DNA of 56,045 nt from Gammaproteobacteria bacterium. Its GTDB lineage: Bacteria; Pseudomonadota; Gammaproteobacteria; PS1; Pseudothioglobaceae. A program made the translations under genes and the position numbers. The notes beneath the pieces are model-generated. The model saw nothing but the letters and a program-made list of their open reading frames with translations, had not been told where the DNA came from and did no database searches. Shown here one piece after another: positions 1-56,045 of the stretch. Every line of letters begins with the position of its first letter. Within the stretch, counting starts at the first letter, position 1. The DNA is taken from the NCBI GenBank assembly GCA_008080915.1, contig VMDI01000049.1, positions 1-56,045 on the forward strand, in the 5' to 3' direction.

Positions 1-31
1 TAATATTCTAATATTTTTTTATAAAAAGATT

Positions 32-57
32 AAAAAACCAGCCCTGAGGCTGGTTTT
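32..57 (-). terminator. Rho-independent terminator downstream of the 83..601 gene (bidirectional shape)
   Basis: Stem CCAGCC (38-43) / GGCTGG (48-53) with loop CTGA. Flanked by A6 (32-37), which is the U-run on the minus strand, and T4 (54-57). Lies just past the minus-strand stop at 83-85. Confidence 0.6.
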
Positions 58-82
58 ATAAAGGTTTATAGTTAGTTTTAGG

Positions 83-601
83 TTATTCCTTAACGGTACC
101 TGATGCCTTACCATCAGCATAACCTTTGGCATATGCATCAGCAGTACCTGTCGCATATCCATCGGCCTGACCTTTGGCATAGGCATCAGCTTGACCTTTA
201 GCATAAGCATCAGCAGCTCCAGATGCATTGCCATCAGCAGCACCTTGGGATTTATTATCAATCTTATTCTTAGTATTGAAGTTAGTTCCAAAATCTGAAT
301 CATTTATCCAACGATTCATATTGCTCATTGGTCCCCAATTAGATGCACCGTTAAATGGACCCATATTATTTCCACCTGAGAATGGACCCATGTTATTTCC
401 ACCTGAGAATGGACCCCAGTTCTGTCCACTATTCCAAGGACCTAGATTAGTACCACCGTCAAAAGGACCCCAGTTGTTCATACCATTGAATGGACCAAAG
501 TTACCGAAACCATTATTGTGATATGGATTATGATTCGCTGAAGCTACAGCAGTAACCATTAATGCACCAGCAACTGCAGTTGCTTTAACAAATGTATTCA
601 T
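83..601 (-). CDS. Secreted low-complexity repeat protein (9-residue Gly/Asn/Pro/aromatic repeats plus 8-residue ADAYAKGQ repeats); possible sulfur-globule-envelope-like structural protein
   Basis: 172-aa ORF with Sec-type signal peptide MNTFVKATAVAGALMVTAVASA. Followed by about 7 units of type N-x-G-P-[FW]-x-G-G-x, then 4-5 units A-D-[AG]-Y-A-[KT]-G-x. No catalytic motif. Has its own terminator. Confidence 0.75.
   Translation of the reverse strand: MNTFVKATAVAGALMVTAVASANHNPYHNNGFGNFGPFNGMNNWGPFDGGTNLGPWNSGQNWGPFSGGNNMGPFSGGNNMGPFNGASNWGPMSNMNRWINDSDFGTNFNTKNKIDNKSQGAADGNASGAADAYAKGQADAYAKGQADGYATGTADAYAKGYADGKASGTVKE
123..218. repeat. Four tandem 24-bp coding repeats (octapeptide ADAYAKGQ-type units of the 83..601 gene)
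   Basis: Units at 123-146, 147-170, 171-194 and 195-218, each beginning CCT[TG]T.GCATA on the plus strand. Confidence 0.85.
330..518. repeat. Seven tandem 27-bp coding repeats (nonapeptide units of the 83..601 gene)
   Basis: Units start at 330, 357, 384, 411, 438, 465 and 492, each beginning GG[AT]CC. Units 357-383 and 384-410 differ at one base only. Confidence 0.85.
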
Positions 602-667
602 TAGTTATACTCCTTCATTTTAGTTAGAAATTTAATAATACACCAATAATGTGGTTATTCATAGTTT

Positions 668-1918
668 TTAACAAACCGAATCAATCATTGCATCACCAAA
701 TTCTGAGCATGATAGAAGTTTTGCCCCTTCCATTAATCTTTCCAAATCATAAGTCACGGTTTTATTTTGAATTGCTTTTGACATTGCCTCAATCACCAGA
801 TCAGCTGCTTCAGTCCAGCCAAGATGTCTAAGCATCATTTCAGCTGAAAGAATCATCGAACCTGGGTTAACCTTATTCTGTCCAGCATATTTAGGAGCAG
901 TTCCATGAGTTGCCTCAAAGACTGCAGTTGTATCAGAGAGGTTAGCTCCTGGTGCAATACCAATACCCCCTACCTGTGCAGCAAGCGCATCTGAAATATA
1001 ATCACCGTTTAAATTCAGTGTTGCAATTACTGAATACTCATCAGGTCTTAAGATAATTTGCTGCAAAAAGGCATCTGCAATAGAGTCCTTAATAGTGATT
1101 TCTTTGCCGGTCTTAGGATTTTTAAATTTACACCATGGACCATTATCAATAATCTCTGCTCCAAATTCGTTTTGGGCGAGTGCATAACCCCAATCTCTAA
1201 ACCCACCCTCAGTAAACTTCATAATATTACCTTTGTGGACCAGTGTCACAGAGTCCTTGTCATTATCAATTGCATATTTAATAGCTGCTCTTACAAGTCT
1301 CTCAGTGCCCTCTTTAGAGACTGGCTTAATGCCAATACCTGAAGTTTCTGGGAAACGAATCTTTGTCACGCCCATTTCCTTGGTAAGGAACTCAATTAAT
1401 TTTTTAGCATCAGGAGTTTCACTCTCATACTCTATACCAGCATAGATATCCTCGGAGTTTTCCCTGAAAATAACCATATCAACTTTTTCCGGAGTCTTCA
1501 CAGGAGATGGAGTACCTGTGAAATATTGAACAGGTCTTTGACAAATAAATAGATCAAGTTGTTGTCGGATAGCAACGTTGATTGAGCGAATACCACCCCC
1601 CACTGGAGTAGTCAGAGGTCCTTTAATAGATACACAGAATTCTTGAATTGCATCTAGTGTTTCCTGAGGTAAATATTCTCCATATAACCCGTTTGCCTTC
1701 TCGCCTGCATATATCTCCATCCATTTAATAGACTTCTTGCCCGAATATGCCTTATCAACAATCTTATCAATCACTTTTAACATAACCGGCGTAATATCAG
1801 TACCGATACCATCGCCCTCGATTAATCCAACAATTGGATGATCGGAAACTTGTATTTGGCCGTCTTTATAGGAGATTTTCTTTCCATCTTCAGGTATTTC
1901 GATATGCTTGTATGTCAT
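668..1918 (-). CDS. icd: NADP-dependent isocitrate dehydrogenase
   Basis: 416 aa. N-terminus ..[42 protein letters not shown] closely parallels E. coli-type Icd, and the length matches. Confidence 0.95.
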
Positions 1919-1938
1919 GATATTGTCTCTATATTTGT

Positions 1939-2424
1939 CTAAAAAATTAATTGCATCATACTGGCATCCTCATTGTCAGAGTAATAATTTTTACGGATAC
2001 CAATGGTTTTGAAACCCATTTTACTGTATAGATTTTTTGCTGCATGGTTTGACTGTCTAACTTCTAAAAATAAATTCTTGACCTTTTGTGATTTAAGCCT
2101 TTCAAAGCATTCTTTCAATAGAGTCTCACCTAACCCCTTTCTTTGAAAATTGATATCTATGGCAATGTTCAGAATTTCTGCTTCAGTCTGCGCAATTAAC
2201 ATAAAGCAGTACCCAATCAATTCATCTTGATTGAAAGCACCTATCACTAAATTGTTTTTATTTTGAAAAGATTCTTTGATTTGCTCTTGAGACCATGGGT
2301 TTCTATGAATTCTATTCTCAATTAGAGAAATCTCTTGATCAAACTCTACATCAAGCTCTTTAAAGGAAATATTGATAGGCTTTGTTGTCTGACTCATTCT
2401 TATAGAAATATCCAAGCTCATCAA
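1939..2424 (-). CDS. rimI: Ribosomal-protein-alanine N-acetyltransferase-like GNAT
   Basis: About 150-160 aa with GNAT acetyl-CoA motif [11 protein letters not shown]. Start is uncertain (M at 2424/2421 or 2397); every candidate overlaps the ilvA 3' end. Confidence 0.75.
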
Positions 2425-3853
2425 ATCGCTTTTCTAACTCTTGAACATTGTCTGATTGAAGTCCAATAAGCACCCTACCAAAATCAGCACCATGATTACG
2501 ATAGTGGAACAAGGAAATATTCCATTGACTACCTATCTTCATCAAAAAACGAAGCAAAGCCCCAGGTCTTTCAGGGAATTCAAAACGATACACAACTTCA
2601 TTTGCTGCACTTGCCCTTCCACCGACCATGTGTCTAATATGAGTCTTAGCCATTGAATTGTCACTCATATCAACAATATCAAATGATTTGGAAAGTTTCT
2701 CAATTAACTCATCTTTTTCTGCAAGCCCATTGGATAAACCAACACCAACAAAAATGTGTGCCTCATCGGTAGGAGCGTATCTATAGTTGAACTCTGTGAT
2801 TGAATGGTTGTCCAATAAATTACAGAATTTCAAGAAACTTCCTGGCTTCTCGGGGATAGTTGCTGCAATGATTGCTTCAGTATATTCTCCAAGATCCGCT
2901 CTCTCTGCAATGTATCTGAGTCGATCAAAATTGACATTTGCACCGCTATTAATAGAAACGATATTAAGGTTTTCAATCTGATTCTCATCGATGAATTTTT
3001 TCATGCCTGCAGTTGATAATGCCCCAGCTGGCTCTGAAATAGATCTCACATCCTCATAGATGTCTTTGATTGCAGCACACATTTGATCGTTCGAGACTAA
3101 CACTACATCATCGACATATTTTTTAGCAAATTCAAAAGTAACCTCTCCGATTTGCTTAACAGCCACACCATCTGCAAATCTTCCGACCTCTTCTAGGATA
3201 GTTCGCTTACCATCACGCATGGCATGATGAAGGGTTGGTGAGTCTTCTGGCTCAACACCAATGATTTTTACCTTGTCATTCACCGACTTGATGTACCCAG
3301 CAACACCGGCAATTAATCCACCACCACCTACTGGGACAAAAACTAAATCAACATTTTCTAATTGATCTAATATTTCCCTACCAATAGTTGCCTGCCCGAT
3401 AACAGTTTGAATATCATCAAATGGGGCAATGTAGACCATATCCTGCTCTTTCTCTAATTGCCTTGCATATTGATAAGCATCATCATAAACATCTCCATGA
3501 AGAACGACTTTACCTCCCAGTCTTTCCACAGATTTGACTTTAATTTTCGGAGTCGCAACTGGCATAACAATCACGGCAGTAATTCCCAATTTCTTAGCAG
3601 CAAGCGCAACACCTTGGGCATGATTACCTGCACTCGAAGTGATCACACCCTTACATAATTGATCTTTGGTTAAGGTTGAAATTTTTTGATAAGCGCCTCT
3701 TAACTTAAACGAAAAAATAGGCTGCTCATCTTCACGTTTTAAATAGATGTTATTTTTGAAGCGCGCAGAAAGTTGGGGCGCAAAGGTTAACTCAGAAACC
3801 TCAGCAACGTCATAAACTGTTGAATTTTCTACGCTTTTAATAAAATCTTTCAT
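2360..3853 (-). CDS. ilvA: Biosynthetic threonine dehydratase (threonine ammonia-lyase)
   Basis: 497 aa with PLP-lysine motif SFKLRGAY and glycine loop VPVGGGGLIAG. C-terminal duplicated regulatory (ACT-like) domains. Confidence 0.95.
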   Translation of the reverse strand: MKDFIKSVENSTVYDVAEVSELTFAPQLSARFKNNIYLKREDEQPIFSFKLRGAYQKISTLTKDQLCKGVITSSAGNHAQGVALAAKKLGITAVIVMPVATPKIKVKSVERLGGKVVLHGDVYDDAYQYARQLEKEQDMVYIAPFDDIQTVIGQATIGREILDQLENVDLVFVPVGGGGLIAGVAGYIKSVNDKVKIIGVEPEDSPTLHHAMRDGKRTILEEVGRFADGVAVKQIGEVTFEFAKKYVDDVVLVSNDQMCAAIKDIYEDVRSISEPAGALSTAGMKKFIDENQIENLNIVSINSGANVNFDRLRYIAERADLGEYTEAIIAATIPEKPGSFLKFCNLLDNHSITEFNYRYAPTDEAHIFVGVGLSNGLAEKDELIEKLSKSFDIVDMSDNSMAKTHIRHMVGGRASAANEVVYRFEFPERPGALLRFLMKIGSQWNISLFHYRNHGADFGRVLIGLQSDNVQELEKRFDELGYFYKNESDNKAYQYFL

Positions 3854-4598
3854 AAAGTTTTTTCAAAAAATCTATGCTGACATGGGAATAACCAAAATTA
3901 TCCCCATGAATCACAGAAAATGGTTTCTCAGCCTCACCCAAATGATTGAGGACAATCATAGCATCATCAAACTTCTGATGGGATGTATATTCATTGACGG
4001 TAATGACTGTATTCAGTCCAGCTTTTCTTGATGCCACATGACCATTAAGAGAATCCTCAAAAACAATGCATTCTTTTGGTGAAAGTTTTAACTGATCTAA
4101 CACATACTCAAATACATCAGGAGCAGGCTTTAAGTTTTTAACCATATCTCCAGCTCCAATGACTGAGAACCAACTTAGTGCATCGCTACCTAGGGTATTG
4201 GTAATTAGCGCTTCAACATTAACAAGAGAAGTGGTGGTTGCGATTGCAAGCTGAATTCCGTTCTCTCTTGCTTCTGTGAATAAGCGCTCAACTCCAGTTC
4301 TTAAAGGAATTTTTCCCTCGTTCATCAACTCCACATAAAAATTGGTTTTCAGTTGATGAAGCTCGAGTGCAAACTTATCAAGATCATCAACGTCAAAATG
4401 ATCTAAGTAATTTTCAACATAATGCTTAATTCTTAATTTGCCACCTGTGACCTCAAGTAGTTCTCTATACAAATCGCTAGACCAGTTCCAATCCAGCCCA
4501 GAAAATTGGAATGACTTATTGAAGGCAACTAGATGCCCATGCTTTTCTGTATTTGAAATAGTTCCATCTACATCGAAGATGAGCGCTTTTAAGGACAT
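3837..4598 (-). CDS. cbbY: HAD-superfamily phosphatase, CbbY type
   Basis: HAD motif I FDVDGT. N-terminal pattern ALIFDVDGT..TE..GH.VAFN..F...GLDW.W...LY.ELL.VTGGK.RI is typical of CbbY proteins of autotrophs. Confidence 0.8.
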   Translation of the reverse strand: MSLKALIFDVDGTISNTEKHGHLVAFNKSFQFSGLDWNWSSDLYRELLEVTGGKLRIKHYVENYLDHFDVDDLDKFALELHQLKTNFYVELMNEGKIPLRTGVERLFTEARENGIQLAIATTTSLVNVEALITNTLGSDALSWFSVIGAGDMVKNLKPAPDVFEYVLDQLKLSPKECIVFEDSLNGHVASRKAGLNTVITVNEYTSHQKFDDAMIVLNHLGEAEKPFSVIHGDNFGYSHVSIDFLKKLYERFY

Positions 4599-4690
4599 GA
4601 AGAGTTAGTATGTTGATTTAAGAGCAAAAATTGATTGATATTTTAATTAAGTTTGTGTATAAACTACCCTTTTTTAAAATTTTATAAAAC

Positions 4691-5101
4691 ATGACTGATC
4701 CAGATTTTCAAGCGATTTCAGATTACCAACCAAAAGATGGAGAGGAGTTTATGAACTCCAATCAGGTTGAGCATTTTAGAAGTAAACTTCTTGCTTGGAG
4801 AGATCAGCTACTAGATGGTGTTGAGTCTACTAAACATCATATCCAAGAGGATTCAGCTAAAGTTGCTGACATTAATGATAGAGCCACTCTTGAAGAAGAA
4901 TTTGCTCTTGAATTAAGAACTAGAGATAGAGAGCGTAAACTTATCAGCAAGATTGATAAGACTCTCCATTTAATTGAGCTTGGTGATTACGGATATTGTA
5001 AAACCTGTGGTACTGAGATCTCATTAGTTCGTCTTGAGGCTAGACCTACAGCTGACGAATGCATTGACTGTAAAACTATCGCAGAAAAGAAAGAAGTTTA
5101 G
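4691..5101 (+). CDS. dksA: RNA polymerase-binding transcription factor DksA
   Basis: 136 aa with coiled-coil tip DINDRA and C4 zinc finger CKTCG...CIDCK. Confidence 0.95.
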   Translation: MTDPDFQAISDYQPKDGEEFMNSNQVEHFRSKLLAWRDQLLDGVESTKHHIQEDSAKVADINDRATLEEEFALELRTRDRERKLISKIDKTLHLIELGDYGYCKTCGTEISLVRLEARPTADECIDCKTIAEKKEV

Positions 5102-6022
5102 TTAAAAATGTTGATAGGAATAGCATTCCTCAACTGACCCACCTTTTACAGTAAATTTTATATCCTTGGTTATCTCACCTATACAGGTTAGGGGTAAGTT
5201 TAATTCTGAGGATATATCTTCAACTTTATTGCGCATGGACTTAGGGGCTGTAAAACACAATTCGTAATCATCGCCTCCAGCAAAAGGAACGCACCAATTA
5301 GACGAACTATCTACATAATCTTTGACATCATCAGACATTGGTAACTTTTCAAGGTCTATCTTGCAACCAACTCTTGACATGCTAAGAATATGTCCTAAGT
5401 CTTGATAGAGTCCATCAGATATATCTATGCAACTTGTTGCCACTGGAGTCAGCCTTTGTCCTAGTTCAATTCTTGGAGAGGGTCGATTTAATCTTAAAAG
5501 AGTGCTGTCATTAATCTTGAGCCCTTTATAGGCCATCGCGGCATCACCCAGTTCGCCCGATATAAAGATAAGATCGCCGGCCATTGCACCAGATCTTTGT
5601 AGCGCCAAACCCTTTTTAACTTCACCAAAAATTGATATAGATACATTAAGAGGACCTTTAGTCGTATCTCCACCAATAAGTCTTACATTGAAAGAATTAG
5701 AGAGCGCTTTTAAAGATTCTGAGAATTTTTGAAGCCAACTAGGATTGATCTCTGGAATAGTTAAAGACAAGGTAAAGAATCTAGGATTGGCTCCCATGGC
5801 AGCAATATCACTAAGATTCACAGCTAAAGCTTTATAAGCAATATCCTCAGGTTTCGTATCTTTTGTGAAATGAATACCCTCAACCAAGGTATCCATACTG
5901 GTCACAACAGAAGCATCATTATTGACATTAAGAATGGCACAATCATCACCAACGGATTTCTCAAGACCTGTGCCAGTTTCTGACCAACTAAAGAAATTTT
6001 TTATAGTGTCAAATTCATTCAC
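5102..6022 (-). CDS. thiL: Thiamine-monophosphate kinase
   Basis: 306 aa, AIR-synthase-like fold with GDDCAIL and IGGDTT motifs. Its stop abuts the dksA stop with zero spacer. Confidence 0.9.
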   Translation of the reverse strand: MNEFDTIKNFFSWSETGTGLEKSVGDDCAILNVNNDASVVTSMDTLVEGIHFTKDTKPEDIAYKALAVNLSDIAAMGANPRFFTLSLTIPEINPSWLQKFSESLKALSNSFNVRLIGGDTTKGPLNVSISIFGEVKKGLALQRSGAMAGDLIFISGELGDAAMAYKGLKINDSTLLRLNRPSPRIELGQRLTPVATSCIDISDGLYQDLGHILSMSRVGCKIDLEKLPMSDDVKDYVDSSSNWCVPFAGGDDYELCFTAPKSMRNKVEDISSELNLPLTCIGEITKDIKFTVKGGSVEECYSYQHF

Positions 6023-6522
6023 TGGAGGTATTTTTCAGCAAATTTTTTGGTGATTTCTCCTTTGCCGGCGCTGTATATAGATCCAGATCCAATGATAATT
6101 CCTATAAGAATTACAATAAAAAGTGGAACGATACCCAGAAGAAGGAAAATTGCTTCAGAAATACTGTGTCCATCCATGCTATTTGAACCACCTGAAGAGG
6201 TAAATATGCCCATAAACATACTTAAGAAAAAGAAAATATAGGCCCCAATAAGCATCTTGTATCGATTTAAAGACAGCTGCCAATTAAGATAATCAAACTC
6301 TTGGTCACTATCTTTTAATTGCTTAGTTTTGAAATAAGTAAATAGGATCACAACTAGTGAAATTGCTATGGAGCTAGCAATAGAAGTGTTCATATCTACT
6401 GCAAATAATTTATTGAGTCCCAGAGCTAGAAATAAATGCACAATCATGAGATTAATTGTGAAAAGCTCATGAGCATTCTTGGCAACTTTAAAATTATTTT
6501 TTGGATCTTGATAAGTCAGCAC
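6019..6522 (-). CDS. Hypothetical integral membrane protein (about 4 TM helices)
   Basis: 167-aa ORF with a GTG start and several long hydrophobic segments. 4-nt overlap with the thiL start. No family recognised. Confidence 0.55.
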   Translation of the reverse strand: MLTYQDPKNNFKVAKNAHELFTINLMIVHLFLALGLNKLFAVDMNTSIASSIAISLVVILFTYFKTKQLKDSDQEFDYLNWQLSLNRYKMLIGAYIFFFLSMFMGIFTSSGGSNSMDGHSISEAIFLLLGIVPLFIVILIGIIIGSGSIYSAGKGEITKKFAEKYLQ

Positions 6523-6527
6523 TTATA

Positions 6528-7106
6528 TTACATGTATGCGTTTTCTTTATTTGAGTGGTCAGTCACATCAAGAACAGAGTTGATTTCAGGATACTGAGAC
6601 TTCAACTGAGCCTCAACACCATTTTTTAGAGTGACCTTAACCGATGAACACCCTTGGCAACCTCCACCAAAGTTAAGAATGACATCCTTTTTTTCAGTGA
6701 TCTCAACTAACTCTACAAAACCACCATGAGAAGCAAGTTGTGGATTAACCTCAGCAAGAATGGTGTAGTTAATTTTTTCTTCAAGTGATGCATCTTCACC
6801 GGGGGCTTCACCCTTGGCATTGGGAGCGGTGATAGCCAATTTCTGCGAAGCGCCATCTGTTTTCAATTGAACTTCGGATTCCTTAAGATAGTCAAAGTTT
6901 GATTTATCAATATAGACGTCAAACCCCTTATAACTAAACTTTTCATAATTATTGTTTAAGTCTTTTGGATAACAAAAATTAAAAGTCACCGCAGCAACTG
7001 GGGTTCCAGCCTTCTCCACATCAACTTTTAGAGCTAAATCAGTTTCGTCTTGATCTTCGAATAATTTGGCAATATATGTTTCTGCCTCATCAGTAATGTC
7101 AAACAT
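6528..7106 (-). CDS. nfuA: Fe-S cluster biogenesis protein NfuA
   Basis: 192 aa. A-type-carrier-like N-terminal domain plus C-terminal Nfu domain with GGGCQGC. Confidence 0.9.
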   Translation of the reverse strand: MFDITDEAETYIAKLFEDQDETDLALKVDVEKAGTPVAAVTFNFCYPKDLNNNYEKFSYKGFDVYIDKSNFDYLKESEVQLKTDGASQKLAITAPNAKGEAPGEDASLEEKINYTILAEVNPQLASHGGFVELVEITEKKDVILNFGGGCQGCSSVKVTLKNGVEAQLKSQYPEINSVLDVTDHSNKENAYM

Positions 7107-7944
7107 TTTTTCTCCTAAAAATCAGGTTGTCAATCAATCTTGTTTCACCTAGATATGTTGCACATAATAATATAATTTCATCTGTTTTATTATCGATATC
7201 CGTAAGGTCTTTGGAATTTCTTGCTTCAAGATAATCCAACTTAGAGAATTGTGATAGGTTATCTTTTGCCTTTTTAATAGAACTATCTAGATCAATACCT
7301 CTCAAAAAATCCGTTTTAATGCCTAATAAATTTTGGTAAATCTTTTTAGCGTTTTCACGATCATCAAAACTTAAATATTGATTCCTCGTACTCATTGCAA
7401 GACCATCTCTTTCTCTGATGATTTCATGAGAGATGACCTTGATATCATCTTTTCTATTCTTATTAATCAAATTAATAATCATTAACTGTTGATAGTCTTT
7501 TTCTCCAAATACAGCAATATCAGGATGAACAATATCAAATAAACGATTAACGACTTGAGCTACACCATTAAAGTGTCCAGGTCTCGTCTTAGCACATAGA
7601 ATAGTATCCAAAAATCCAAGTTCGTAACTTTCTAGGTCATTAGAAGGATAGATTTCTTCAACTGATGGAGTAAAAAGAATATCAATATCCAAAGTTTCTA
7701 AAAGGGAAATATCTTTTTCAAGTGTTCTGGGGTACTTATTTAGATCCTCGTTCTGGCCAAATTGAGTTGGGTTAACAAAAATACTCACTACCACCACATC
7801 TGATTTTTGTTGAGCTAATTTCATTAAAGCAAGATGACCCTCATGAAGACCCCCCATAGTTGGAACAAAAGAGACTTTTAACGATTTATCTTGAAGATGT
7901 CTTATTTTGAGACTTAAATCTTCTGCAGATTCATAAGTAATCAT
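7099..7944 (-). CDS. panC: Pantoate--beta-alanine ligase
   Basis: 281 aa with PTMGGLHEGHL signature. Sits in a panB-panC pair. Confidence 0.95.
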   Translation of the reverse strand: MITYESAEDLSLKIRHLQDKSLKVSFVPTMGGLHEGHLALMKLAQQKSDVVVVSIFVNPTQFGQNEDLNKYPRTLEKDISLLETLDIDILFTPSVEEIYPSNDLESYELGFLDTILCAKTRPGHFNGVAQVVNRLFDIVHPDIAVFGEKDYQQLMIINLINKNRKDDIKVISHEIIRERDGLAMSTRNQYLSFDDRENAKKIYQNLLGIKTDFLRGIDLDSSIKKAKDNLSQFSKLDYLEARNSKDLTDIDNKTDEIILLCATYLGETRLIDNLIFRRKNV

Positions 7945-8723
7945 TCGTAACTGTAATCAGCTGATGGAAATTTCCTGGATTTAACCTCGGAGATGAATAA
8001 TTTGACCGCTTCCTCAATAGATGAATTGCCAGTCATAAAATTTTTTACAAACTTAGGCTTTCTTCCTAGGTTGATATCTAACATATCATAAGAGACCAGC
8101 ACCTGGCCATCGCAGTTATTCCCAGCACCTATACCAATGGTTGGAATTGAGATACTTTCTGAAATCTCTTTTCCTAATTTGGTTGGAATGCATTCCAATA
8201 CCATCACCTCAACCCCTAACTCCTCAAGTAACTTGGCATCTTTAAGTATTTTTTGCGCAGATGCTTCTTCTCTGCCTTGAACTTTATAACCTCCCAACTC
8301 TTGAATGGATTGAGGTTGAAGACCAAGATGGCCACAGACAGGGATTTGTTCGTCTTGAAAACTTTTAAAGACAGCTTCACATTCCTCGCCACCCTCTATC
8401 TTAATAACTTGAGCACCAGCCTTTAAAAGGAGATTTGCATTTTTGATGGCATCATTAGGATTGCTATAGGTTTGATAAGGCATATCTGCAATTAACAATG
8501 AATTTTGAATTTTGTTAGCAACAGCCTGAGTGTGATAGCACATATCATCAATAGTCACTCCCAGTGTATTTTCCTCTCCCTTAATGACATTACCCAAAGA
8601 GTCTCCCACTAGAATAACATCGATTCCACATTGATCAAAAAGATCTGCAAATGAAGCATCATAAGCAGTCAAACAGGTAATGATTTCATGATTTTTGAAC
8701 TTTTTAAGGTCACTTAATTTCAT
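7941..8723 (-). CDS. panB: 3-methyl-2-oxobutanoate hydroxymethyltransferase
   Basis: 260 aa with LTAYD..FA...D..LVGDSLG pattern. 4-nt overlaps on both sides. Confidence 0.95.
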   Translation of the reverse strand: MKLSDLKKFKNHEIITCLTAYDASFADLFDQCGIDVILVGDSLGNVIKGEENTLGVTIDDMCYHTQAVANKIQNSLLIADMPYQTYSNPNDAIKNANLLLKAGAQVIKIEGGEECEAVFKSFQDEQIPVCGHLGLQPQSIQELGGYKVQGREEASAQKILKDAKLLEELGVEVMVLECIPTKLGKEISESISIPTIGIGAGNNCDGQVLVSYDMLDINLGRKPKFVKNFMTGNSSIEEAVKLFISEVKSRKFPSADYSYE

Positions 8724-9186
8724 AACTTAATTAGCTCTTGATCTTGGATACGTTCGATAAGTTTATCAATAGGTCCTAGTATAGGCACATTTAAATCAGG
8801 CTCAATCTCTTTTAAAGGAATCAAAACAAAAGCCCTATTCATCATTTCTGGATGAGGAATGACCAACTCTTTCGAGGCTACCACTTGTTTTCCATAAAGA
8901 ATAATGTCCAAATCTATAGTTCTAGCGCCCCACTTCTTCTCTCTAACTCTATGCTGATTGATCTCAATTAATTGACAAACTCTTAAAAGTTCAAGAGCAG
9001 TCAGATGGGTATTAACTTGACAAACTGCATTCAAATAATCTGGTTGATTTGAATGATCAATGGGCTTTGATTGGTAAAGACTTGACAGTGAGGTAACGGT
9101 TACATCCTCGACCTCATTCAAGGCAATCAATGCATTTTTAATTTGCTCTTTGGGGTTATTTAAATTTGATCCAAGTCCAATATAGG

Positions 9187-9193
<7 letters not shown>
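8720..9193 (-). CDS. folK: 2-amino-4-hydroxy-6-hydroxymethyldihydropteridine diphosphokinase
   Basis: 157 aa. HPPK pattern AYIGLGSN...KWGARTIDLDIILY...HPEMMNRAFVL. Confidence 0.9.
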
Positions 9194-10966
<1,773 letters not shown>

Positions 10967-11031
10967 TTAGAGGGATAGCGTTTAAAATTGAAAATAATTA
11001 ATATTAACTTCAAAAATTATACCATTTTGAC

Positions 11032-12267
11032 ATGAGCCTTAAGTTCTACCAGATACTCGGTTTTCTTATTCTTCCATTGGTTTTACTAAGAATTCTTTTC
11101 AAAGGATTTAAAAATAATGCCTACTGGAAAAGAATTCCTGAGCGGTTTGGTTTTTATTCTCATGTTGAAAAGAACCTTATCTGGATTCATTGCGTCTCTG
11201 TTGGTGAATTTATGGCTGCCAAGCCATTAATTAACAAATACCTTGAAACTGAGAAATTATTAATTACTTGCTACACCCCAACTGGTTATGAGGCAATCAG
11301 TCAAGCATATGGTAACAAAGTAATCCAAGCCTATTGTCCAGTTGACATTAAACCATTTGTTACCCACTTTATCAAAACCTACAAACCGAAAAAATGCATT
11401 CTTTTAGAGACTGAGATTTGGCCCAATATCATTCATGAACTGTCAAAAAATAAAATACCAATTAACCTTATCAATGCAAGACTTTCTCAGAAGTCATTTA
11501 ATAGTTATCAAAAGTTCTTATCAAATATATTGAGCAAAACTCTAAACAAAATTGATTTGATAGCTGCTCAAAACGAAGATAGTAAAAAAAGGTTAGTTTC
11601 ATTGGGAGCTAAGGAGAGTAATACTATAGTCACAGGCAATATTAAGTTTGATCAGAAAATTGATATCAATCAATCCCAACTAAGTGAAATAAAAAAGTTT
11701 ATTCAAGATCAACAGGTCGTTGTTTTTGCAAGTACCCACAATGATGAGGAAAAGCAAATTTTTGAAGCAATAGACAAATCTTCCTATCTTGAAAACACCC
11801 TAAAAATTATTATTCCTAGACATCCAGAGAGATTTAATGAGGTCTATAAACTTACAAAAAAATATGGTTACACATCCGCCAAACGCTCTGAAAAAGATAC
11901 TGGTGAATCCAATCTAGAGGTTCTTATTGGTGACTCTATGGGTGAGTTACCGGAGTATCTCTTTCTAGCTGATGTAGTTTTCATGGGTGGTAGTTTAGTG
12001 AAACACGGGGGCCACAATATGATTGAACCTGCCCTTTTAGAAAAACCGATTATTTACGGTCAACATGTATTTAACTTTGCCCAGATATCTAAAGAATTAA
12101 TCAATTCAGGAGGGGCAATTCAAGTTGATTCTGCAGATACTTTGGTTGCAAAAATAGAATCTCTATTAAATAACCCTAAAGAACGAGAAGAGTTATCGAA
12201 AAATGCTTATAAATTCGCGAAAAACCTTCAAGGATCGACCAACAAGTTATTTAAATTAATTAAATGA
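11032..12267 (+). CDS. waaA: 3-deoxy-D-manno-octulosonic acid (Kdo) transferase
   Basis: 411 aa with an N-terminal membrane anchor. HCVSVGE and GGSL..HGGHNMIEPA motifs are typical of WaaA/KdtA. Confidence 0.9.
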   Translation: MSLKFYQILGFLILPLVLLRILFKGFKNNAYWKRIPERFGFYSHVEKNLIWIHCVSVGEFMAAKPLINKYLETEKLLITCYTPTGYEAISQAYGNKVIQAYCPVDIKPFVTHFIKTYKPKKCILLETEIWPNIIHELSKNKIPINLINARLSQKSFNSYQKFLSNILSKTLNKIDLIAAQNEDSKKRLVSLGAKESNTIVTGNIKFDQKIDINQSQLSEIKKFIQDQQVVVFASTHNDEEKQIFEAIDKSSYLENTLKIIIPRHPERFNEVYKLTKKYGYTSAKRSEKDTGESNLEVLIGDSMGELPEYLFLADVVFMGGSLVKHGGHNMIEPALLEKPIIYGQHVFNFAQISKELINSGGAIQVDSADTLVAKIESLLNNPKEREELSKNAYKFAKNLQGSTNKLFKLIK

Positions 12268-12696
12268 CTAGTCTTTAGCACTCCAATTTTTTTGCATTTC
12301 GAAAAATAAAAAAGATGCGCTCCAGGTTATTAAAACAAAGCCTGCCAAGCCTTCCAATCCTACAAGAAATCGGATATCTCCAATAGGACTAATGTCCCCA
12401 AAACCTAGAGTAGAGAAACTGGTAAATGAGAAATAGACACTATCTAATAAGGAACCATCATAGTTACCTTGCAAAGTTCCCCAGTTTGGACTGTTGTGCA
12501 TAAAATAAAACGCAAGCCCATATAGCCAAATTTCAATAACATGAGCAATAAAAGCAATAATTACAACGGCTAACACACGCATTCGATGTCTTATTTTTAG
12601 AAGCGGTAGGAGTTTAGTAGAGCGGTACAGGAACTCGTAGTGAATTAAAACACTTAAAAGAACAACAAAAGCATTAACAGCTAAAACGCTCAGCAT
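12268..12696 (-). CDS. Small potassium-channel-like (Ion_trans_2-type) membrane protein
   Basis: 142 aa. TM helices flank a pore-helix plus filter-like STLGFGD. The stop codon directly abuts the waaA stop. Confidence 0.7.
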   Translation of the reverse strand: MLSVLAVNAFVVLLSVLIHYEFLYRSTKLLPLLKIRHRMRVLAVVIIAFIAHVIEIWLYGLAFYFMHNSPNWGTLQGNYDGSLLDSVYFSFTSFSTLGFGDISPIGDIRFLVGLEGLAGFVLITWSASFLFFEMQKNWSAKD

Positions 12697-12704
12697 CTGT
12701 GTAT

Positions 12705-15608
<2,904 letters not shown>

Positions 15609-15655
15609 TTATTAATATATTATAATATTCTAATATTTAATTTAAACGTATTCTT

Positions 15656-16372
15656 ATGATCAACAAATCCATCCTTCTTAATGTAGTTTTAGTTTTTGTC
15701 ATTATCTTTGGCTATTTTTATTTTGAAAATACTAAAAACAATCCATCTGCTAATTTCTCAACTATTTCCACAACATCAGATGTGTCAAAAGTTGGAAGTG
15801 ATTTAACCCAGTTAGAATCTTTAAATAACCAGGTGATTGATCTTAAGCAAAAACTAGATGCAGCCAATAAGGAACTTGCTTCTCTTAAAAATCAAGATAC
15901 TGTGCTTGCTTCTACAAGAGAAGAGATTAAAAAATCAATTAAAGAGCTTGATCAGGTGAAATCTGAGATTTCAAAGGTCAAGAAAACTTCTGATTTGATT
16001 GCTCAAATTGAATCAGAAAAGAATCAAATTATCCAAGCTCAGAATAAAGTTAAAGAATTAACCAAATATTTTGAAGATCGATCTAAAACAGAAATTCAAC
16101 TTCTGCTAAAAGATGCTGAACTTGCATACCAAGATATCGTTGGCTCTTCAGTTATAACTCCTGCAATTCCGGTTATTGGTCTTCCAGTATTGGCTTTGAG
16201 TAACCAAAACTTAGATAAGGTTTGCTCAAATATCTCTAGGATGCTATCTGAAGAAGAGAAACTACTTGGTAAAAGAGTTTCTTTAAATACTCAAGAAAGT
16301 AATAAATACAACGAAATTTGTATTAAGGGAATCAAAGGCAAGCTTCAAGAAAACTTGAAGCTTACTAGATAA
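15656..16372 (+). CDS. Hypothetical membrane-anchored coiled-coil protein
   Basis: 238 aa with an N-terminal TM helix, a long heptad-like K/E/Q/L-rich region, and a second hydrophobic stretch near residue 170. No family recognised. Confidence 0.6.
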   Translation: MINKSILLNVVLVFVIIFGYFYFENTKNNPSANFSTISTTSDVSKVGSDLTQLESLNNQVIDLKQKLDAANKELASLKNQDTVLASTREEIKKSIKELDQVKSEISKVKKTSDLIAQIESEKNQIIQAQNKVKELTKYFEDRSKTEIQLLLKDAELAYQDIVGSSVITPAIPVIGLPVLALSNQNLDKVCSNISRMLSEEEKLLGKRVSLNTQESNKYNEICIKGIKGKLQENLKLTR

Positions 16373-16375
16373 TTT

Positions 16376-18295
16376 TTATTCAACTCTGTTTTTAATTAGG
16401 TCATCCACAACTTCTGGCTCAGCCAGTGTAGATGTATCTCCTAGATTCGAATAATCATTCTCAGCAATCTTTCTAAGAATTCTTCTCATGATCTTCCCTG
16501 AACGAGTTTTAGGAAGTCCTTGGGCAAATTGAATTTTATCGACAGTAGCAATTGGCCCTATTTCGGATCTCACCAACTTAACCAACTCTGTTCTTAAATC
16601 ATCAGAAGGTTCAGTTCCAGCCATCACTGATACATAAGCATATATTCCTTGACCTTTAATATCATGAGGATAACCCACAACTGCCGCCTCAGAAACGCTA
16701 TCATGAAGCACTAAAGCTGATTCGATTTCAGCTGTACCTAGTCTATGTCCTGAAATATTTAGGACATCATCCACTCGACCGGTAATCCAGTAATACCCAT
16801 CAGCATCTCTTTTCACACCATCTCCAGCAAAATATTTACCCGGGAAGGTGGAAAAATATGCTTCCATAAATCTTTCATGATTTCTATAAAGGGTTCTCAT
16901 CTGACCAGGCCAAGATCTTGCCATGACCAAAATACCCTCAGTTTCTCCTTCAAGGATATTTCCTTTTTCGTCTACAACCTGAGGTTCAATTCCGAAAAAC
17001 GGTCTAGTTGCTGATCCAGGTTTTAAATCTGTTGCATAAGGGAGTGGAGTAATCATGTGTCCACCCGTTTCAGTTTGCCACCAGGTATCCACGATAGGGC
17101 ATCTACCCTCTCCTACTTTATGGTAATACCATTCCCAAGCCTCTGGGTTAATCGGTTCACCAACTGTTCCAAGAACTCTCAACGAGCTTCTAGAAGTTTT
17201 ATCTACAAACTCATCACCTGCACCCATTAAAGCTCTGATAGCTGTTGGAGCTGTGTAAAAAATGTTGACATTGTGCTTATCGACAACTTGCCAAAATCTA
17301 GACGCATCAGGATAAGAGGGAATCCCCTCGAACATTAACGAAGTAGCGCCATTTGCAAGCGGCCCATAAACAATATAAGAGTGACCAGTCACCCAACCCA
17401 CATCAGCTGTACACCAGTAAATATCACCTTCTTGGTAATCAAATGTGTATTTATGGGTCATTGCAGCATAGAGGAGGTATCCCCCTGAGGTATGAAGAAC
17501 GCCTTTGGGCTTTCCAGTTGAACCAGACGTATAGAGAATAAATAGAGGGGTTTCAGCATCAAAATTTTCACAAGGACAAGAAGCCTCTTGTTTAGAACTT
17601 ATTTCGTGATACCAAACATCTCTGTCATTCCAGGCTATATTGCCACCAGTATTCTTGACAACAAGGATGTGATCAACACAATCGCAATCTTTAACTGCAG
17701 TATCGACATTATTTTTAAGTGGAACGCTCTTACCCCCTCTGACGCCCTCATCAGCAGTAATCACCACTTTACATTCAGCATCTAAAACTCTGTCTTTTAG
17801 TGCTTCTGGAGAGAATCCACCAAAAACCACTGAGTGAATAGCACCAATTCTTGCACAAGCTAGCATTGCATAGGCAGCCTCTAAAATCATAGGCATATAG
17901 ATACAAACGGTATCCCCTTTGCCGACACCTAACTCTTTCAGTGAATTAGCAAACCTGCAAACCTCATCATGTAGCTCCTGATAGGTAACGGTTTTAGAAA
18001 CATTAGGATCATCACCCTCCCAAATTAGAGCAGCTTGGTTAGCTCTTTTAGGTAAATGACGATCAATACAGTTATAAGCTACATTAAGCTCACCACCACT
18101 AAACCACTCTATTTTTCCCTTGTGATAGTCAACATCGCTAACACTGTTCCAATCTTTAGACCAGTCTAGAAACTCTTTAGCCTGGGACGACCAGAATTCA
18201 TCTGATTTCTCAATTGAATCACGATACATTTTTTGATATTTTTCATTATCGCAGTTAGGGGTTCTAGAAGATTTTGCTGTAGGGTAGATATCCAT
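16376..18295 (-). CDS. acs: Acetyl-CoA synthetase
   Basis: 639 aa with AMP-binding signature [11 protein letters not shown] and full-length resemblance to bacterial Acs. Confidence 0.97.
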
Positions 18296-18370
18296 GATTT
18301 AAATCGGTTTATAATCAAAAAAACCAATCATACCAAAAAAAAATAACACTTAAAGTGTATCAGTTTTTGT

Positions 18371-19063
18371 TTATATAACCTGTTTCAAAGTTATTTCACT
18401 GGGATTTTTCATGTAAGAGATTTGAGCAAGAAATAACTCAGCAGTGGCAATGGCATCTAGCATGGCATGATGAGCCCCATGAAGAGGCAGGTTATATCTG
18501 TCTCTGAGCGCATTCAGTCTCATTGAATCAGGTTGTGTGTGGACAAATTTTTTATTTTGTTTCATGCATTCAACCTTCAAGGTATCAACTACCACCATGG
18601 GTAAATCTTTAAAGCCATAAAGGTTTTGACAAACCTGATTAATGAATCCCTTTTCGATATAGTCGAAATGAACTAATAATGCTCTACCCTTGAGTAGTTC
18701 AAATATTTTTTCCATCATTTGGCTAACAGTAATCCCACTCTTAACTTCATCGTCAGTGATCTCATGAATCGAAACATTTTGCTCAGTTAACTCTGTCTTA
18801 GGATTAACAATATAGTGACCATTCATTGAATTAAGAATTGCCAATTGATCAATAACTGTGTAGCCAAAACTGACCACACGATCTGTTTTTGGATTAAGGC
18901 CTGTTGTCTCAAAATCAAGAGCGAGAAATTCAATATCTTTCACTCGATCAGAGGAAGAAGGTAGTGACTCTGAAAGATAATTAATTAGTGAACCAGGTAG
19001 GTTTTTAAGCTTGGATAACTTTTTCTGTCTTGAGTTTAATCTTGAATCTTTAGAAAAGATCAT
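18371..19063 (-). CDS. DEDDh 3'-5' exonuclease (DNA polymerase III epsilon-like), partner of the DUF294 protein
   Basis: Exo I LDFETTGL, Exo III HGAHHAMLDA. 4-nt overlap with the upstream DUF294 gene. Confidence 0.85.
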   Translation of the reverse strand: MIFSKDSRLNSRQKKLSKLKNLPGSLINYLSESLPSSSDRVKDIEFLALDFETTGLNPKTDRVVSFGYTVIDQLAILNSMNGHYIVNPKTELTEQNVSIHEITDDEVKSGITVSQMMEKIFELLKGRALLVHFDYIEKGFINQVCQNLYGFKDLPMVVVDTLKVECMKQNKKFVHTQPDSMRLNALRDRYNLPLHGAHHAMLDAIATAELFLAQISYMKNPSEITLKQVI

Positions 19064-20898
19064 GACAATATGGTGGCGTTAAAGTGAACTCCCATGGTGC
19101 TTTGACCATCCTCGACAACATTAAAGGCATCCTTAAGGTGTTTTTTATCGAGTGAATGAATCTCTTGAGGGTCAACGTAATTATCTGGTTCTTGCTTATT
19201 CTTCAACTGCTTCGCTTGATGTTTGATTCTGACCGTATTGATAAATTTAAATGCATCAATCATGTCGGCACCTGTTTTTTTAGACAAACCCTTCATCTCT
19301 ACAAGAGCATTGATTCGATCCACCGTATTCACACTAGAGATACCATTTGCAAGGGCATACGTTCTTGCATAATCAATGACAGGGGTCACGCCTCTTTTCT
19401 TTAAATTAAGCGCTTTTTTTCTCTCTCCACTGGCATCCAGGATGAAATTCCTAAAAAATCCAATTGGAGGTTTTGCCATCAAAGCATTGTTGGCCATAAA
19501 TGCTTGAAAACGGCTATTTTTCTTAGTCTTCTCGAGTATCACATCTCTTAATGAGTAAAACAAGCTAGAATCGCCATAGATGCATCTAATATCAAAAAAG
19601 ATACTCGCTAACATTAAAGCTTTTGGCTCTGGAGACTCAATCCACTCCTTGAAGTAATCTTTCCATACCTTAACCGGTTGTCTCCATCTGTCGTTAACTG
19701 CCATGACATCTCCTGGGCAATAAATATATCCACATTCATTTAAGCCATCATTGACGAACTTAGCGATTGATTTGAAGTATTTTTGGTGTTTTTTAGAATC
19801 ATATTCGTCAGATAGAATCATTAGATTATCCTGATCAGAATGAAGAATTTGCTCATTTCTAGCAAGCGATCCAGCAACCACCCAGGCATAACTCACAGGC
19901 GGTTCACCAAACTTATCTTCGGCCAGTTTCACAAGCCTTTGATTAATCGCCCTTCCAACGGAACTGACAGAGTATGCAATATCATGTTCATCCATATTTG
20001 CGTCTACATCACGAAGAAGAAGCAGAGGAATCTGTTTTGAAATTTGTTGAAGTTTTTTAATATTCTCAGCTCTTTGAATCTCACTGATTAAAAAGACCAC
20101 GTTATGACTTTGTTTTCTTAAAAGATCAGCAGCAGTAATAATTCCAACAACTTTTTCTTTTTTTACAATGGGTAAATGTCGAACCTGTTGCCTAGCCATA
20201 ATGAGCATGGCCTCAACACCACTTTTAAAATATTCAATGGTCAGTGGATTTTTAGTCATAATCCGAGAAATCGGCATGCTACTGTCTATTTGATCTGCAA
20301 CAACTTTGGTGCAAAAGGCTCTATCTGTGACAATTCCTGAGAGTTTTCCATCAGTTGTTATCATCACTGCGGTGACATTTTTATCATTCATTAATTTGGC
20401 AACCGATCTTATCGGCTCATCATCATTAACGATATAGGGATCAATGGCTCTTGACATCTGCATCACAGAGTTACCTAAAAGATGAATCTCACTTGAATCA
20501 CTTGCAGCAGATGATGTAATAGAGGAAGGCCTTCTGTCATTAAAAAATTGTTGAATAATATCTATCTCACCACAAAGATTAAAAAAAGTCTCTTTGGGTA
20601 TGCGATAGTAGAGCGTATCTTCAACAGTTCGATGTTCGTATAAAGAGCACTCTGGTTTGTAACCAAACCAATCATGTTCTCCAATCAACTCCTTAAGCGT
20701 TTGATTCTCTCCAGAGATCTGAACAGCCCCCTTACGAATCAAATAGATGAAATCAGACTTAAGAGACATGATATGGTCTCTTTTGCGATAAGCTGTTTGT
20801 GAAATTTTGACCACCTCTCTCAGCTGAGAATCATTAAGATGGTCTAAAGGAAGGGTTTCTTTAAAAAAAAGTTGGGTTTTTTCGTCTTCGACTTCCAC
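19060..20898 (-). CDS. Cyclic-nucleotide-binding / tandem CBS / DUF294 nucleotidyltransferase signal-transduction protein
   Basis: 612 aa. N-terminal cNMP-binding-like region (FIYLIRKGAV), two CBS modules, and nucleotidyltransferase motif GSLARNEQILHSDQDN. Confidence 0.85.
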   Translation of the reverse strand: MEVEDEKTQLFFKETLPLDHLNDSQLREVVKISQTAYRKRDHIMSLKSDFIYLIRKGAVQISGENQTLKELIGEHDWFGYKPECSLYEHRTVEDTLYYRIPKETFFNLCGEIDIIQQFFNDRRPSSITSSAASDSSEIHLLGNSVMQMSRAIDPYIVNDDEPIRSVAKLMNDKNVTAVMITTDGKLSGIVTDRAFCTKVVADQIDSSMPISRIMTKNPLTIEYFKSGVEAMLIMARQQVRHLPIVKKEKVVGIITAADLLRKQSHNVVFLISEIQRAENIKKLQQISKQIPLLLLRDVDANMDEHDIAYSVSSVGRAINQRLVKLAEDKFGEPPVSYAWVVAGSLARNEQILHSDQDNLMILSDEYDSKKHQKYFKSIAKFVNDGLNECGYIYCPGDVMAVNDRWRQPVKVWKDYFKEWIESPEPKALMLASIFFDIRCIYGDSSLFYSLRDVILEKTKKNSRFQAFMANNALMAKPPIGFFRNFILDASGERKKALNLKKRGVTPVIDYARTYALANGISSVNTVDRINALVEMKGLSKKTGADMIDAFKFINTVRIKHQAKQLKNKQEPDNYVDPQEIHSLDKKHLKDAFNVVEDGQSTMGVHFNATILS

Positions 20899-21380
20899 TA
20901 ATTGTAGACAGGTTCTTTGTAGATAAATGTGGTTGGAGCTTGCCCATGGAATTTACTTTCGTTAATGACAAATAAGAACTGAAGATACATCTGATCCATG
21001 ATATTAACCACATCACTTTCCCATTGCTGATAGGTGTTATCAATCGGACGCATTGCCATCTGATTCGACATCTCATCAGGGTTGGTCACTAGAGCGAAAT
21101 TAATATTAGTCATTGGTATTTCTGATCTAACCATCAATTTATTCTGACCAAAATTCTGAGTATCTGTTGTGATTTTAATTTCAACATCTTCGTTCTCAAA
21201 ATAACAATAACCACTGGGCCATCTGCAATTTGATTTAGCAACTAATGGGTACGGGATACCTTTTTCAGCCTTTAGGGCATCATCTGCGACCCAATCATCC
21301 ACCATAAACCAGGCCAGGATAGCCAGGATTGGAGCAATGATAAGAGAGGCGATAACGTGTTTATTGGTAAAAAATTTCAT
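20898..21380 (-). CDS. Hypothetical membrane-anchored (probably periplasm-facing) protein
   Basis: 160 aa with an N-terminal TM/signal-anchor (VIASLIIAPILAILAWFMV) and a Cys pair CRWPSGYC. 1-nt overlap with the DUF294 gene start. No family recognised. Confidence 0.55.
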   Translation of the reverse strand: MKFFTNKHVIASLIIAPILAILAWFMVDDWVADDALKAEKGIPYPLVAKSNCRWPSGYCYFENEDVEIKITTDTQNFGQNKLMVRSEIPMTNINFALVTNPDEMSNQMAMRPIDNTYQQWESDVVNIMDQMYLQFLFVINESKFHGQAPTTFIYKEPVYN

Positions 21381-21391
21381 GGTCTTATTAT

Positions 21392-21424
21392 AAAAAAAAA
21401 CACCCGGATAAACCGGGTGTTTTT
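21392..21424 (-). terminator. Rho-independent terminator after the symporter gene
   Basis: 8-bp stem ACACCCGG (21400-21407) / CCGGGTGT (21413-21420). A9 on the plus strand gives a U9 tail on the minus strand. Confidence 0.75.
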
Positions 21425-21444
21425 ATTAAAGATTTATAAAAATC

Positions 21445-23139
21445 TTATTTAGCAGAGTGCATGTTATCAACCATCTTAGCGATGTTTGCAGGCACTTTAG
21501 CAGTAGACTTCGCTACAAGGAATGCAACTGCGAAGTTAACTACAGCACCAACAGCACCAAACGCATTTGGTTCAATACCTAGGAACCAGTTGTTTGGCAT
21601 ACCGCCCATGAATGAAGTTGAAGCCACAAACATGATACCCTTGTGCTGGAACACGTATAGAAGTGTTACAGTAATACCGGCTAACATACCTGCGATAGCA
21701 CCTTCTTTATTCATTGTTCTGCTGAAGATACCCATCATGATTGCTGGGAATAAACTTGATGCAGCTAGACCAAAGGCTAGAGCAACAGTACCTGCAGCAA
21801 AATCTGGTGGGTTGTATCCAAGATAACCAGCTAGAGCAATCGCACCTGCCATTGAGACACGTCCATAGAATAGCTCTTTAGATTCTGAAATCTCAGGATG
21901 CCATACACCCTTCAGTAAGTCATGTGATACTGATGACGCGATTGCAAGCAATAGACCTGCAGCCGTTGATAACGCAGCAGCAAGACCACCTGCAGCAACC
22001 AGAGCAATAATCCAGTTAGGTAACTGAGCAATTTCTGGGTTAGCAAGTACCATGATGTCACGGTCAACTTTAGTCATCTCATTCTTAGCTTTATCAGCAA
22101 CGTATTGGATCTTACCGTCACCATTCTTATCTTGATACTTAAGTAATCCAGTAGTTTCCCACTTAGCAACCCAACCAGGAAGCTCAGATACTTGAGTATT
22201 GTGAACAGTATCAATAAGGTTTAAACGAGCCATCGCAGCAACCGCAGGAGCAGTTGTGTATAGGATCGCGATAAATACTAATGCCCAACCAGCAGACTCA
22301 CGAGCAGCCTTCATGTCAGGAACAGTGAAGAATCTCATGATAACGTGCGGAAGACCAGCAGTACCAATCATTAGAGATAAAGTGTAAACAAATGTATTTG
22401 TCATGTTAAGTCTGAATTGAGTTGTGTACTCAGCAAAACCGAGACCTGTCACAACCTGATCTAACTTATCAAGAAGATACGTACCACTTCCATCAGCAAG
22501 TGTTGAACCAAGACCTAATTGAGGAATTGGGTTACCTGTCATTTGAAGTGAAATAAAGATAGCTGGGATAGTGTAGGCAATAATCATAATGACATACTGT
22601 GCTACCTGGGTATATGTAATACCTTTCATACCACCAAGTACAGCATATACGAATACGATACCCATACCGATTAATAGACCATCCGTGTAATCTACTTCCA
22701 GGAATCTACCGAATGCAACACCGATACCTTTCATCTGACCAATTACGTATGTAACTGAAGCGATGATCAAACAAATAACCGCTACAACACGAGCAGTCTT
22801 TGAATAGTAACGATCTGAAATGAACTCAGAGACCGTAAAGCAGCCGTGCTTTCTTAAGTATGGAGCTAGAAGCATAGCAAGTAGAACGTATCCACCTGTC
22901 CAACCCATTAAGAAAACTGAACCACCATAACCTAGGAAGGCGATTAAGCCAGCCATTGAAATAAATGAAGCAGCACTCATCCAGTCAGCCGCAGTAGCCA
23001 TACCATTAAGGACCGGTGGTACACCACCGCCAGCTACGTAGAACTCTTTAGTTGAGCCTGTTCTAGACCATAGACCAATACCAATGTAGATCGCAAAAGT
23101 GATACCTACAAAAGTAAACGTTAGAGCTTGTAAATCCAT
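21445..23139 (-). CDS. Sodium:solute symporter, ActP-related (VC_2705-like subgroup, probable acetate/monocarboxylate uptake)
   Basis: 564 aa polytopic SSS-family protein, preceded by a DUF4212-type small subunit and clustered with acs. Confidence 0.88.
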   Translation of the reverse strand: MDLQALTFTFVGITFAIYIGIGLWSRTGSTKEFYVAGGGVPPVLNGMATAADWMSAASFISMAGLIAFLGYGGSVFLMGWTGGYVLLAMLLAPYLRKHGCFTVSEFISDRYYSKTARVVAVICLIIASVTYVIGQMKGIGVAFGRFLEVDYTDGLLIGMGIVFVYAVLGGMKGITYTQVAQYVIMIIAYTIPAIFISLQMTGNPIPQLGLGSTLADGSGTYLLDKLDQVVTGLGFAEYTTQFRLNMTNTFVYTLSLMIGTAGLPHVIMRFFTVPDMKAARESAGWALVFIAILYTTAPAVAAMARLNLIDTVHNTQVSELPGWVAKWETTGLLKYQDKNGDGKIQYVADKAKNEMTKVDRDIMVLANPEIAQLPNWIIALVAAGGLAAALSTAAGLLLAIASSVSHDLLKGVWHPEISESKELFYGRVSMAGAIALAGYLGYNPPDFAAGTVALAFGLAASSLFPAIMMGIFSRTMNKEGAIAGMLAGITVTLLYVFQHKGIMFVASTSFMGGMPNNWFLGIEPNAFGAVGAVVNFAVAFLVAKSTAKVPANIAKMVDNMHSAK

Positions 23140-23150
23140 CTTATACCTCC

Positions 23151-23390
23151 TTATTTACTATTAGCATCAATTTCGCCCATTTTCTTGGCGTAATAGAAAA
23201 TTAAAGCTACAAACACATAGATAGATCCCTGTTGCGCGAACCAGAAACCAAGTTTGTAACCACCCAACGAAATGGCGTTGAGTTGTTCAACAAGCAAAAT
23301 CCCGAAGACATATGAAACTACAAACCATATGGCCAGACACTTTTTAATCAGTGCCAGATTTGCTTCCCAATAAGAATTGTCTTTAGACAT
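23151..23390 (-). CDS. Putative solute:sodium symporter small subunit (DUF4212)
   Basis: 79 aa with two TM helices, immediately upstream of the SSS transporter gene. Confidence 0.8.
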   Translation of the reverse strand: MSKDNSYWEANLALIKKCLAIWFVVSYVFGILLVEQLNAISLGGYKLGFWFAQQGSIYVFVALIFYYAKKMGEIDANSK

Positions 23391-23487
23391 AAAATCTCCT
23401 CATTAAATGTAAGCATTTGCAAGTTTAAACAAAAAAAAACCCTTTGCAAAAGTATCACGTTTTTCTAATATACTAATATTCACGCGT

Positions 23488-23515
23488 AAAAAAACCCCAT
23501 CACTGGGGCTTTTTT
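23488..23515 (-). terminator. Rho-independent terminator after rpoZ (bidirectional shape)
   Basis: Stem CCCCA (23495-23499) / TGGGG (23504-23508) with loop TCAC. A7 upstream gives a U7 tail on the minus strand; T6 lies downstream on the plus strand. Confidence 0.6.
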
Positions 23516-23544
23516 GGTAAATAGTTGATTATTATGCTAAGTTT

Positions 23545-23877
23545 TTATTCGCTATCCTCAACTAAATCATCTAATTCTTCATCTACAGCAACCTGAGAAA
23601 GCTCCTCTTCGACTTCACTCATCAAGTTTTGTTGATTGATTTGATCTTGTGCAGATAACTCCTCTTCCATCTCATACTCTTCAGTCAGGATGCTTTTATC
23701 AATTAACCCCTCTTCTATCTCTCTTAGGGCAACAATGGCAGGCTTGTCTTTACCAACATCTAGAGTTGATTTAAAACCACCTGAGTTCAACTGGTGCGCT
23801 CTTTTTGCAGCAACTAATATTAAATCAAACCTATTTGGTATATACTTTAAACAATCTTCTACGGTTACTCTTGCCAT
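23545..23877 (-). CDS. rpoZ: DNA-directed RNA polymerase subunit omega
   Basis: Canonical N-terminus MARVTVEDC...[13 protein letters not shown]. Acidic C-terminal tail. Confidence 0.95.
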
Positions 23878-23926
23878 TGATACTTTGAATGTGAAAAAAA
23901 AGAGAATTTTACACGAAAGACTTTAA

Positions 23927-24595
23927 ATGGAAAGACTCATCATACTTGATACTGAAACCACAGGGCTTGAACCCAGTCAGGGTCATCGAATTATTGAAAT
24001 TGGGTGCTGTGAAATTATCAAAAGAATGCCAACTGACCATGAATTCCATGAATACATTCAACCTAATAAAAGTGTGGGTGAGTCAGTTAAGATTCATGGC
24101 ATCACGGATGAGTTTTTAAAAGGGAGGCCTGTCTTCGAAGAGATTGCTGAAGAGTTTCTTGAGTTTATTGAAGGCTCAACCCTGGTCATTCATAACGCCC
24201 CATTTGACTTGGGTTTTTTAAATCATGAGTTAAAACTCATGGGTGTTGAAGATCTGATTGAGAATAGATGTAATGTTATTGATACATTGGAGATGGCTAA
24301 ACAGAAATTTCCTGGTGCGATGCATAACTTAGACGCGCTTTGCAGACGCTTCGAGATAGATGCAAGCGCTAGAACTGTTCATGGCGCTCTTTTGGATGCT
24401 CAAATTCTCTCCCAAGTCTATATTGCTATGACTGGCGGTCAATCAAATTTATTCAATGAAAATGAAGAAAAAAGCCAACAGTCTTCTGAAAATTTAAACA
24501 CCCCCTCAAGCGCTTCTTGGCCAGATTTATCTATCTGCTATGCCAGTGAAAATGAAGTTCAGGAACACGCCAATTATTTTGCCAAGTTTAATTGA
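23927..24595 (+). CDS. dnaQ: DNA polymerase III subunit epsilon
   Basis: Exo I ILDTETTGL, Exo II HNAPFDLGFL, Exo III HGALLDAQIL. 222 aa. Confidence 0.9.
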   Translation: MERLIILDTETTGLEPSQGHRIIEIGCCEIIKRMPTDHEFHEYIQPNKSVGESVKIHGITDEFLKGRPVFEEIAEEFLEFIEGSTLVIHNAPFDLGFLNHELKLMGVEDLIENRCNVIDTLEMAKQKFPGAMHNLDALCRRFEIDASARTVHGALLDAQILSQVYIAMTGGQSNLFNENEEKSQQSSENLNTPSSASWPDLSICYASENEVQEHANYFAKFN

Positions 24596-24619
24596 CTAGG
24601 CAGACTATCAAAGTATAAT
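24592..24619 (+). promoter_or_regulatory. Sigma70-type promoter of the tRNA-Pro/Arg/His cluster
   Basis: TTGACT (24592-24597), 16-nt spacer, TATAAT (24614-24619). The first tRNA begins 12 nt downstream. The -35 overlaps the dnaQ stop codon. Confidence 0.6.
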
Positions 24620-24630
24620 TTACCCTTTCT

Positions 24631-24707
24631 CGGAGTGTAGCGCAGTCTGGTAGCGCATCTGGTTTGGGACCAGGTGGTCGGGGGTTCGAATCCCTCCACT
24701 CCGACCA
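24631..24707 (+). tRNA. tRNA-Pro (anticodon UGG)
   Basis: Cloverleaf by hand: acceptor CGGAGTG/CACTCCG, anticodon loop TTTGGGA, T-loop GGGGGTTCGAATCCCTC, encoded CCA. Close to E. coli proM. Confidence 0.92.
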
Positions 24708-24731
24708 GATTCTGCTGTCTAAAAAGTTTAT

Positions 24732-24808
24732 GCGCCCTTAGCTCAGCTGGATAGAGCAACGGCCTTCTAAGCCGTAGGTCAAACGTTCGAATCGTTTAGG
24801 GCGTGCCA
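24732..24808 (+). tRNA. tRNA-Arg (anticodon UCU)
   Basis: Acceptor GCGCCCT/AGGGCGT (G1-U72), anticodon stem ACGGC/GCCGT, loop CTTCTAA, T-arm AAACG-TTCGAAT-CGTTT, encoded CCA. Confidence 0.9.
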
Positions 24809-24814
24809 TTTTGT

Positions 24815-24891
24815 GGCGAGTGTAGCTCAGTTGGTAGAGCCCCGGATTGTGATTCCGGTTGTCGCGGGTTCGAGCCCCGTCTCTCGCCCCA
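24815..24891 (+). tRNA. tRNA-His (anticodon GUG, with G-1)
   Basis: Extra 5' G opposite C73, anticodon stem CCGGA/TCCGG, loop TTGTGAT, encoded CCA. One U-U mismatch at 6:67 in my hand fold. Confidence 0.88.
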
Positions 24892-25356
24892 TTATTTAAC
24901 TTTACAATCACCTATTAGTTCATAGAGTCTCACATTCTTAGTTCCATTCTCAATATGACCCTTGCCAATTTTTTTCGTTGGGTTTTGAGAATTGAAAGTA
25001 TGAAGCTGAATAAATGTCATCCCCGTATCACGATGGACATCTATATATATATCAACTTTAAGATCATCTTCTAGAGTCACTGTATCTGTACTTTTATAAT
25101 AGTTGTCAGTTAGAGATAACTTGGATTTAAATTCAAATGGATAATTCAACGAGACCATCTCATTTTCAATGCCTACGACAAAAGGCTTGACCCCTAACTC
25201 TTTCATTCCAGCCCATTCACCCCACCAAGATTCCTCACCATTAATCACATAATCTTGCGTCTCCATTCCTTCACATTGAAACTTTCTATCTTTAGAATGA
25301 ATTGAGAAAGAGATAGAGATTAATGAGATAAATATTGTGGTCGCTAAATTTTTCAT
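24892..25356 (-). CDS. Hypothetical secreted protein with two Cys (N-proximal C, C-terminal C-K-V-K)
   Basis: 154 aa with signal peptide MKNLATTIFISLISISFSIHS. The stop codon directly abuts the tRNA-His 3' end. No family recognised. Confidence 0.6.
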   Translation of the reverse strand: MKNLATTIFISLISISFSIHSKDRKFQCEGMETQDYVINGEESWWGEWAGMKELGVKPFVVGIENEMVSLNYPFEFKSKLSLTDNYYKSTDTVTLEDDLKVDIYIDVHRDTGMTFIQLHTFNSQNPTKKIGKGHIENGTKNVRLYELIGDCKVK

Positions 25357-25403
25357 GGAAGCTATTCTAATAGTTTATGAGTGAATTTTTTTATATTTAA
25401 AAA

Positions 25404-25426
25404 ATAGATAATATAAATTTATCTAT
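25404..25426. promoter_or_regulatory. Inverted repeat ATAGATAA-N7-TTATCTAT in a divergent promoter region (candidate operator)
   Basis: Perfect 8-bp arms (25404-25411 / 25419-25426) between the divergent genes 24892..25356 (-) and 25518..25709 (+). Confidence 0.4.
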
Positions 25427-25461
25427 CGATTTTTTCGATAACGATAATTATTTTTTTTTGT

Positions 25462-25490
25462 TTTACATATTTTCAACCCAGTAATACTAT
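25462..25490 (+). promoter_or_regulatory. Sigma70-type promoter of the 25518..25798 micro-operon
   Basis: TTTACA (25462-25467), 17-nt spacer, TACTAT (25485-25490). A strong Shine-Dalgarno GAGGAGG lies at 25507-25513. Confidence 0.5.
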
Positions 25491-25517
25491 GGTTTACAAA
25501 TAACTTGAGGAGGTTAT

Positions 25518-25709
25518 ATGAATAACGAAAAATTACTTAATGAACTACTAGTCGTTAGATCTTGTGTTCAATCACAAGTCCCAGATGCCAGTGTCCGAAC
25601 TCAGATGCTGACAATTCTTGACAAAAGAATCAATGAAATAACGGATGAGCTGAACGCAATTGAAGAGGCTCAAATTTTTGGTGCAGATATGGCTATGGAT
25701 GTAGCCTAG
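25518..25709 (+). CDS. Hypothetical small helical protein (63 aa)
   Basis: ORF with a near-consensus SD (GAGGAGG) 4 nt upstream and a predicted promoter. No signal peptide. No family recognised. Confidence 0.6.
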   Translation: MNNEKLLNELLVVRSCVQSQVPDASVRTQMLTILDKRINEITDELNAIEEAQIFGADMAMDVA

Positions 25710-25717
25710 GAGATATT

Positions 25718-25798
25718 ATGAAAACAATCGTATCAGTATCAGCAGCCACATTAACTTTAGTAGTGGCCTTTATAGCTGTAATTTCTACATTAATCTAA
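25718..25798 (+). CDS. Unannotated 26-aa hydrophobic peptide MKTIVSVSAATLTLVVAFIAVISTLI (single TM helix)
   Basis: ATG at 25718 is preceded by AGGAGA (25708-25713), which overlaps the stop of the 63-aa gene. In-frame TAA at 25796-25798, with a GC-rich hairpin 6 nt downstream. Below the ORF-track length cutoff. Confidence 0.4.
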   Translation: MKTIVSVSAATLTLVVAFIAVISTLI

Positions 25799-25804
25799 TC
25801 CATC

Positions 25805-25827
25805 TTGAGCGCGCACTGCGCGCTCAA
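25805..25827. terminator. GC-rich perfect hairpin between convergent genes (terminator/RNA-stability element without U-tract)
   Basis: TTGAGCGCGC-ACT-GCGCGCTCAA, a 10-bp stem. Its right arm contains the stop codon (25824-25826) of the minus-strand gene. Confidence 0.5.
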
Positions 25828-26279
25828 TTACCAAATTCATTCCAATTTTTATGTTTCAATTTACATGTAGCTTGGAGCTGTATCCTGCCTTTATTTGCTG
25901 CAAATCTATCAGTTTTTAAATTAAGTTTTGCAGAGTCTTGATTGCTTGACCAATATAAGTTGTCTCCAGCCTTACCTATAAAAGAATAATCTTTAAAGTT
26001 TTTGACACTTAGCTGATTGCCGAAGCTTATTTTTTCCCAATATGTCTCTGGCGAATAAATCACCTCCCTCTTGTCTCTATATGCAATTAATCTTTTAAGT
26101 GTGATTGATGAGAAATCTATCACCTCGCCTATGCATGTTAGTATTTTCGGCATCCCTGCTAATTGTGTGTGCTCAAAACTGATTGGCATTAGAATGATCT
26201 CTTCATTAAAAGAGTCCTCTTTATATTCGGCATATGCAGAGAGACTTGACAAGAATGCTGCAATAATTAAAAACCTCAT
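25824..26279 (-). CDS. Hypothetical secreted protein with two Cys (C-terminal C-K-L-K)
   Basis: Start placed at MRFLIIAAFLSSLSAYA (26279) because of the signal-peptide shape and GGAGA 8 nt upstream; the longest ORF extends to 26315. No family recognised. Confidence 0.6.
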   Translation of the reverse strand: MRFLIIAAFLSSLSAYAEYKEDSFNEEIILMPISFEHTQLAGMPKILTCIGEVIDFSSITLKRLIAYRDKREVIYSPETYWEKISFGNQLSVKNFKDYSFIGKAGDNLYWSSNQDSAKLNLKTDRFAANKGRIQLQATCKLKHKNWNEFGN

Positions 26280-26349
26280 AATAATCTCCACAAAATTAGT
26301 GCATAAAGAACACAAACATACAACTCTTAAAGTATTAATATGAACAATT

Positions 26350-26559
26350 ATGCAATTTACAAGATTATATTTTGTTGTTTTTCTGAGCTTTCTGTCTCAA
26401 TTTACTTTTGCAAATGGCGAGACTGAATCTGATGAAAGTTTACTTAGTGAACTTCAATCAGAACTGCAAGAGGTAATTAACTGGGAGTGTAGCCCAGATA
26501 ATCCCTCTTTAGGTAAGTTCATTAATTTGAAATGTAATTTATTGTCAACAGGCGATTAG
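26350..26559 (+). CDS. Hypothetical small secreted acidic protein with two Cys (69 aa)
   Basis: Signal peptide MQFTRLYFVVFLSFLSQFTFA. Overlaps the convergent CDGSH gene by 4 nt. Confidence 0.45.
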   Translation: MQFTRLYFVVFLSFLSQFTFANGETESDESLLSELQSELQEVINWECSPDNPSLGKFINLKCNLLSTGD

Positions 26560-26804
26560 CTGTTATTGTGAGACCCGTCGCAAAATGGTTTGACGTTGGT
26601 TTTGCCACAACCGCAAACATAAATCTGTTGGTCTGCAGGTGCAATATGCTCTAAGGGTTCATACTCACTACCTTGATGAGACCCATCACAATATGGTGGG
26701 CTTGAGGTTTTTCCACACTGACATATATAAACGGTATCACCCTTGGATAAATCTAAAACATGAGGTTCGCCTTTGGTATACATATTATCTCTCCTTTTAT
26801 TCAA
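26556..26804 (-). CDS. CDGSH iron-sulfur domain protein (two CDGSH motifs)
   Basis: 82 aa containing C.C...PYCDGSH and C.C...PFCDGSH. Confidence 0.85.
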   Translation of the reverse strand: MNKRRDNMYTKGEPHVLDLSKGDTVYICQCGKTSSPPYCDGSHQGSEYEPLEHIAPADQQIYVCGCGKTNVKPFCDGSHNNS

Positions 26805-27466
26805 TTCGTTAAATTCGCAAGCTTATTTCGATAAGACTTACTTAATTCAATATCGGTTTGTTCAAGCATATTTGCAACTGTGATAATCATCTCTTTTGCA
26901 GCACCCTCTTTAAATGCGCTATCTTTTTCCATGATTACAAATAGTTGATCCATCCCACTCTCAATATTATGCTCAGAAAAGTAGCAGATTGCTAAATCAA
27001 ATTTAGCTTGCATATTCTCTGGCTCAGTAAAAATTCGTTCTCTTAGAGAATCCTTGCCTTCAGTCTTCGAGGCAAGTGTCTTAAGATTAATCTGGGTATT
27101 CAAACTATTCCCCATAGAGGTCTCAACAATCGTATCAGGAAACTTACTAAATAAAGAAATTGCTTGTTCTAACTCATCAATATCCAAAAATACCTGGACC
27201 ATATCCATGGCGACATCAAGATTCGATGAATCTTCTTGAATGGCCTCAGTTAATAATAAAATAGCTTTAGAGCTATTTCCATTAAGATGCTCTTCTCTAG
27301 CTTGTGATTGTAAGTCAGATGATTTTGTTGGTTTTTCTATCATAAGTTTATAGGCCAAAAAAAAGATGATACTTGAAAAAACATTCACCATAAACCAAAA
27401 AAGCCAAGCCCTGGAGGTCATATCTGAGTGTGTTGATCTATCAAAATCGAAAATCAAAGATGCCAT
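26801..27466 (-). CDS. Membrane-anchored TPR protein resembling the C-terminal domain of YbbN/CnoX (no thioredoxin domain)
   Basis: N-terminal TM helix, then TPR-like helices ending ..FKEGAAKEMIITVANML......YRNKLANL, like the YbbN C-terminus. Start uncertain (27466, 27421 or 27391). Confidence 0.65.
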   Translation of the reverse strand: MASLIFDFDRSTHSDMTSRAWLFWFMVNVFSSIIFFLAYKLMIEKPTKSSDLQSQAREEHLNGNSSKAILLLTEAIQEDSSNLDVAMDMVQVFLDIDELEQAISLFSKFPDTIVETSMGNSLNTQINLKTLASKTEGKDSLRERIFTEPENMQAKFDLAICYFSEHNIESGMDQLFVIMEKDSAFKEGAAKEMIITVANMLEQTDIELSKSYRNKLANLTN

Positions 27467-28184
27467 GGAGAAGGGTTCCGTCTGGTTGGATGATGGTTCA
27501 AAAGTTTCCAGAATTAGACGCTCAAAAAATGAGGTATTGCCAGGTCAGACAATTTACTTATATTATGATGAACAAATTCTCTCGAAAATCCCTGCAAAGC
27601 CTTTACTCATAGATTCCATGAAAACATATAGCGTTTGGTTTAAGCCAAAAGGAATTTTTTCTCAAGGTTCTAAATGGGGTGATCATTGCTCCATTATTCG
27701 TATTGCCTCAAAAGAACTCCAAAAAGACTCATTTCCCGTTCATCGTTTGGATAGAGCAACTTCAGGACTAATGGTAATTGCCCACTCAAAGAATTCTGCA
27801 AGGCTTCTGTCCGATCAGTTTGCTCAACGAGAGATTAAGAAAAAATATTTGGCTATTTGTGATGGGGTTATCGATACTAATAAAATCATTGATTATGAGC
27901 TAGATGGTAAAGACGCTTTGACTGAGATATTTCCAGTAGATACTCATCATGATAAATCACTCATAGAGATAAATATTAAGACAGGTAGAAAGCACCAAAT
28001 AAGGAGACATTTATCCATGATTGATCATCCTGTCATTGGTGACAGACTATACAGTGATAGTTCAGTGAAACATGAGATTGATCTCTGCCTACAATCGATT
28101 TACTTGGGTTTTACTTGTGTAGAAACTGGGAATTGGAGAGAGTTTAATATAGATGAATCTCAAAAGCTTAAACTGGAAAAGTAA
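27366..28184 (+). CDS. RluA-family pseudouridine synthase with N-terminal S4-like segment
   Basis: Catalytic motif HRLDRATSGLMV and KKYLAI...GRKHQIRRHL. 272 aa. Confidence 0.85.
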   Translation: MILEKTFTINQKSQALEVISECVDLSKSKIKDAMEKGSVWLDDGSKVSRIRRSKNEVLPGQTIYLYYDEQILSKIPAKPLLIDSMKTYSVWFKPKGIFSQGSKWGDHCSIIRIASKELQKDSFPVHRLDRATSGLMVIAHSKNSARLLSDQFAQREIKKKYLAICDGVIDTNKIIDYELDGKDALTEIFPVDTHHDKSLIEINIKTGRKHQIRRHLSMIDHPVIGDRLYSDSSVKHEIDLCLQSIYLGFTCVETGNWREFNIDESQKLKLEK

Positions 28185-28232
28185 TTCACAGGTTTGTAGT
28201 AAAGCTTTAACCTCAAACCCATAAGTACTTAA

Positions 28233-28261
28233 CTTGATTATGTATCATATAATCCATATCT
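28233..28261 (+). promoter_or_regulatory. Possible sigma32 (heat-shock) promoter upstream of htpX
   Basis: CTTGATT (28233-28239) and CCATATCT (28254-28261), compared with consensus CTTGAAA-N13/14-CCCCATNT. The match is partial. Confidence 0.3.
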
Positions 28262-28290
28262 AATATCTAAATTAACTATTAAACAAAACT

Positions 28291-29184
28291 ATGAAAAGAA
28301 TCTTTTTATTTCTTGCTACGAATATTGCCATAATCGTCCTTCTCAGTATTACCTTAAGAATCCTTGGTGTAGATAGTTTACTAGCTGAGAATGGCTCTGA
28401 TCTTAATCTCAATGCTTTACTAATCTTTGCATCTGTTTTTGGATTTGGTGGTGCATTCATCTCTCTTGCTGCCTCTAAATGGATGGCTAAGAAAATGACC
28501 GGTGTAAGAATTATCGACTCTCCTTCAAATAATGTTGAAAAGTGGATTATTGACACCGTGGAAAAACAATCAAAAACGGTTGGTATCAAAATGCCAGAAG
28601 TAGGGATTTTCCCATCACCTGCTATGAACGCGTTTGCAACGGGTGCTAGTAAAAACAATGCCTTGGTAGCAGTTTCACAAGGCCTTTTAGATAATATGTC
28701 GCAAGGTGAAATTGAAGCAGTGATTGGACATGAAATGAGTCATGTGGCAAATGGAGACATGGTGACTTTGACTCTCATTCAAGGAGTGGTCAATACCTTT
28801 GTTATTTTCTTCTCAAGAATCATTGGTCATTTTGTTGATAGAGTCATACTTAAGAATGACAGAGGTTATGGAATTGGTTATTTCGTCGCAACTATCTTTG
28901 CAGAAATTATTCTCTCAATTCTTGCTTCAACGATTGTGATGTATTTCTCTAGGAAAAGAGAATTTGTAGCAGACACTGGTGGTGCTGATTTAGCGGGTCA
29001 TGGCAATATGATCAATGCGCTCAAAAGGCTGGGGCAATTAGAGCCTGATGCCCTTCCTGAGCAAATGGCAGCCTTCGGTATCAATGATAAAAAAGGAATG
29101 ATGTCATTATTTTCATCACACCCTTCTATTGAATCCCGTATTAAAGCTCTGGAAAAAAGAGCCAACGCTCTTGGCAAATCATAG
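28291..29184 (+). CDS. htpX: Membrane zinc metalloprotease HtpX
   Basis: 297 aa with HEMSH zinc motif, four TM segments and the typical HtpX N-terminus. Confidence 0.95.
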   Translation: MKRIFLFLATNIAIIVLLSITLRILGVDSLLAENGSDLNLNALLIFASVFGFGGAFISLAASKWMAKKMTGVRIIDSPSNNVEKWIIDTVEKQSKTVGIKMPEVGIFPSPAMNAFATGASKNNALVAVSQGLLDNMSQGEIEAVIGHEMSHVANGDMVTLTLIQGVVNTFVIFFSRIIGHFVDRVILKNDRGYGIGYFVATIFAEIILSILASTIVMYFSRKREFVADTGGADLAGHGNMINALKRLGQLEPDALPEQMAAFGINDKKGMMSLFSSHPSIESRIKALEKRANALGKS

Positions 29185-29960
29185 TGTCGATTGAGATAAA
29201 AAACCAAGAAGCAATTGACAAAATGCGAGTTGCAGGGCAGCTCGCTGCCTCAGTGCTTGATATGATTGGGCCTCATGTTAAAGCCGGAGTTTCAACAGAT
29301 GAGCTTGATAGACTCTGTCATGATTTTATCACCAACGAATTAGATGCAATCCCTGCACCTCTTAACTATCATGGATTCCCGAAATCAATTTGCACAAGTG
29401 TTAATAATGTTGTGTGTCATGGTATCCCTGGAGATAAAACGCTCAAAAAAGGAGATATTATTAATATTGATATCACCGTTATCAAAGATGGTTACCATGG
29501 CGATACCTCTAAAATGTTCATTGTTGGTAAATCAAGTGTTAAGGCTCAAAGAATCTGTCGCATTGCGCAGGAGTGTATGTACATTGGTATAGAGAAAGTC
29601 AAGCCAGGTATTCATCTTGGTGAAATTGGGATTGCTATTGAAAATCATGCAAACAAAAACAACTGCTCAGTTGTTCGCGATTACTGTGGTCATGGAATCG
29701 GTCAAACCTTCCATGCAGCCCCTCAAGTACTTCACTATGATGACGGTAACTTGAAAAAAAGTCCTGTTCTTGAAGCAGGAATGACTTTTACGATTGAGCC
29801 AATGGTAAATCTTGGAGGGTATGAGGTTAATACTTCCCAAGTTGATGGCTGGACAGTCACGACTAAAGATAAATCCTTATCTGCTCAATGGGAGCACACT
29901 ATCTTAGTCACAGAAACCGGTTATGAAATCCTTACCTTGAGAGACGAAGAGTCGGTCTAA
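29184..29960 (+). CDS. map: Methionine aminopeptidase, type I
   Basis: 258 aa with a GTG start overlapping the htpX stop by 1 nt. Motifs VCHGIP, DI....DGYHGD, GHGIG. Confidence 0.95.
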   Translation: MSIEIKNQEAIDKMRVAGQLAASVLDMIGPHVKAGVSTDELDRLCHDFITNELDAIPAPLNYHGFPKSICTSVNNVVCHGIPGDKTLKKGDIINIDITVIKDGYHGDTSKMFIVGKSSVKAQRICRIAQECMYIGIEKVKPGIHLGEIGIAIENHANKNNCSVVRDYCGHGIGQTFHAAPQVLHYDDGNLKKSPVLEAGMTFTIEPMVNLGGYEVNTSQVDGWTVTTKDKSLSAQWEHTILVTETGYEILTLRDEESV

Positions 29961-30012
29961 TTCACCTGAATTCAATGTGATAAAATATGCCTTTTTTCTA
30001 GGTTAATTTGGC

Positions 30013-30621
30013 GTGAAACGCTTACGAAGTTACTTCATCTCTGGACTATTGGTTTGGATACCCCTTGGGTTATCATTTGTCGTCATCAAATTCTTCATTG
30101 AGTTTTTCGACAACCTTATCCCTCGTCAATACCATCCTGAGGTCATGCTGGGATACCCCATGGACATTCCAGGCACTGGGGTTGCAGTTGTTTTAATTAT
30201 TACCCTAGTCACTGGTCTTCTAGTTAGAAACTTAGTTGGACAAAAGATTCTCAACCTTTGGGAAAACCTGTTAAATAAAATTCCAGGATTTAGAGGTCTT
30301 TACAAAACATTCAAGCAGGTTTCTTCAACCGTTCTTAATGATTCTGGAGAAAGCTTTAAAAAAGCGCTCCTAATTGAGTATCCAAGAAAAGGCTTATGGA
30401 CGATCGCATTTCAAACTGGCGGTCCTGTTGAAGAAATTGAAAATAAAGTTGGAAAAGATTTGGTCAATATCTATGTACCAACTACACCAAACCCAACTTC
30501 TGGATTTTTTATAATGATTCCGAAAAAAGACGTCATAGAACTGGATATGAGTGTTGACGCAGCGTTTAAATTAATTATTTCAACGGGAGTAGTTGCTCCT
30601 GAAAAAGTCGATAAGGATTAA
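30013..30621 (+). CDS. DUF502 family membrane protein
   Basis: 202 aa with a GTG start, two N-terminal TM helices, and the P.TPNPTSGF motif typical of DUF502. Confidence 0.8.
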
Positions 30622-30622
30622 T

Positions 30623-32374
30623 ATGAGAACTGAGTATTGTGGAAATCTTAATAAGGATTTCATTGGTAAAGATGTGACATTAACTGGATGGGTAAACCGT
30701 CGACGTGATCACGGAGGTGTCATATTTCTTGACCTCAGAGACAAGAAAGGTTTGTGTCAGATAGTTATTAATCCAGAAAATAATGATGCATTCAAAATTG
30801 GTGAAAAAGTTCGTTCAGAATTTGTACTTCAAGTCACAGGTCAGGTTATTGCCAGGGATGATTCTTTGGTCAATAATAAAATTCAAACTGGTGAAATTGA
30901 AGTCGTTGCCGATTCAATCAACATACTTAATGAATCAAAACCAATTCCTTTTCAGATTGATGCCACTGACACCTCTGAAGAGGTAAGACTAAAATACAGA
31001 TATCTTGACCTAAGAAGAGATGAAATGCAGAAAAGACTTCGTCTTAGGTCTAAAGTGACTCACTTTATGAGAGAGTTCATGCATGAGAATGACTTTCTTG
31101 ATATTGAGACCCCATTTCTCACCAAAGCAACCCCTGAAGGAGCTAGAGACTATTTAGTCCCTTCTAGGACTCATCCTGGAACTTTTTTTGCACTTCCTCA
31201 ATCTCCTCAGCTCTTCAAGCAACTTCTGATGATGTCGGGAATGGAGAGGTATTATCAAATTGTGAAATGTTTTAGAGATGAAGATCTCAGAGCAGACAGA
31301 CAACCTGAGTTTACTCAACTAGATATCGAAACTTCTTTCATGTCAGAACAAGAAATCATGGACATGATGGAGGATATGATCAGAAAGCTTTTCAAATCCA
31401 CTATTGATGTCGAACTCCCTGAAAAGTTTCCAGTAATATCTTATGCAGATGCTATGAGTCTATATGGCGTAGATCGTCCAGATATGCGTATCCCAATGCA
31501 GATGACTAGCATTGATGATTTGATGAAAAATGTTGACTTCAAGGTTTTTTCAGGACCTGCTCAGGATGACAGTTCACGCGTCGCAGCAATGCTTGTCCCG
31601 GGTGGCGCTAAACTGAGTCGTAAGAACATTGATGACTACACTAATTATGTCTCAATTTATGGCGCAAAAGGTCTAGCTTATATCAAAATGAATGAGGACG
31701 GACCAGCTTCACCAATCCTAAAATTTATCGGTGATGAAGTCACCCAAAAAGTGATTGAGGCAACAGGTGCAAATACTGGTGATCTTATTTTCTTTGGTGC
31801 AGATAAGACTAAAATTGTTAATGAGGCACTTGGCAATTTGAGAGAAAAAATTGCAGTTGATTTAGATTTGTTTGAATCCAAATGGGCGCCAATTTGGGTA
31901 GTTGATTTTCCAATGTTTGAGAAAACTGATGAGGGTGGCTTTACCGCAATTCATCACCCATTTACCTCTCCAAATGTAGATGCTGATACACTCAAGAAAG
32001 ATCCTGAATCTTCCCTATCTCGTGCCTATGACATGGTCATCAATGGTTCAGAAGTGGGTGGTGGATCTATCAGGATTCATGAGTCAGAAATGCAAAAAAC
32101 AGTTTTAGAAATTCTGGGTATTGATGATGAGGAAGCCAATGAAAAATTTGGATTCTTACTGAATGCTCTGGAATATGGCTGCCCACCTCATGGAGGTATT
32201 GCATTTGGCCTAGACAGATTGGTCATGATTCTCACTGAGAGTACTTCAATTCGAGATGTAATCGCATTTCCTAAAACACAAACCGCTGCTTGTCTTCTCA
32301 CCGATGCCCCAGCAGGTGTGCCTAGAAAAATCCTAAGGGAATTGAATATCAAAACAACATCTGAATCAAAATAA
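30623..32374 (+). CDS. aspS: Aspartate--tRNA ligase
   Basis: Start placed at MRTEYCG (30623) with AAGGA upstream; the longest ORF starts at 30593, inside the DUF502 gene. Class II motifs [18 protein letters not shown] and [10 protein letters not shown]. Confidence 0.97.
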
Positions 32375-32379
32375 TCTTA

Positions 32380-33333
32380 ATGGATATTAGGGATTCCATT
32401 CGTCAAGAACTAAAAAAAAATAATGCGGTATTGGTAGCTCATTACTACGTCAGTGGTGATCTACAGGATTTGGCTGAAGAGACTGGGGGAATTGTTTCTG
32501 ATTCTCTTGAGATGGCTCGATTTGGTCAGAACTCAGATGCAGATATGATTATCGTTGCTGGCGTTAAATTCATGGGCCAGACTGCTAAAATCCTATCTCC
32601 TGACAAACAAGTATTTGTCCTTGATGATCAGGCTACCTGCTCTTTAGATGAAGACTGCCCTATCGATGATTTCTCAAAATTATGTGACCAGCACCCTGAT
32701 CATACCGTGGTTGTTTATGCTAACACATCGGCAGAAGTTAAAGCCAGAGCTGATTGGGTAGTCACTTCTGGCAGTGCTCTCAAAGTTGTCAATCATCTTA
32801 AAGAAAATAACCAAAAGATTCTTTGGGCACCTGATAAACATCTGGGGAATTATGTAAAAAATGAAACCGGTGCAGATATGATTTTGTGGCAAGGCTCATG
32901 TGTGGTTCATGAAAGGTTTAAGGCGGATGCTATCTTGAATTTAAAAGAACTTTATCCAAATTCTGCCATCCTAGTGCATCCCGAATCCCCTCAGGAGGTG
33001 GTTGATATTGCAGATGTTGTAGGTTCAACAACAGCACTGATTGAGGCAGTTAAAAATCGTGAGGAAGATGTCTTTATTGTGGCAACTGATAATGGTATTT
33101 TCCACAAGATGTCAGAAGTAGCGCCAAACAAAAAATTGATTGAAGCGCCATCGATGGGCGATAGTGCTGATTGCGAATCATGCGCTCATTGTGATTGGAT
33201 GGCTATGAATTCATTAGAAAAATGTTTGAACGTTCTTAAGAAGAAGAATAACGAAATTTTAATTGACCCAACTATTGGGAACCAGGCAAAAAAATCTATC
33301 CAAAAACTTTTGGATTTCACTGCCAATCATTGA
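32380..33333 (+). CDS. nadA: Quinolinate synthase
   Basis: 317 aa. NadA pattern ..AHYY....Q..A...GDSL.MA and conserved Cys residues (C..HE, C..C..M). Confidence 0.9.
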
Positions 33334-33381
33334 CCATTTTTTATTTAAAAAATCTAAAATATTTGAAAACGAAGGAAGATT

Positions 33382-34119
33382 ATGGCTGGACATAGTAAAT
33401 GGCATAACATACAACACAGAAAAGGCGCTCAAGACGCAAAACGTGGCAAGATTTTTACCAAAATAATTAAAGAAATCGTAGTTGCTGCGAAGATGGGCGG
33501 CGGGGTTTTGGAAAACAACCCCTCCCTGAGAGCAGTCATCGATAAAGCGCTAGCTGCTAACATGAAGAAGGACACTATCGAGAATGCCATTAAAAGAGGC
33601 AGTGGTGATCTTGATGGTGAAAATTATGAAGACGTTCGCTATGAAGGTTATGGCATTTCAGGGACAGCAATCATGGTTGATTGTCTGACCGATAATAGAA
33701 ATCGTACTGTGGCAGATGTCAGGCATGCTTTCTCGAAATTTGGTGGAAATTTAGGCACAGACGGTTCGGTTTCCTACTTATTTTCTAAACAGGGATTCAT
33801 TAGCTACGAGTCTGGAGATGAAGACAGCATCATGGAAGTGGCAATTGATTCTGGTGCTGAGGATGTCATCTCTGAGGATGGATCAATTGATGTCATTACG
33901 ACTCCTGAAACTTTTTTTGAAGTTAAAGATGCACTTATCAATGCAGGACTTGAGCCCACTCATTCTGAGATCACCATGGAGCCATCAACTAGGGTTGAGC
34001 TAAACCTTACGGATGCTGAAAAATTCATGAAACTGATAGACCATTTAGAGGATTTAGATGATGTTCAAGAGGTTTATCACAATGCTGATATTTCTGAGGA
34101 AGTGATGCAACAATTATGA
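33382..34119 (+). CDS. yebC: YebC/PmpR family DNA-binding transcriptional regulator
   Basis: Canonical N-terminus [27 protein letters not shown]. 245 aa. Confidence 0.93.
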
Positions 34120-37100
34120 TAGTTACCTTTGGGGGCATAAATGCCTTAAGATCCTTCCAGATTGAACGCCTAAAACAAAAACTAAATAAAATTAAGTCAA
34201 ACCTACTTGGCGCTGAATATGTTCACTTTGCTGAGATTAAGGATGAACTAGATTCAGAAGAAATTAGCAAAGTCAGAAAACTCCTGTCTTATGCCTCTGA
34301 GGTAAGCTTTAAAAATTCAAAAGAAACTTTTATTGTGACCCCTAGGCTGGGTACGATTTCCCCGTGGTCCTCAAAAGCCACCGATATCTCTCATCTTTGT
34401 GGTTTGGAAAAGATTATTAGAATTGAGAGAGCCATTGTTTATCATTTTGATCAAGTTGTTTCTGAGACTGATTTAGTCTCTCAAATTCTCATTGATCCAA
34501 TGACTCAGTCCCATCTCCAATCTTTTGATGATGGAGAAAAAATATTCCACCATCTTGAGCCAAAATCATTTGACTCTATAGATGTTCTATCCAATGGAAA
34601 AGATGCCATTAACAAGGCAAATATTGAATTAGGCCTTGCACTTTCTGATGGCGAAGTTGAATATCTGGTTGAAAGCTTTCAAAAACTTGGTAGAAATCCA
34701 AATGATATTGAGTTGATGATGTTCGCACAAGCAAATTCAGAACATTGTCGTCATAAAATATTTAATGCAGATTGGAAAATTGATGATATCGAGAAAGAGA
34801 AAAGCCTCTTCGCCATGATTAGAAATACCTATCATCAAAATCCTGAAGGTCTATTATCGGTATACAGTGATAACTCTGCAGTCATGGAAGGTTATTCAGC
34901 GAGTAGGTTTTATCCAGACTCAAACGGAAGTTATGTCTCTAGTGAAGAGCATAAGGCCATACTCATGAAAGTGGAAACACACAATCATCCAACCGCAATT
35001 GCTCCAGATCCTGGTGCAGCGACAGGATCTGGTGGAGAAATTAGAGATGAAGGTGCTACCGGACAAGGCTCAAAACCCAAGGTGGGTTTATGTGGATTTA
35101 GTGTCTCTAATCTTAAAATTGAAAACGCGCTCCAGCCATGGGAAATAGAGTATGGAAAACCCAGTCATATTGCCTCTGCGCTTGATATTATGATTGAGGG
35201 TCCAATTGGTGCAGCTGCATTCAATAATGAATTTGGAAGACCGAATACGCTTGGTTATTTCAGAACATATGAACAGGCCATGCCAGATGGAGATATTCGA
35301 GGATATCACAAACCAATCATGCTTGCTGGTGGTCTAGGACATATCCAAGAAAAGCATGTCAAAAAAGGTGAAATTAGCTCAGGGGATTTAATCATTGTAT
35401 TAGGTGGTCCAGCCATGTTGATTGGTCTTGGAGGTGGTGCTGCTTCAAGTGTTGGTAGTGGAGACCAAAGTGAGGACTTGGACTTTGCTTCAGTTCAAAG
35501 GGCAAATCCAGAAATGCAAAGAAGGTGTCAAGAGGTCATAGATAGTTGTACCAATCTTGGCAATGAAAATCCAATTATCTCTATTCATGATATTGGCGCT
35601 GGGGGACTTTCTAACGGTGTGCCAGAATTGGTAAATGATTCAGGTAAAGGTGGTCGATTTGAATTAAGAAACATTCCAAACGACGACAAACAAATGTCTC
35701 CTTTGGAAATATGGTGCAATGAATCTCAAGAGCGTTATGTTTTAGCCATTGATAGGGAAAAATTATCCATGTTCGATCAAATAGCCCAGAGAGAAAGAGC
35801 GCCATATGCAGTTCTTGGTGAGGCGACTGATGAACAAGAGTTGATATTACATGATGATTTATTTGGTAATAATCCAATAGAAATTCCAATGCAAGTTCTT
35901 TTGGGTAATCCTCCGAAGACATCAATTGATACCCAAACTTCTGATAAAAAACTTCACCCGTTCAAATTAGATGGAATTCAATTAGATGATGCCATTCATC
36001 GTTTAATTCAATTACCGACCATTGCTAGTAAAAGTTTCCTAATCACAATTGGAGACAGAACAGTGACCGGTATGGTGGCCAGAGACCAATTCATAGGTCC
36101 ATGGCAAGTGCCTGTTGCGGATTGCGCCATCTCAATTGCGGATTATGATAATTATTTCGGCGAGATAATGAGTATGGGGGAAAGAACGCCACTTGCGCTT
36201 ATTGATGCAGAAGCAGCTGCTAAGATGAGTGTTGGAGAAGCATTAACCAATATGCTGGGTGGCTATGTAGAAGATATGAGTCACATTAGTCTAAGTGCCA
36301 ACTGGATGAGTGCTGCGAGTCATCCAGGTGAATACGCAAAACTTTATCAGGCCGTCGAAGCGATTGGTGAAGACCTATGTCCAAAGCTTGGATTGACAAT
36401 CCCTGTAGGCAAAGACTCTATGTCCATGAAAAGCACTTGGAATGAAAATGGTGAGCAAAAGTCTATTACCGCTCCCCTATCCTTAATCATCTCAGCCTTT
36501 TCAAAAACGCCAAATGTCAGGCATCAGAAAAGTGCACTACTAAAAAATGATTCAGGAAGTGTTCTTTATCTTCTTGATTTAGGTCTTGGAAAGAATAGAC
36601 TGGGTGGTTCTGCTCTTGCTCAAGTGTTCAATCAAATTGGTGATGAAACACCTAATTTAGATGATCCTGAGTATTTCAAACGATTCTTCGATGTGGTAAA
36701 TTTCTTAAATAAAGAAGATCTTATTTCTGCCTATCATGATAGAAGTGATGGAGGTGTAATGACCACGTTAATGGAAATGTCGTTTGCCTCTCATCTTGGT
36801 TTGGATATCTACGTTGAAGAAGATATCTTAAGTTTCCTGTTTAATGAGGAGCTTGGTTGTGTAATTCAGGTTGAAAGCAGGAATCAATCTAAAGTAAAAG
36901 AGATTATCTCTGAGAATAATCTAGATGAGTGTTTCAAAGAGGTTGCAAGAATTAACAATAAAGATGAAATTAGAGTCTTTCAAGGTTGCACTGAAATATT
37001 CACAGAGTCAAGATCTACTCTTCAAAAATTATGGTCAAAGACTTCTTATGAGGTAGCTAAACTCCGTGACAATCCAGAGTGTGCCAATGAAGAATTTGAG

Positions 37101-37940
37101 TCCATTTCACAAGATACTCCTGGGCTAGTTTTTGATCCCAAGTTTGATATTGATGAAGCAATTGCTCCTAATTACTTAAAAGGAATTAAACCTAAAATTG
37201 CGGTACTAAGAGAGCAAGGTATTAATGGGCAAATAGAGATGGCAGCTGCTTTCACAAAGGCTGGATTTGAAGCCATTGATGTTCACATGAGTGATATTCT
37301 TAGCGGCAAAATATCTCTGGAGCAGTTTAAGGGACTTGTGGCCTGTGGTGGTTTCTCATATGGCGATGTTCTAGGCGCAGGTAGAGGTTGGGCTAACTCA
37401 ATCCTGTTTAATCCAAAAGCCAAAGATAACTTTTCTAAATTTTTTGAAAGAGAAGACAGTTTTTCATTAGGCGTATGTAATGGCTGTCAAATGTTATCAA
37501 ACTTAAAAGACATTATTCCTGGGACTGAAAACTGGCCAACATTTAACAGAAATCGTTCTGAGCAATTTGAAGCCAGATTCTCATCCATCACCATCAAAGA
37601 ATCCAAATCCATATTCTTTCAAGGAATGGAAGGGTCAACCATGCCAATAGCCATTGCGCATGGAGAAGGAAGAGCGACCTTTAATGGTAATCAGACTTCA
37701 GATATTGCACTTCAGTACGTAGATCACTTCAATCAGCCCACCCAACTCTACCCTAACAATCCCAATGGATCAGATATGTCGACTGCTGGCGTGACAAACA
37801 TCTCGGGGCAAGTCACTATTATGATGCCACACCCTGAGAGAGTTTTTAGAGCTATACAAAACTCTTACCATCCAGAGTCTTGGAATGAAAGAAGTCCATG
37901 GCTAAGAATGTTTGAAAATGCTAGAAAATGGGTTGACTGA
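34116..37940 (+). CDS. purL: Phosphoribosylformylglycinamidine synthase (single-chain large PurL)
   Basis: 1274 aa with [21 protein letters not shown] motif and a C-terminal glutamine amidotransferase domain ([11 protein letters not shown]). Confidence 0.97.
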
Positions 37941-38586
37941 TTACCAGCTAATCAGAAGCAAAAGGAAATCTTTATCCATTCAGATTGATCACTCAGGCGC
38001 TATTGTAGTTCGCGCTCCAATTAGATTAGATAAATCAGTTATTGAATCATTTATCAACTCTAAAAAGAAATGGATTGAGAAAAAACAAAATTTGATTCTC
38101 TCTAGAAAGAAAATCTCTTACAAAGATGGTGAGATGTTTTATTATCTAGGTAAAAGCTATCCTTTAGAAATTACATCAAATCATAAACCCTCTGTTGATT
38201 TCAATGGAGAAAAATTTCTTTTATCTGGGGATGGTAAGTCAAACCTTCTAGCTTTTTATAAAGATCAATTTATTAAGATTGTTCAACCTAGAATCGAATA
38301 TTTTTCAAAGAAATTTGATTTTAAATACAGGAACGTTCGTTATAGAAAACAAAAAACTGTCTGGGGATCCTGTGGCCCTAAGAATGATATCAATCTTAAT
38401 TATCTATTAATGATGAGCCCAATCTCAGTGATAGATTATGTTTTGATTCATGAACTCTGTCATACCAAAATCAAGAACCATTCAAGTCAATTTTGGAATT
38501 TGGTTGAAAAAACGATGCCGAATTACAAAGAACAAGTAAAGTGGCTTAAGCATCACGGGCATGAATTGCATGCCCTACTGGACTAG
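37912..38586 (+). CDS. YgjP-like metal-dependent hydrolase (DUF45 / M48-related)
   Basis: 224 aa with zinc motif HELCH near the C-terminus. Overlaps the purL 3' end by 23-29 nt depending on the start. Confidence 0.8.
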
Positions 38587-38909
38587 CCGTTGAACTTTTC
38601 TACTGCCTTCTCCATCTCTTCTTTGAGAGATCCATTCTCAGCCATTTCAACGATAATATCACCACCGCCAACTAGTTCAGAATTAAAGTAAATCTGAGGA
38701 AACGTTGGCCAATCTGCAAAGCTGGGTAGATTTTGGAAAACTTCTTGATCCTCAAAAACATTGACATAAGCAAACTCAATTCCAGTTGAGGCAAGTGTTT
38801 GTGCTGCTCTAGCAGAGAAACCACACTGAGGAAATTGAGGCGTTCCCTTCATGTAAATTACGATAGGTGCACTATCTACTTGCTTTTGAATTCTTTCCAT
38901 GACATCCAT
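38583..38909 (-). CDS. grxD: Monothiol glutaredoxin (Grx4 family)
   Basis: 108 aa with CGFS active site and IYMKGTPQFPQCGFS context. Confidence 0.93.
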   Translation of the reverse strand: MDVMERIQKQVDSAPIVIYMKGTPQFPQCGFSARAAQTLASTGIEFAYVNVFEDQEVFQNLPSFADWPTFPQIYFNSELVGGGDIIVEMAENGSLKEEMEKAVEKFNG

Positions 38910-38945
38910 GTCTAATTTCTCCTGATGAGTTTTTTTAAAAAAGTA

Positions 38946-39599
38946 TTATTTTATCTTTATGGCCTGAGATACAGTGTAGTTTTTTCCTTGCTTTAACTTT
39001 TTGTAGTTCCCAAAAACCTCTTGAAAGTTAGTTTTCATAAATGATCTAAGTCCATTAATTGTAACAAACGTTAATTTGCCGCCAACCTTCAAAGAATCAT
39101 ATGCATCATATAGAATAATCGACAGCTGTTCCCTGCCTACTTTTGCGGGAATATTGGAAATCACTTGATCGAAATAATCCAATTTATCAACCTCTGAAAA
39201 AGCATCGGATAAATATATGTCTGTATTTTTAATGTTATTCTTTTCTGCATTCTTAGCTGCCATCTCTATTGCAACAAAATCCTTATCAATGAGATGAACC
39301 TCTCCCTGTGGGCATGATTTAGCCACTGATAAACCTATTGGTCCATACCCACACCCAAGATCAAGACACTTATCAGTCTCTGAAATCTCTAGGTGCTTTA
39401 ACAGCAATAGAGTCCCCTCATCAATAGCTCTTGGACTGAACAATCCCCACTTGGTAGACAATTTCATGGGGTGGCCTAGTAGCTCAGCATCTAGACTAAT
39501 ATCTGCTTTTAATCTTGGTAAATCATCTCTGGTGAACATGGTGTGTATTTTACATTTAAAGAATTTCTTCGGTGGAATGGTAATCAAATGTTTACTCAT
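38946..39599 (-). CDS. Class I SAM-dependent methyltransferase (RsmC/RlmG small-domain type)
   Basis: SAM motif LDLGCGYGPIG. Start placed at MSKHL (39599) to avoid overlap with the divergent U32 gene; the longest ORF runs to 39668. Confidence 0.75.
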   Translation of the reverse strand: MSKHLITIPPKKFFKCKIHTMFTRDDLPRLKADISLDAELLGHPMKLSTKWGLFSPRAIDEGTLLLLKHLEISETDKCLDLGCGYGPIGLSVAKSCPQGEVHLIDKDFVAIEMAAKNAEKNNIKNTDIYLSDAFSEVDKLDYFDQVISNIPAKVGREQLSIILYDAYDSLKVGGKLTFVTINGLRSFMKTNFQEVFGNYKKLKQGKNYTVSQAIKIK

Positions 39600-39621
39600 G
39601 GCTACATGGTAAAATATTCCC

Positions 39622-40977
39622 ATGAAAAGACCTGAGTTACTATCTCCTGCTGGAAGCCTAAAGCACATGAGGTATGCCTATGCATACGGTGCGGATGCGG
39701 TATATGCAGGTCAGCCGAGATATAGTCTTCGAGTAAGAAATAATGATTTTGATCTAAAAACTCTTGAAGAAGGTATTCGTGAGGCACATACTCAAAACAA
39801 AAAATTCTTTGTTGCATCCAATGTAATTCCTCATAACAGCAAAATCAATACCTACATGGATGATATTGATCCGATTATCAATTTCAAGCCAGATGCCCTG
39901 ATCATGGCAGATCCAGGTTTAATCATGATGGTAAAAGAAAAATATCCTGACCAGGTTATTCACTTATCCGTTCAGGCAAACACTATTAATTTCGCTGCTG
40001 TTAAGTTTTGGAAAAGTGTTGGGGTCAATAGAATTATCTTATCAAGAGAACTTTCCCTAGATGAGGTGAAAGAAATTCGTCAAGAATGTCCAGATATTGA
40101 GCTCGAAGTTTTTGTTCATGGTGCTTTATGCATTGCCTATTCTGGCAGATGCTTACTCTCAGGTTATTTTAATCACAGAGACCCAAACCAAGGCACTTGT
40201 ACGAATTCATGTCGTTGGCAATATGATGTAAAAGATGCAAAAGAGACTCTTGAGGGGGATATCCAACTTGAGAATGAGGATCAGTCTCAAGAAAAAGTAG
40301 TTCTTCTTGAAGAGGCGGGTAGACCCGGAGAATTGATGCCGGCTTATGAAGATGAGCATGGGACCTACATCATGAACTCAAAGGATCTAAGGGCAGTTGA
40401 ACATGTTCACACTCTCGCAACACTTGGCATTGACTCTCTTAAAATTGAAGGAAGAACAAAATCCCATTACTATGCTGCTAGAACCGCCCAGGTTTATAAA
40501 CAGGCCATTGATGATGCAGTTGCTGGAAGAGAATTTAACCCTGATGCATTTGGCATACTTGAGAATTTAGCAAATCGTGGATATACAGATGGCTTTTATA
40601 GAAGACATCAACCTGAGGAACTTCAAACATATCTTGATAATTACTCTCGCTCTCACAAGCAACAGGTGGTGGGTGAAATCATTGATTATCAAAACGGAGA
40701 AGCACTGATCGAGGCTAAAAATAAATTCTCTGTAGGGGATTCTATTGAAGTCATTCTTCCAACAGGGTGTTTTGAGGATTCAGTCAAATCCATGAGAACC
40801 GAGTACAATGAGTCTATTGAGGTAGCCAAGGGAAGTGGTTATCGCGTCTGGATTCCACTTAAGGAGATCAAGCCTGATTTAGGATTCATTGCAAGAAACT
40901 TTGATGAAAAGATCAAGGTAAAAACCAAAAACATTACCAAAGACCCCAATCAAAAAATTAGACGTCCTTCTTGGTAG
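39622..40977 (+). CDS. U32-family peptidase-like protein (YegQ/TrhP-type, probable tRNA hydroxylation factor)
   Basis: 451 aa. N-terminus ELL.PAG.L..MRYA..YGADAVY.G and the conserved Cys-rich CIAYSGRCLLS segment typical of U32 proteins. Confidence 0.85.
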   Translation: MKRPELLSPAGSLKHMRYAYAYGADAVYAGQPRYSLRVRNNDFDLKTLEEGIREAHTQNKKFFVASNVIPHNSKINTYMDDIDPIINFKPDALIMADPGLIMMVKEKYPDQVIHLSVQANTINFAAVKFWKSVGVNRIILSRELSLDEVKEIRQECPDIELEVFVHGALCIAYSGRCLLSGYFNHRDPNQGTCTNSCRWQYDVKDAKETLEGDIQLENEDQSQEKVVLLEEAGRPGELMPAYEDEHGTYIMNSKDLRAVEHVHTLATLGIDSLKIEGRTKSHYYAARTAQVYKQAIDDAVAGREFNPDAFGILENLANRGYTDGFYRRHQPEELQTYLDNYSRSHKQQVVGEIIDYQNGEALIEAKNKFSVGDSIEVILPTGCFEDSVKSMRTEYNESIEVAKGSGYRVWIPLKEIKPDLGFIARNFDEKIKVKTKNITKDPNQKIRRPSW

Positions 40978-41037
40978 TCTCTCATCATCTCCTCATCATT
41001 AAACTTTATAATTGGTCTCGATAATAGTCTGATTGAA

Positions 41038-41529
41038 GTGAAAAAGTTTCTCAAAAAATACACACCGAATCCTGAAGAGCTTAAACAAAACAAGAGTTTA
41101 GGCTGGTTAAGTGAGCATCTACATAACCCAAGTCTTTGGAATTTTAATCGTCGATCTATATCTAAAGCATTTGCAATCGGACTTTTCTGTGCCTTTATTC
41201 CGGTGCCTTTTCAGATGGCTATTGCTGCCCCCTTGGCAATTTGGCTTTATGCCAACCTTCCTGTATCTGTTGCCTTGGTATGGATTACCAATCCTCTGAC
41301 CATGCCGCCTATCTTTTATGCCTGCTATAAACTGGGTGCTATTATCTTAGGGGTTAGTATTGAAGAGGATTTTCATATGACCTATGAATATATTTCATCG
41401 GTCTTAGGCCAAATATGGGAACCTTTTTTGCTGGGTTGTTTGATAGTTGGAACCGTTAGTGCATTTACCGGTTACTGGCTCATTCAAACAATTTATAGGA
41501 TAAAAGCCTACAAGAGATCCAATCGTTAA
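41038..41529 (+). CDS. DUF2062 family membrane protein
   Basis: 163 aa with a GTG start. Pattern LH.PSLW...RRSI..AFAIGLF.AFIP.PFQM...A.......N.P.......WITNP.T is typical of DUF2062. Confidence 0.7.
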
Positions 41530-42608
41530 ACTTTTTTCAACTTAATTTGATCTCTGATTTGTCTTTCAAGCTCATCAACCAATGACTCGTTACTGATTTT
41601 TTTCTCTTTCATACCGTTAATATATAAAAGATTCGGATCTCCGCCTGTCAGTCCAACAGAGACCTCTTTTGCCTCTCCAGGACCATTAACAACACAACCA
41701 ATGATTGCTGCATCAATAGATTCATTGATGTCTTCTAATCTAGACTCAAGTTCATTTACTACCGAAATCACATCAAATTTTTGTCTTGAACAAGATGGAC
41801 AAGCAATTAAATTAACCCCTTTCTTTCTTAGGTGTAGGGATTTTAAGATATCAAAACCCACCTTGACTTCATCCACCGGATCAGAAGCTAGGGATACCCT
41901 AATGGTGTCTCCAATCCCTTCAGATAGCAGCATACCAAGTCCAATTGAACTTTTAACTGTTCCAGAGCGATAAGAGCCAGCTTCAGTAATACCCAAATGC
42001 AGTGGATTATCGATTTGAGAGGCAAGTTGGCGATAGGCAAATACTGTCATGAAGATTTCTGAGGCCTTTAGAGATAGCTTAAAATTTTGAAAATTAAGTC
42101 TATCCAGGATATCAATATGGCGAAATGCTGATTCCACCATCGCCTCTGGATTAGGCTCACCGTATTTCTTTTGCAAATCTTTTTCCAATGAGCCAGCATT
42201 TACACCAATTCTGATTGGTATGCCATGATCATTTGCGCTAGCAACTACCTCTCTCACCCTGTCCTCTTTTCCAATATTTCCAGGATTGATTCTCAGGCAA
42301 TCAGCACCATACTCTGCAACTTTTAGTGCAATCTTATAATCAAAATGAATGTCGGTGATGATTGGGATATCGACTCTTGATTTTATTTCTCTGAACGCTT
42401 CAGCTGCATCCATGGTGGGAATCGAGACTCTAACTAAGTCAGCGCCTGCATCTGAAATTCTTTGAATTTGACCGATAGTAGCCTCTACATCACAGGTATC
42501 TGTATTGGTCATACTCTGGACAGAAATAGGAGCATCACCTCCTATCGCTACATTCCCTACATGTATTTTTCTAGATTCTCTTCTTGTGATTGTATAAATT
42601 GGCTTCAT
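41526..42608 (-). CDS. ispG: 4-hydroxy-3-methylbut-2-en-1-yl diphosphate synthase
   Basis: 360 aa. [22 protein letters not shown] and GCVVNGPGE motifs. Confidence 0.97.
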
Positions 42609-42609
42609 A

Positions 42610-42906
42610 CTAGTTCTTAATTAGGATAATTTCATCTAGGTTTTCTCTCAGAGAACTATCGCTTTTCTCTTGAGTATTAGCGTTATTATTTTGTTTAATG
42701 GGCTTTATCTCATCACTATTTAACTCAATGACCACTTTAGGTTCAGAAATCACAATCACATGACTTTCTTCAGTCTGTGTATTTTTATTTAGCACTAAAA
42801 ACCAGTACCCTGCTGCTGATCCAACAATAAGAATTAAGACTGCCAGTATCGGAAAGATTTTAATTTTCCTTCTTCTTTTTGGGTAATGTTCTATGCCATC
42901 AAGCAT
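42610..42906 (-). CDS. Small bitopic membrane protein in the position of rodZ (possible truncated RodZ remnant)
   Basis: 98 aa with basic stretch KRRRKIK, one TM helix and a short polar tail. No helix-turn-helix. Sits between rlmN and ispG, where E. coli has rodZ. Confidence 0.5.
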
Positions 42907-43966
42907 CTCTTAAGCTCCTTTTGGATTTATCTTTGACCTTTCCCACTAGTTGACCACAAGCCGCATCAACATCATCACCCCTGGTTCTTCTAGTCATTGT
43001 TCTGATCCCACTGCTATATAAGATATCCTGAAACTTCTCTATTGTAGATCTATTAGAGGTTTTATATTGGGTATTCGGGAAAGGATTAAAAGGAATTAAA
43101 TTAACTTTAGCGGAAATATTCTTCAAAAGTTTGGCCAGTGCCTTGGCCTGAGTCTCAGAGTCATTTACCCCATCAAGCATCACATATTCAAAAAGCACAT
43201 GTCTTTCTTGAGAGCCAGAATTAATGAAATGATGACAAGCCTCCATTAGTTCATTAATGGGATATTTTTGGTTAATTGGAACCAATTCATCTCTCAAATC
43301 ATTATCAGATGCATGCAAAGATATTGCCAAACTCACATTAGTTGAGTCGCACATTCTATAAATTGCTGGAACAACCCCTGAAGTTGAAATCGTCACCTTC
43401 CTCCTGGAAAGTCCATATGCCATATCATCTAGCAATAAATCGCACGACTCATAGACTGATTTTTCATTCAAAAGCGGTTCGCCCATTCCCATAAAGACGA
43501 CATTAGTGATTCTTTGGTTGGTACTGTTAAGATGAAGTTTCGCAATCATTAACTGGGACATAATCTCAGCCGATGAGAGGTTACGATTAAACCCTTGTTT
43601 GCCCGTTGAACAAAAAGAGCAATCCAATGCACAGCCCACCTGGGATGAAATGCACAATGTTCCTCTTTGGTTCTCAGGTATATAAACCATCTCAATATGA
43701 CTATCCTCATCTAAACTCAAAACCCATTTGATGACACCATCAGAAGCCATTGACTGTGTTTTAATTAAAGGAAGATCAAATGATGCAATAGAATCTAACT
43801 TATCTCTTAAGTTAGCACTTAAATTAGACATCTCATTGAAATCTATCACATCTTTGTGATAGACCCATTGCATCAATTGTTTAGAACGATAGGACTTCTC
43901 ACCCAACTCAAAAAAGAAATGATTAAGATTGGATTGATTAAGCCCTAATAAATTCGTTTTGTTCAA
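42899..43966 (-). CDS. rlmN: 23S rRNA/tRNA adenine-C2 methyltransferase (radical SAM) RlmN
   Basis: 355 aa with radical-SAM CALDCSFCSTG and C-terminal CGQL. Confidence 0.95.
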   Translation of the reverse strand: MNKTNLLGLNQSNLNHFFFELGEKSYRSKQLMQWVYHKDVIDFNEMSNLSANLRDKLDSIASFDLPLIKTQSMASDGVIKWVLSLDEDSHIEMVYIPENQRGTLCISSQVGCALDCSFCSTGKQGFNRNLSSAEIMSQLMIAKLHLNSTNQRITNVVFMGMGEPLLNEKSVYESCDLLLDDMAYGLSRRKVTISTSGVVPAIYRMCDSTNVSLAISLHASDNDLRDELVPINQKYPINELMEACHHFINSGSQERHVLFEYVMLDGVNDSETQAKALAKLLKNISAKVNLIPFNPFPNTQYKTSNRSTIEKFQDILYSSGIRTMTRRTRGDDVDAACGQLVGKVKDKSKRSLRDA

Positions 43967-43996
43967 AGAATTTTTGAATATTAAACCCAGTTCTGA

Positions 43997-44425
43997 CTAG
44001 CGAGTTCTTGGACAAACACCACCATCGCCAAAGAAATAGTTAATCTCTATCTCGGCATTTTCTAGAGAATCTGAGCCATGCACTGCATTTTCATCGATAG
44101 AAGTTGCAAAGTCCGCACGAATGGTTCCAGGAGCGGCCTCTTGGGGATTCGTTGCTCCCATGACCTCACGGTGTCTCACTACCGCATCTTCACCTTCAAG
44201 CACTTGAACCATGACTGGGCCAGATGTCATGAAATCAATTAAATCATTGTAGAAAGGTCTTTCTTTATGAACCGCATAAAAGCCGCCTGCTTGCTCTCTA
44301 TCAAGATGAATCATCTTAGCAGCAACAATTTTAAAACCCGCTTCTTCGAATCTTGCATAAATCTGACCGATGACATTTTTTGCTACTGCATCAGGCTTGA
44401 TAATTGATAAAGTTCTTTCCATCAT
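43997..44425 (-). CDS. ndk: Nucleoside diphosphate kinase
   Basis: [20 protein letters not shown] active-site His context. 141-142 aa. Confidence 0.97.
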
Positions 44426-44499
44426 AAACTCCAGAATTAAAAATTTTGCTATTTTACAGCAAGAGTGTCATTAAATTATCTTGTACATAAAACGCGCAT

Positions 44500-44526
44500 A
44501 AAAAAAGCACCCATAAGGGTGCTTTT
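44500..44526 (-). terminator. Rho-independent terminator after the HU gene
   Basis: Stem AGCACCC (44506-44512) / GGGTGCT (44517-44523) with loop ATAA. A7 on the plus strand gives a U7 tail on the minus strand. Confidence 0.75.
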
Positions 44527-44546
44527 AATAATTAATTAGTGATTAA

Positions 44547-44822
44547 TTAACCGTTAACCGCGTCTTTAAGAGCTTTACCAGCTTTAAAAGCAGCAACTTT
44601 AGATGCAGCGATATTAATTGTAGCACCTGTTTGAGGATTTCTACCTGTGCGAGCTGCACGCTCACGAACTACAAAACTACCGAAACCAGTAAGTTGGACA
44701 CCATCACCGCTTGACATTGCAGATGTAATTGCGTCAGTCATTGCATTTAATGCACGGCCTGCATCAGCTTTAGAAAGGTTAGCACCTGATGCGATAGCAT
44801 CAATTAACTCAGATTTATTCAT
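44547..44822 (-). CDS. hup: Nucleoid-associated DNA-binding protein HU
   Basis: 91 aa. [11 protein letters not shown]...GFGSF.VRERAAR.GRNPQTG..I.I. Confidence 0.95.
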
Positions 44823-44997
44823 CCTCTTCTCCTCGTATAAATATTACAAAAAATTATAATTTGTTGACTAAATGTCAAATGGCTAATGAGATGGGTATAA
44901 GTGTTAAGCTTTGCCCCCCATGACATTTAGCTCTTCGACCATTATATCCATAAAATAAAAGGCTTTTGTGTAAAAATTTTAAAAAAAGTTCAAATTG

Positions 44998-45483
44998 CTA
45001 TCTATTAGAATTCTTTAATGTTCTTTCTTTGCTGATTGACCATTCCCTATCTTTAACATCCTGTCTTTTATCAAAGTTTTTCTTTCCTTTGGCAACGCCA
45101 ATTTCAAGCTTGATTTTATTGTTTTTCGACCAGAATAATTTTAGAGGGACAACCGTGTTCCCCTTCTGTTCAATCTTTTGTCTAATTTTGTCAATTTCTT
45201 TTCTATGCAAAAGCAATTTTCTTGTTCTAACTGGATCTGCATTAACATGAGTGGATGAATGCTTTAATGGCGTGATGTGACTTCCCAAGAGATACATTTC
45301 ATTGTCTTTTAAAATGACATAGCTCTCCTTAATCTGAACTTTACTGCTTCTAAGACTTTTAACTTCCCAACCCTCTAAACTTACACCAGCCTCATAGGTT
45401 TGTTCGATAAAATAGTCATGACGAGCTTTTTTATTCAGAATAATTATATTTGAGTCATCTTTTTTAGTTTTCTTTGAACTCAT
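44998..45483 (-). CDS. smpB: SsrA-binding protein
   Basis: 161 aa. NKKARHDY.I....AG..L.G.EVKSLR and a basic C-terminal tail. Confidence 0.97.
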   Translation of the reverse strand: MSSKKTKKDDSNIIILNKKARHDYFIEQTYEAGVSLEGWEVKSLRSSKVQIKESYVILKDNEMYLLGSHITPLKHSSTHVNADPVRTRKLLLHRKEIDKIRQKIEQKGNTVVPLKLFWSKNNKIKLEIGVAKGKKNFDKRQDVKDREWSISKERTLKNSNR

Positions 45484-45494
45484 ATTTTTAATAA

Positions 45495-45926
45495 ATGCAT
45501 CATATTTCTAAAAGCGCCATCGTAAGATACAGCCCAAAACAAATGTATGACTTGGTGAATCAAATTGATGATTATCCTAAATTCCTACACTGGTGCTCCT
45601 CTGCAAGTATTTTAAATCAAACCCCAACAGAAATTACTGCCTCTATCCAGATAAATAAAGGTCCCTTCAATCAAACCTTTTCAACTATCAATTCTCTGAA
45701 AGAGAATGAAAATATTCACATGGAACTTAAAGACGGTCCTTTCTCTTCTTTATCCGGAGACTGGTTTTTTGAACCCCTAGGTGAAGATGCTGCCAAGGTG
45801 ATATTGGATTTGAAATTTGGATTCTCATCTAAGATCATGGAATTAACAATTGCACCTGTTTTCACTGTCATTGCTAATTCTCAATTAGATGCTTTTGTGA
45901 AAAGAGCCTCTGAGGTGTATGGCTAA
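45495..45926 (+). CDS. ratA: SRPBCC/START-domain protein of the RatA (Coq10-like) family
   Basis: 143 aa. Divergent from smpB, as in E. coli. Polyketide-cyclase/START-like pattern YP.FL.WC. Confidence 0.85.
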   Translation: MHHISKSAIVRYSPKQMYDLVNQIDDYPKFLHWCSSASILNQTPTEITASIQINKGPFNQTFSTINSLKENENIHMELKDGPFSSLSGDWFFEPLGEDAAKVILDLKFGFSSKIMELTIAPVFTVIANSQLDAFVKRASEVYG

Positions 45927-46449
45927 ACTTTACAAGTTAAATAAGCCCTATGGAGTAGTTTGTCAATTTAGTGGTGAGGGTAACACTCTGGCAAGTTTAA
46001 TTAATATTAAAGATATTTATCCAGTGGGAAGACTCGATAAAAACTCTGAGGGGTTATTGCTTCTTACCGATGATGGAAAACTTCAACATAAGCTTTCGAA
46101 TCCAAAATTCAATAAAGAAAAAAAATACGTTGTTCAAGTAGAGGGGGATATTGAAGAGAATTCGATTCGACTTTTATCTCAAGGTGTTGAATTGAAGGAC
46201 GGTATAACAAAACCCGCTAGGGTTTGTCGAATTGATGAACCAAATTGGCTGTGGGAGAGAAATCCACCCATTAGAGTGAGAAAACTCATTCCAACCTCAT
46301 GGTTAGAAATAATCATCTCTGAGGGAAGAAATCACCAGATAAGAAGAATGACTGCTCATGTGGGATATCCAACGCTAAGATTGATTCGCACCTCTATTGA
46401 TAATTATCATCTAAATCAACTAAAACCTGGTCAATATGAGCGAGTATAA
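45919..46449 (+). CDS. rluE: RsuA-family pseudouridine synthase, RluE-like
   Basis: 176 aa with catalytic motif GRLDKNSEGLLLLT and GRNHQIRRM. No S4 domain. Confidence 0.85.
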   Translation: MAKLYKLNKPYGVVCQFSGEGNTLASLINIKDIYPVGRLDKNSEGLLLLTDDGKLQHKLSNPKFNKEKKYVVQVEGDIEENSIRLLSQGVELKDGITKPARVCRIDEPNWLWERNPPIRVRKLIPTSWLEIIISEGRNHQIRRMTAHVGYPTLRLIRTSIDNYHLNQLKPGQYERV

Positions 46450-47224
46450 GAAGGTTCTTTCAGCGCTTTTAGAATCTGATCTAGATAGAAAAATACAAGC
46501 AGTCTATGAAATTTTTAATCATTCAACTGAGCATAATCTGGACTTAACTAAAGTTGAAACCATCAGAATAAAAGATCCTGGAAGGCCATTAAAGCCAGAA
46601 TTGGTTAGATTTCAAGGAGTGCCAAAACGCGACAGTTCTGATTTGGGAATGATAAAAACGATTCATGCGATATGTCACATTGAATTCAATGCTATAAATT
46701 TAGCACTCGATGCCGCCTACCGCTTTCAGCAAATGCCTAAAGATTTTTTCTTAGACTGGATTAAGGTGGCAAAAGAAGAAGCGACACATTTTGAGTTAAT
46801 AAGAAACTATCTCAATGAGCTGGGTTATGAATATGGTGATTTCAATGCACATGGAGGACTTTGGAGAATGACGCATGAGACGGATTATGATGTCTTAGCT
46901 AGAATGGCGCTGGTGCCGAGGGTACTAGAAGCAAGAGGTCTGGATGTCACACCGGGTATCCAAAAAAAATTCCAGAACTCTAAATATCAAAAAATGTCAG
47001 ATATATTAGATACCATCTACCGCGATGAAATTGGTCATGTCAAGATTGGCAATCGATGGTTTTCATATCTATGCAAGCAGCGTGACATCGATCCATTAAT
47101 GACTTTTAAATCGTTAGTTCAAAAACACATAGGTCATGAGCTGAGAGGTCCTTTTAATATCGAAGCTCGAAAACTATCTGAGTTTTCAGAGAAGGAACTT
47201 AACTTCCTGGAGTCTAATTTTTAG
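46436..47224 (+). CDS. Ferritin-like domain protein (DUF455)
   Basis: 262 aa. Di-iron-like pairs (HIEFNAINLALDA, EEATHF, E..GL, DEIGHV) consistent with the DUF455 family. Confidence 0.75.
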   Translation: MSEYKKVLSALLESDLDRKIQAVYEIFNHSTEHNLDLTKVETIRIKDPGRPLKPELVRFQGVPKRDSSDLGMIKTIHAICHIEFNAINLALDAAYRFQQMPKDFFLDWIKVAKEEATHFELIRNYLNELGYEYGDFNAHGGLWRMTHETDYDVLARMALVPRVLEARGLDVTPGIQKKFQNSKYQKMSDILDTIYRDEIGHVKIGNRWFSYLCKQRDIDPLMTFKSLVQKHIGHELRGPFNIEARKLSEFSEKELNFLESNF

Positions 47225-47411
47225 ATTGTTTTGGGCCTGAGTTGTATTCAGACTCAAAATATGTAAAATGATTTGTGTTCTAAGTATTAATTATTGCATT
47301 ATTGTCTCCGCAATATGTGTTATTTATAGCCTTTTGGTTATTTATTCGTTCACTTGCTTTAATTTTTATTTAGAACACTATTAAATTAACTACATTACTC
47401 TTTGGGGAGTT

Positions 47412-47430
47412 GTATAAAGACTTGTTTACA
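47412..47430 (+). promoter_or_regulatory. Palindromic operator-like motif GTATAAAGACTTGTTTACA upstream of mini-protein gene A1
   Basis: Starts 50 nt upstream of the ATG at 47462. Matches the motif upstream of paralog A2 at 16 of 19 positions. Imperfect dyad TAAAGA-N2-TGTTTA. Confidence 0.5.
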
Positions 47431-47461
47431 AGTTAGGGTTTTATTACTACTGGAGTTATAA

Positions 47462-47704
47462 ATGAATAAATTAAGTATCTTATTTGCATCATTGTTTGCA
47501 TTTTCAATGAGTGTAAATGCTCATATGGCTGGTGAAAATACACCTAAACTACCTACCGTGAATGGTGGTACTGAAGCTCAAAAAGAGGCAGTTCGCCAGG
47601 GTGCTAAAGAGTTTTGTGAAGAAAAAGAAGATGATGAAAGAGAAGAGTGTGTCATGGACTTCTATGCGAATCATAATCTAGAAGAAGAGCCTAGCTGTGA
47701 CTAA
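47462..47704 (+). CDS. Secreted acidic 3-Cys mini-protein, paralog A1 (80-aa precursor, about 60 aa mature)
   Basis: Signal peptide MNKLSILFASLFAFSMSVNA, then HMAGE... Mature part is 51/60 identical to the product of 50609..50851. SD-like GGAG upstream. Has its own terminator. Confidence 0.8.
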   Translation: MNKLSILFASLFAFSMSVNAHMAGENTPKLPTVNGGTEAQKEAVRQGAKEFCEEKEDDEREECVMDFYANHNLEEEPSCD

Positions 47705-47723
47705 TTACTCAAACAATTAAAAT

Positions 47724-47747
47724 AAGCCGCTTATAGCGGCTTTTTTT
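47724..47747. terminator. Bidirectional Rho-independent terminator shared by A1 (+) and the convergent minus-strand operon
   Basis: Stem AAGCCGCT (47724-47731) / AGCGGCTT (47735-47742) with loop TAT. T7 follows on the plus strand; A/T-rich tail on the minus strand. Confidence 0.8.
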
Positions 47748-47758
47748 ATATCTGTCTA

Positions 47759-48637
47759 TTATTGATACAAATTAGAAAGCCAAGAATCAACTCTATCGAC
47801 AAGCTCTGTAGACATTGACTCCTCTTTGTAATAGTGATCTGCCTTCCCAACGACTAGTTGTATACTTTTGTCGGGTTTTTTCTGAGAAAGTTGCTTCTTT
47901 CTCTCTTCTGACATTCTTTTAACTCCTGGAAAGTCATTTTCTCCGAAGATATCTAATACTGGGGCCACCATTTTTTCGATAGGAAATGGCTTAATCAGCT
48001 TTTGTTTATAGTCAGTCGCGCCCATACCAATTCCCACATAGCTATTGAACTTAGAGTCGCCATACTTGTCAATGTAACTCATTGACATATGTGCTCCACA
48101 GCCATGCCCGATAAGATGGATATTATTCACCCCCTTTTCTTTTAAAAAGTCTACGGCAGCATCAATGCGCTCATGCGCATACGGAAAAATAGGAACATAA
48201 TCATAATACTTAGCCTCTTTATCTAACACTGGCATTTGAACGGATAGCGTATGCCACCCCTTATTAGCCAATCCAACTCTAAGCGGTTTGACGACAGTCG
48301 CCCAATTTGCATGATAACCTCTTGAGTGAAGCAAAATAACCGCACCCTTAGGTTTTTCCGCTTCAGATTCCATAAAGATGGTGAAAACTTTTCTACCGTC
48401 TTTGAGTGGCAAATATTCGACATCCCCATCCATGACAGCTTCTTCGATCTCCTTTATCATACGATCTTCTCGCTTAAAATCAGGCTGCTTATCGATAAAT
48501 TCATTGAAGTATTGTCTGAGTTGATTTGGATCAAACTCACCAAACATTGGAAGTTTTGGCATATTATCAAACCATAGCGCAGAAGCACTTAAAGAGACAA
48601 AAGCTCCCAAAAATATAATCAGTCTTGTAAATTTCAT
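47759..48637 (-). CDS. Secreted alpha/beta-fold hydrolase-like protein (DUF3530-like) with Cys at the nucleophile elbow
   Basis: 292 aa with signal peptide MKFTRLIIFLGAFVSLSASA. GAVILLHSRGYHANW oxyanion region, elbow LIGHGCGAH (G-x-C-x-G), later FGENDFP (Asp) and KADHYY (His). Confidence 0.75.
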   Translation of the reverse strand: MKFTRLIIFLGAFVSLSASALWFDNMPKLPMFGEFDPNQLRQYFNEFIDKQPDFKREDRMIKEIEEAVMDGDVEYLPLKDGRKVFTIFMESEAEKPKGAVILLHSRGYHANWATVVKPLRVGLANKGWHTLSVQMPVLDKEAKYYDYVPIFPYAHERIDAAVDFLKEKGVNNIHLIGHGCGAHMSMSYIDKYGDSKFNSYVGIGMGATDYKQKLIKPFPIEKMVAPVLDIFGENDFPGVKRMSEERKKQLSQKKPDKSIQLVVGKADHYYKEESMSTELVDRVDSWLSNLYQ

Positions 48638-49164
48638 TTAAATTCCCCCAACTTAATCAATGCATCCTCGGCTAAAGGGTGTTTATTTTTATAAGCCTCT
48701 TTTAACCAATATATGGCTTTCTCCTGATCACCTAATTCCAGAAGCAGTGAAGCCAAGTTATATTGGGCATATTCATCTTTGCCCTGTGAAGATATTGTCC
48801 ACCATTTTCTAGCCTTGTCTATATTTTTTTTTACTCCCCTGCCTTGGTAAAAAAGCATCCCTAATTCTGTTTGTGCATGATTCAAGCCTTGGAAAGCAGC
48901 CATGGATAGGTACTCATAAGCTCTAGTGTCATCCTTTTCAACACCCAGACCATGAAGATAGCTTAGTCCGATGTTATTTTGTGCAGGAGCGTAACCTAGG
49001 TCAGCTGATTTCATCATCAGATCAAATGCTTTTTTATTTTGACCCTTCTGAGAGTATTCAAACCCCTCTTTATAGAAATCTAGTGCCTCAGAGCTTGAGG
49101 CAAATGTGAAGTTATTAAGAAAAAAAAGGGACGCAATAAGCATCCCTTTAATTAGATTTTTCAA
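48634..49164 (-). CDS. Secreted Sel1-like repeat (SLR/TPR-type) protein
   Basis: 176 aa. Repeats of type A...GYAPAQNNIGLSYLHGLGVEKD..RA..YL..AA.QG...AQ..LG. The annotated start is TTG (49164); an alternative ATG lies at 49143. 4-nt overlap with the hydrolase gene. Confidence 0.75.
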   Translation of the reverse strand: MKNLIKGMLIASLFFLNNFTFASSSEALDFYKEGFEYSQKGQNKKAFDLMMKSADLGYAPAQNNIGLSYLHGLGVEKDDTRAYEYLSMAAFQGLNHAQTELGMLFYQGRGVKKNIDKARKWWTISSQGKDEYAQYNLASLLLELGDQEKAIYWLKEAYKNKHPLAEDALIKLGEFK

Positions 49165-49169
49165 CTGAG

Positions 49170-49832
49170 TTACTTCGTAGTTAAACCAAGAAGTTGCCAG
49201 TCGTTCATACCACCACGGTAGTACTTAATCTTGTCTTGTGGATAACCCATAGTCAATAAGGCTCTGATTGAAGCAGGAGACTGACCACACCATGAACCAT
49301 TACAGAACAAGTATAGAGTCTTCGCTTTATCGTAATTCAAAACACCATCCATGTCTTGAACACCGAAGTCTTTAACTAGGATATCAACTACAGCCATAGG
49401 ATCCTTAGCAAGTGCCTTAGAGTTAAGTTTAGTAAAAGGGACATTCACAGAACCTGGGATAGTGCCTTTCTTAACCCAACCTGGGGTACGAGCATCGACC
49501 AACATGATATTTGAATCACCGTCTGCCTTATCTCTAGCAGCGTGAATCATATCTAGCTCAGTAATTGTCTGAACTCTAGCTGGAGTAAATGGAGCAGTTG
49601 GTTGGATACAAAACGGAGGGCAAGGACGTGAAGTCTTTGCGAAATCTGGGTTAACAGTATTGTTTGTATTTTGATTACGAGAAATACCCGCAACAGTTCC
49701 AACACCCTTGACAATTGCCACTTTACCTACTGGTGAACAACCATTGTTCCAGTTGTTATCAGCGCCACAAAATGCATTTGCACCGAAAGTAAAAGCTGAA
49801 GCAGCAAAACCGATAAGTAATTGTTTTTTCAT
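49170..49832 (-). CDS. Periplasmic rhodanese-domain protein with CPPFC motif, paralog R1
   Basis: 220 aa with a signal peptide. KTSRPCPPFCIQPT segment, rhodanese fold (LVDARTP..W..GTIPGSVNVP) and active-site loop LFCNGSWCGQS. Confidence 0.85.
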   Translation of the reverse strand: MKKQLLIGFAASAFTFGANAFCGADNNWNNGCSPVGKVAIVKGVGTVAGISRNQNTNNTVNPDFAKTSRPCPPFCIQPTAPFTPARVQTITELDMIHAARDKADGDSNIMLVDARTPGWVKKGTIPGSVNVPFTKLNSKALAKDPMAVVDILVKDFGVQDMDGVLNYDKAKTLYLFCNGSWCGQSPASIRALLTMGYPQDKIKYYRGGMNDWQLLGLTTK

Positions 49833-49855
49833 TGTTTTTCTCCTCTAAATTGAGT

Positions 49856-49877
49856 ATGTGCCCACAAGTGGGCACAT
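49856..49877 (-). terminator. Perfect hairpin between the tandem rhodanese genes (attenuating terminator or mRNA processing/stability element)
   Basis: ATGTGCCCAC-AA-GTGGGCACAT with 10-nt arms. Located 13 nt after the R2 stop and 24 nt before the R1 start. No U-tract follows on the minus strand. Confidence 0.4.
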
Positions 49878-49889
49878 GTTAATGAATAA

Positions 49890-50540
49890 TTACTTAGCTG
49901 TTAAACCAAGAGATTTCCAAGCATTCATACCACCACGGTAGTACTTGATCTTATCTTGTGGGTAACCCATAGAAAGAAGAGCTCTAATTGATGCTGGAGA
50001 CTGTCCACACCATGAACCATTACAGAACAAGTATAGAGTCTTAGCATTGTCATAATTTAGAACACCGTCCATATCTTTAACACCGAAATCCTTAGTCATG
50101 ATATCTACAACCGCCATAGGATCCTTAGCAAGTGCCTTAGAGTTTACTTTTGTGAATGGAACGTTAACAGAACCTGGGATAGTACCTTTTTTAACCCAAC
50201 CTGGGGTACGAGCATCAACTAAAACGATATTTGAATCGCCATTTGCTCTGTCTCTAGCAGCGTGAATCATATCTAGCTCAGTCACTGTATCAACAGCAGC
50301 TGGTAAGAACGGTTCAGTTGGCTGGATGCAGAATGGAGGGCAAGGACGTGAAGTCTTTGCGAAATCTGGATCGATTGTTGCACCGTTATCTTGGTTACGA
50401 GAAATGCCCGCAACTTCCATAACACCTTTAACAATACCTACTGGCTTAGCGCCTTTCTTGTTATGACCTTCAGCAATCGCGCCAGTAGATGCTAATGCAA
50501 CCGCAACTGCAGCTGAAGTGAAAATTGTACGAAGTTTCAT
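49890..50540 (-). CDS. Periplasmic rhodanese-domain protein with CPPFC motif, paralog R2
   Basis: 216 aa with a signal peptide. 149/173 residues identical to R1 over the region from AGISRNQ to the C-terminus (manual count). Same CPPFC and CNGSWCGQS motifs. Confidence 0.85.
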   Translation of the reverse strand: MKLRTIFTSAAVAVALASTGAIAEGHNKKGAKPVGIVKGVMEVAGISRNQDNGATIDPDFAKTSRPCPPFCIQPTEPFLPAAVDTVTELDMIHAARDRANGDSNIVLVDARTPGWVKKGTIPGSVNVPFTKVNSKALAKDPMAVVDIMTKDFGVKDMDGVLNYDNAKTLYLFCNGSWCGQSPASIRALLSMGYPQDKIKYYRGGMNAWKSLGLTAK

Positions 50541-50608
50541 ATATATCTCCTCTTTTTTTTACTTAAGTAATTAACCCCATCTTCTCCTCGGGATTTCTTT
50601 ATCTTATG

Positions 50609-50851
50609 TTAATCGCAGCTTGGTTCTTCTTCCAGATTGTGATTAGCATAAAAATCCATTACACACTCTTCTCTTTTTTCGTCCTCTTTGTCAGAACAAA
50701 ACTCTTTTGCTCCTTTGCGAACTGCCTCTTTTTGTGCGTCAGTTCCACCATTAACGGTCGGTAGTTTAGCTACCTTTTCACCTGCCATATGCGCATTAAC
50801 ACCAAGCGATAGCACGCACGCAGCAGCAAACATTACTGCCAGTTTATTCAT
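50609..50851 (-). CDS. Secreted acidic 3-Cys mini-protein, paralog A2 (first gene of the minus-strand operon)
   Basis: Signal peptide MNKLAVMFAAACVLSLGVNA, then HMAGE... SD AGGAGA upstream. Same three Cys and identical C-terminal 20 residues as A1. Confidence 0.8.
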   Translation of the reverse strand: MNKLAVMFAAACVLSLGVNAHMAGEKVAKLPTVNGGTDAQKEAVRKGAKEFCSDKEDEKREECVMDFYANHNLEEEPSCD

Positions 50852-50873
50852 TCTTGTCTCCTAATATGAATGA

Positions 50874-50914
50874 GTGTAAAGACATCTTTATACCACGTCA
50901 TATAAGGATTTCAA
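50874..50914 (-). promoter_or_regulatory. Sigma70-type promoter of the A2-R2-R1-Sel1-hydrolase operon with overlapping palindromic operator-like motif
   Basis: On the minus strand: TTGAAA (50914-50909), 16-nt spacer, TATAAA (50892-50887). The dyad GTATAAAGA-TG-TCTTTACAC (50893-50874) has perfect core TAAAGA/TCTTTA and overlaps the -10. Confidence 0.5.
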
Positions 50915-50975
50915 GATTTTTTTAAACTATTTGAATATCGTTATATTCTTATATTTATAGTACCAACAATGAAAT

Positions 50976-51422
50976 TTATTTTGAAATTTCATCCATTGCA
51001 AGATTGGCCAACTCATCTGCCATTTCATTTCCGAAATCGCCGCTATGGCCTTTAACCCAGTGCCATTGGATATCAAATTGTTCACAAAGCTGATCAAGCT
51101 GCTGCCAGAGCTCTTGATTCTTGACTGGTTTTTTATTGGCAGTCTTCCATCCCCTTTGTTTCCAGTTAGCAATCCACTCATTGATACCCGTCATCACATA
51201 CTTAGAATCCGTGTGAAGATCAATGGGTAGTGATTTATCTTTTATACTCTCTAAGGCCTTGATGACTGCAGTGAGTTCCATTTGATTATTCGTGGTCGAG
51301 GGTTGAGAGCCTTTTAGTTTTTTTTCATGCTCTCCAAACTTCAAATAAACACCCCAACCGCCTATTCCAGGATTTCCTCTGCAACCTCCATCTGTGTATA
51401 TTTGTATTCGTTTAATCGACAT
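50976..51422 (-). CDS. rnhA: Ribonuclease HI
   Basis: 148 aa. [24 protein letters not shown], and DSKY, WVKGHSG..GNE.AD.LA motifs. Confidence 0.95.
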
Positions 51423-53181
51423 TACGTTGTAACCAAAATTCTAATAAAGCCAAATGCCAAAGTCTTGAGCCATTCAAAGCAGTCATGTAATCTCTGGGAT
51501 TATCAATTAATTTTTTAACATATTTTCTGTCAAATATGCCTCGATTAACACAGGCCGTTGAATTCAGGATATCAGACATAAAGGTTAAAAATTCTCCTTG
51601 GACATACTTCAAGGCTGGCATTGGAAAATAGCCTTTTTTTCTATCGATAATGCTATCAGGGATTCTCCCTCTCGCCAGATATTTTAAAGGACCCTTGCCC
51701 TCCTCTTTTAACTTAAGATGCTCTGGAATTGATAGTGCATGTTCCACCAATTGATAATCCATGAATGGCACCCTTGCCTCCAGACCCCATGCCATAGTCA
51801 TGTTGTCAACCCTTTTGACAGGATCATCAACAATCAAGCTAGTAATATCCATCCTCAGTACCTTATCCAAAAAGGTTTCAGCACCGGCTCTCGAAAACTC
51901 TTCATTAACCCAATCTTTTGTGTAATTCCTAACCTGAAATTTTGAAGTCACCGTCTCTAGGAATTCATTGTAGGGACGGTCAATGTAGTGCTTAGCAAAT
52001 CTATCATATTCACTTCCGGTTATTTCTGATTGCATTCTTGGGTACCAAAAATATCCAGCAAATGCCTCATCCGCTCCTTGGCCAGATAGCACCACCTTGA
52101 CATCTTTTGAGACCTGCTCTGAGAGAAGATAAAATGCAACTGCATCCTGGCCAACCATTGGCTCTGCCATGTTATCTACTGCTTCTTCTAGTCTAGGTAA
52201 GACAGAATTATTCGGGACAATATATTTAGAATGTGTTGTCTTGTATTGACTAACCACCTGATCAGAGTATTCAAATTCAGATCCTGCCTCATCATCAATA
52301 TCTTCAAATCCTATGGAAAAAGTTCTCACATTTGCATGACCACTTTCTGCAAGAAGCGCAACTAACAACGAAGAGTCAAGTCCACCTGATAACAATACCC
52401 CAATAGGAACATCAGACGCACCCATTCGTTTCTTAACAGCCTCTTTAAGTAAATACTCTGTTTTGTCCAGATAATCTTGATCGCTGTAGTCATTAATTCT
52501 GGAGGCATTGGGATACCAATATTGTCGCGACTTAGACTGACCCTCTTGATTGATGATGAGTGTGCTACCAGGGGGCATTTTCGTAATGCCTTTGATTATC
52601 GTATTGGGAGCAGGAATAACCGCATGAAGTGATAACTGATATTGAAGTCCTATCTCACTGATTGATTTTTCAATGCCAGTTGATAAAAGAGATTGAGTAT
52701 TCGATCCAAAACTTATTGAGTGGTTATCCTGATGAATGTACAGGGGCTTTATTCCCATTCGGTCACGTGCCAGAAAAAGCTGACTCTTGCTGGAGTCCCA
52801 AATGGCAAATGCAAACATGCCATCAAATTTCTTGACACAATCTTGACCCCAAAGATGATAGGATTTAAGAATGACCTCAGAGTCAGATTCTGAGAAAAAA
52901 CGATACCCTTTCTTAATTAACTCAGATCTGAGTACTTGGTAGTTGTATATAGTTCCATTAAATACCAGGGTCAAAGCCAGTTCCCGATCAATCATCGGCT
53001 GAGAGCCATTCTTTGACAGGTCAATAATGCTTAATCTTTGATGTCCAAAACCTATCGGCCCATTAATCCAAGAACCGCTATCATCGGGTCCTCTTCTTTC
53101 AATCTTAGACATCATGGATTTGATGGTCTGAGAATTCACTGTTTGGTGGTCAAATCTTAGCTGTCCACAAATTCCGCACAT
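51412..53181 (-). CDS. asnB: Asparagine synthase family glutamine amidotransferase (AsnB/AsnO-like)
   Basis: 589 aa with N-terminal nucleophile MCGI and PP-loop SGGLDSS. The exact substrate (asparagine or a related amide) is not resolvable by eye. Confidence 0.85.
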
Positions 53182-53235
53182 TCGATGCCTTAATAGTAAA
53201 ATGGCTATTTTACAATTTATTCATTCGTTTCTAAG

Positions 53236-54633
53236 ATGGGTCTTACACTTTACGACAAATTGATGGAGTCTCACACCGTTTTGGTGGATGATGGAACTTC
53301 TCTTATTTACATCGATCGTCAATTGATTCATGAGGTAACTTCTCCTCAAGCATTTGAAGGTTTAAAAATGGCCAACAGAGAACCATGGAGATTATCTGCA
53401 TCCCTAGCCGTTCCAGATCACAATGTCCCAACGACTGATCGCTCAGGTGGAGTCGATAGTATTGTCGATCCAATATCAAAAATTCAGGTGGAAACTCTTG
53501 ATAAAAACTGTGATGAATTTGGCATCAATGAAATCAAAATGAATGATATCCGTCAGGGTGTAGTTCACGTGGTGGGTCCAGAACAAGGCGCAACACTTCC
53601 AGGTATGACCGTTGTTTGTGGTGATTCACACACCTCAACTCATGGCGCATTAGGGACTCTGTCATTTGGCATTGGAACCTCAGAGGTTGAACATGTTTTA
53701 GCAACGGGATGCTTGTGGCAAAAAAAATCAAAGAATCTAAAGATCGAAATCAATGGTGAGCTTAATCCTTTTGTGACTGCCAAGGATATTGTTCTATATG
53801 TCATTGGTCAAATTGGTACTGCGGGTGGGACTGGATTTGCAATTGAGTTTGCAGGATCTACGATTGAAAACCTTTCGATAGAGGGCAGGATGACTATTTG
53901 CAATATGGCAATTGAAGCAGGTGCAAGAGTTGGAATCGTTGCTGTCGATGATAAGACCATTGATTATGTCAAAAGCAAACCCATGGCGCCCAAAGGTGAT
54001 GACTTAATGAAAGCCATCGATTACTGGAAAACACTGCACTCAGATGATGACGCTAAATTTGATAAAGTAGTCTCCATTGCTGCCAGTGACATAAAACCTC
54101 AAGTGACTTGGGGGACTTCTCCAGAAATGGTGGTATCCATAGATGGAAATATTCCAGACCCAAAAACAGTCTCAGACAAAGTCAAAGCGACAAGTTATTC
54201 AAATGCTTTGAAATACATCAATCTTGAGGCCAATACACCCATAAATTCAGTCAAGGTAGATAAGATTTTCATTGGTTCTTGCACTAATTCAAGAATTGAA
54301 GACATGCGAGCTGCAGCTTCTGTTCTAAAAGGAAAGAAAATTGCGCCCAACATTAAACTTGCTCTTGCCGTTCCTGGATCTGGATTAGTTAAACAACAAG
54401 CTGAGTCTGAAGGTTTAGATAAAGTTTTTACGGATGCAGGATTTGAGTGGAGAGAGCCTGGATGCTCAATGTGTTTGGCAATGAATGCCGACAAGCTTGA
54501 GCCTGGTGAAAGATGCGCTTCCACTTCCAATAGAAACTTTGAAGGCAGACAAGGTCAGGGCTCATTTACACATCTAGTAAGCCCTTCTGTTGCTGCTGCT
54601 ACTGCGATTGCAGGTCACTTCTCAAACCCATAA
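53236..54633 (+). CDS. leuC: 3-isopropylmalate dehydratase large subunit
   Basis: 465 aa. TLYDKL...H.V.........[13 protein letters not shown] and aconitase-type Cys motifs (CGDSHT, GSCTNSR, C..C). Confidence 0.96.
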
Positions 54634-54636
54634 ATT

Positions 54637-55251
54637 ATGAAAAAATTCGAAAAAATTACCTCAATTGCTGCCCCACTTGATCGTGCCAATGTGGATACAG
54701 ATGCAATCATCCCGAAGCAATTTTTAAAATCGATTCATCGATCTGGATTTGGTCCCAATCTATTTGATGAGTGGCGTTATCTTGATCATGGTGAGCCTGG
54801 CATGGATAACTCAAAAAGACCTTTAAATATGGACTTTGTTCTTAACCAAGAACAATACCAATCTGCCAAGATTTTATTAGCTCGAGAAAATTTTGGTTGT
54901 GGCTCATCCAGAGAACATGCGCCCTGGGCTCTTTTGGATCATGGTTTTGAAATCATTATCGCTCCCAGTTTTGCAGATATTTTTTATAACAACTGTTTTA
55001 AAAATGGAATCTTGCCAATTGCCTTAAGTGACAGTGAAGTTGATGCGCTGTTTAATTATTCAGGTGAGATTACGGTTGATCTTGAGAATCAATCGGTCTC
55101 AACTTCTGAAGGGTCTTATCAATTTGATGTGGATTCAGAAAGAAAGAGAAGATTATTAAACGGACTTGATGACATTGGTCTTACACTTCAACATGCGGAT
55201 AAAATTAAAGCGTTTGAGAGAGATCACTTTAACGCCCATCCTTGGCTATGA
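54637..55251 (+). CDS. leuD: 3-isopropylmalate dehydratase small subunit
   Basis: 204 aa. [14 protein letters not shown] and [13 protein letters not shown] motifs. Confidence 0.95.
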
Positions 55252-55820
55252 TTGGCACCTTAACAGGAAAAATTACCCAACTAAATCCTCCAGAGTTAAT
55301 TCTTGAAGTCAATGGCATTGGTTACGAAATAAACTGCCCTTTACCTACCTTTTACAAAATTTCTGAATCTGAAACCATTACACTGCATACCCATTTTCAG
55401 GTGAAAGAGGATTTGCAAGCGCTCTATGGTTTCTTGACAGAAAGTGAGAAGAAACTTTTCAGAGAACTGATCAAGGTCAATGGCATTGGTCCAAAGGTTG
55501 CTTTGGCGATTCTTTCACACCTGGAGCCTGGTAACTTGATAGATTGCATCTCAAGAGAGGATGTTGACCTAATCTCTAAAACCCCTGGTATTGGCAAGAA
55601 GACGGCTCAAAAACTGATTGTTGAACTAAAAGATCGTGTTGCAGGCACTCAAGTCACTGGAATTGATTCAAAACCATCTCATAATGATAATGCCCTCAAA
55701 GCTAGGCAGGCACTTGAGTCTTTAGGCTTTAAATCTAAAGAGATTGAAAAAATGTTGGGTGGTATTGACACCAACCTCAGCACTGAAGAAATTATCAAGG
55801 CCGCCCTTAAAAACAATTAA
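55248..55820 (+). CDS. ruvA: Holliday junction branch-migration complex subunit RuvA
   Basis: Start placed at ATG 55248 (MIGTLTGKI, like E. coli MIGRLRG), overlapping the leuD stop as ATGA; the ORF track starts at TTG 55242. HhH motifs ([18 protein letters not shown]). Confidence 0.93.
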
Positions 55821-55870
55821 CTTAGTTTTATCCCGTGAATAAATCTATCATCTGTTGATAGAATTTACTC

Positions 55871-56045
55871 ATGAAAAAAATACTTTCAGCATTAATTCCT
55901 TTTTTTTTACTTCATGCAAATATTTCAAATGCTCACCCTGAGATTGAACTGAAAAATGCATTCTTAGCTAAAGGTGTTAATCATCAACCTAGAACCAAAT
56001 ACTTCAATGATGATAAATCGCCCAAGTACACCAATCATCTAATTC
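55871..56045 (+). CDS. 5' part of a secreted protein, possibly a DUF255/YyaL-type thioredoxin-domain protein (runs off the window)
   Basis: Signal peptide MKKILSALIPFFLLHANISNA. ..PKYTNHLI resembles the segment that precedes SPYLLQHA in DUF255 proteins. Only 58 codons are visible. Confidence 0.4.
   Translation, partial: MKKILSALIPFFLLHANISNAHPEIELKNAFLAKGVNHQPRTKYFNDDKSPKYTNHLI

Follow-up and report, generated by a model that had tools for sequence, protein, structure and literature searches.

The window analysed here, a stretch of 56,045 nucleotides, comes from a SUP05/Thioglobus genome, that of a sulfur-oxidising marine bacterium. Six ORFs were found at the positions given by a first-pass annotation of the sequence, together with the motifs, terminator, hairpin and promoter that it had described. 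The minus-strand operon begins with A2 (50609..50851), coding for a putatively secreted mini-protein of 80 aa with the C-terminus NLEEEPSCD. This is followed by the tandem paralogues R2 (49890..50540, 216 aa, PF00581 53.9 bits) and R1 (49170..49832, 220 aa, PF00581 51.3 bits), rhodaneses that are also predicted to be secreted and that have the same two cysteine pairs, one in an N-terminal extension (CPPFCIQP) and one in a loop (CNGSWCGQS in R1). Next come a Sel1-repeat protein (48634..49164, 176 aa, zero cysteines, PF08238 78.7 bits in three stretches) and a DUF3530 protein of the alpha/beta-hydrolase fold (47759..48637, 292 aa, PF12048 94.8 bits), both of which are probably secreted. The gap between R1 and Sel1 is 5 nt, the stop of Sel1 and the start of DUF3530 overlap by 4 nt, and on both points the ORF list agrees with the annotation, as do the Pfam scores with its rhodanese, Sel1 and DUF3530 domains. 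On the plus strand A1 (47462..47704), a monocistronic paralogue of A2, encodes a candidate secreted mini-protein of 80 aa with three cysteines and the C-terminus NLEEEPSCD. By inspection, each of the six products shows a basic n-region, then a hydrophobic core and a site of the A-x-A type.

A sigma-70-like promoter lies upstream of A2 on the minus strand (50887..50914), with the -35 box TTGAAA at 50914-50909, a 16-nt spacer and the extended -10 TGgTATAAA, of which 50892-50887 is the -10 box. It was missed by a consensus scanner and was read from the sequence, and, in support of the earlier claim, it is kept in four other SUP05 genomes. The blocks CTTG(C/A)A and TGGTATAA are kept upstream of A in loci L001, L002, L003 and L086. 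The operon and A1 share an intrinsic terminator (47724..47742; 8-bp stem, 5 GC pairs, T-runs on each strand), which was detected on both strands, as expected of the bidirectional element that had been proposed. The perfect hairpin reported between R2 and R1 (49856..49877, minus strand) is present as a 9-bp stem with no T-run; its fold has an energy of -16.6 kcal/mol (z = -3.4) and it is possibly a processing or stability element.

A1 and A2, whose products are 76% identical, are duplicates in inverted orientation (194 nt, 82%). The duplication extends to a promoter-proximal element: the plus-strand sequence GTTGTATAAAGACTTGTTTACA at 47409..47430, containing the extended -10 TGtATAAA, forms an inverted repeat of 22 nt (82%) with 50875-50896. 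With its own promoter element and the common terminator, A1 is a separately promoted convergent paralogue of A2, as had been suggested. R1 and R2 form a direct repeat (300 nt at 84%).

Homologues of A2 numbered 97, every one from the SUP05 clade, and A had no family match in Pfam, NCBIfam or PHROG. The cysteine motifs singled out in the first-pass annotation proved to be conserved within the clade: EEEPSCD is the C-terminal end of 92 of the 97 A homologues, CPPFCIQP occurs in 118 of 120 SUP05 R homologues and CNG[SA]WCGQS in 119 of 120. The last 20 residues of A were invariant across 25 homologues, and C52, C63, M65, H71 and C79 are invariant in SUP05 A.

R is far more widespread. The relatives of R2 form 732 clusters at 50% identity, with more than 596 genome matches, and 29 diverse members all keep C69, C73, C172 and C177 (P0339 numbering). 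The catalytic cysteine is at the canonical rhodanese position after a beta-strand (LFCNG) of a sulfurtransferase fold. AF2 modelled R2 poorly (pLDDT 57), leaving the N-terminal 79 residues unresolved. A protein in which two R units are fused (P0338) also exists.

The pairing of A with R outside SUP05 was examined at 80 loci that encode R in other GTDB species, in which 18,347 stop-to-stop frames were scanned for the strict tail [DE]PxC[DE]-stop. The tail was found in 43 frames and all 43 lay upstream of R on the strand of R, 40 of them ending no more than 400 nt from it. With a relaxed tail definition, an ORF of this kind was found upstream of R in 52 of the 80 loci. In the reverse direction, metagenomes were scanned with the degenerate DNA of the tail. 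This gave 120 matches; R started within 400 nt downstream in 50 of these, and 10 more were small ORFs, apparently secreted, that were cut by a contig end. The gene neighbourhood is therefore conserved beyond the SUP05 genome, in other species and in metagenomes. A and the CPPFC-rhodanese R are a widely conserved pair, and this recurrence supports a functional link between them. No A-like ORF was present upstream in the remaining 28 of the 80 loci, and 27 of these R proteins still have both cysteine motifs, which implies that R can work with no A beside it. The converse also occurs, as A is kept without R in the reduced genome of a clam symbiont (L002) and in L168.

When the tail ORFs from R loci, metagenome and SUP05 loci were pooled, 105 of 108 had a signal-peptide-like start, with a median length of 67 aa. 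Outside SUP05 the body is variable, and conservation is confined to the signal peptide and the acidic cysteine tail. The description of A as a three-cysteine protein thus holds in SUP05 but not as a defining trait, since many A-like proteins from elsewhere keep the tail cysteine alone. The 43 strict tails are 43 distinct DNA strings in which all four proline codons, both cysteine codons and all three stops are used; judged from this codon usage, tail conservation acts at the protein level. A Sel1-repeat protein (L195, Pfam 37.7 bits), a lipoprotein-like ORF of 243 aa (L088) and proteins encoded, without R, by uncultured marine T4-like phages also carry the acidic cysteine tail. On this distribution the tail is, at the level of sequence, the functional unit.

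A could also be no functional protein but a secretion-monitoring or amino-acid-sensing leader peptide of the SecM/TnaC kind, whose C-terminus would stall the ribosome and control translation of R. In favour of this are its small size, its place immediately before R, its signal peptide and variable body, and the strongly conserved proline-containing motif at the stop. We regard this reading as highly improbable: A1 has a promoter and a terminator of its own and is monocistronic, no gene following it, and the tail occurs without R in the clam symbiont and in phages and fused to a Sel1 protein. Moreover, the SUP05 body is well conserved, with its three cysteines, and the spacing from A to R varies from about 12 to more than 200 nt.

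The invariant cysteines, methionine and histidine of the SUP05 body (CVMD...H) raise the question of whether they and the acidic cysteine tail bind Cu, Hg, As or Se, in which case R could be a reductase or chaperone in the manner of Cdc25/Acr2-type rhodanese folds. In NCBIfam, R resembled rhodanese-type selenoprotein families and the Sel1 protein resembled MerG, in each case weakly and far below the cut-off. The variable body outside SUP05 and the single cysteine of 46 of 105 A-like proteins would, however, make a poor metal site; the CX5R arginine of arsenate reductase/phosphatase-type rhodaneses is missing from the loop of R; and neither the window operon nor the recurrent neighbours of R include genes for metal resistance or for transporters. 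Metal or metalloid handling is therefore improbable.

The DUF3530 protein had been annotated as a hydrolase with a cysteine at the nucleophile elbow. The G-H-G-C-G motif, the acid and the histidine are indeed present and xHGCGxHM occurs in 117 of 120 SUP05 homologues, but the cysteine (Cys180) is one residue beyond the nucleophile position. Alignment to the lipase elbow GHSQG puts Gly179 at that position, the AF2 model (pLDDT 80.7) has Gly179 between strand 173-178 and helix 180-192, and orthologues outside SUP05 read AHSCG, with D/E and then H kept. Foldseek relatives of the model have esterase, S9 peptidase and dienelactone hydrolase (DLH) folds; the DLH Pfam score was below the cut-off. Assignment as a DLH-type cysteine enzyme was not supported, as the cysteine is at nucleophile+1 and the ancestral serine has become glycine. 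Read from these alignments, the SUP05 protein has lost the serine nucleophile. DUF3530 includes secreted or envelope-associated proteins of minimal alpha/beta-hydrolase fold, such as PA0599 of Pseudomonas aeruginosa. The Pseudomonas members are described as having no catalytic triad (PMC11878206); in contrast, Ser, acid and His are all retained in the window protein's close orthologues from outside SUP05. Given the lost nucleophile, the Sel1 and DUF3530 proteins are probably accessory or binding proteins and not enzymes.

It had also been proposed that the six genes may form one module. This stood for the A-R pair, whereas the tie to Sel1 and DUF3530 is weak outside SUP05. Sel1 is present in every SUP05 locus examined, but there the whole neighbourhood is syntenic, including the flanks rnhA, asnB, DUF455, rluE and smpB, so conservation of the operon proves little. 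Among 130 loci outside SUP05, a DUF3530 orthologue was near R in 11, as judged from the fetched flanks, and Sel1 was absent from almost all. The Sel1 and DUF3530 genes could thus be an unrelated envelope-associated pair, adjacent to A and R through inherited synteny; in Pseudomonas, DUF3530 genes are near the envelope genes lptD/murU and their products are regarded as non-enzymatic (PMC11878206). Against this, the SUP05 operon is tightly packed before a single terminator, A, Sel1 and DUF3530 are still together where R has been lost, at least two further gene arrangements place a DUF3530 orthologue (E 1e-63 to 1e-74) near R, and one Sel1 protein bears the tail. We put the chance that the two pairs are unrelated at a little below even. 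That Sel1 is a scaffold and that DUF3530 belongs to the same machinery are weak proposals.

Discussion

By its looks, the A-R pair is an undescribed hand-off of sulfur or thiols outside the cytoplasm. In agreement with the first-pass annotation, no characterised system of this composition and no published description was found in the literature or in family databases. The catalytic cysteine of rhodaneses carries a persulfide, and SoxY and DsrC hold sulfur on a cysteine of a C-terminal arm. By analogy with SoxL/SoxY and DsrC, we consider it somewhat more probable than the reverse that A and R are a periplasmic relay of a rhodanese and a cysteine-arm carrier. A would be exported and its signal peptide removed, leaving one cysteine, second from the C-terminus, displayed on a flexible acidic arm (...E-E-E-P-x-C-D/E). 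R would likewise be exported, with cysteine pairs in its catalytic loop (C-N-G-x-W-C-x-Q-S) and in its family-specific N-terminal extension (C-P-P-F-C-I-Q-P). The catalytic-loop cysteine may take sulfane sulfur from a periplasmic donor, for which polysulfide, thiosulfate, Sox-bound sulfur and S0 are candidates, and then either pass the sulfur to the tail cysteine of A or enter into disulfide or persulfide exchange with it; the CPPFC pair and the second cysteine of the loop would serve as resolving or relay thiols. A would then be a mobile protein-borne carrier of persulfide or thiol, much as SoxY and DsrC are. The core of R has a median pI of 6.8 and is not consistently basic, so it does not simply complement the acidic tail in overall charge. 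Such a relay would fit the handling of periplasmic zero-valent sulfur in SUP05, which has no SoxCD; there R and A have each been doubled, A1 having its own promoter, and Sel1 and DUF3530 would be co-transcribed. Some genomes with R, such as Methylophilaceae and Leucothrix MAGs, are not from known sulfur oxidisers.

A sulfur or thiol relay is plausible by analogy with SoxY and DsrC, and it is favoured by the recurrence near R of genes for thioredoxin-like and DsrE-family proteins (56.8 bits), which accompany the DUF3530 orthologues among its recurrent neighbours. R may instead be a periplasmic oxidoreductase that acts through its CxxxC and Cx4C pairs and carries no sulfane sulfur, with the tail cysteine of A as its substrate, or as a glutathione-like periplasmic buffer, kept reduced via thioredoxin-like partners. 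Two invariant cysteine pairs would suit this role, as would the thioredoxin-like genes that adjoin R in several lineages (AhpC/TSA-Redoxin in c9, c88 and a double thioredoxin in c38) and the Cx4C loop shared with BH2092, a rhodanese-like protein with a solved structure. The canonical place of the catalytic cysteine and the sulfurtransferase fold speak against it, and the DsrE-family neighbours point to sulfur transfer. Overall a purely redox system seems rather unlikely, although as to persulfide or disulfide chemistry the present data favour neither.

Welte et al. (2009) reportedly described SoxL/SoxY of Allochromatium vinosum as a periplasmic rhodanese-like protein and a cysteine-arm carrier in an organism without SoxCD. 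The proposed relay of A and R resembles SoxY/SoxZ and SoxL, the latter likened by description, in combining a periplasmic rhodanese-like protein with a carrier whose flexible arm bears a cysteine close to its C-terminal end, and both occur in sulfur oxidisers without SoxCD (PMC3368242). It has been proposed that SoxL regenerates the SoxY cysteine by passing on its sulfane sulfur (PMC3368242). A differs from SoxY in showing no similarity to it (no Pfam match) and in its acidic tail, EEEPxC[DE] where SoxY has GGCGG; there is no SoxZ-like partner and R does not adjoin soxXAK in the window.

DsrC/TusE proteins have a penultimate C-terminal cysteine on a mobile arm, which takes persulfide sulfur from a sulfurtransferase. 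A shares the penultimate cysteine on an arm but is non-homologous: DsrC/TusE are found in the cytoplasm and adopt the DsrC fold over about 100 aa, whereas A, presumably secreted, would have a mature length of about 55-60 aa and is often of low complexity. PspE and Sud (polysulfide-sulfur transferase) are, like R, exported single rhodanese domains with a catalytic cysteine; matches of PspE to R were weak in NCBIfam and the PDB. R adds to these an N-terminal extension, conserved and about 70-80 aa long, that contains CPPFCIQP, a second cysteine in the catalytic loop and a dedicated small partner gene.

A short and highly conserved C-terminal motif on otherwise unrelated secreted proteins, genomically tied to one partner family, is also a feature of the PEP-CTERM/exosortase and GlyGly-CTERM/rhombosortase systems. 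The tail of A differs in having neither a hydrophobic helix nor a basic cluster and in ending with a free Cys-acid, and its partner is a rhodanese rather than a membrane protease or transpeptidase.

Results and discussion

The first-pass annotation had proposed a periplasmic cysteine relay at 47412-50914, made up of six open reading frames, a bidirectional terminator and an intergenic hairpin. All six reading frames are present exactly where it had listed them. A1, one of two small secreted proteins with an acidic C-terminal cysteine tail, is encoded on the plus strand (47462-47704). The minus strand carries genes for a DUF3530 protein with an alpha/beta-hydrolase fold (47759-48637), a Sel1-repeat protein (48634-49164), the CPPFC-rhodaneses R1 (49170-49832) and R2 (49890-50540), which are tandem duplicates, and A2 (50609-50851). 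The two RNA elements are also real: a terminator was detected on both strands at 47724-47742, and the hairpin between R2 and R1 has a 9-bp stem (-16.6 kcal/mol, z = -3.4). Pfam searches placed all three of the domains named in that annotation above cut-off, with PF00581 (rhodanese) scoring 51.3 bits in R1 and 53.9 bits in R2 (curated cut-off 22.2), PF08238 scoring 78.7 bits over three stretches of the Sel1 protein, and PF12048 scoring 94.8 bits in the DUF3530 protein (curated cut-off 29.8). A1 and A2 gave zero matches in Pfam or NCBIfam. Judged by eye only, all six proteins have a Sec-type N-terminus with an n-region, a hydrophobic core and an AxA-like site.

A1 and A2 are inverted duplicates, the duplication including a 22-nt promoter-proximal element, and the -35/-10 pair 5' of A2 is kept in four other SUP05 genomes. 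They are the only proteins in the window with a tail of this type (1,034 frames scanned). The operon is flanked by rnhA/asnB on one side and by DUF455/rluE on the other.

The nearest homologues of the window proteins are metagenome proteins with 97-99% identity, and Ca. Thioglobus autotrophicus follows at about 80%; by its homologues the window belongs to the SUP05/Thioglobus clade. T. autotrophicus and one vent MAG share the gene order A-R-R-Sel1-DUF3530, and a 1.5-Mb genome has A-R-Sel1-DUF3530. The reduced genome of the Isorropodon fossajaponicum clam endosymbiont (L002) has A-Sel1-DUF3530 with the A tail perfectly kept; no R was found within 8 kb, and there is merely a 400-nt gap at the locus (L002:8228-8633). 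Among SUP05 homologues, EEEPSCD forms the C-terminal end of 92 of 97 A proteins, while CPPFCIQP is present in 118 and CNG[SA]WCGQS in 119 of 120 R proteins. The housekeeping genes flanking the locus are conserved to an equal degree, so synteny within SUP05 by itself says little about function.

A full-library search for the R family gave 732 clusters at 50% identity, and a genome scan confirmed at least 596 relatives. Across 29 diverse members the family has four invariant cysteines. One of these cysteines opens the active-site loop that follows the central beta-strand, and in an alignment with YOR285W the R segment LYLFCNGSWCGQS falls on the catalytic-loop region. The family-specific N-terminal extension (...R.QD...F.KTSR.CPPFCIQP...) is likewise invariant in these 29 proteins, as is the loop CNGxWCxQS. 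Sequence and profile searches of the PDB gave no solved structure covering this extension, R matching generic rhodaneses only, and none for A; NCBIfam has no R-specific family. An AF2 model of R2, built from an alignment of 22 SUP05-only sequences, was poor, with a pLDDT of 57 and the N-terminal 79 residues unresolved. One relative, P0338 (449 aa), joins two complete CPPFC-rhodanese units in one natural fusion protein, reminiscent of the tandem genes for R2 and R1. Two others, P0406 and P0445 (~460 aa), combine a Cys-less R-like domain (TPPFF, FDNGPW) with a long helical, sensor-like C-terminal region.

Each of 80 loci from other species has a single R copy, in a wider neighbourhood of mostly housekeeping genes that shows no conservation. 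Many of these loci have a small signal-peptide ORF directly 5' of R, which ends in, for example, EEEPDCE, EEEPDCD or EEEPECD and has a variable, acidic, often low-complexity body. The 80 loci hold 18,347 stop-to-stop frames of 25 aa or more, all of which were scanned for a [DE]PxC[DE] end. Only 43 frames carry it; all 43 lie upstream of R and on its strand, and 40 end within 400 nt of it. With a relaxed definition of the tail, such an ORF is present in 52 of the 80 loci. The 43 tails are encoded by 43 different DNA strings which use all Pro codons, all Cys codons and all three stops, and this indicates selection on the peptide.

The search was then reversed, and metagenomes were scanned with the degenerate DNA of [DE]3-P-[DE]-C-[DE]-stop. 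Of the 120 loci recovered, 50 have an R start within 400 nt downstream, and 10 more are cut off by the contig end. A secreted acidic Cys tail and a four-Cys secreted rhodanese are associated tightly, reciprocally and at the protein level, and the co-occurrence of A with a CPPFC-rhodanese, which had been put forward from this one genome, recurs in many other species and in metagenomes.

When the A-like ORFs of the 80 loci were pooled with those of the metagenome and SUP05 loci, a crude hydrophobicity rule found a signal-peptide-like start in 105 of 108; the median length is 67 aa. Homology between A bodies is undetectable across lineages: an A-family HMM gave no significant match to the ORFs of the 80 distant R loci, and the link between A and R emerged solely through the common tail. 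The SUP05 body, with three Cys and one His, is lineage-specific. In Arenicellales and related MAGs (L012, L014-L018) the A-like proteins have five Cys and a compact body (...AWCEANQNACVTWCE.HPD.EIC.EPECD), and in several of these loci a divergently transcribed gene for a thioredoxin-fold protein of the AhpC/TSA-Redoxin type adjoins R.

The association is not exclusive. An adjacent A is absent from 28 of the 80 R loci, 27 of which keep both Cys motifs of R, and A occurs without R in the clam symbiont, in locus L168 and on phage contigs. These cases point against a strict one-to-one dependence. They also bear on the possibility that A is a regulatory leader peptide of the SecM/TnaC type, acting only in cis and with a dispensable product. 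The position of A directly 5' of R would fit such a role. A1, however, is monocistronic, and the tail is found without R in L002, L168 and the phages; the leader reading is rejected on these grounds.

The phage examples came from a scan of IMG/VR with the tail-motif DNA, in which about 33 of 42 matches (L208-L249) are signal-peptide proteins of 55-85 aa ending TEEEPDCE (e.g. L242:619-642 and L243:8595-8618). Ten metagenome loci (L102, L105, L113, L115, L128, L138, L150, L165, L167 and L190) were noted together with them. The contigs examined have a low GC content and are T4-like, and L242 encodes an RNase H sharing 49.5% identity with its counterpart in OM43 phage Melnitz and 45% with the one in Pelagibacter phage HTVC008M. 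A scan of the viral contigs with the R alignment found no R, and the SUP05-A alignment found nothing on them, the phage proteins surfacing only through the motif scan. They have no match in deposited phage genomes by tblastn and no PHROGs family. The phage proteins may be auxiliary genes that make use of the host's R. Their presence in uncultured marine T4-like phages suggests a new class of such genes.

The tail is also seen on other proteins. At L195:4296-4703 lies a secreted protein with Sel1 repeats (37.7 bits in Pfam) whose C-terminus, ESEDEPECD, is the tail known from A. It is the single case tying Sel1 repeats to the tail; its neighbours are a second Sel1-like ORF, recognised by sequence inspection, and a weakly DsrE-like protein, and no R is present within the 10-kb locus. 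A 243-aa lipoprotein-like ORF with a repetitive Lys/Glu/Ala-rich sequence (L088:365-1096) ends EEEDEEPECD; the same-strand sequence up to 1.5 kb beyond it showed no R. In L168 a thioredoxin-like gene and the unassigned c83 gene come after the A-like gene.

Rhodanese sulfurtransferase activity proceeds through a persulfide on the catalytic Cys. In the mechanism proposed here, the catalytic-loop Cys of R would take up sulfane sulfur and hand it to the tail Cys of A, or would undergo disulfide/persulfide exchange with it. The second loop Cys and the CPPFC motif of R would serve as resolving or relay thiols, and A would be a mobile carrier in the manner of SoxY and DsrC. A match in global charge between a basic R and an acidic A was considered as a further feature of the pair and dropped: in SUP05 the pI of R is 9.0-9.1 and that of A 4.3-4.7, and across the family the R core has a median pI of 6.8.

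Two other chemistries were weighed. Metal handling by A and R is unlikely, as many tails offer a single Cys: the tail Cys is the sole Cys in 46 of 105 A-like proteins. A pure thiol-disulfide redox system, in which no sulfane sulfur is transferred, is a possible alternative. Among the neighbours of R, counted over 80 genome and 50 metagenome loci (130 in total), thioredoxin-like proteins occur in 12 (c9) and 10 (c88) loci and a double-Trx protein (c38) in 9; a DsrE-family protein (56.8 bits) and the c83 gene are each found in 9 loci.

The closest functional precedent for the putative sulfur transfer from R to A is SoxL of A. vinosum, a periplasmic rhodanese-like protein proposed to regenerate the cysteine of SoxY (PMC3368242). 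The settings differ, since SoxL (Alvin_2171) is encoded immediately downstream of soxXAK, unlike the R genes of the window; sox-like genes were noted within 6 kb of R in one of the 80 loci (L038), by inspection of N-terminal sequences only. SoxY itself has its own fold, a C-terminal GGCG(G) and the partner SoxZ, whereas A ends in EEEPSCD and the window operon has no SoxZ-like gene. DsrC/TusE proteins carry a Cys in the C-terminal arm of a DsrC-fold domain; A likewise has a penultimate Cys, but is secreted, and searches of Pfam, the PDB and NCBIfam gave no similarity for it. By analogy, the A/R pair is predicted to be a Cys-arm sulfur relay like those already known, differing from them in its carrier family, which is new, and in its distinctive subfamily of rhodanese. 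Full-text searches (DUF3530, SUP05 rhodanese, SoxL, CPPFC, periplasmic rhodanese, Alvin_0258) found no published account of the module, in line with the initial remark that no characterised system has such a composition. A has no family entry in Pfam, NCBIfam or PHROGs; it is a new family of small proteins, overlooked or called hypothetical in current annotation.

In oxygen-minimum zones, vent plumes and animal symbioses, SUP05/Thioglobus bacteria rank with the most abundant sulfur oxidisers. We know of no settled account of the way in which organisms lacking SoxCD carry periplasmic sulfur intermediates and pass them on. The A/R pair, conserved across many gammaproteobacterial lineages, is a concrete candidate for this step, and it offers a simple and testable chemical handle in the single Cys of its short acidic tail. 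A much broader reading, which we regard as rather improbable, is that the acidic EEPxC[DE] tail and the CPPFC-rhodanese form a widespread, unrecognised periplasmic carrier of protein persulfide, possibly the long-sought vehicle by which SoxCD-less oxidisers such as SUP05 move zero-valent sulfur between the Sox proteins or sulfur deposits on one side and the rDsr pathway of the cytoplasm on the other, and that the tail proteins of marine T4-like phages would plug into the host rhodanese and redirect sulfur/thiol metabolism during infection.

The remaining genes of the operon are less closely tied to R. Orthologues of the window's DUF3530 protein (E 1e-63 to 1e-74) lie near R in 11 of the 130 loci, with at least two arrangements unlike that of SUP05; Sel1 is essentially absent from those loci. 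Sel1 and DUF3530 may be unrelated passengers beside A and R.

The hydrolase had been described as having Cys at its nucleophile elbow, as in dienelactone hydrolases. Its AF2 model is good (pLDDT 80.7) and resembles the folds of esterases, S9 peptidases and dienelactone hydrolases; searches of the PDB by sequence and profile gave marginal alpha/beta-hydrolase matches only (E ~0.1), and PF01738 (dienelactone hydrolase) scores 19.0 bits, under its cut-off of 21. A lipase alignment pairs G-H-G-C-G with G-H-S-Q-G, and in the model Gly179 occupies the strand-helix turn that is the nucleophile-elbow position (Sm-x-Nu-x-Sm), with Cys180 at +1. Orthologues outside SUP05 (L025, L028, L038, L041, L043 and L047) have A-H-S-C-G together with the conserved acid and His. 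A Cys-nucleophile hydrolase is rejected on these three lines of evidence. The x-H-G-C-G motif (residues 178-181 of the window's DUF3530 protein) is found in 117 of 120 SUP05 homologues, and the comparison with the AHSCG orthologues indicates that SUP05 lost the Ser and kept the adjacent Cys. Pseudomonas DUF3530 members are regarded as non-enzymatic in a published survey (PMC11878206); the published view that DUF3530 proteins lack a triad may fail for the AHSCG subfamily. The loss of Ser in SUP05 and the retention of Ser-Cys elsewhere affect the annotation of the DUF3530 family.

A further small protein was noted upstream of R in 20 of the 80 loci (including L030, L036, L037, L040, L044, L046, L049, L053-L057 and L060). 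It is a Cys-free secreted protein of ~97 aa (...GEPPISEWVYGGFRVYFE...LHSI...) with no Pfam family. The gene order at these loci is lolCDE - small protein - R - mfd, sometimes with an A-like gene between the small protein and R.

What the first reader, a model, noticed from the sequence alone, without database searches (positions are those of the whole stretch)
47462..47704. Old, purified paralog pair of acidic 3-Cys mini-proteins in inverted orientation bracketing the cluster
A1 (47462..47704, +) and A2 (50609..50851, -) encode 80-aa precursors. Their predicted mature parts (HMAGE...EEEPSCD, 60 aa) are identical at 51/60 positions, and the last 20 residues are identical.

At the DNA level they differ at many synonymous sites. 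The longest exact run I find is 18 nt (CAAAAAGAGGCAGTTCGC). The duplication is therefore old and both copies are under purifying selection.

Both copies conserve:
- the predicted cleavage site VNA/HM, which would expose an N-terminal His-Met
- three Cys (EFC, EECVMDF, PSCD)
- a strongly acidic composition

A free N-terminal His plus Met and thiols also fits a metal (for example Cu) binding peptide, so a chaperone or carrier role for either sulfur or metal is open.
Basis: partly seen in the sequence, partly recalled or inferred. Interest (0 to 1): 0.65.

Follow-up and report, generated by a model that had tools for sequence, protein, structure and literature searches.

The report
Cys-tailed mini-proteins paired with rhodaneses
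Two old, diverged copies of a small secreted acidic protein flank an operon of periplasmic rhodanese-like enzymes in a SUP05-clade marine sulfur bacterium. Their invariant feature is a cysteine next to the last residue, and the same tail sits on unannotated peptides beside this rhodanese type in many marine bacteria, pointing to an undescribed peptide partner, probably a sulfur carrier.

Summary
A1 and A2 are 80-aa paralogs: 51/60 mature residues identical, the last 20 identical, 76% nucleotide identity. dN/dS is 0.07 and dS is near saturation.

Neither Pfam nor NCBIfam holds the family. In 45 SUP05/Thioglobaceae genomes one copy always heads the operon small protein–rhodanese(–rhodanese)–Sel1–DUF3530. 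That is the A2 position. A1 is a lineage-specific extra copy with its own RBS and terminator.

The N-terminal His-Met is not conserved, so the N-terminal-His metal idea fails as a family trait. The three Cys are conserved only within the SUP05 form.

I scanned metagenomes with the rhodanese, not the peptide. In 58 of 67 loci a signal-peptide ORF lies directly upstream and ends in [E/D]-P-x-C-[D/E]-COOH. Non-SUP05 loci (GC 27–65%) carry 42–84-aa peptides with no helical domain. The universal unit is a secreted acidic tail with a penultimate Cys, plus a rhodanese with four invariant Cys (CPPFC, CNGxWCGQSP).

Best reading (inferred, untested): a gene-encoded periplasmic thiol acceptor or sulfur carrier for that rhodanese. 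It works like the SoxY or DsrC C-terminal arms, or like glutathione for RDL1/TSTD1, but belongs to none of those families. Redox-relay and metal-binding roles remain open.

The parts
47462..47704 (+). A1: 80-aa small acidic protein. It is the lineage-specific extra copy, monocistronic, lying between the DUF3530 and DUF455 genes.
   Evidence: No copy sits at this position in any of 45 SUP05 genomes. Close metagenome relatives L052-L056 do carry it there.
47462..47521 (+). A1 predicted Sec signal peptide (residues 1-20, MNKLSILFASLFAFSMSVNA).
   Evidence: The sequence shows a K-containing n-region, a hydrophobic core (maximum Kyte-Doolittle 2.35 over 10 aa) and VNA before H21. An N-terminal hydrophobic segment is present in all full-length homologues. 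This is a heuristic; no SignalP run was made.
47672..47701 (+). A1 C-terminal tail, residues 71-80 (HNLEEEPSCD), with the penultimate Cys79.
   Evidence: The tail is invariant in SUP05 orthologues. It generalises to [E/D]PxC[D/E]-COOH in all 58 peptides found upstream of rhodanese genes. It has no secondary structure in the AF2 model.
47412..47430 (+). Short upstream motif GTATAAAGA..TTTACA, shared with the A2 upstream region. It may be a remnant of a duplicated promoter or 5'UTR.
   Evidence: Pairwise alignment of the 140-nt upstream regions and the sequences. Apart from this motif the flanks are not alignable. The promoter function is inferred, not shown.
47452..47455 (+). A1 ribosome-binding site GGAG, 6 nt before the ATG.
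   Evidence: Sequence.
47724..47742 (.). Terminator-like hairpin (8-bp stem, 5 G-C pairs) between the convergent A1 and DUF3530 genes. It is followed by TTTTTAT on the + strand.
   Evidence: This is a consensus scan only; the total number of such sites in the region is not above the shuffle expectation.
50609..50851 (-). A2: 80-aa small acidic protein, first gene of the operon. This is the ancestral position shared by all SUP05 genomes.
50858..50862 (-). A2 ribosome-binding site AGGAG.
   Evidence: Sequence.
50875..50893 (-). Upstream motif GTATAAAGA..TTTACA, shared with A1.
49890..50540 (-). RhdA: secreted rhodanese-like protein with four invariant Cys (CPPFC at 67/71, CNGSWCGQSP at 173/178).
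   Evidence: Pfam PF00581, E = 2.6e-14. The Cys are invariant in 70/70 SUP05 sequences and 33/33 distant ones. Cys173 aligns with the catalytic Cys position of yeast RDL1, PDB 3d1p. Foldseek top hits are sulfurtransferases.
49170..49832 (-). RhdB: a paralogous secreted rhodanese-like protein with the same four Cys. Its N-terminal extension FCGADNNWNNGCSP carries two more Cys.
   Evidence: It is absent from some symbiont genomes.
48634..49164 (-). Secreted Sel1-repeat (TPR-like) protein with no Cys. A possible docking partner.
   Evidence: Pfam PF08238, E = 2.9e-22. It co-occurs with the hairpin form of the small protein in 56/57 loci, against 1/15 loci with short peptides. These loci are phylogenetically non-independent.
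47759..48637 (-). Secreted DUF3530 alpha/beta-hydrolase-fold protein with a single invariant Cys180 in HGCG.
   Evidence: Pfam PF12048, E = 8e-27. The Cys is present in 36/36 sequences. The usual Ser nucleophile position aligns to Gly. The family is described as lacking a catalytic triad (PMC11878206). DUF3530 also lies next to the rhodanese in some non-SUP05 loci.

Best explanation
A1 and A2 are Sec-exported periplasmic mini-proteins. The mature 60-aa protein has a short disordered N-terminus, a two-helix hairpin and a flexible, strongly acidic tail ending Pro-Ser-Cys-Asp-COOH.

The working part is the thiol of the penultimate Cys. It serves as the dedicated acceptor and carrier of sulfane sulfur (a peptide persulfide) for the co-encoded periplasmic rhodanese-like enzymes RhdA and RhdB. 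Their catalytic Cys sits in the loop CNGSWCGQSP. In effect the protein is a gene-encoded, glutathione-like thiol for the periplasm, presented on a swinging arm.

A2 is co-transcribed with the enzymes. A1 is a later duplicate with its own RBS and terminator. It probably raises, or separately regulates, the supply of a component needed in stoichiometric rather than catalytic amounts.

The Sel1-repeat protein probably docks the helical hairpin, which is a SUP05-specific addition.

**Shown:** gene structure, purifying selection, invariant tail, invariant linkage to this rhodanese type, and rhodanese fold with an aligned catalytic Cys.

**Inferred:** export, persulfidation, direction of transfer, sulfur source and sink, and the roles of Sel1 and DUF3530.
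For: 1. **Linkage in SUP05 genomes.** In 45 SUP05-clade genomes the small gene directly precedes RhdA in a conserved five-gene cluster. This includes Ca. Thioglobus autotrophicus CP137632.1. The cluster stays intact even where the flanking genes differ (L065).
2. **Linkage found without using the peptide.** I scanned metagenomes with the rhodanese only. In 58 of 67 loci with upstream DNA, an ORF ending C[D/E] lies just upstream on the same strand, and all 58 end [E/D]PxC[D/E]. Only 62 of 2,679 ORFs in those loci have that ending.
3. **Only the tail is shared.** Between the SUP05 proteins and the 42-84-aa peptides of non-SUP05 loci (GC 27-65%), the common parts are a signal peptide and the tail.
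4. **Selection on the tail.** 10 synonymous and 0 non-synonymous changes in the last 20 codons; dN/dS is 0.07 overall.
5. **Structure.** AF2 gives helices 38-52 and 57-70 and an unstructured tail 71-80.
6. **The partner is a sulfurtransferase-type protein.** It has PF00581. The best sequence and fold matches are yeast RDL1 (3d1p), SseA, CoADR-RHD, persulfide reductase and TSTD1. From my own knowledge, RDL1 and TSTD1 use the small acidic thiol glutathione as sulfane acceptor.
7. **Known sulfur carriers look like this.** SoxY (GGCGG-COOH; Sauve et al. 2007, cited in PMC6067878) and DsrC (penultimate Cys; own knowledge) present their Cys on C-terminal arms.
8. **A plausible need.** SUP05 lacks soxCD (PMC5315479). 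For such organisms a periplasmic rhodanese, SoxL, has been proposed to remove sulfane sulfur from SoxY (PMC3368242).
9. **Same compartment.** All five operon products have signal-peptide-like N-termini.
Against: - There is no experimental evidence of any kind.
- The rhodanese active-site loop is atypical. A second Cys replaces the usual Arg (CX4C), and there is a second invariant pair, CPPFC. This pattern suits thiol-disulfide chemistry at least as well as classical sulfane transfer.
- The module also occurs in low-GC surface-ocean bacteria and in genomic contexts without visible sulfur-oxidation genes. A role specific to dissimilatory sulfur oxidation is therefore not implied.
- Some rhodanese homologues have no adjacent peptide. 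These include orphan paralogues (L090, L093, L106, L107, L109), L112 and L144, and alphaproteobacterial plasmid homologues.
- The most divergent hairpin-form members (P0150, P0153) are not next to a rhodanese.
- A lone thiol in the oxidising periplasm would need to be kept reduced, and no reductant is encoded in the cluster.
- The window itself contains only housekeeping genes where I checked.
Confidence: 0.45

Rival explanations
1. Thiol-disulfide or sulfenate redox relay. The tail Cys forms a mixed disulfide with one of the two invariant Cys pairs of the rhodanese-like protein. The peptide would act as a periplasmic redox buffer, a resolving thiol or a regulator of the enzyme, not as a carrier of sulfane sulfur.
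For: The partner has two invariant closely spaced Cys pairs, CPPFC and CNGxWC, with Cys in place of the usual active-site Arg. From my own knowledge, the periplasmic rhodanese PspE can feed disulfide-bond formation through a Cys sulfenate. The same linkage data apply as for the main explanation.
Against: No DsbD-, DsbB- or thioredoxin-like partner is in the cluster. The best sequence and fold matches are sulfurtransferases. A single-Cys peptide cannot itself cycle as a dithiol/disulfide couple.
Confidence: 0.2
2. Metal (for example Cu, Zn, Cd or Hg) binding chaperone or buffer. The acidic tail with its Cys, and in the hairpin form the other two Cys and the conserved His of the HN motif, would bind a metal ion in the periplasm.
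For: The mature A1 and A2 have 15-17 acidic residues in 60, plus 3 Cys and 2 His. His71 is nearly invariant in the hairpin form. One short peptide gives a weak, sub-threshold CopL-family match (E = 0.0017, 19 bits against a cut-off of 40). Stand-alone divergent members lie within a few kb of FixS/FixG/CopB-type genes.
Against: Only one Cys is universal across the wider family. No metal transporter, reductase or metal-sensing regulator is in the conserved cluster. The invariant neighbour is a rhodanese, not a metal-handling protein.
Confidence: 0.1
3. Precursor of a modified peptide (RiPP-like cofactor or signal). The rhodanese-like enzyme would chemically modify the C-terminal Cys, and the product would be released or used as a cofactor.
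For: The architecture is that of a small precursor gene directly upstream of an enzyme, with a short invariant C-terminal core. Several SUP05 loci have a hairpin plus U-run after the peptide gene, as in precursor-peptide operons (not statistically significant). The rhodanese gives weak sub-threshold hits to the 'PQQ-dependent catabolism-associated CXXCW motif protein' model.
Against: No radical-SAM, YcaO, LanM-type, protease or exporter gene is in the conserved cluster. The leader is an ordinary Sec signal peptide. The 60-aa folded hairpin form under strong purifying selection along its whole length is unlike a disposable leader.
Confidence: 0.07
4. The ORFs are not expressed genes. The similarity would be a remnant of a duplicated non-coding or decaying segment.
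For: There are no expression data. Gene callers disagree on the start (80 aa against 59 or 74 aa).
Against: dN/dS is 0.07 with saturated synonymous sites. The frame, signal peptide and tail are conserved across 45 genomes and across GC contents of 27-65%. Both copies have an RBS.
Confidence: 0.01

Closest known systems
SoxY, the sulfur-carrier subunit of SoxYZ
   Same: Periplasmic. It carries sulfur on a Cys in an invariant, flexible C-terminal peptide ('swinging arm'). It works with dedicated sulfur enzymes in sulfur oxidisers, including SUP05.
   Different: SoxY is an Ig-like beta-sandwich protein that ends in GGCGG and pairs with SoxZ. A1 and A2 are helical hairpins (or, in other taxa, bare peptides) that end in EEPxC[D/E]. 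They have no SoxY Pfam match, and their neighbour is a rhodanese, not SoxZ, SoxAX or SoxB.
DsrC / TusE
   Same: A small sulfur-relay protein whose functional Cys is the penultimate residue of a flexible C-terminal arm. A second Cys lies upstream.
   Different: DsrC is cytoplasmic, has the DsrC fold and has 10 residues between the two Cys. A1 and A2 are secreted and give no DsrC Pfam hit. Their second Cys lies 15 residues upstream and is absent from the short forms.
Glutathione as acceptor of the single-domain rhodaneses RDL1 and TSTD1 (thiosulfate:glutathione sulfurtransferases)
   Same: RhdA's closest solved relative by sequence and fold is RDL1 (3d1p), and TSTD1 is also among the fold matches. 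The acceptor there is a small acidic Cys thiol, chemically like the ..EEPxC[D/E] tail.
   Different: Here the thiol would be ribosomally made, Sec-exported and encoded next to the enzyme. The enzyme has an extra N-terminal region with CPPFC and an atypical CX4C loop.
SoxL and Sud (periplasmic rhodanese-like sulfur or polysulfide transferases)
   Same: Periplasmic rhodanese-fold proteins proposed or shown to move sulfane sulfur between carriers in organisms lacking SoxCD (PMC3368242).
   Different: No dedicated peptide partner is described for them. I did not compare their sequences directly with RhdA or RhdB here.

Membership tests
SoxY sulfur carrier | SoxY domain (Ig-like beta-sandwich) detectable by profile | tested here: not met
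   No Pfam or NCBIfam hit at E <= 0.1. The AF2 model is a two-helix hairpin.
SoxY sulfur carrier | C-terminal GGCGG motif | tested here: not met
   The tail is EEEPSCD; the family consensus is [E/D]PxC[D/E].
SoxY sulfur carrier | Adjacent soxZ partner gene | tested here: not met
   The neighbours are rhodanese, Sel1 and DUF3530 genes.
DsrC/TusE | DsrC-family domain detectable by profile | tested here: not met
   No Pfam or NCBIfam hit.
DsrC/TusE | Penultimate C-terminal Cys on a flexible arm | tested here: met
   Cys79 of 80 is invariant in all members. The tail is unstructured in the AF2 model. This is a resemblance only.
DsrC/TusE | Cytoplasmic location | tested here: not met
   A signal-peptide-like N-terminus is present in all full-length members. 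This rests on a heuristic.
Rhodanese superfamily (partner proteins RhdA and RhdB) | PF00581 above the gathering score, with a Cys at the catalytic position | tested here: met
   51-54 bits against a cut-off of 22.2. Cys173 aligns to the catalytic Cys position of 3d1p. The Foldseek top hits are rhodaneses.
Rhodanese superfamily (partner proteins RhdA and RhdB) | Canonical active-site loop C-X4-[R/K] or C-X5-R | tested here: not met
   The loop is C-N-G-S-W-C-G-Q-S-P, with Cys where RDL1 has Arg.
   His21 is replaced by D, N, A or S, or is absent, in many orthologues.
Twin CX9C (CHCH) helical-hairpin proteins | A CX9C motif in each of the two helices | tested here: not met
   There is one Cys at the end of helix 1 and one in helix 2, with variable spacing of 10-11 residues across the loop.
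RiPP precursor peptides | Adjacent dedicated maturase (radical SAM, YcaO, lanthionine synthetase and the like) and a leader peptidase or exporter | tested here: not met
   None is present in the conserved cluster or its flanks.
Sulfane-sulfur carrier function (persulfide on the tail Cys) | Demonstrated S-sulfhydration by the partner enzyme | not testable with these tools
This needs biochemistry.

The most novel reading that the evidence does not exclude
Many marine Proteobacteria, including the globally abundant SUP05 sulfur oxidisers, secrete a ribosomally made, glutathione-like peptide thiol defined by the C-terminus ..EEPxC[D/E]. It would be the obligate co-substrate of a large, uncharacterised family of four-Cys periplasmic rhodaneses. 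That would make it a genetically encoded low-molecular-weight thiol and persulfide carrier for the periplasm. In this reading SUP05 has grafted the tail onto a helical hairpin that docks to a Sel1-repeat scaffold, and one lineage has duplicated it to adjust dosage.
Probability: 0.3. Interest if true: 0.8.

Novelty: new variant of a known kind. Interest (0 to 1): 0.66.

Why it matters
SUP05/Thioglobaceae are among the main sulfur oxidisers of oxygen-minimum zones, vents and chemosynthetic symbioses, and they lack SoxCD. How sulfane sulfur is handled in their periplasm is still unresolved, both on its way to and from SoxY and stored sulfur and on its way to the cytoplasmic Dsr system.

A conserved five-gene periplasmic cluster is an obvious candidate for that missing step. 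Its first product is an unannotated protein with a carrier-like Cys arm, it is retained even in reduced symbiont genomes, and it is present in cultured Ca. Thioglobus autotrophicus.

More widely, the EEPxC[D/E] peptides are annotated only as 'hypothetical protein', or are missed or mis-started by gene callers. They accompany a rhodanese family of at least 7,900 sequence clusters. Defining the pair would give a function to a large block of marine 'rhodanese-like domain-containing protein' annotations. It might also reveal a gene-encoded periplasmic thiol.

Tried and rejected
- **Family scans of A1 and A2.** Pfam and NCBIfam gave nothing. The same scans on five short peptides gave only sub-threshold noise.
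- **Fold search with the A1 model.** Foldseek against PDB found no match with E <= 0.001. A two-helix hairpin is too simple to be informative.
- **PDB sequence search with DUF3530.** Only weak lipase or alpha/beta-hydrolase hits. These place Gly, not Cys, at the nucleophile position. I therefore dropped the idea of a Cys-nucleophile hydrolase acting on the tail. This agrees with PMC11878206.
- **Gene conversion as the cause of the identical tails.** Rejected: the last 20 codons differ at 10 synonymous sites.
- **Literature.** Full-text searches for SUP05, rhodanese and Sel1, for DUF3530, and for the motif strings CPPFC, EEPDCE, EEPSCD and CNGSWC found nothing on this module. The supplementary tables of the Bathymodiolus azoricus proteome paper are not held, so I could not check whether its abundant 'Rhd2' is this rhodanese.
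- **RNA elements.** Rfam on the whole window found only three tRNAs. Hairpins in the peptide-Rhd spacers are not better than shuffled sequence.
- **Plasmid collection.** Only about 40%-identical alphaproteobacterial rhodaneses, without the peptide.
- **AF2 model of RhdA.** Mean pLDDT 62, with the N-terminal 60-70 residues below or near 50. No coordinates are returned, so I could not judge the spatial relation of CPPFC to the active-site loop.
Full report
**1. The observation**

A1 (47462..47704, +) and A2 (50609..50851, -) each encode 80 residues. They share 51 of 60 predicted mature residues and all of the last 20. At DNA level they are 76% identical. 24 codons differ synonymously and 19 non-synonymously, and the longest exact run is the 18-mer CAAAAAGAGGCAGTTCGC.

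Nei-Gojobori estimates for the mature part are dN = 0.084 and dS = 1.17, so dN/dS = 0.07. The last 20 codons have 10 synonymous and no non-synonymous differences. The duplication is old, both copies are under purifying selection, and gene conversion does not explain the identical tails.

**2. Gene context in the window**

A2 is the first gene of a minus-strand operon. The genes in order are:
- A2
- RhdA (49890..50540)
- RhdB (49170..49832)
- a Sel1-repeat protein (48634..49164)
- a DUF3530 alpha/beta-fold protein (47759..48637)

A1 lies on the other strand and converges on the 3' end of the DUF3530 gene. It has its own GGAG ribosome-binding site, a 237-nt upstream spacer and a hairpin plus T-run at 47724..47742.

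All six products begin with a positively charged, then hydrophobic segment of signal-peptide type (a heuristic). The upstream regions of A1 and A2 share only a short motif, GTATAAAGA..TTTACA.

The rest of the window that I scanned holds ordinary housekeeping genes. The flanks (ndk, HU, smpB, rluE, DUF455, rnhA, asnB, leuC) are typical of a gammaproteobacterial chromosome.

**3. The family**

Pfam and NCBIfam have no model for A1 or A2. Three searches define the family:
- A word-indexed search of 5.8 billion proteins found 21 clusters, all from metagenomes.
- An exhaustive profile search of 1.84 billion representatives found only 12 clusters at 50% identity.
- A scan of one genome per GTDB species found 45 loci. 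Every named one is from the SUP05 clade: Ca. Thioglobus, Ruthturnera, Thiodubiliella and Bathymodiolus symbionts.

In all of these loci the gene order is asnB-rnhA-[small gene]-Rhd-(Rhd)-Sel1-DUF3530, followed by convergent DUF455-rluE. The same holds in Ca. Thioglobus autotrophicus CP137632.1.

Each of those genomes has one copy, at the A2 position. None has a copy at the A1 position. Close metagenomic relatives of the window (L052-L056) do have both copies in the same inverted layout. In a neighbour-joining tree the A1-like and A2-like sequences form sister clades, each already diversified. A1 is therefore a lineage-specific duplicate that has been kept for a long time.

**4. What is and is not conserved**

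Within the SUP05 form, several features are invariant or nearly so, while the rest of the protein falls to about 45% identity:
- the three Cys
- the motif E-C-[VA]-x-[DN]-[FY]-[FY]
- the last ten residues, HNLEEEPSCD

The genome scan used LEEEPSCD as one of its two search patterns, so invariance of the tail in those 45 loci is partly ascertainment. The pattern-free searches show the real range: HNLDEEPSCD, HNLDEEAPCD, HNYEGEPSCD, YNLEEEDGCD, HNYEGDIDCD..PSCE. In every case the penultimate Cys and a terminal Asp or Glu are kept.

The predicted cleavage site and N-terminal His-Met are not conserved. Many orthologues read ..FA/DAKDG....LA/DKDDG.. or ..FA/NIPALG... That removes the basis for an N-terminal-His metal site.

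AlphaFold2 (mean pLDDT 69, about 85 over residues 41-70) predicts helices 38-52 and 57-70 and no structure for residues 71-80. Foldseek finds nothing similar in the PDB.

**5. The partner enzymes**

RhdA and RhdB have a rhodanese domain (PF00581) preceded by about 70 residues that contain FAKTSRPCPPFCIQP.

Four Cys are invariant: the CPPFC pair and the CNGxWCGQSP pair. They are present in 70/70 SUP05 sequences and 33/33 distant ones. The second set was selected with those motifs, so its invariance is partly ascertainment.

The first Cys of CNGSWC aligns with the catalytic Cys position of yeast RDL1 (3d1p). The second replaces the usual Arg.

The AF2 model (pLDDT 62) matches sulfurtransferases best: RDL1, SseA, CoADR-RHD, persulfide reductase and TSTD1.

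The family is large, with at least 7,900 clusters at E <= 1e-20. Where it is named at all, it is annotated only as 'rhodanese-like domain-containing protein' or 'rhodanese-related sulfurtransferase'.

**6. The key extension**

To avoid circularity I scanned metagenome contigs with an alignment of the rhodanese, not of the small protein. The scan returned 80 loci, with rhodanese identity from 82% down to 47% and GC content from 27% to 65%.

Of these, 67 have at least 330 bp upstream of the first rhodanese match. In 58 of the 67, an ORF ending in C[D/E] stops within 0-182 nt of the rhodanese start on the same strand. All 58 end in [E/D]-P-x-C-[D/E].

The background is low. Only 62 of 2,679 ORFs of at least 30 aa in these loci have that ending, and 58 of those are the ones at this position. 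In the window, only A1 and A2 among 558 ORFs end in C[D/E].

The nine misses break down as follows:
- Two are artefacts of my criterion (L088, L096).
- Five are orphan rhodanese paralogues in other genomic contexts (L090, L093, L106, L107, L109).
- Two are genuine exceptions (L112, L144).

In the 27 non-SUP05 loci the ORF is only 42-84 aa. It has a signal peptide, a short charged linker and the tail, for example ..KKEEEEEPDCE..GGEEEEPECD or ..KPTDEEPDCE. It has no helical hairpin, and 11 of the 27 have a single Cys in their last 40 residues.

These peptides exist as called genes in public data, named only 'hypothetical protein'. The GC-27% form is on more than 100 contigs, including Tara Oceans assemblies. 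They match no Pfam or NCBIfam model.

The conserved unit is therefore [secreted peptide ending EEPxC(D/E)] plus [four-Cys rhodanese]. The SUP05 protein is that tail mounted on a helical hairpin with two more Cys.

**7. Accessory genes**

The Sel1-repeat gene accompanies the hairpin form in 56 of 57 loci with enough downstream DNA. It accompanies the short form in 1 of 15. This fits Sel1 binding the hairpin, but the hairpin loci all belong to one clade, so the association is not independent evidence.

DUF3530 accompanies the module in SUP05 and, divergently transcribed, in some non-SUP05 loci (L120, L123, L138, L145). Its SUP05 orthologues have one invariant Cys in HGCG. However, the Ser-nucleophile position aligns to Gly, and the family is described as lacking a catalytic triad (PMC11878206). 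I do not assign it a reaction.

**8. Most likely mechanism**

The facts point to the tail thiol as the functional group and the rhodanese as its partner. Known sulfur carriers present their reactive Cys in the same way:
- SoxY on a C-terminal GGCGG 'swinging arm' (Sauve et al. 2007, cited in PMC6067878).
- DsrC and TusE on a C-terminal arm with a penultimate Cys (my own knowledge).

The closest solved relatives of RhdA, RDL1 and TSTD1, pass sulfane sulfur from thiosulfate to glutathione, a small acidic Cys thiol (my own knowledge).

SUP05 lacks SoxCD (PMC5315479). In Allochromatium, which also does not use SoxCD, the periplasmic rhodanese SoxL is thought to strip sulfane sulfur from SoxY (PMC3368242).

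I therefore propose that A1 and A2 are periplasmic, gene-encoded thiol acceptors and carriers that RhdA and RhdB persulfidate, or de-persulfidate, at Cys79. A2 is made together with the enzymes. A1 supplies extra or separately regulated carrier. I put this at about 0.45.

The broader statement, that the protein is a Cys-dependent partner of the adjacent rhodanese, I would put at about 0.75.

**9. Rivals**

- **Thiol-disulfide or sulfenate relay (0.2).** Favoured by the two invariant Cys pairs and the Arg-to-Cys change in the active-site loop.
- **Metal binding (0.1).** Compatible with the acidic, Cys- and His-containing composition and with a few weak hints. It loses its main argument because the N-terminal His is not conserved and only one Cys is universal.
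- **RiPP-like precursor (0.07).** Fits the operon shape, but no maturase, protease or exporter is present.
- **Non-genes (0.01).** Excluded by the substitution pattern.

Evidence that cuts against a strictly sulfur-oxidation role:
- The module is present in low-GC surface-ocean bacteria and in contexts without visible sulfur genes.
- Some rhodanese homologues lack an adjacent peptide.
- Two very divergent hairpin-form members stand alone.

**10. Comparison with known systems, and novelty**

The module works like SoxY and DsrC-type arms, and like the rhodanese-glutathione couple. It is a member of none of these families. It has no SoxY or DsrC domain, a different tail motif, a different fold, different partners, and in the DsrC case a different compartment (see Membership tests).

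I found no description of the peptide, of the tail motif or of this rhodanese subfamily in the searchable literature.

I class it as a new variant of a known kind: a C-terminal-Cys carrier working with a sulfurtransferase. If the 'encoded periplasmic glutathione surrogate' reading proves right, it would be further from anything known.

**11. Verdict**

The finding is real.

The paralog pair itself is a local peculiarity. The more important result is the widespread, unannotated peptide-rhodanese module that it belongs to.

Noticed in passing
window 47462..47704; P0282, P0011, P0012: Public gene calls for A1-type genes often start at the internal Met22 and give 59 aa. One such call sits on a 56,045-bp NCBI contig, the same length as this window. 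A2-type genes are sometimes called at Met7 (74 aa). Both starts remove the signal peptide, while homologues support the 80-aa reading.
   Followed up: partly
window 47759..48637 (DUF3530): The SUP05 DUF3530 orthologues have a single, invariant Cys in the motif HGCGAHM (36/36). The position that aligns with the Ser nucleophile of lipases is Gly, and the Cys follows it. Whether this is a pseudo-enzyme with a functional thiol is open.
   Followed up: partly
window 49170..49832 (RhdB): RhdB-type paralogues carry an N-terminal extension with a conserved HNWNNG-like motif. In the window and some relatives this extension has two additional Cys (FCGADNNWNNGCSP). RhdB has been lost in several symbiont genomes.
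   Followed up: partly
L045 (Thiodubiliella endoseptemdiera JACCHT010000023.1), about 7460..12290: The same MAG holds a second, much more divergent copy of the whole cluster (RhdA 37%, DUF3530 29% identity). Its small gene has lost its N-terminal part and reads through the usual stop (..EEEPSCDCHQQR..). It may be a decaying paralogous cluster or a binning contaminant.
   Followed up: no
L015 3286..5178 and L020 (same position): About 2 kb has been inserted at exactly the DUF3530/DUF455 intergenic site where A1 sits in the window. The insert carries two genes: a 372-aa multi-pass membrane protein and a 262-aa secreted protein. I did not identify them. The site seems to accept insertions repeatedly.
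   Followed up: no
L090, L093, L106, L107, L109: These hold SUP05-like rhodanese paralogues (64-77% identical to RhdA or RhdB) in unrelated, lower-GC contexts without an adjacent tail peptide. L090 has a 40%-identical small-protein relative 2.6 kb away on the other strand.
   Followed up: no
L120 3760..5118, L123 3794..5206, L130 1027..2439: In several non-SUP05 loci a 450-470-aa protein lies next to the peptide-rhodanese pair. Its C-terminal ..ERTLYRHIKRLR helix-turn-helix looks like that of a sigma-54-type activator with an N-terminal sensor domain. L130 also has what look like a response regulator and a histidine kinase downstream. I did not verify any of these with profile searches.
   Followed up: no
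L147 4875..5465, L148 4953..5543 (Salipiger and Rhodobacteraceae plasmids): Alphaproteobacterial homologues (about 40% identity) keep the motifs CP[DN]FC and CNGxWCGQSP. They have two further Cys in an insertion (GCExDFDGWxC) and no upstream tail peptide. An internal Cys pair might replace the peptide there.
   Followed up: partly
L057..L060 (gene at 6001..6243 of L057) and L061..L064 (6001..6228): The most divergent hairpin-form members (tails HNYEGEPDCD and HNYEGDIDCD) are stand-alone genes, not next to a rhodanese. They lie within a few kb of cytochrome-c maturation (CcmE/F/H), TusA, FixS/FixG/FixH and CopB-type genes.
   Followed up: partly
L003 about 8280..8300, L007 and L032 at the same position: A short hairpin followed by a U-run lies between the small gene and RhdA in several SUP05 loci. 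It might attenuate read-through and give excess peptide transcript. It folds no better than shuffled sequence, and the window's own spacer lacks a clear U-run.
   Followed up: partly
window 24631..24891: An ordinary cluster of three tRNA genes (Pro-TGG, Arg-TCT, His-GTG). These are the only Rfam matches in the window.
   Followed up: yes
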